DNA of 20,000 bases, from IMG/VR virus record IMGVR_UViG_3300044984_001006; one strand, written 5' to 3'. The stretch comes from an uncultured virus (IMG/VR IMGVR_UViG_3300044984_001006) (taxonomy: Duplodnaviria > Heunggongvirae > Uroviricota > Caudoviricetes > Crassvirales). A program made the translations under genes and the position numbers. Shown here one piece after another: positions 1-20,000 of the stretch. The first letter of the stretch is position 1. Every line of letters starts with the position of its first letter. The notes under the pieces were generated by a model that saw only the letters and a program-made list of their open reading frames with translations, was not told the origin of the DNA and made no database searches.

Positions 1-2
1 TA

Positions 3-3000
3 AAAGAAGCTAGAGAAACAGAATTTAATGAAAATTTAGCTGCAGCTCAAAAATTAGCAGAAGCTGAGGATGTTACAGTGATATTAGCCGAAGACTACGA
101 TGACGCTTCAAGGCAAATGCAGGCGTTAATAGCTGACAAAAAAATTACGGAAGAAGACGCAAACATATTAGGATTTAAAGGAACAGATGGTAAAATAGTT
201 ACAAGTTCATTAAATGGTAAGGATTACATAGTAATAAATAAACAACAGTCTATTAATCAAAAGGCAGTAACAGTAGGTTCGCATGAATTTTTACATAAAT
301 TATTACAAAAAACATTAAGTAAAGCTGGTGCACAAATAGCTTTGGGTCAACAGTTAAAAGAATACTTATTAGCTTCTAATCCTGAACTATTCATGAATGA
401 AAAAGTATTAGGTAGATTACGTGCAAATTATAGAAACGCTTCTGAAGGTATTCAAAATGAGGAAATATTAACCTTGTTTTCTGATGCTTTGCTAAATGGA
501 AATATAAAATATAACGAATCGTTTTTTACAAAGTTAGGTGACACTATAAGAAGATACTTACAAGATCTTGGTTTAATAAGCATAAAATTTGATTCTGGTA
601 GAGACGTATTTAATTTTATAAGAGATTATAATGACACTATCAAAAAAGGAGGAGAAGCAGGTAAAGCAATTAAAAATCTATTTAAAGAAGGAGCAAAAGG
701 TAAATTAACCGAAGAAGGAGGAGCACAAGCTGATACATCTAGCCTAAGTTCAAAGTCTATTGAAGAAAGAATGGATAAATTAGATGATCAACTAGCTAGT
801 AACGAAATTGATCTTGATAAGTATGAATCTGAGATGAAAAAACTTGAACAAGAAGAGTTTGAAGAATCTAAAAAAACATACGAAGAAGAGAAGAAAGTTG
901 TTAAAAAAGAAACTACTAAAAAAGATACAACAAAAAAAGAACCAACTGAAGTAAGTGAAGCCGCAACAAAAGCTAAAGCTAAATTAGATGCAATTGGTAA
1001 TGATCCAAAAGGTTTTAATCCAAATAATCCAGCCATTTACGATGAGCTAGATAAGATGGTAAAAGTAAAATCTAGAAACTATAAAACTTCTAACGGTACT
1101 GTAATTGATCTTACAAATAAAAACAAAGGGGGATTAGATGGATTCAACATGGAAGAAATGACAAGCTATGTAACAATGTCAATGCTCCCTTATATAAACA
1201 AATTTGATCCTTCTAGAAATGACAGTTTGTATGGATATATAAACGCTCAGTTAGCAAATAGAATGAAAGCGGCATTAAAATCTGGCCAAGTAGCTAACGT
1301 AGTATTTACAGAAGATGTTACTGAAATGACTAAACTTTCAAATGAGGATGTTGAAGTTAAAACACCAACATTACCAGAAAGAAAAAAGTATCAAAATATT
1401 TTAGAGTCTGGTGTATTTTCGCCGGAAGTAATTACGGATGTTCAAGCAAAAATATTACCTATAATAAGAACGTTGAAATCTAGGGTTGATGAGAAGACTA
1501 CACTTAATAGAACAACCGCTCCTATAATTAACGAAATACGTACTGAGATTGGTAAACAAGCCGACATTGACATTAAAAGAGCAATGGGAGGAAAAGAGGA
1601 TGGTCAACTTAGAAAATTCTTATTAATAAATAAAAAGCCTATACTTGAAAACATGACTACTACCTGGTTAATGGGTAAAGACAACGGAAAGACCGTATCT
1701 GGGGGTATGCCATTTGCTATTCAAAAAAGGATAAATGGTCAATGGACCAGCTTTCCTGATTGGATTGGTAAAAAAGTAGATAGAGAGTCTGTTGAAACAG
1801 ATTTAGCAGGTAGAACTTCTGGAGCTGAACTAGTTAGAAGATTACCAAATGCAGCTAATAATGTTCCTGATGATGTTTTCTTAGAATCAATCATAGATCC
1901 AGCAACCGGATTGCCTTTAAGAGGTAGAAAAGAAGCATTAGCCAAAGCAATGAGTGAGGAATTAGCATTTGATTTAATATCTGACGATATGTTATCAGGC
2001 GGACCAATTTATCAAGCATTACAAAAAAATCAAGAAATACTTGGAGCAGAGGTTGGAAAAGTAACCGTAGAAAATATAAACAGATTAGCTGAAAGAGGTA
2101 ATATTAAATACTCCTTATCTGCAGATATGATGTTAGATATTGAAAATAATTCAACAGCTTTAGGAAAAGCAATTGTAGGTTTAACTAAAATCACAAATAG
2201 TAGTGTTAAAAAAATACTAACAAATATATTTGTAAATGATTGGGATGAAAATCAAATAAAAAAAGCTACTGAAAGTTTACTTTATGTGTTAAAAAGAAAT
2301 GAAAAATATTTTGGATCTGATGAACTTATAAATTATGAAGGGAATACAATAGAATATCTTTCTAATATCAGCAAAGAACAAGATTTTGGTAAATCTATTT
2401 GGAAACAATTATCATCTGATGTAGCAGTTGCTGCATTTTATAGAAAACCAGAAAAAGTTAAAAAGCTAAAAGAATTAAACCAAGATTTTATGATTGATAC
2501 TCTTAAAGATTTTGGCGATGCAGAAGGTACAAGAATTCTATATTCCATGTGGGCTCCCACTGTTATAAATGGTAATTTTGATATATCTTTATTCCGCATG
2601 AAGGATATGGACAAAAGGAGAACCGCTTTTATTGATGAGTTAAACAAAGCTAGAAAAATAGCTTTTGGAACAAAAACAAATAATATTTCTGAAAAAGTAT
2701 TAAAAGAAAAGTATAGAGGTTATGCAAAAGTGAACAAAGTACATTTTAATTATTTTGATGGTACATTTGATATAAAAAAAGACAGATTAAGAACTAAAGC
2801 TGCTAAAGATTTAACAATATATGCGGCTAAGTGGTGGGGTAAAAATTTAAAGGAATTAGAGCCATCATATCAAGCAGCTATGTTTACATTATTAGCAAAT
2901 AATGCTGATAGCGTTGTAAGGTCTGCTGCTCCTGTTGTTGGTATTATAGATGAAGGAATAAAAGTTCCTTATGTATACGAGCATTCCAAACCAGTAAGAG

Positions 3001-5885
3001 TAGTTTTAGCACAGCTAATTGATAAGTATATTAATAAAAACGACAATATTACAGAGGATGAAATATTTGAAAACTATAAAGTATTAATAGTACCAAAAAA
3101 AGTATCTGATATACTAGATAAATCTGGTGTAAAACAAATGATGGATCCATTTTATTTTATAAAAGATAAAACAGATTTTTCAAGATATGATAGTTTATTT
3201 AAAAATAATATTGTTCAATCTATTAATATTTTTGAAGCTCAACAACAGAATATACAAAATGAAAAAGCTGCTTTAAATAATCTAAACCAAGAAAGAAACA
3301 GCAAATCTAGCGGTATAACAACAGTATCAGATTATATTAATGATAATAATTCAAGAAGATTAGACACAGAAACTTCTTATGATTTATTAGATAAATTAGC
3401 AAAAAATATTGAGGATTATTGGGGAATATTGCCTAATGATATTATTCTTGGCATGAATAGAGCTATAGATTATGCTGTGGATGTAATAGAAGACCGTGAA
3501 GGAGCCGGTTTATTAATGGAAGCTATGAACCAAGGCTTGAATATTGAGACTGTTAAAAATGCTGAAAAGCAATTAAACGAGTTTATTGATAAAAACCAGC
3601 CAAAAAACGAAATGTATAGCAAATCTTTAGACTTTCAGTTTAATGATATACTAGAAAGAAACACTGGTGTCGCGGCATTTACAAAAGTATCTGATGTAGT
3701 AGCTAAAAGAACAGGTATTAAGAAAAACACATTATCATTCTTTGTACCGCCTTCAGCTGATGACTTTAGAGGTTTAACAACTTATATGTTTGCTGGTAAA
3801 GGTAAACAAGGAGAACAAGATCAAGAATTCTTTGATAAAAACTTAACTGTGCCGTATGTAAAAGGTATTAATACTTTAGATTCTGTACGTCAATCTATTA
3901 GAAAAGAATATAAGATGTTACTTAATAACTTTCCTGATGTTAAAAAGAAACTTGAGAAATTAACGCCAGATAAAGGCTTTACTTATGATCAAGCTGTTAG
4001 GGTTTATCTTTGGTCATCAACTGGTAAAGAGGTACCTGGTTTATCAAGAACTGATAAAAATAAATTATTGTACTTTGTAAAACAAAACCCTGATTTGTTA
4101 GCTTTTGCGAACGCATTGTCAATAACTGGTAGACAAGATGGTGGATGGATTGATCCTTCAACAACTTGGGATAGTGAAACTATTATATCTGATCTTCACA
4201 ATATTACTGAAGGTGCTGGTAGAAAGAAATATCTAGAGGAGTTTATAGAGAATGCTGATGCAATATTTACAAAAGAAAACCTAAACAAGATACAATCTAT
4301 ATATGGTACAAATACAAGAGAAGCATTAGAAGACTCTTTATATAGAATGAAGAATGGTAAGAATAGACCAGAAGGTACTGACAGAGTAACAAATACTTGG
4401 ATGAACTGGATTAATGGTTCTACTGCCGCAATTATGTTCTTCAATACTAGATCAGCATTGTTACAGACTATATCAGCAATTAACTTCATAAACTGGAATG
4501 ATAATAATCCATATATGGCAGGTAAAGCTTTTCTTAATCAGAAACAATACTGGAGTGACTTCGCAATGATTATCAATTCCGACAAATTAAAGGAAAGAAG
4601 ATCTGGATTAAAAGCCGATGTTACTCAAGCCGAGATTGCTAATGCTGCAAACAGTGCTAAAAACAAATTTAACGGTGTTATATCTTATTTACAAAAAATA
4701 GGTTTTACACCTACACAAGCAGCGGATAGTTTTTCTATCGCAGTTAGTGGTGCTACATTCTATAGAAATAGAGTTAACACATATTTGAAAGCAGGTGATA
4801 CTGTACAAGAAGCTGAAGAAAAAGCATTCAATGATTTTTCAATCATAACAGATCAATCAATGCAATCCGCCGATCCAATGTACGTTTCAAAACAACAAAC
4901 GACTGCATTAGGACGCATTATATTGGCTTTTGGTAATACTCCAATGCAATATAATAGATTGATCAAAAAAGCTACGTTAGACTTAGCTAATAGACGTGGA
5001 GATTGGAAAACAAATGTTTCTAAAATTGTATACTACGGAGCATTGCAAAATATGTTATTCTCGTTTTTACAATCTGCATTGTTTATACCATTAGGTTATG
5101 ATGATGAAGAAGAACCTGATTTTTCTAAAATGACTAAAGAGGAAAAGAAAGCCTACGAAAAGTTAAAGAAAAAAGGAGAGGATAAAATATCAAACATGAT
5201 TAACGGTATGGCTGATACCTTATTAAGAGGTTCAGGTGTATATGGAGCAGCTATTGCAACTGTAAAAAATACAGCAATGGAATATTTCAAACAAGAAGAA
5301 AAAGAAATGTTTGCAGATCATGCTTATACAGTATTAGCTCTAACAAGTGTATCTCCACCAATAAGTTCAAAAGCAAGAAAACTTTACGGATCAATTAGAA
5401 TTAGTAAATTTGAAAAAGATGTTATTGCTGAAAGAGGCTGGGAAGTTACAAGAGACGGTAAATTAAACTTAGCTCCTAACTATAGAATACTAGGTAATGT
5501 AACGGTAGCAACTACCAACTTACCATTAGATAGGGTTGTTGAAAAGGTTAATAACATGGCTGAAGTAATGGACTCTAGAAATACCAAATTACAAAGAACT
5601 GCATTAGCATTAGGATGGAAAGATTGGGAACTTAACGTGAAAAACGAAGAAAATGAAATCATCAAAGCAACGGCTAAAGAAAAACGTAAGGAGGAAGGTA
5701 TAGAAAAAGCTATTGAAACAAGATATGAAAATAAACAAAAAGAAAAAGAAATGTTTCGTGGATTATCTATAAAAGAAAAGATTGCTTATAGGAAAAAAGA
5801 AGCGCTGGATAAAAGAGAAAAGAAACTGAAACAGAGAGAAAGACTAATTAAAAGAAGAGAAAAGAATAAAAGAAAAATGGGTTAA
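3..5885 (+). CDS. Giant polyvalent, probably virion-associated/ejected protein (5'-truncated); zincin-like HExxH motif, sigma70 region-2-like segment, EHxxP HNH-like segment, helical C-terminal region
   Basis: Frame is open from nt 3, so the GTG at 78 is not the true start. Motifs: HEFLH (282-296) with downstream NEEIL; YINKFDPSRNDSLYGYINAQL (~1190-1255); YEHSKP...ILDKSG...MMDP...RY (~2975-3190). Size and opposite orientation to the replication block fit phage internal virion proteins. Confidence 0.75.
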   Translation, partial: KEARETEFNENLAAAQKLAEAEDVTVILAEDYDDASRQMQALIADKKITEEDANILGFKGTDGKIVTSSLNGKDYIVINKQQSINQKAVTVGSHEFLHKLLQKTLSKAGAQIALGQQLKEYLLASNPELFMNEKVLGRLRANYRNASEGIQNEEILTLFSDALLNGNIKYNESFFTKLGDTIRRYLQDLGLISIKFDSGRDVFNFIRDYNDTIKKGGEAGKAIKNLFKEGAKGKLTEEGGAQADTSSLSSKSIEERMDKLDDQLASNEIDLDKYESEMKKLEQEEFEESKKTYEEEKKVVKKETTKKDTTKKEPTEVSEAATKAKAKLDAIGNDPKGFNPNNPAIYDELDKMVKVKSRNYKTSNGTVIDLTNKNKGGLDGFNMEEMTSYVTMSMLPYINKFDPSRNDSLYGYINAQLANRMKAALKSGQVANVVFTEDVTEMTKLSNEDVEVKTPTLPERKKYQNILESGVFSPEVITDVQAKILPIIRTLKSRVDEKTTLNRTTAPIINEIRTEIGKQADIDIKRAMGGKEDGQLRKFLLINKKPILENMTTTWLMGKDNGKTVSGGMPFAIQKRINGQWTSFPDWIGKKVDRESVETDLAGRTSGAELVRRLPNAANNVPDDVFLESIIDPATGLPLRGRKEALAKAMSEELAFDLISDDMLSGGPIYQALQKNQEILGAEVGKVTVENINRLAERGNIKYSLSADMMLDIENNSTALGKAIVGLTKITNSSVKKILTNIFVNDWDENQIKKATESLLYVLKRNEKYFGSDELINYEGNTIEYLSNISKEQDFGKSIWKQLSSDVAVAAFYRKPEKVKKLKELNQDFMIDTLKDFGDAEGTRILYSMWAPTVINGNFDISLFRMKDMDKRRTAFIDELNKARKIAFGTKTNNISEKVLKEKYRGYAKVNKVHFNYFDGTFDIKKDRLRTKAAKDLTIYAAKWWGKNLKELEPSYQAAMFTLLANNADSVVRSAAPVVGIIDEGIKVPYVYEHSKPVRVVLAQLIDKYINKNDNITEDEIFENYKVLIVPKKVSDILDKSGVKQMMDPFYFIKDKTDFSRYDSLFKNNIVQSINIFEAQQQNIQNEKAALNNLNQERNSKSSGITTVSDYINDNNSRRLDTETSYDLLDKLAKNIEDYWGILPNDIILGMNRAIDYAVDVIEDREGAGLLMEAMNQGLNIETVKNAEKQLNEFIDKNQPKNEMYSKSLDFQFNDILERNTGVAAFTKVSDVVAKRTGIKKNTLSFFVPPSADDFRGLTTYMFAGKGKQGEQDQEFFDKNLTVPYVKGINTLDSVRQSIRKEYKMLLNNFPDVKKKLEKLTPDKGFTYDQAVRVYLWSSTGKEVPGLSRTDKNKLLYFVKQNPDLLAFANALSITGRQDGGWIDPSTTWDSETIISDLHNITEGAGRKKYLEEFIENADAIFTKENLNKIQSIYGTNTREALEDSLYRMKNGKNRPEGTDRVTNTWMNWINGSTAAIMFFNTRSALLQTISAINFINWNDNNPYMAGKAFLNQKQYWSDFAMIINSDKLKERRSGLKADVTQAEIANAANSAKNKFNGVISYLQKIGFTPTQAADSFSIAVSGATFYRNRVNTYLKAGDTVQEAEEKAFNDFSIITDQSMQSADPMYVSKQQTTALGRIILAFGNTPMQYNRLIKKATLDLANRRGDWKTNVSKIVYYGALQNMLFSFLQSALFIPLGYDDEEEPDFSKMTKEEKKAYEKLKKKGEDKISNMINGMADTLLRGSGVYGAAIATVKNTAMEYFKQEEKEMFADHAYTVLALTSVSPPISSKARKLYGSIRISKFEKDVIAERGWEVTRDGKLNLAPNYRILGNVTVATTNLPLDRVVEKVNNMAEVMDSRNTKLQRTALALGWKDWELNVKNEENEIIKATAKEKRKEEGIEKAIETRYENKQKEKEMFRGLSIKEKIAYRKKEALDKREKKLKQRERLIKRREKNKRKMG

Positions 5886-5890
5886 TAAAA

Positions 5891-5927
5891 GGAACTAAGA
5901 TAAATAGGCACCATACCTAAAAGTTCC
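5891..5927 (+). other. Small stem-loop downstream of the giant gene
   Basis: GGAACT pairs with AGTTCC and encloses an inner TAGG-CACCATA-CCTA hairpin. Confidence 0.4.
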
Positions 5928-5934
5928 AATAACC

Positions 5935-5970
5935 AATAAAGGGGATTCACATAACGTGGTCCCCTTTATT
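5935..5970. terminator. Bidirectional intrinsic terminator between convergent transcription units
   Basis: AATAAAGGGGAT-TCAC-ATAAC-GTG-GTCCCCTTTATT inverted repeat with A/T tails on both sides, between the converging giant gene and nrdJ. Confidence 0.8.
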
Positions 5971-6109
5971 AATTTAAGCATATTTGCGGTCTTGTTTTTT
6001 GCTATTTTGAATATAATATAGCTTTTGTTTTTTTTTACAATTTGCTTTTATTGGTTATTATATTTGATTTATATATAAAGTATAAATCCAACATCTTGTA
6101 CCTAAATAA

Positions 6110-7978
6110 CTATACAATCTCACAATTACCTCCTCCACACGCTGCTGAATCAGTAAAGTTAGTGTTATCTTGTATTTCCACTACTTTTGATAGATCAACA
6201 TCTTTTAATGTAGACATCATTTGTTCATAGACTTCTTTAGTACAATCTTCAAATGGAGTTTGTTTATATGTTCCGCCGTTATATGGTAAAACAGATAATC
6301 CATTATAGTATTCTTTGTTTGCCCACATCCATTCACCTACAATTTTCCATTCATCATCTCTGACAGAAACCGTACAAGATACATTATGGGTATTGTTTCC
6401 TTTCTCATGACCAGTTTTAACCCAGTCTCTAGATATAAGCTTTACTCTTTCTAATAAATCTAATGTAGATTCATATCTTGTTATAGCTCCTTCTGGTGCT
6501 TTTTGAGGCACAGAAATTACTGATTGTAATGTAGGATTAAAATATTCATCTTCTAACAATTCTGGATGATTGATTGCAAGATAGGAATAGATTGCTTCAT
6601 TCTTGCCTAAACGCATACGGCGAATATAATAGTCGTTATGCCAAGCGTGAATACCGCTAGAAGTGCCCAAAACAAGGCTAGTAGTTCCTGCCGGCTTAAC
6701 TGCGGTGGTTCTGGCCGCTTTGTTGATATTAAGAGCCGCTGCAATAATATTATTTGTTTCCTTAACAGTTTGTGCTGCTTCTTCATAGTTTAAATTTAAG
6801 TTAGATTCTGACGCAATGCCCGTCATTGACACACCTAATAATGCGTCTTTTTCTGTATTCTTTCTCCATATATCACGAAGGTAATGGAAGTCTGAATATG
6901 ACGCTTGTAATGTACCTAAGAATGATGCCGCTGAAGATCTTGCATTGAAATCTTCTTGACTTTCAATATTAGACATATTAATTTCTGTTAGGTTACAGAA
7001 CTGATACGGTCGTAAAGCAATTTCACAACAAGGATTAGTACCCCAATCTTTATCATTAGTAAGATATATTCCGGGTTCGCCTGAGCCAGAAGCTTCAATT
7101 CTTTCCCAAACTTTGTCAAATGTTTTCTTATCAATTTTATGTCTTAAAAGTACTACTGAATTATTTGCTCTACCTCTTTGTGGATTATCTTCCCACCAAC
7201 TACCAGCTTTACAATTTAACATTGCTGTACTATCTAAGTCAAACAATGAAATCATTGCTGCTCTTCTAATTCCGCCTGCTAAAACTGCATCGGCGATATG
7301 ACACTGAATATCGTGACATTCAATATCTGTTAATCTAGATCTATCTTCTTTTTCACGAAGGATAGCTTCAATCTTAACCAATGCTAGTCTTAATGGTTCT
7401 GGTCCTGGTGCTTTGCCCCCAGCTGTTACAAGCAATGCGCCTTTTTGTCTAATATCGGAAAGATCAAATTCAATATGTGAGGTTAATTCCCCTGTATATG
7501 ATTTAAACAATGTCTTAATCGCATCAGCCCAACCAATAATACTATCCTGTACAACATAACGTTTTTTACGATCGTAATTTGGTTTTCTTATTTCAGGTAA
7601 TTTCTCAATGTTGTGATTCTGGACTGAATACCCCACACCAGTTCCTCCAAGAAGTAAAAACATAGTTTCAGCAAAACTACGGATATTATCAACAGGCAAA
7701 AAAGCACAATTATAAATGCGAGCATTATTGAGTTCAATAGCTTTACCACCAAATTGCAGGCTTCGCATCGAAGGTAAAACTTTTTTATTGAAAACAAAAT
7801 TTTTGTATACTTGTTCAATTGATTCTTTCATTTGCGGAAACTTCGACACGTGCATCTCCATATTCCTGGTTACTAATTCTTCCCACGTTTCTCTACGTTC
7901 TTTTGCTGGCACATACTTTGCATACTTTGTGTATACGGTAATATCACTTAAGATCTGCTTATCTAGGCTTAAACTCAT
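6110..7978 (-). CDS. nrdJ: Class II (adenosylcobalamin-dependent) ribonucleotide reductase, monomeric RTPR-like
   Basis: 622 aa; YNCAF, GGTGVG, GGIRRAA, NPCCEI (thiyl radical Cys), KPAGTTS, C-terminal CGGGNC redox pair; no adjacent NrdB small subunit. Confidence 0.9.
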   Translation of the reverse strand: MSLSLDKQILSDITVYTKYAKYVPAKERRETWEELVTRNMEMHVSKFPQMKESIEQVYKNFVFNKKVLPSMRSLQFGGKAIELNNARIYNCAFLPVDNIRSFAETMFLLLGGTGVGYSVQNHNIEKLPEIRKPNYDRKKRYVVQDSIIGWADAIKTLFKSYTGELTSHIEFDLSDIRQKGALLVTAGGKAPGPEPLRLALVKIEAILREKEDRSRLTDIECHDIQCHIADAVLAGGIRRAAMISLFDLDSTAMLNCKAGSWWEDNPQRGRANNSVVLLRHKIDKKTFDKVWERIEASGSGEPGIYLTNDKDWGTNPCCEIALRPYQFCNLTEINMSNIESQEDFNARSSAASFLGTLQASYSDFHYLRDIWRKNTEKDALLGVSMTGIASESNLNLNYEEAAQTVKETNNIIAAALNINKAARTTAVKPAGTTSLVLGTSSGIHAWHNDYYIRRMRLGKNEAIYSYLAINHPELLEDEYFNPTLQSVISVPQKAPEGAITRYESTLDLLERVKLISRDWVKTGHEKGNNTHNVSCTVSVRDDEWKIVGEWMWANKEYYNGLSVLPYNGGTYKQTPFEDCTKEVYEQMMSTLKDVDLSKVVEIQDNTNFTDSAACGGGNCEIV

Positions 7979-7979
7979 A

Positions 7980-8234
7980 TTAATCTATTTCTAATTTAGG
8001 GGTTACTATTTCTTCATCTACTACTTCAACATTCTCTGGCCTTGCTTCTACGCCTTCTTTAACTTTTTCAGCTAACTTTGCTACAGCTTCATCATAGTCA
8101 GGCATAAATCTAATTGTTTCAAATGTGCCTGAAGCTAATGTTTTAATATTTTGGTTTTCTTGCAACAGATACTGTACAATGTTAGTTAATGAAGCTATTT
8201 TATTCTTCATTCCGATTAACTCATTCTCTTTCAT
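7980..8234 (-). CDS. Hypothetical protein (84 aa, coiled-coil-like N-terminus)
   Basis: ORF packed 1 nt upstream of nrdJ on the operon strand. Confidence 0.75.
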   Translation of the reverse strand: MKENELIGMKNKIASLTNIVQYLLQENQNIKTLASGTFETIRFMPDYDEAVAKLAEKVKEGVEARPENVEVVDEEIVTPKLEID

Positions 8235-8252
8235 TCTTTTTAGTTTTAATTA

Positions 8253-8414
8253 TTAGTCTTTACTTATTTCAAGTGATATGTCAAAAAATGGTATATATAA
8301 TACGTGCATTAAAGCATCATCGTATTCATATACTCTATACCCAAATAGTATACCTGGATATACTCCCATCTCTAAAGACCAGAAGTTTTTGCCTGCGTTT
8401 CCATTAAATGTCAT
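8253..8414 (-). CDS. Small hypothetical protein (53 aa; not in ORF track)
   Basis: Hand translation MTFNGNAGKNFWSLEMGVYPGILFGYRVYEYDDALMHVLYIPFFDISLEISKD*; fills the gap in the operon. Confidence 0.7.
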   Translation of the reverse strand: MTFNGNAGKNFWSLEMGVYPGILFGYRVYEYDDALMHVLYIPFFDISLEISKD

Positions 8415-8589
8415 CTTTCGTTTGTTTTGGGTTATTAAACATCTCTATTGTTTTTATTAGTTCTTTATATCTTATTTTGCCAAACGTTTCAAATGACCAC
8501 ATATACCATTTTTCGATTTGTCTATCTGCATATCTTTGTCTTGCTAATCTTTTTGTTTCAAAAGGATTAATCGTACTGTCTCGTCGCAT
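8404..8589 (-). CDS. Hypothetical protein (61 aa) overlapping the nuclease 3' end
   Basis: Operon-strand ORF filling the gap; overlaps the upstream gene by 46 nt; start uncertain. Confidence 0.55.
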   Translation of the reverse strand: MRRDSTINPFETKRLARQRYADRQIEKWYMWSFETFGKIRYKELIKTIEMFNNPKQTKDDI

Positions 8590-8987
8590 TCTTTTTGTTG
8601 TTGAGGTTTATATAAAGTTCTTGTATCGCCATTATCTTTCATGTGTTTTTTAAACATTTTCCAGCGTAAAGGAAATGAGTCATTAGCTCTACCTTTAGTT
8701 TCTATAATAAAACTTTCACCTTCAAAATCTGGTGTATATTTCAAATTAAGTACTTTCTTATTACCTCTGTTTATAAAATCACCTTTACTATTAGATTGTC
8801 TTTCAAAACAATCGTTATCAAAATTAAAAGCAGGTATTAGTTCGTAAGTTTTATACTCATAATGAAATTTTATACCAGCATCTTGCAATGCTTTGTACAT
8901 ATACTTTTCAAGACCGGAAGCGAAAGTGATGCCATCATACACCACTTTCTTTGACACAACTGGTCCTTTCTTTTTAGTTCTCTTCAT
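8544..8987 (-). CDS. PD-(D/E)XK endonuclease, T7 endonuclease I/DUF1064-like (putative Holliday junction resolvase)
   Basis: YDGITFASGLE, YE, YTPDF...IIETKG motifs. Confidence 0.8.
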   Translation of the reverse strand: MKRTKKKGPVVSKKVVYDGITFASGLEKYMYKALQDAGIKFHYEYKTYELIPAFNFDNDCFERQSNSKGDFINRGNKKVLNLKYTPDFEGESFIIETKGRANDSFPLRWKMFKKHMKDNGDTRTLYKPQQQKECDETVRLILLKQKD

Positions 8988-9231
8988 TCTTCTCTATTCT
9001 TCTTATTACAGCATCCATAAGATCTTCTGAATAAACTTCTTTAGCTTTCTGTAAATAAAGAACAGCATCCATTAATTCTTCTTGTAAATGATTAAGCCAT
9101 TCAAATATTCTAGACTGATCTTCTTCTAATGTTACGCCATACTTTTTGTAGCCAACATCAGATCTACCAACAAATTTTGTAACAACTCGCTCAACTACTG
9201 GGTCCCTAAATTTTATTGTCTTTTCTGTCAT
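8974..9231 (-). CDS. Small all-alpha NTP-pyrophosphatase-like (MazG/dUTPase-fold-like) protein
   Basis: R..VG..KYG.TL followed by WLNHLQEELMDAVLY (EExxD acidic helix). Confidence 0.55.
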   Translation of the reverse strand: MTEKTIKFRDPVVERVVTKFVGRSDVGYKKYGVTLEEDQSRIFEWLNHLQEELMDAVLYLQKAKEVYSEDLMDAVIRRIEKNEEN

Positions 9232-9232
9232 A

Positions 9233-10162
9233 CTATAAAGTTGTTTTAATTGTTACACCTGGATATGGTTTCATTAATATTGATTCATGATAACCTGTTG
9301 TTTTATTATGCTCTGGAAAATTAGGGTATTGTGTTATTGTCGTAAAAGTATTTGTATCTGTATCTTTAACAAAAGATCCGTTAACCATTTTACCTGTACG
9401 CTTTTCAATTACTTGATATGCTGATACAACGCAATCTTCTACTTTTAATCCTTCTAATGCAGCTAAATTTGTTAATACAACCATCATATCACCAATAGCA
9501 TCTATAAATTCTTCTCTATCGCTTTTAAGAATTGCTCTTGCTAATTCACCTGCTTCTTCTTGTAATTTAACAAATTGTGTTTTAGCATCACCGTTTCTAT
9601 ATAATCCACGTTCATCGGCCCACTTTCTTATTAAATCATAAACGTTTGGTTGTTCCTTAACTTGCGGCATAAAAGCTTCTTCTATATGCTTAATAGGATT
9701 AAAATTATCGGCTACAGCTTCATGTAAGGCTTTATTATACACAAAGCATCTATTAGGATTGAACATTGAAACTTTTACGTTAGTCATTATCCATGCAATC
9801 AATTCTTTATTTAATAGATAATTACCAAAAGGTGTTTCAAAAGTTAATCCGATTGCATCTGTTAGTTGTCCTTTCAGCTTATTCACAGGGCATGGAAATG
9901 TTGTTGTTTGATCTGTTACATTTAATTTCATTTGATTTGATTTTTTAGATTTGTTAATTACTTTTTTATATGAATCTCGGTCTACCTTGTAGCCGTATAA
10001 ACGTTGAAGCTCTGATTCTCTCCTTGATATATAATCTATATCTTCGGATGCTTCCAGAACTTCGTATTCTCCAATCTTATAGCCTTGTGCTATAGTTACT
10101 CTCTTATTAAGATTACGTGTAACTCCTATTTTTTTAGTCGGAATATGATAAATGTAGAACAT
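9233..10162 (-). CDS. Fusion protein: GIY-YIG-like N-terminal domain, unknown middle domain, MazG nucleotide pyrophosphohydrolase
   Basis: N-term YIYHI..KKIGVTRNLNKR...RESELQ; C-term IRKWADERGL...QFVKLQEEAGELA...DAIGDMMVVL...AYQVIEKRTGKMVNGSFVKD, a typical phage MazG pattern. Confidence 0.8.
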   Translation of the reverse strand: MFYIYHIPTKKIGVTRNLNKRVTIAQGYKIGEYEVLEASEDIDYISRRESELQRLYGYKVDRDSYKKVINKSKKSNQMKLNVTDQTTTFPCPVNKLKGQLTDAIGLTFETPFGNYLLNKELIAWIMTNVKVSMFNPNRCFVYNKALHEAVADNFNPIKHIEEAFMPQVKEQPNVYDLIRKWADERGLYRNGDAKTQFVKLQEEAGELARAILKSDREEFIDAIGDMMVVLTNLAALEGLKVEDCVVSAYQVIEKRTGKMVNGSFVKDTDTNTFTTITQYPNFPEHNKTTGYHESILMKPYPGVTIKTTL

Positions 10163-10171
10163 AAATTTGAT

Positions 10172-10942
10172 TTAAACGGCTACTTTTGCAGTAATTACTG
10201 GGCCGTGGTTATAATTAATTAGTTTTAACTCATTTAAACTGTATCTGTAAGTTGGTAATGCAAATATCGGTTGTTGTAAATATTTATCAACAGACTCTAT
10301 TTGATTGTTGTAAATATGCGCATCAATTATTTGTATTTCTAATAAATTAGGTTTGTATTCTGTTAATGTACTTACATATAATAATATCTTTGTAAACAAT
10401 GCTACATCATACGGAATACCTAAAAACAAATCACCTGATCTTTGTAATACAAACATATTAAGTTTGTCATTTTCTACAAAGAATTGAAAATATAAATAAC
10501 AAGGTGGTAATCGCATTTCTTTAATTTGTGCAGGATTCCATAAACTAATAATATGTCTTCTACTATCTGGCGTTAATATTATACTTTGTATTAATAATTG
10601 CATTTGATCAATACCTTGGCCATTAAAGTCTCTCATCTGATAACCATATACAGGACCAAGATCTCCATTTTCATCTGCCCAAGCATCCCATATCTTTACG
10701 CCAGCTTCTTTAAATCGTTTTGTATTTGTTTCCCCATTCATAAACCATTCAAATTCTGTATCAAATGTTTTTTGAAACATCTTTCTACCTGTTATCAAAG
10801 GAAAATATTTTGAAACATCAACTTTTAAACTAGCATTGAATATTGATTTACTACCAACTCCAGTTCTATCAGCTCGTTTAGTACCTGTGAGAAGGCATTC
10901 TTGCAATAGATCTCGATATTGCTCTTCATATTGTTGTGTCAT
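10172..10942 (-). CDS. Thymidylate synthase homolog with Asn-to-Asp specificity change (putative dCMP methyl/hydroxymethyltransferase)
   Basis: DRTGVG, IWDAW, LGPVYG, SRR, LPPC, QRSGD, DAHIY and C-terminal VAV are retained, but PYD replaces PFN and PCY replaces PCH. The likely start is the ATG at 10942, just after the upstream stop; the ORF track gives 10957. Confidence 0.9.
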   Translation of the reverse strand: MTQQYEEQYRDLLQECLLTGTKRADRTGVGSKSIFNASLKVDVSKYFPLITGRKMFQKTFDTEFEWFMNGETNTKRFKEAGVKIWDAWADENGDLGPVYGYQMRDFNGQGIDQMQLLIQSIILTPDSRRHIISLWNPAQIKEMRLPPCYLYFQFFVENDKLNMFVLQRSGDLFLGIPYDVALFTKILLYVSTLTEYKPNLLEIQIIDAHIYNNQIESVDKYLQQPIFALPTYRYSLNELKLINYNHGPVITAKVAV

Positions 10943-10943
10943 A

Positions 10944-11285
10944 TTAGAATAGTTCATAATTAATTATTTGTTTAGGTTTTTCAATTTCTTCTTGAATTAC
11001 TTTTTTAGGTTCTACCTTCTTAATTACTTCTGCACCACTATATTTATCATAATAATAAGTATAGAATTTAAAAAGTTCTTTCCAGATTTCTACTTTTTTA
11101 TAATATAATGGACTTTGCGTTACTTTACTATTAGTTGTAATAGTAAGATACCATTCTGATGCACTTTTTGCTGTAGGTGAAACATATATTTTATTTTTTA
11201 TACACCAATTTTTAGCTTCTTGTTCTCTTGATGTAGGCGCATAATTACCCATATCAATTGCACCTTTTTTATTACCACTACCCAT
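10944..11285 (-). CDS. Hypothetical protein (113 aa)
   Basis: Operon-strand ORF translationally coupled (TAATG overlap) to the upstream gene. Confidence 0.75.
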   Translation of the reverse strand: MGSGNKKGAIDMGNYAPTSREQEAKNWCIKNKIYVSPTAKSASEWYLTITTNSKVTQSPLYYKKVEIWKELFKFYTYYYDKYSGAEVIKKVEPKKVIQEEIEKPKQIINYELF

Positions 11286-11524
11286 TATAAACCTTTTTCT
11301 TTTTTAAATATTTTTGACAATTGTCTTGTTGTTACTTTTTTGTTACTTTCCCAATCTGTTGAATCACTCCAAACATTAGTATTACCCATTCTAAAATAAT
11401 TATCATCAGCCCATTCTAAAAATTCAATAGCATAATCATCCGCTATAGCTTCTAATTGAACTTCTCTTATTTGCAACCATGGATTAGTGTCTAACCATTG
11501 CTTAAACTTTTCTTTTAGTGTCAT
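11285..11524 (-). CDS. Hypothetical protein (79 aa), IFKKEKGL-ending family
   Basis: Shares IEF.E and C-terminal IFKKEKGL with 17056-17277. Confidence 0.75.
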   Translation of the reverse strand: MTLKEKFKQWLDTNPWLQIREVQLEAIADDYAIEFLEWADDNYFRMGNTNVWSDSTDWESNKKVTTRQLSKIFKKEKGL

Positions 11525-11534
11525 AATTATAGTT

Positions 11535-13262
11535 TTAAATTTCCCAAGGCATTTTATCGTTAGAAGTATCTATTGGTATATGAGGAATAAAGCAACCACT
11601 TTGACTTTCCCATTTAAAATGACATTCAGCACCATTCTCTCCAAGGTTCTGAAACTTACATTTTAATACTTTAACCTTAACGGTTTTATCTTCATAGTTT
11701 CTATGAACTAATAAACCATGATAAGAAGCATCATACCATTCACCACCACCTTTAATATTATACATAGTAGGTTCTTCAATATTACCTTTTGTATCTTTAT
11801 ACATTTTTGTAGGGTGAGCTACAATCATAACAAGTACATCATACTTTTTAGCAAAGATTTCAATCTTACTTAAGTATTCTAATGTATAAACATTAACATC
11901 ACCAGAAGCATCGTTATCTCTTACTTTATTAAATGGATCAATAACTAAACATTTGATTCCTTTGCGTTTAACAAGCTCTGCTCCTTTTCTAAGGACTGAA
12001 TCTAATGTATAACGTTCCATATCAATGAAAAAATAATTGTCATTAACATGATCAGCTATTTGATTCCACTTTTCAGTTTTAATATCTGCTACAGTAGGCA
12101 TACCTTGCCACGTTTTACGCATTAACTTGTGAGCATGCAAATATGTTGGTGTATTTTCAGGTGAAGCATAAGCTGTTTTCCAACCATACTTTTCATTGTA
12201 ACCAACAACCATTTGATCTACAAAATCAGACTTACCAGAAGACGGTATACCGGTAACAGTAATGAATTGACCAGTGTACGTAGAAAAAATATTATCAAAA
12301 TTATCCAAGCCAACTTGGAACCCAGGTTTGAATCCGTTTCGAACAAAGTCCGTAACTTCATCTTCAATATCTCTAAAAGTTGTAACATTTTCTAAAGGAA
12401 CAGGTTTAGATCTTGAAATTCTTTGTGATAAAGCTTCAGGACCGTATTTAAGTAAATATTCATTTGCATCTTTGCAATCTTCAAACGATGCGATATAACA
12501 GATTTCAGAACCTAATCTTCTAACTAGTTCTGTTTGTAATGCTTGACCAGCAGGATCAGAATCAACCGCAATAATGATTCTTTCTTTGTCATCAAAATAA
12601 TCAATACAGTTATCTAAGTACTCAAGATTGTTTGTACCTAACGTTGCTCCATTTGGAACAGATATTGCATTAGTGATTCCTGCTTCATGTAATGCAAGGA
12701 CATCCATTTCGCCTTCAACAATAACACAGTACTCATAACCAACAATACTATTAATATTATAAAAAACTTTTTCAGCACCTTTGTATAATTTAAAATTCTT
12801 TTTGCCGTCTCGGTATTTTATATTGATAAGTTGATCGCCAACAAAGTAATTGAAATGTATAGCATTTTCAGTTTTGCCAGTTTGTGGCATAAATTCTTGG
12901 CCTTCTGATATTCTTAATTCTTGTAATGTTGTTTGTGATATACCTCGATCATTAAACCACTTTAATACTTTTTCATTGTATGGATAATCTAATCCGGAAT
13001 CAATGACGGCATCTCTTTCAGGTTTAACATATACTTTTTCACTTTTACCTTTGCGTTGATAAGTATGAAGTTGAAATGTTTTAGAACAGTTATGACAAGT
13101 ACCAATACCTCGTTCCCAATCATAAGAAGCACATTTTGCTTTTTCATTTTTAGGCTTTCTATCAGGTGAACACAACGGACAAATACCTTGCGACTTTCCT
13201 TCTTCAAGCTTGTATTGATTGAATTGGTCAATCAAGAAACCATTTATCTCAGTTGTTTGCAT
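11535..13262 (-). CDS. Bifunctional DNA primase-helicase (T7 gp4/Twinkle-like)
   Basis: Zn finger CPLC...CHNC; TOPRIM IVEGEMD and DSDPAG, KDANE; SF4 helicase Walker A GIPSSGKS, LVIDP, VAHP. Confidence 0.92.
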   Translation of the reverse strand: MQTTEINGFLIDQFNQYKLEEGKSQGICPLCSPDRKPKNEKAKCASYDWERGIGTCHNCSKTFQLHTYQRKGKSEKVYVKPERDAVIDSGLDYPYNEKVLKWFNDRGISQTTLQELRISEGQEFMPQTGKTENAIHFNYFVGDQLINIKYRDGKKNFKLYKGAEKVFYNINSIVGYEYCVIVEGEMDVLALHEAGITNAISVPNGATLGTNNLEYLDNCIDYFDDKERIIIAVDSDPAGQALQTELVRRLGSEICYIASFEDCKDANEYLLKYGPEALSQRISRSKPVPLENVTTFRDIEDEVTDFVRNGFKPGFQVGLDNFDNIFSTYTGQFITVTGIPSSGKSDFVDQMVVGYNEKYGWKTAYASPENTPTYLHAHKLMRKTWQGMPTVADIKTEKWNQIADHVNDNYFFIDMERYTLDSVLRKGAELVKRKGIKCLVIDPFNKVRDNDASGDVNVYTLEYLSKIEIFAKKYDVLVMIVAHPTKMYKDTKGNIEEPTMYNIKGGGEWYDASYHGLLVHRNYEDKTVKVKVLKCKFQNLGENGAECHFKWESQSGCFIPHIPIDTSNDKMPWEI

Positions 13263-13298
13263 TTAGTATTTAATTTGATTGTTAATAATTATAGATAG

Positions 13299-13321
13299 AA
13301 AAACCCCAACTTGTGGGGTTT
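13299..13321 (-). terminator. Intrinsic terminator upstream of the primase-helicase
   Basis: Minus strand AAACCCCA-CAAGT-TGGGGTTTTT, with a GC stem and U tract. Confidence 0.7.
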
Positions 13322-13337
13322 AACTAACTAAAGCGTG

Positions 13338-13485
13338 TTAGTGGGCGATGGTTCAAAAACCGTCACAGCCTATTAAGATCGATTCTTTTTTGTAACCTCT
13401 GCAGTGGTGTCGATCAACGCCGCTTATTATAAAGCTGTCCAGACTAGATCCTGCTTTCGCTACCTAGAGTTCGTCCTACTTTATA
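13338..13485. ncRNA. Candidate structured non-coding element (unknown family)
   Basis: GC-richer intergenic segment with three hand-identified helices, a GC-GAAA-GC tetraloop and a potential loop pairing GATCGAT/GTCGATC; see findings. Confidence 0.5.
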
Positions 13486-13487
13486 CT

Positions 13488-13802
13488 TTAAAATGGTAAA
13501 TCATCTTCTGGTGCTGCTGGTGGTGCATATTGTTGTGCTCCTCCAGCATCTGTTCTTGGTGCTGCTGCTACGTTTGTGCCATCAGTCCATACAATTTTTA
13601 CATTACCTAAGTAAACTTTTGGTGCTTTACTTTCTCTTTCTTCTTTTGATTGTTCTACAATCATTGGTCCTTGATTACCGAATTGATCAGGATCATTGTT
13701 TAATGTAATTGTGATGGGCAGGTATTTTCCTTTCTTGCCCTCGATGATCTTGTGTTTTGGGATTTCATTTAAGTTGATGCTACATTTTATAATAGAAGCC
13801 AT
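13488..13802 (-). CDS. ssb: Single-stranded DNA-binding protein (phage type)
   Basis: 104 aa beta-rich core, Pro/Ala/Gly linker and acidic DDLPF tail; adjacent to the primase-helicase. Confidence 0.75.
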   Translation of the reverse strand: MASIIKCSINLNEIPKHKIIEGKKGKYLPITITLNNDPDQFGNQGPMIVEQSKEERESKAPKVYLGNVKIVWTDGTNVAAAPRTDAGGAQQYAPPAAPEDDLPF

Positions 13803-13814
13803 ATTTTTTTTGTT

Positions 13815-14357
13815 TTAGTTAATAATTTTATTTGATTTAATTTGATTTTCATTTGCCCATAAGGGTTGTAAATTTGAATAACAGCATAATTTAATTATAT
13901 CTTCTTCATTTTTTGCACTATCTAATGGTATTATATGATCTAAATGCCACTTGCCGTGGTTTTCCCAATTCATTCCTTCTTTAAATAGTGATTCTAAATA
14001 TACTTTAAAATTTTCATAAGAACATCCTATAATTTCTTCTGTACTTTTATTTTTTAAAAACTTTTTAGATTTTAGAAAATAATATATTCTGGTTCTAAGT
14101 ATGTTTTTTAATTTATACAATGGATTATTTCTTCTTCTATTTTTAGAGTATTCATTAATTTTAATTCTATTTTTAACTCTATACTTTTTAGAATATTCAT
14201 TTTGCTGTTTTCTTATTTTTTCTTTATTCTTTTCGTAGTATTCTTTTTGTAATACTCTAACATTACTTTTGTTACTTTTATAATATTCCTTATTATAGGA
14301 AAGCATATACTCTTTCATATATGCCTTCCTTTTTTCTTTACGTTCTTCTATAGTCAT
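13815..14357 (-). CDS. HNH endonuclease (homing-endonuclease-like) with Lys/Tyr-rich repetitive N-terminus
   Basis: GMNWENHGKWHLDHIIPL...YSNLQPLWANENQIKSNK; N-terminal KEYY-type repeats; very AT-rich. Confidence 0.85.
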   Translation of the reverse strand: MTIEERKEKRKAYMKEYMLSYNKEYYKSNKSNVRVLQKEYYEKNKEKIRKQQNEYSKKYRVKNRIKINEYSKNRRRNNPLYKLKNILRTRIYYFLKSKKFLKNKSTEEIIGCSYENFKVYLESLFKEGMNWENHGKWHLDHIIPLDSAKNEEDIIKLCCYSNLQPLWANENQIKSNKIIN

Positions 14358-14387
14358 AACTAAATTATTTATATATTGTTATGCTTT

Positions 14388-14399
14388 TATAATTACGTA
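14388..14399 (-). promoter_or_regulatory. Putative phage promoter/regulatory motif TACGTAATTATA (copy 1)
   Basis: Identical 12-mer at 16096-16107; both copies are intergenic, ~30 nt upstream of a start codon, same orientation. Confidence 0.55.
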
Positions 14400-14404
14400 A
14401 ATTT

Positions 14405-14569
14405 TTAAAGTTTTAAATTTTCTTTTATAAAATTAATTAAATTATCCATTGTTTCAAAAACAAATGGTACTGGTTTAGCTTTACCACTTAGATCTATATA
14501 ATTTGTATTTACACTAACTATATATCCATTCTTAGCAGTTTCAACTGATAAGTTATAAACGTTTTCCAT
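14405..14569 (-). CDS. Small hypothetical protein (54 aa; not in ORF track)
   Basis: Hand translation MENVYNLSVETAKNGYIVSVNTNYIDLSGKAKPVPFVFETMDNLINFIKENLKL*; starts 2 nt after the upstream stop. Confidence 0.7.
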   Translation of the reverse strand: MENVYNLSVETAKNGYIVSVNTNYIDLSGKAKPVPFVFETMDNLINFIKENLKL

Positions 14570-14571
14570 AA

Positions 14572-14757
14572 CTATTTTGTTTTTACAGTATCTACCTTTG
14601 TTGTGTCTAATTGTGTTGAATCAACTACTGTTGAATCTGTACTCATTGAGTCAGCTGCTTTGACTGTGTCTGTTGCTGGTGCTGTTTCTGTTTTCTTGTC
14701 ATTACAAGATACTAATAACGTTGTTACTGTTGCTAATGTTAAAATTACTTTTTTCAT
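14572..14757 (-). CDS. Small lipoprotein with Asp-Ser/Thr-rich tail
   Basis: MKK, hydrophobic stretch, lipobox LVSC; mature part contains DTV/DSM/DST/DST/DTT/DTV. Confidence 0.8.
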   Translation of the reverse strand: MKKVILTLATVTTLLVSCNDKKTETAPATDTVKAADSMSTDSTVVDSTQLDTTKVDTVKTK

Positions 14758-14761
14758 GGTT

Positions 14762-15502
14762 TTAAAGGGTTTCGGTTATACAATAATTTTTAATATCAAA
14801 ATTCTCTGTTTTGTGGAATAATCTGTAAGCTTCCACTGCTCGTTCTACTTTGTCTTTACCTGATTCTAAAAATTGTGGTGAACAATCGTAAATACCAATC
14901 TTTCTAGACTTCTTATCAACAGCTATAAATACCATATCCATATTAAAATATGTAGAATAAATATATGCTTGACTATCATAATTATATTCTTTTGCTGAAT
15001 ATCTAAACTTGTCAATATCAGATGTCGTCTTTAGATCTACTACTAATGATTGCGTATTATTTTTAATATCTGCTTTTAATTTCCACCATTCGCCACTAAG
15101 ATTTAATACTCCTGGTACTTCATATTCAACATCTATGTCTCGTATAAGATCACGTGCTATTTTGTTTTCCATAACAGTATCTCTCAATAATTGTATACTA
15201 TCAGCTTCATGTTGCAACAAACACATTTCACCTTCAGACAATTCTTTATACTTTGAGGTATTTCTAGTTGATGCATCGATAATCTTTATACGTTCTAGTT
15301 TATCAGGTTCAAGTATTAATGTATGAAAATAACTACCTATTATTAAATTAGGATTGTTTGTGATTGGTTGATTAAAAGATAATGGATCTTTTAACAAAGA
15401 CCTTATGTTTGAATTTGATAAGAACTTTTTACCAAACTCTCCATAATAGTCTTCGTCATTCTCCAGCCTTTTTAATGTTGCTTTTATTTCTTTTTCTGTC
15501 AT
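14762..15502 (-). CDS. PD-(D/E)XK exonuclease, RecE/exonuclease VIII (DUF3799)-like
   Basis: LSNSNIRSLL, IGSYFHTLILEP, KADI, VDLKTT, YDSQAYIY; adjacent to ERF. Confidence 0.8.
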   Translation of the reverse strand: MTEKEIKATLKRLENDEDYYGEFGKKFLSNSNIRSLLKDPLSFNQPITNNPNLIIGSYFHTLILEPDKLERIKIIDASTRNTSKYKELSEGEMCLLQHEADSIQLLRDTVMENKIARDLIRDIDVEYEVPGVLNLSGEWWKLKADIKNNTQSLVVDLKTTSDIDKFRYSAKEYNYDSQAYIYSTYFNMDMVFIAVDKKSRKIGIYDCSPQFLESGKDKVERAVEAYRLFHKTENFDIKNYCITETL

Positions 15503-16062
15503 AGAGTTGCTAAGATTTCAGGTGATACATCATATTTAGTTTTGATAGCATCTAAACTACCACCTTTCTCTAAATATTCTTTTGCTTTAACTAAAGCTTC
15601 GCCTTCTAATTTAGGTTTTGCTGCAGCAGGTTTCTTTGTGTTATGCTCGTTTGTAGCATCTGCATCTTGTGTATCATCAATCAATAATAAATTACCAAGT
15701 GCATACTTTTTACCATAACTAGATGCTGATCCAAACTTTTGTGGCATCTGCATACCTTTTTGTTCTAAGTCAACTCCTACAATTGCTGATGCTGAAATTC
15801 TACTTAAATTGTCAGAAATAGAAGCAGTAGTTTCTATAATAGGAAATGGTGAATTAGCTTCATAAAGTAATGTCTCAGATACTACAACAGATACACCAAG
15901 CTCAAGCAAGTACGGTTTGATTGCTTCTAATATATCTTCAGCAGATCTAAAATTATACTTACCAAAAGAATTAAACCTAGACTTTTTAGATTTAAACTTG
16001 GTTTGTATTGTGGCTAACTTTTCATTTAGTGTTAACTCTTTTTCATTCGTTTTTGTTGCCAT
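15499..16062 (-). CDS. ERF-family single-strand annealing protein
   Basis: K...NSFGKYNFRSAEDILEAIKP and QKFGSASSYGKKYALGNLLLIDD..DAD, the ERF signature. Confidence 0.88.
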   Translation of the reverse strand: MATKTNEKELTLNEKLATIQTKFKSKKSRFNSFGKYNFRSAEDILEAIKPYLLELGVSVVVSETLLYEANSPFPIIETTASISDNLSRISASAIVGVDLEQKGMQMPQKFGSASSYGKKYALGNLLLIDDTQDADATNEHNTKKPAAAKPKLEGEALVKAKEYLEKGGSLDAIKTKYDVSPEILATL

Positions 16063-16095
16063 ATAATTTGATTTAATTGTTAATGTTCTTATTAA

Positions 16096-16107
16096 TATAA
16101 TTACGTA
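16096..16107 (-). promoter_or_regulatory. Putative phage promoter/regulatory motif TACGTAATTATA (copy 2)
   Basis: Identical to 14388-14399; lies between the sigma gene and ERF. Confidence 0.55.
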
Positions 16108-16142
16108 TTTTTATTATTTTTTAGTCATTTATTGAATTTAAC

Positions 16143-16901
16143 TTAAAGAAAATCAAGTACTTGTGAGGAATCTACATTATTAATTAATTTAGCGATTGCT
16201 TGCTTTTTTAACTCGTAAACTCTTACATAAGAACTTTTACCTTGGAAGTTTAACTTCTCTGCAATTGCTACAGCGGAATGTTTATCACAATCTAAACCAT
16301 AGCTTAATCGGAGCACATCGTATTCTTCTTGATTCAAATGTCTTTTTAATAATGAAGTAAGATAAGCATTCATAATACATATATTATACGGTTCAGATTC
16401 ATCTTTAACTTGGTATAACATATTCTCTTCGTCTTCATCATTAAACTGTTCGTCGATGCTTAGAAATATAGAATTGAAAAACATTGCAACCATTTCTTTG
16501 TTCTGGCCATTATCTTTTCTAATTTCAATTAACTTATGCTCTGGAAGTTTAATATTGCCTCTATTAATATCTAAAGCTCTTCTAATTGAGCCTTTAATTC
16601 TTTTTGATAAGAATGACTTTAACGTTTTTTCTATGTCCTTAGAATCGTTTAATTGTGCCCAATCTAATCTATTGACTGCTTGTATTAATCCATAACTTCC
16701 TTCCTGTATTAAATCTGTAATATCTAATACACCTGCTGCTTGTTGTGATGTTGAGAATTTTCTAGATATGTTTTCAACTAATGGTAAAAACTTGTTAATC
16801 AATTCATCTCGTGTATATTCACTCCATGCTCTATTAATCGGTTGCCCAACAATAACATCTTTTTTATATCTTAAATAATTTTGTAAATTGTAGCTTTTCA
16901 T
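16143..16901 (-). CDS. Phage-encoded sigma70-family RNA polymerase sigma factor
   Basis: Region 2: LINKFLPLVENISRKF...DLIQEGSYGLIQAVNR...RIKGSIRRAL; region 4: LNQEEYDVLRLSYGLD...IAEKL...VRVYELKKQAIAKL. Confidence 0.88.
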   Translation of the reverse strand: MKSYNLQNYLRYKKDVIVGQPINRAWSEYTRDELINKFLPLVENISRKFSTSQQAAGVLDITDLIQEGSYGLIQAVNRLDWAQLNDSKDIEKTLKSFLSKRIKGSIRRALDINRGNIKLPEHKLIEIRKDNGQNKEMVAMFFNSIFLSIDEQFNDEDEENMLYQVKDESEPYNICIMNAYLTSLLKRHLNQEEYDVLRLSYGLDCDKHSAVAIAEKLNFQGKSSYVRVYELKKQAIAKLINNVDSSQVLDFL

Positions 16902-16903
16902 AT

Positions 16904-17059
16904 TTATTCTTTATAGTTATAGTATGTTGCAAAACTTTCGTAATCATTATTACAGCCTTCGCATAAAAGATCTTCTGTAAAACCTTCTGTTATTACAGAA
17001 TAACATCCATTGCATAGTGTTGCACCTATTCCGTTATTAAATTTATGTATTGGTGTCAT
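16904..17059 (-). CDS. Small zinc-finger-like protein (51 aa; not in ORF track)
   Basis: Hand translation MTPIHKFNNGIGATLCNGCYSVITEGFTEDLLCEGCNNDYESFATYYNYKE*; two CxxC motifs; ATGA overlap with the upstream stop. Confidence 0.72.
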   Translation of the reverse strand: MTPIHKFNNGIGATLCNGCYSVITEGFTEDLLCEGCNNDYESFATYYNYKE

Positions 17060-17277
17060 AATCCTTTTTCTTTTTTAAAAATTTCTAATTCTTTTTCATA
17101 TAAAGTAAATTTATTTGCACCAATAGTTTTAGCAATAGTCTGCTCCGCAAATTCTATCATATAATTATAAATCCACTCATCAAATTCTAAATAGTAATCT
17201 TCATAAGGTCCAGAGAACGCAGGTCTTTCTTTTATACATTCTTTTACATATTCATTATATTTTTCTATTAAAGTCAT
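17056..17277 (-). CDS. Hypothetical protein (73 aa), IFKKEKGL-ending family
   Basis: ATGA overlaps at both ends; C-terminus shared with 11285-11524. Confidence 0.75.
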   Translation of the reverse strand: MTLIEKYNEYVKECIKERPAFSGPYEDYYLEFDEWIYNYMIEFAEQTIAKTIGANKFTLYEKELEIFKKEKGL

Positions 17278-17894
17278 AATTGTTTATTTAATAATTCTTT
17301 TTCTTTTTTAAGTTCATTACTCATGTTTCTATGTATTGTTCTTGTGGAACATTTAAAATGCTCTGCAATATTCTTTATTGTTATTTTTTGTGATATATCA
17401 TGCATGTAAAGCATCGCTTCATATATATCAGATTCAGTTACTTTTTTACTTTTACCAATTATATGCCCTACAATTGATAACTTTTCAGAAGTGGTTAAAC
17501 CTGTATTGTCTTTAAATATAATCTTACGCAATTTGTTTGGTGGTGGTTTTTCTAAATCAACCATACTAACATCGTATAAAATATTTTCTAAAGCATGCTC
17601 TGATATATTAAAAGTAACAAAGCCATTAGATCTTGTACATATAAATTTTGCTAACGTTTCAAATTGATCTTGACTCATTGAATGATTAAGATACCATAAT
17701 ACATACAAATGCCATTTCAATGATTTATATGTGTTAATTTGAGCCCGTGAATTAAATAATGTATAGCATTCGCGAGTTCCATTTTCAAAGTAATAACCCC
17801 AATCATACTCTGCTGAACACTTATCATTAATAGGATCTTGTCTATATAATATTCTTCGTTTATTTAAGTATTCTATATTTCTTTCATCATGCAT
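17274..17894 (-). CDS. Putative DNA-binding protein with C-terminal helix-turn-helix
   Basis: C-terminal KITIKNIAEHFKCSTRTIHRNM is an HTH pattern; N-terminal domain unassigned. Confidence 0.7.
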   Translation of the reverse strand: MHDERNIEYLNKRRILYRQDPINDKCSAEYDWGYYFENGTRECYTLFNSRAQINTYKSLKWHLYVLWYLNHSMSQDQFETLAKFICTRSNGFVTFNISEHALENILYDVSMVDLEKPPPNKLRKIIFKDNTGLTTSEKLSIVGHIIGKSKKVTESDIYEAMLYMHDISQKITIKNIAEHFKCSTRTIHRNMSNELKKEKELLNKQL

Positions 17895-17911
17895 TATATT
17901 AAATTTAAAAG

Positions 17912-17958
17912 TGTGACATTAGCCTGCTACTATAATTAATTAGCAACCTATCGTCGCA
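17912..17958. promoter_or_regulatory. Imperfect inverted repeat upstream of the HTH gene (operator or origin candidate)
   Basis: TGTGAC..TAG..TGCTA, an AT spacer, then TAGCA..CTA..GTCGCA. Confidence 0.45.
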
Positions 17959-17967
17959 TTTTAATTA

Positions 17968-18234
17968 TCATTTTAATTTATCTAATATTACTTTAAGTTG
18001 TTGTATTTTTGTTTTTGTAAGCTCTGCTTTTTCATAAGCCTCTGTTGTTATATACTCTGATAATAATAGTTGTAAACCAACCATTTGTTGTAATACCATA
18101 TCGTATGTTAAATTCTGTTGATGAACTTGGTCATAAGCATAATCATATTCTATTTGTTTACGCAATATCTTTTCAACAACTGTATCAGCTATTTTATTAA
18201 TATCTTCTTGTGTTAGTCTTACGTTTAGTCTCAT
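17968..18234 (-). CDS. Hypothetical protein with C-terminal UVR (UvrB/C)-like motif
   Basis: C-terminal LSEYITTEAYEKAELTKTKIQQL resembles the UVR consensus (A...EdyE.Aa.lrd.i). Confidence 0.6.
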   Translation of the reverse strand: MRLNVRLTQEDINKIADTVVEKILRKQIEYDYAYDQVHQQNLTYDMVLQQMVGLQLLLSEYITTEAYEKAELTKTKIQQLKVILDKLK

Positions 18235-18239
18235 ATATA

Positions 18240-18437
18240 TTATCGTTTATTGTTCGTATTTGTTTTGTATTCAATTATAAATCCTATAGCAACAATTATA
18301 TTCATTCCTAATGAAGCTATTATCTCGTGTATGTCTTCATATATATTTATAGTTAAATGCACGTGACCTACTACCCAGAATGGTATAGATAAATTACTGG
18401 CTATCCATGTTATAGTAAACATTAAGAATTGTTTCAT
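18240..18437 (-). CDS. Small membrane protein (two hydrophobic segments)
   Basis: FLMFTITWIASNLSIPFWVV and IIASLGMNIIVAIGFII. Confidence 0.7.
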   Translation of the reverse strand: MKQFLMFTITWIASNLSIPFWVVGHVHLTINIYEDIHEIIASLGMNIIVAIGFIIEYKTNTNNKR

Positions 18438-18450
18438 ATCTTATTTGTTT

Positions 18451-18639
18451 TTAATTTTTATTATAATCTTCCTTTAATTCCGATGCTAATTCAATTATAT
18501 GCTGATCAATTGTCATTTTTTGAAATCCTATTTGACTAAGTAAACCATTAAATATTTCAAAATAATCTTCAACAGTTAAATCATCGTTTTTATGTTCAAC
18601 TGTTACTGTTAAATCGTAAGTTTTAATTTCTATTTTCAT
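18451..18639 (-). CDS. Hypothetical protein (62 aa)
   Basis: Operon-strand ORF with ATGA coupling. Confidence 0.7.
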   Translation of the reverse strand: MKIEIKTYDLTVTVEHKNDDLTVEDYFEIFNGLLSQIGFQKMTIDQHIIELASELKEDYNKN

Positions 18640-18887
18640 ATCTCTTTCATTAATTTTTTAATGTCACCTATTGTATATATCCCTTGTCGTGAATTATCTA
18701 ATGCATATACTTTTGTTTCATCCGGTAATTTACTTGCAAAATCATTAAGCCATCTTGAATTTTTAAATGATCTAAAAAATATATCATTAAAAAAGTTTTT
18801 GCTTATATATGGTTGTAATTCACCTTCTTCATCTAGTAAGATTGCATCATCTACTGGATATACTGGTATTCCAAATGTTGTACTCAT
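18636..18887 (-). CDS. Hypothetical protein (83 aa)
   Basis: Operon-strand ORF, tightly packed. Confidence 0.7.
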   Translation of the reverse strand: MSTTFGIPVYPVDDAILLDEEGELQPYISKNFFNDIFFRSFKNSRWLNDFASKLPDETKVYALDNSRQGIYTIGDIKKLMKEI

Positions 18888-18893
18888 AATTAT

Positions 18894-19064
18894 CTAATCT
18901 AAAAATATTTTTAAAGTTTCGCCATTGTCTTGTATAGATATTTCAATACCATTGAAGTCATTCATTTCTTTATACAAGGTTAATAATCTTCCAATACGAT
19001 GATCGTTATTAGCATGATTAATTACTTCTATTCTGTTTATTTTTCTTTCATCTATTTCTTTCAT
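18894..19064 (-). CDS. Small hypothetical phage protein (56 aa; not in ORF track)
   Basis: Hand translation MKEIDERKINRIEVINHANNDHRIGRLLTLYKEMNDFNGIEISIQDNGETLKIFLD*; starts 2 nt after the upstream stop and fills the gap. Confidence 0.75.
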   Translation of the reverse strand: MKEIDERKINRIEVINHANNDHRIGRLLTLYKEMNDFNGIEISIQDNGETLKIFLD

Positions 19065-19066
19065 AT

Positions 19067-19306
19067 TTATTCTTCTAAGTTAATTAATACTAATTCTTCA
19101 ATTTCATTTAATTGTAAGCTAATAAGCATCTCTATAATGTTTATTTTAGAATCACTTACAAATATTTCATTTGCTTCAAAATATGGTCCGTCACCAGGAT
19201 AGCCTAAAAAATCTGCATCATATTGTACAGAAGGAGTTGGCTCATAATAATCACCTACTACAATAAGTTCAACACCCATATAATCTATTGTTACTTCTTT
19301 TTCCAT
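19067..19306 (-). CDS. Hypothetical acidic protein (79 aa)
   Basis: Operon-strand ORF preceded by the junction repeat; YPG motif. Confidence 0.7.
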   Translation of the reverse strand: MEKEVTIDYMGVELIVVGDYYEPTPSVQYDADFLGYPGDGPYFEANEIFVSDSKINIIEMLISLQLNEIEELVLINLEE

Positions 19307-19319
19307 GTCTTATTTGTTT

Positions 19320-19445
19320 TTAAATTCTCCAATACCAATTACCAAATAAATGTTTTCTATTTTCAGGTCTAAAATCAATAGCATTCCAAGCTACCCACCA
19401 TTTTTCTAATTTCCAAATGTAAAATTCTCTTTCGTTTACTATCAT
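19320..19445 (-). CDS. Small Trp-rich protein (41 aa; not in ORF track)
   Basis: Hand translation MIVNEREFYIWKLEKWWVAWNAIDFRPENRKHLFGNWYWRI*; flanked by junction repeats. Confidence 0.55.
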   Translation of the reverse strand: MIVNEREFYIWKLEKWWVAWNAIDFRPENRKHLFGNWYWRI

Positions 19446-19448
19446 ATC

Positions 19449-19637
19449 TTATTTTTTAAATGTTTCGTTGTAAATATCTTCATATACTTTATATGGTAAT
19501 TCAATATGTACAAAAACTTTATAAGCATCAACAATCTGTTGCTTTTCCATTTCTTTGGCTTTTTCAAATGTTTCATCTGTTATACGCTCATTTGAATACC
19601 ATTTTTCTTTTAACCATTCAACTGCTGTGTTTTTCAT
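19449..19637 (-). CDS. Hypothetical protein, MKxTAVEWL...AKEMEKQQ family (paralog 2)
   Basis: Shares an N-terminal motif and AKEMEKQQ with the adjacent gene. Confidence 0.75.
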   Translation of the reverse strand: MKNTAVEWLKEKWYSNERITDETFEKAKEMEKQQIVDAYKVFVHIELPYKVYEDIYNETFKK

Positions 19638-19876
19638 ATCTTATTTGTTTTTAAATTGTTCAAAAATTCATTAAATGGTATGCCGTTATCAAATCCTGCG
19701 GGTTTATTAAAATCTAAACAAGCATCCCAACATTTTTTCATATCTTCCTCACTATAACCTTGTTGTTGCTTTTCCATTTCTTTAGCTTGTTCAATTTCAT
19801 CTTTAAATGCTAAATTAAAATCATCATTAAGATTATTTAATAATTCAACTAAAAATTCTACCGCTGTTTGTTTCAT
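19634..19876 (-). CDS. Hypothetical protein, MKQTAVEFL...AKEMEKQQ family (paralog 1)
   Basis: Shares motifs with 19449-19637. Confidence 0.75.
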   Translation of the reverse strand: MKQTAVEFLVELLNNLNDDFNLAFKDEIEQAKEMEKQQQGYSEEDMKKCWDACLDFNKPAGFDNGIPFNEFLNNLKTNKI

Positions 19877-19877
19877 A

Positions 19878-20000
19878 TTATTTATCTTTTAAGTGAGCTT
19901 TACCAATTTCGTAATATTTTTTATAACCGTCAACAGCATCAGCCATTTTGTATTCGTCGGGCATACATTGAGGCGGATCGCAAAAATCTTCAGCATGTAT
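19878..20000 (-). CDS. C-terminal end of a pyrimidine-dimer DNA glycosylase (DenV-like), truncated by the window edge
   Basis: Hand translation ...IHAEDFCDPPQCMPDEYKMADAVDGYKKYYEIGKAHLKDK*; the PPQxMPDEYK...D.V..Y..YY...K pattern is characteristic of this family's C-terminus. Confidence 0.65.
   Translation of the reverse strand: MHAEDFCDPPQCMPDEYKMADAVDGYKKYYEIGKAHLKDK

Follow-up and report, generated by a model that had tools for sequence, protein, structure and literature searches.

We identify a two-gene cassette in lake-phage DNA, in which a gene for a thymidylate synthase (TS) homologue is directly followed by one encoding a GIY-YIG/MazG fusion protein, and which probably replaces cytosine by 5-methylcytosine (5mC) with kinases and a polymerase supplied by the host. 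The window, meaning the whole stretch of 20,000 nt that was analyzed, carries all studied open reading frames (ORFs) on the minus strand. An ORF check showed that these abut or overlap and that the gene set put forward in the initial annotation (a TS, a GIY-YIG/MazG fusion, an 85-aa protein, a nuclease, and a nearby class II ribonucleotide reductase [RNR]) is real, at the following coordinates:

6110..7978, minus strand: class II (B12) RNR, part of the context; non-carriers have one too
8544..8987, minus strand: 147-aa PD-(D/E)XK nuclease (DUF1064, resolvase-like), flanking the slot; a family core gene
8974..9231, minus strand: 85-aa protein modelled as a helical hairpin; its R-S-x2-G-x2-K-Y and Q-E-E-x2-D motifs are invariant
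9233..10162, minus strand: three-domain fusion of 309 aa, always directly after the TS; cassette core
9365..9649, minus strand: MazG/all-alpha NTP pyrophosphohydrolase domain of the fusion (residues 172-266), predicted dCTPase
9704..9931, minus strand: middle alpha/beta domain of the fusion (residues 78-153), confidently modelled
9965..10162, minus strand: N-terminal minimal GIY-YIG (T5orf172-like) domain of the fusion (residues 1-66)
10172..10957, minus strand: ThyA-like enzyme of 261 aa, predicted from PF00303 and its residues to be a 5-methyl-dCMP synthase; cassette core
10944..11285, minus strand: 113-aa hypothetical protein, the upstream flank of the slot; retained in cassette-less relatives
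11535..13262, minus strand: primase-helicase, used as a TS-independent anchor for locus collection

The top NCBIfam match of the class II RNR was to the triphosphate type, below the cut-off. The proposal of a Bacteroidota-type phage is borne out, with Flavobacterium phage elemo among the nearest annotated relatives by terminase.

The TS is the sole PF00303 match in the genome (1.5e-74). Aligned to solved ThyA (E. coli numbering), it has Asp in place of Asn177 and Tyr in place of His147, the corresponding residues being Cys153 (C146), Tyr154 (H147), Leu150 (L143), Asp176 (D169), and Asp184 (N177), and it retains a ThyA-type C terminus. The fold, Cys146, Asp177, non-His147, hydrophobic residue 143, and Asp169 are together those of an Xp12-type 5-methyl-dCMP synthase, and these active-site residues support the earlier claim of a dCMP-type enzyme. 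Positions 177 and 147 were the best two separating the TS of modified from those of unmodified contigs (PMC8670742), while a methyl product correlates with L143 and hydroxylases are marked by D169N (PMC13326640). Leu143 and Asp169 predict 5-methyl-dCMP as the product. When seven Asp177 phage TS were tried in E. coli supplied with T4 kinase, five yielded 5mdC (bioRxiv 2024.12.05.627091). Three other assignments do not fit the residues: canonical ThyA, since Asn177 and His147 are both absent even though the TIGR03284 cut-off is passed; a T4 gp42-type dCMP hydroxymethylase, since Leu rather than an acidic residue stands at 143; and an RB69-type 5-hydroxy-dCMP synthase, since Asp176 occupies position 169 and D169N is lacking.

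The linkage of this enzyme to the fusion is strict. Of 160 primase-anchored loci, 151 contain the TS (76/80 in one set and 75/80 in a second), and in all 151 the fusion, recognized by its N-terminal domain, follows; where the slot holds no TS, this domain is missing as well. No Asn-type TS was read beside these neighbors among the 151, so the objection named with the initial annotation, equal occurrence of the neighbors with Asn-type TS, does not hold here. Across all TS-bearing family loci, counted over pooled sets whose contigs overlap, Asp177 is found in 208/210, with two unread and none carrying Asn. A single slot is occupied by three interchanging TS types, two predicted to make 5mC and one T4-like type predicted to make 5hmC; the latter, a short T4-gp42-like form (L143D, truncated), fills the slot in 110 loci. 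The TS and the fusion form a two-gene cassette, which upholds the linkage in the initial annotation but narrows its module: the 147-aa nuclease does not belong to it, and the 85-aa family is also found without TS. A promoter scan gave a result below chance.

The fusion has conserved domains at both ends. The closest Atlas clusters of its 66-aa N-terminal domain are T5orf172, and the T5orf172 profile matched 32/76 fusion orthologues at E<=0.1 (best, 2e-5). The model has a beta-beta-alpha-beta-alpha topology, with the two N-terminal strands bearing Tyr and Gly boxes, the helix Arg, and the Glu that mark GIY-YIG/T5orf172 domains. Residues Y5, K11, G13, R21, E49, and D61 are invariant in 76/76 aligned orthologues; Y5, G13, R21, and E49 we take to be those with catalytic roles in GIY-YIG enzymes. 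In the viral library, weak GIY-YIG rows appeared at ranks 39 and 43, and residues 1-155 had no match among annotated phages. At the other end, the C-terminal domain scores above the cut-off for both PF03819 and PF01503, superimposes on 1vmg (Z 9.7, rmsd 2.7, 81 aligned), and keeps E202, E203, E206, D221, and D225 in 76/76 orthologues. It is predicted to convert dCTP to dCMP. Its fold neighbors act on varied substrates; among them is mammalian DCTPP1 in complex with 5-methyl nucleotides, so that rejection of 5mdCTP by the MazG domain is not a given. No fusion residue splits cleanly by TS type (best difference, 0.62).

In addition, we observe a conserved middle domain (about residues 78-153), a third domain beyond the two initially described. 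Fold-search lists for the fusion were filled by the MazG domain, and no named family was returned for the middle one; it is possibly a DNA-binding part.

In the mechanism that we favor, the MazG domain would turn dCTP into dCMP, the TS would methylate dCMP to 5-methyl-dCMP, and host kinases and the host polymerase would put 5mC into phage DNA, where it would replace cytosine and shield the genome from restriction. By analogy with T4 endonuclease II, the GIY-YIG domain might then cut DNA with unmodified cytosine; this is the least secure step, to which we give slightly less than an even chance. Concerning this step alone, it is a real if tentative possibility that the DNA is modified while the domain is a tamed homing domain, blind to modification, that helps the cassette move from phage to phage or acts on replication or recombination intermediates. 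Its closest relatives (44-53% identity) are free-standing, homing-endonuclease-like ORFs of unrelated phages (L103, L104, L107, L108) whose C-terminal parts differ, and T5orf172 has been described as a subfamily of homing endonucleases often located close to genes for RNR and the replisome (PMC10448857). In profile comparisons, neither EndoII nor I-TevI was matched significantly; the T4 EndoII comparison, made against a single sequence, reached a probability of 0.9% over 14 columns. However, homing genes are patchy and decaying (PMC10448857), whereas this domain occurs in every TS-bearing primase-anchored locus, with its catalytic-type residues invariant, and disappears with the TS. The strongest form of our favored mechanism, in which one polypeptide would remove unmodified cytosine both as dCTP and as DNA, any C5-modifying synthase would act as an interchangeable antidote, and Bacteroidota host kinases and polymerase would do the rest, we consider doubtful.

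Restriction-site content offers indirect support for modified DNA. The median observed/expected ratio of CCGG, CGCG, and GATC is 1.05 in carriers (105 loci) and 0.00 in non-carriers (7 related loci), these motifs having been chosen after a comparison of mean ratios in 15 carrier and 4 non-carrier genomes. There, carriers and non-carriers differ for CCGG (0.75-0.92 versus 0.15), CGCG (0.75-0.81 versus 0.03), and GATC (0.96-1.31 versus 0.22), and are equal for AATT and TTAA. There are few non-carriers, and they are related to each other: the two that the primase tree includes fall in one small group, so P values of the contrast overstate independence. Two more distant, cassette-less phages are likewise purged: MW202828, which has ThyX (observed/expected CCGG, 0/26; GATC, 0/202), and elemoA (CCGG, 0/12; CGCG, 0/13; GGCC, 0/23). 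The retained C-containing sites of carriers suggest modified DNA, and the footprint fits the earlier proposal of restriction evasion.

Within this genome, depletion among 31 C-containing six-base palindromes is strongest for three: CATATG (0/19), GATATC (0/17), and GGTACC (3/13), the sites of NdeI, EcoRV, and KpnI. These are the three non-degenerate sites of the class scored as completely cut, NdeI and EcoRV on T4gt DNA and KpnI on Xp12 DNA; Xp12 DNA has no EcoRV site, gave an inconclusive NdeI result, and blocks the KpnI isosite enzyme Acc65I (PMC7653180). The chance of this coincidence, calculated post hoc, is 1 in 4495. The genome retains GATC (185/187) although MboI and DpnII cut Xp12 DNA; it is low in CGCG (10/22) and CATG (83/177) despite the predicted 5mC, by which BstUI, NlaIII, and FatI are blocked (PMC7653180). 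Enzymes insensitive to 5mC were ruled out as the cause of the CATG depletion, since Xp12 DNA resists both NlaIII and FatI. GGTACC was also rejected as a discriminator: its depletion is just as strong in the predicted-5hmC group and stronger in non-carriers, so the footprint does not separate 5mC from 5hmC. The footprint recurred weakly in another family of phages, the second one that has the TS-fusion pair (median, 0.22 in carriers and 0.05 in 29 non-carriers), with 9/16 carriers scoring below 0.3.

The same data bear on a thymidine-supplying role, in which a host deaminase would take 5mdCMP to dTMP and the DNA would hold ordinary cytosine. Such a role would fit the lack of a phage kinase and of a second TS, the three to four PF00383 deaminase-fold genes in each of 5/5 Flavobacterium genomes, and the second-family carriers, in which GATC and CATG are still mostly missing. 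We nevertheless judge it improbable, as carriers keep sites that non-carriers purge and the Asn-type TS, the direct route to dTMP, was never read in the slot. The slot is also often filled by the hydroxymethylase-type enzyme, whose product should be unable to yield dTMP; this short form would have no use in dTMP supply, which weighs against the role.

For replacement of cytosine by 5mC, our preferred reading, the nucleotide must still be phosphorylated and polymerized. The initial annotation had seen neither a dNMP kinase nor a DNA polymerase in the window, and the wider search agrees: PF21448 and PF02223 are absent from 50/50 family genomes, family-A polymerase (PF00476) was found in 0/50 and a deaminase in 0/49, Pfam scans of this genome's ORFs returned no other kinase or polymerase family, and a P-loop scan of 19 genomes gave no kinase-like ORF. 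The phage kinase and polymerase that mark the full T4/Xp12-type pathway are lacking among these hits, and we infer that host enzymes are used. The missing kinase counts against the reading, as the 5mdC produced in E. coli depended on added T4 kinase and RB69 and DLP3 synthases alone led only to trace incorporation in E. coli (PMC13326640). In the five Flavobacterium genomes, PF02223 matches are weak only and fall on dNK-family ORFs, which hints at an unusual dTMP kinase in the host.

The two genes downstream of the fusion differ in their association with the cassette. The 85-aa protein is modelled as a helical hairpin (pLDDT 93), and its single acidic motif is invariant in 69/69 aligned orthologues; monomer fold searches returned generic helices only, and the protein was assigned to no family by PDB profile, Pfam, NCBIfam, or Atlas searches. 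A profile built from it failed to match the fusion, its longer forms revealed no informative fusion partner, and a G-x4-GK-T kinase look-alike was discarded, being present in some orthologues only. The EExxD motif first noted is real, but a modification-specific NTP pyrophosphatase is not upheld, since the family also occurs without TS. We regard the protein as a passenger of the cassette or a helper. The 147-aa ORF (DUF1064; Holliday junction resolvase-like in PHROG) is an ordinary family core gene outside the cassette, as 20/51 nuclease-anchored loci retain it although TS, fusion, and 85-aa gene are all missing. It is quite improbable that both pyrophosphatases and both nucleases form one discrimination system as first proposed: the 85-aa gene does accompany 72/76 TS loci of this family and occurs in 0/4 non-carrier genomes, but its family occurs without TS in elemoA, MW202828, and mumin9-2 (cultured Flavobacterium phages among them) and in 20/29 second-family non-carrier loci, and the nuclease persists in 4/4 non-carrier genomes and in elemoA.

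Least probable of all is that the product of the TS is 5-hydroxymethyl-dCMP, or some other C5 derivative, rather than 5-methyl-dCMP: the product rule is a correlation at position 143, where the Xp12 methylase has Asn in the alignment, and two of seven predicted methylases yielded no 5mdC (bioRxiv 2024.12.05.627091), but Leu143, Asp169, and the ThyA C terminus are kept here, unlike in the truncated Asp143 type of the same slot, and Pfam detected no glycosyl- or carbamoyltransferase among scanned ORFs.

At least half of this stretch is present in 17 public runs, most of them from lake water and two of them possible sources. If the proposed pathway is true, two dedicated genes suffice for cytosine substitution in a phage family that is widespread in lakes and the sea, and replacing one of them shifts the DNA from 5mC to 5hmC or back; it would then matter which host kinase accepts modified dCMP and whether one fusion polices both nucleotide pool and DNA. 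A dCTPase that leaves 5mdCTP intact and a small nuclease inhibited by 5mC or 5hmC would be useful reagents, and the pattern of kept and purged restriction sites may reveal, from sequence alone, whether the bases of an uncultured phage are modified. Should a single polypeptide act on both pools, host DNA and unmodified rival phages would be destroyed, the near-fixation of the cassette in this abundant aquatic family would be explained, and the family would be a large, so far unrecognized pool of 5mC and 5hmC DNA.

The surprise is limited by the enzyme class being known already: both this TS class and Asp177-TS beside MazG/PRA-PH are published. MetaGPA (Yang et al. 2021, PMC8670742; bioRxiv 2024.12.05.627091) recovered TS with changed 177/147 positions together with PRA-PH (PF01503) on contigs that were experimentally cytosine modified. 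As far as the accessible parts of these reports go, their neighborhoods feature deaminases, carbamoyltransferases, and PolA, unlike this family, and describe no GIY-YIG fusion or swapped 5mC/5hmC synthases in one slot. Our literature search found nothing on this phage family, on phage dCTPase or MazG acting with 5-methyl-dCTP, or on a phage MazG/GIY-YIG/TS fusion combination, and nothing of use on the kinase; it covered mostly open papers, so the fusion may be published.

The nearest annotated relatives, Elemovirus (Flavobacterium phage elemo; terminase, 44%) and Podoviridae sp. ctfjg026 (MW202828; 63%), share GroEL/GroES and a similar gene order with this phage, but have no ThyA-like gene or fusion (56/60 kb of elemoA covered), and their C-containing sites are purged; MW202828 has an annotated ThyX. 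The T5orf172 homing endonucleases (Barth et al. 2023, PMC10448857) belong to the same subfamily and lie near RNR and replisome genes, but carry Zn-finger DNA-binding repeats, where the domain described here is joined to a middle domain and MazG and is fixed and conserved. With the 5hmC system of T4 (gp42 dCMP hydroxymethylase, gp56 dCTPase, gp1 kinase, and DenA endonuclease II) there is a common logic of an Asp177 synthase, a dCTP-removing all-alpha pyrophosphatase, and a GIY-YIG nuclease, and the short TS of relatives has the Asp143 of gp42. In contrast to T4, the predicted group is methyl rather than hydroxymethyl, nuclease and pyrophosphatase are one polypeptide, no kinase, polymerase, or glucosyltransferase was found, and the match to the DenA profile is not significant. 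Finally, Xp12 (MT664984; TS QNN97214), whose DNA is 100% 5mC and withstands some 90% of the type II enzymes (PMC7653180), shares Asp177, the non-His residue at 147, Asp169, and the predicted 5mdCMP product. The TS studied here is only 25% identical to that of Xp12 and closer to bacterial ThyA (up to 41-44%), and while the Xp12 TS neighbors a dCMP deaminase, DHFR, and DNA polymerase I, this family has the GIY-YIG/MazG fusion instead.

All genes named in the initial annotation were found on the minus strand, packed end to end. The TS (10172..10957) is a full-length ThyA homologue and the sole PF00303 match of the whole genome. Alignment to solved ThyA, the TS of the 5mC phage Xp12 and T4 gp42 shows that it retains Cys146, Leu143, Asp169 (E. 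coli ThyA numbering) and the ThyA C-terminus, with Asp at position 177 and Tyr at position 147. These two positions are the best separators of TS from cytosine-modified versus unmodified contigs in PMC8670742, in whose contigs a PRA-PH domain co-occurs with TS. PMC13326640 correlates Leu143 with methyl, acidic residues at 143 with hydroxymethylases, and D169N with hydroxylases, and in bioRxiv 2024.12.05.627091, five of seven Asp177 enzymes yielded 5mdC in E. coli supplied with T4 kinase. Asp177 and Tyr147, together with Leu143 and Asp169, fit the dCMP-type TS proposed earlier, which we predict from its sequence to be a 5-methyl-dCMP synthase.

The adjacent 309-aa fusion (9233..10162, minus strand) comprises three domains in a structure model (pLDDT 82):

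Residues 1-66, minimal GIY-YIG domain of T5orf172 type (sequence matches)
Residues 78-153, conserved middle domain matching no named family
Residues 172-266, MazG-like domain (Pfam, PDB profile and fold)

Residues Y5, K11, G13, R21, E49, and D61 of the N-domain are invariant in 76/76 aligned orthologues (near-copies dropped, 75 retained of 174). The 85-aa protein is modeled as a helical hairpin with a single invariant acidic motif, and family and fold searches gave no match for it, while the 147-aa gene is DUF1064/resolvase-like.

Linkage searches were anchored on non-TS genes. Of 80 loci obtained with the window's primase, 76 extend to the slot flanked by the 113-aa ORF and the 147-aa nuclease, and all 76 carry a TS (38 of the window type, 34 short T4-gp42-like, and 4 of a second ThyA-like Asp type). 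With a cassette-less relative's primase as anchor, 80 loci were retrieved: 75 have a TS, 3 are devoid of the cassette, and 2 end early. The fusion N-domain lies downstream of the TS in all 151 TS-bearing primase-anchored loci. Over 210 TS-bearing loci, overlapping between searches, residue 177 is Asp in 208, unread in 2, and never Asn, and none of the cassette's neighbours was found at 23 Asn-type TS loci of unrelated phages; the proposed association with Asp-type TS thus holds among the loci read.

Two proposed members of the module fared less well. Of 51 nuclease-anchored loci, 20 keep the nuclease while lacking TS, fusion, and 85-aa gene; the nuclease is therefore a core gene. The 85-aa gene does track the cassette in this phage family (72/76 loci), but elsewhere it also occurs without TS. 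In the ten cassette-less loci inspected, the slot is filled by other genes, e.g., phosphoesterase-like and methyltransferase-like ORFs (labels by eye). Metallophosphoesterase-like genes occupy it at L198:7113-7868, L203:6185-7732, L214:2146-3343, L227:1145-2635, and L213:6727-7668, in some cases with an added dATP/dGTP-diphosphohydrolase-like or DNA methyltransferase-like ORF (all by eye). The slot appears to be a site at which nucleotide and anti-restriction genes are exchanged. Endonuclease VII/HNH-like ORFs lie between TS and fusion at L007:11040-11414, L013:1874-2215, and L050:11022-11390 (by eye), and one lies elsewhere in the window (13815-14357).

On a quick primase tree (75 rows, the window plus 74 kept of 246), the TS-type labels require 16 changes, with strong branches forcing at least four per TS type. 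The MazG domain of the fusion shows 82-84% identity to that of four hydroxymethylase-type carriers, as against 55-59% for four carriers whose TS is of the window type. By this measure the fusion tracks the phage backbone rather than TS type; the TS alone is swapped. A second, smaller-genome family carries the TS-fusion pair sporadically, with several TS types (L038, L040, L042, L047, L100, L101, L450, L461, L473, and L490).

Observed counts of restriction-type words were compared with Markov expectation in 15 carriers (this genome and 14 chosen out of 48, for most of which the first 60 kb were used) and four non-carriers. In the carriers, CCGG, CGCG, and GATC occur about as often as expected; in the non-carriers, which are few and related, they are purged. 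These motifs were picked after a first look; AATT and TTAA are equal in both groups. Across de-duplicated loci, the median observed/expected ratio is 1.05 in 105 carriers (minimum, 0.73) and 0.00 in 7 non-carriers (maximum, 0.75). Two further, more distant cassette-less phages purge such sites too, though one of them, MW202828, retains CGCG. The three lowest of 31 C-containing six-base palindromes in this genome are CATATG, GATATC, and GGTACC. In the supplementary tables of PMC7653180, these three are cut to completion in fully 5hmC (NdeI, EcoRV) or 5mC (KpnI) DNA, and no other non-degenerate site of the class is. GATATC stands at 0.19 and 0.09 in the two larger carrier groups, below the 0.46 of non-carriers, and GAATTC at 0/42 in non-carriers and ~0.6 in carriers. 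This genome stays low in CGCG and CATG, sites that 5mC should protect, and retains GATC, though MboI and DpnII cut Xp12 DNA there. The footprint supports extensive C5 modification; it does not name the base itself. GGATAC/GTATCC occurs 0 times of 17 expected in this genome and is low in several carriers, not in non-carriers; in the published table, BciVI cuts modified DNA very partially only.

Within the second family, carriers are only slightly relieved of site purging, with a median of 0.22 in 16 carriers (nine below 0.3) versus 0.05 in 29 non-carriers, 16 unclassified loci being left out. Recent cassette gain would be a candidate explanation.

The window covers the final 20 kb of a virus record (64,675 bp) that carries direct terminal repeats, has a completeness rating of 100%, and encodes GroEL/GroES and crAss-type muzzle domains. 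For the terminase, identity is 63% to Podoviridae sp. ctfjg026 (MW202828) and 44% to the elemo phages of Flavobacterium, and the primase-helicase is nearest to Cellulophaga phage phi10:1. From these matches we infer a Bacteroidota host. DNA near-identical to the window occurs in lake and freshwater metagenomes. ARAGORN places a tRNA-Ile with an AAT anticodon at L001:627-720 (minus strand); such an anticodon is unusual in bacteria, and the call may be spurious. Window positions 78-5885 (plus strand) form the end of a 2871-aa virion-module ORF, whose scanned parts gave no convincing hit in Pfam.

We regard the following pathway as probable. The class II reductase would supply dCTP, MazG would turn it into dCMP, the TS would methylate dCMP, and host kinases would form 5mdCTP for incorporation by the host polymerase, with dTMP coming from host ThyA. 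The kinase and polymerase sought beyond the window did not emerge: Pfam identified no polymerase, kinase, or transferase among 70 ORFs of the genome (only the first 1351 residues of the 2871-aa ORF), and T4-type dNMP kinase, thymidylate kinase, and family-A polymerase were absent from 50 related records (47 at least 90% complete), as was dCMP deaminase from 49. This is the main gap of the pathway, which would therefore depend on the host for kinases and polymerase, or on a phage enzyme that went unrecognised. Among this genome's genes, those common in carriers but missing from 4/4 non-carriers are limited to the TS and fusion, the 85-aa gene, and a few small ones (DUF6321 and two early genes of 120 and 58 aa). 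The 120-aa early gene (L001:6328-6690, minus strand; 10/14 carrier genomes, 0/4 non-carriers; tandem paralogues in some) gave no match in Pfam and NCBIfam searches and is, speculatively, a candidate helper, e.g., against modification-dependent restriction. A Flavobacterium or Bacteroides dTMP kinase may be the acceptor of 5mdCMP. Five Flavobacterium genomes (G054-G058) gave weak PF02223 hits on dNK-family ORFs and no canonical thymidylate kinase, and Bacteroides was the single one of 14 control genomes without a match. As a contrast case, an unrelated phage (L074:3961-5908) has an Asp177 TS and, after it, a pyrophosphatase-deaminase-like fusion, a P-loop kinase-like ORF, and a polymerase-like ORF, a complete pathway of known type (by eye).

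The GIY-YIG domain may be a discrimination nuclease like T4 endonuclease II (DenA), which is itself of the GIY-YIG type and breaks down host DNA while leaving modified DNA intact (PMC1564403). The domain is fixed to a predicted dCTPase, accompanies synthases of either the 5mC or the 5hmC type, and is missing where they are missing, which would suit such a role, although its match to DenA is not significant. Alternatively, the domain may be of the homing-endonuclease type: its nearest relatives are free-standing ORFs, and it is of the T5orf172 type, described as homing endonucleases in PMC10448857.

A search of open papers returned nothing relevant on the fusion. The literature already describes phage TS with Asp177, substitution by 5mC, and the linkage of TS with PRA-PH. 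To these, the present analysis adds the GIY-YIG/middle/MazG architecture, the exchange of three synthase types beside a constant partner, the absence across the phage family of a recognisable kinase, deaminase, and PolA, a module trimmed to two genes, and a restriction-site footprint.
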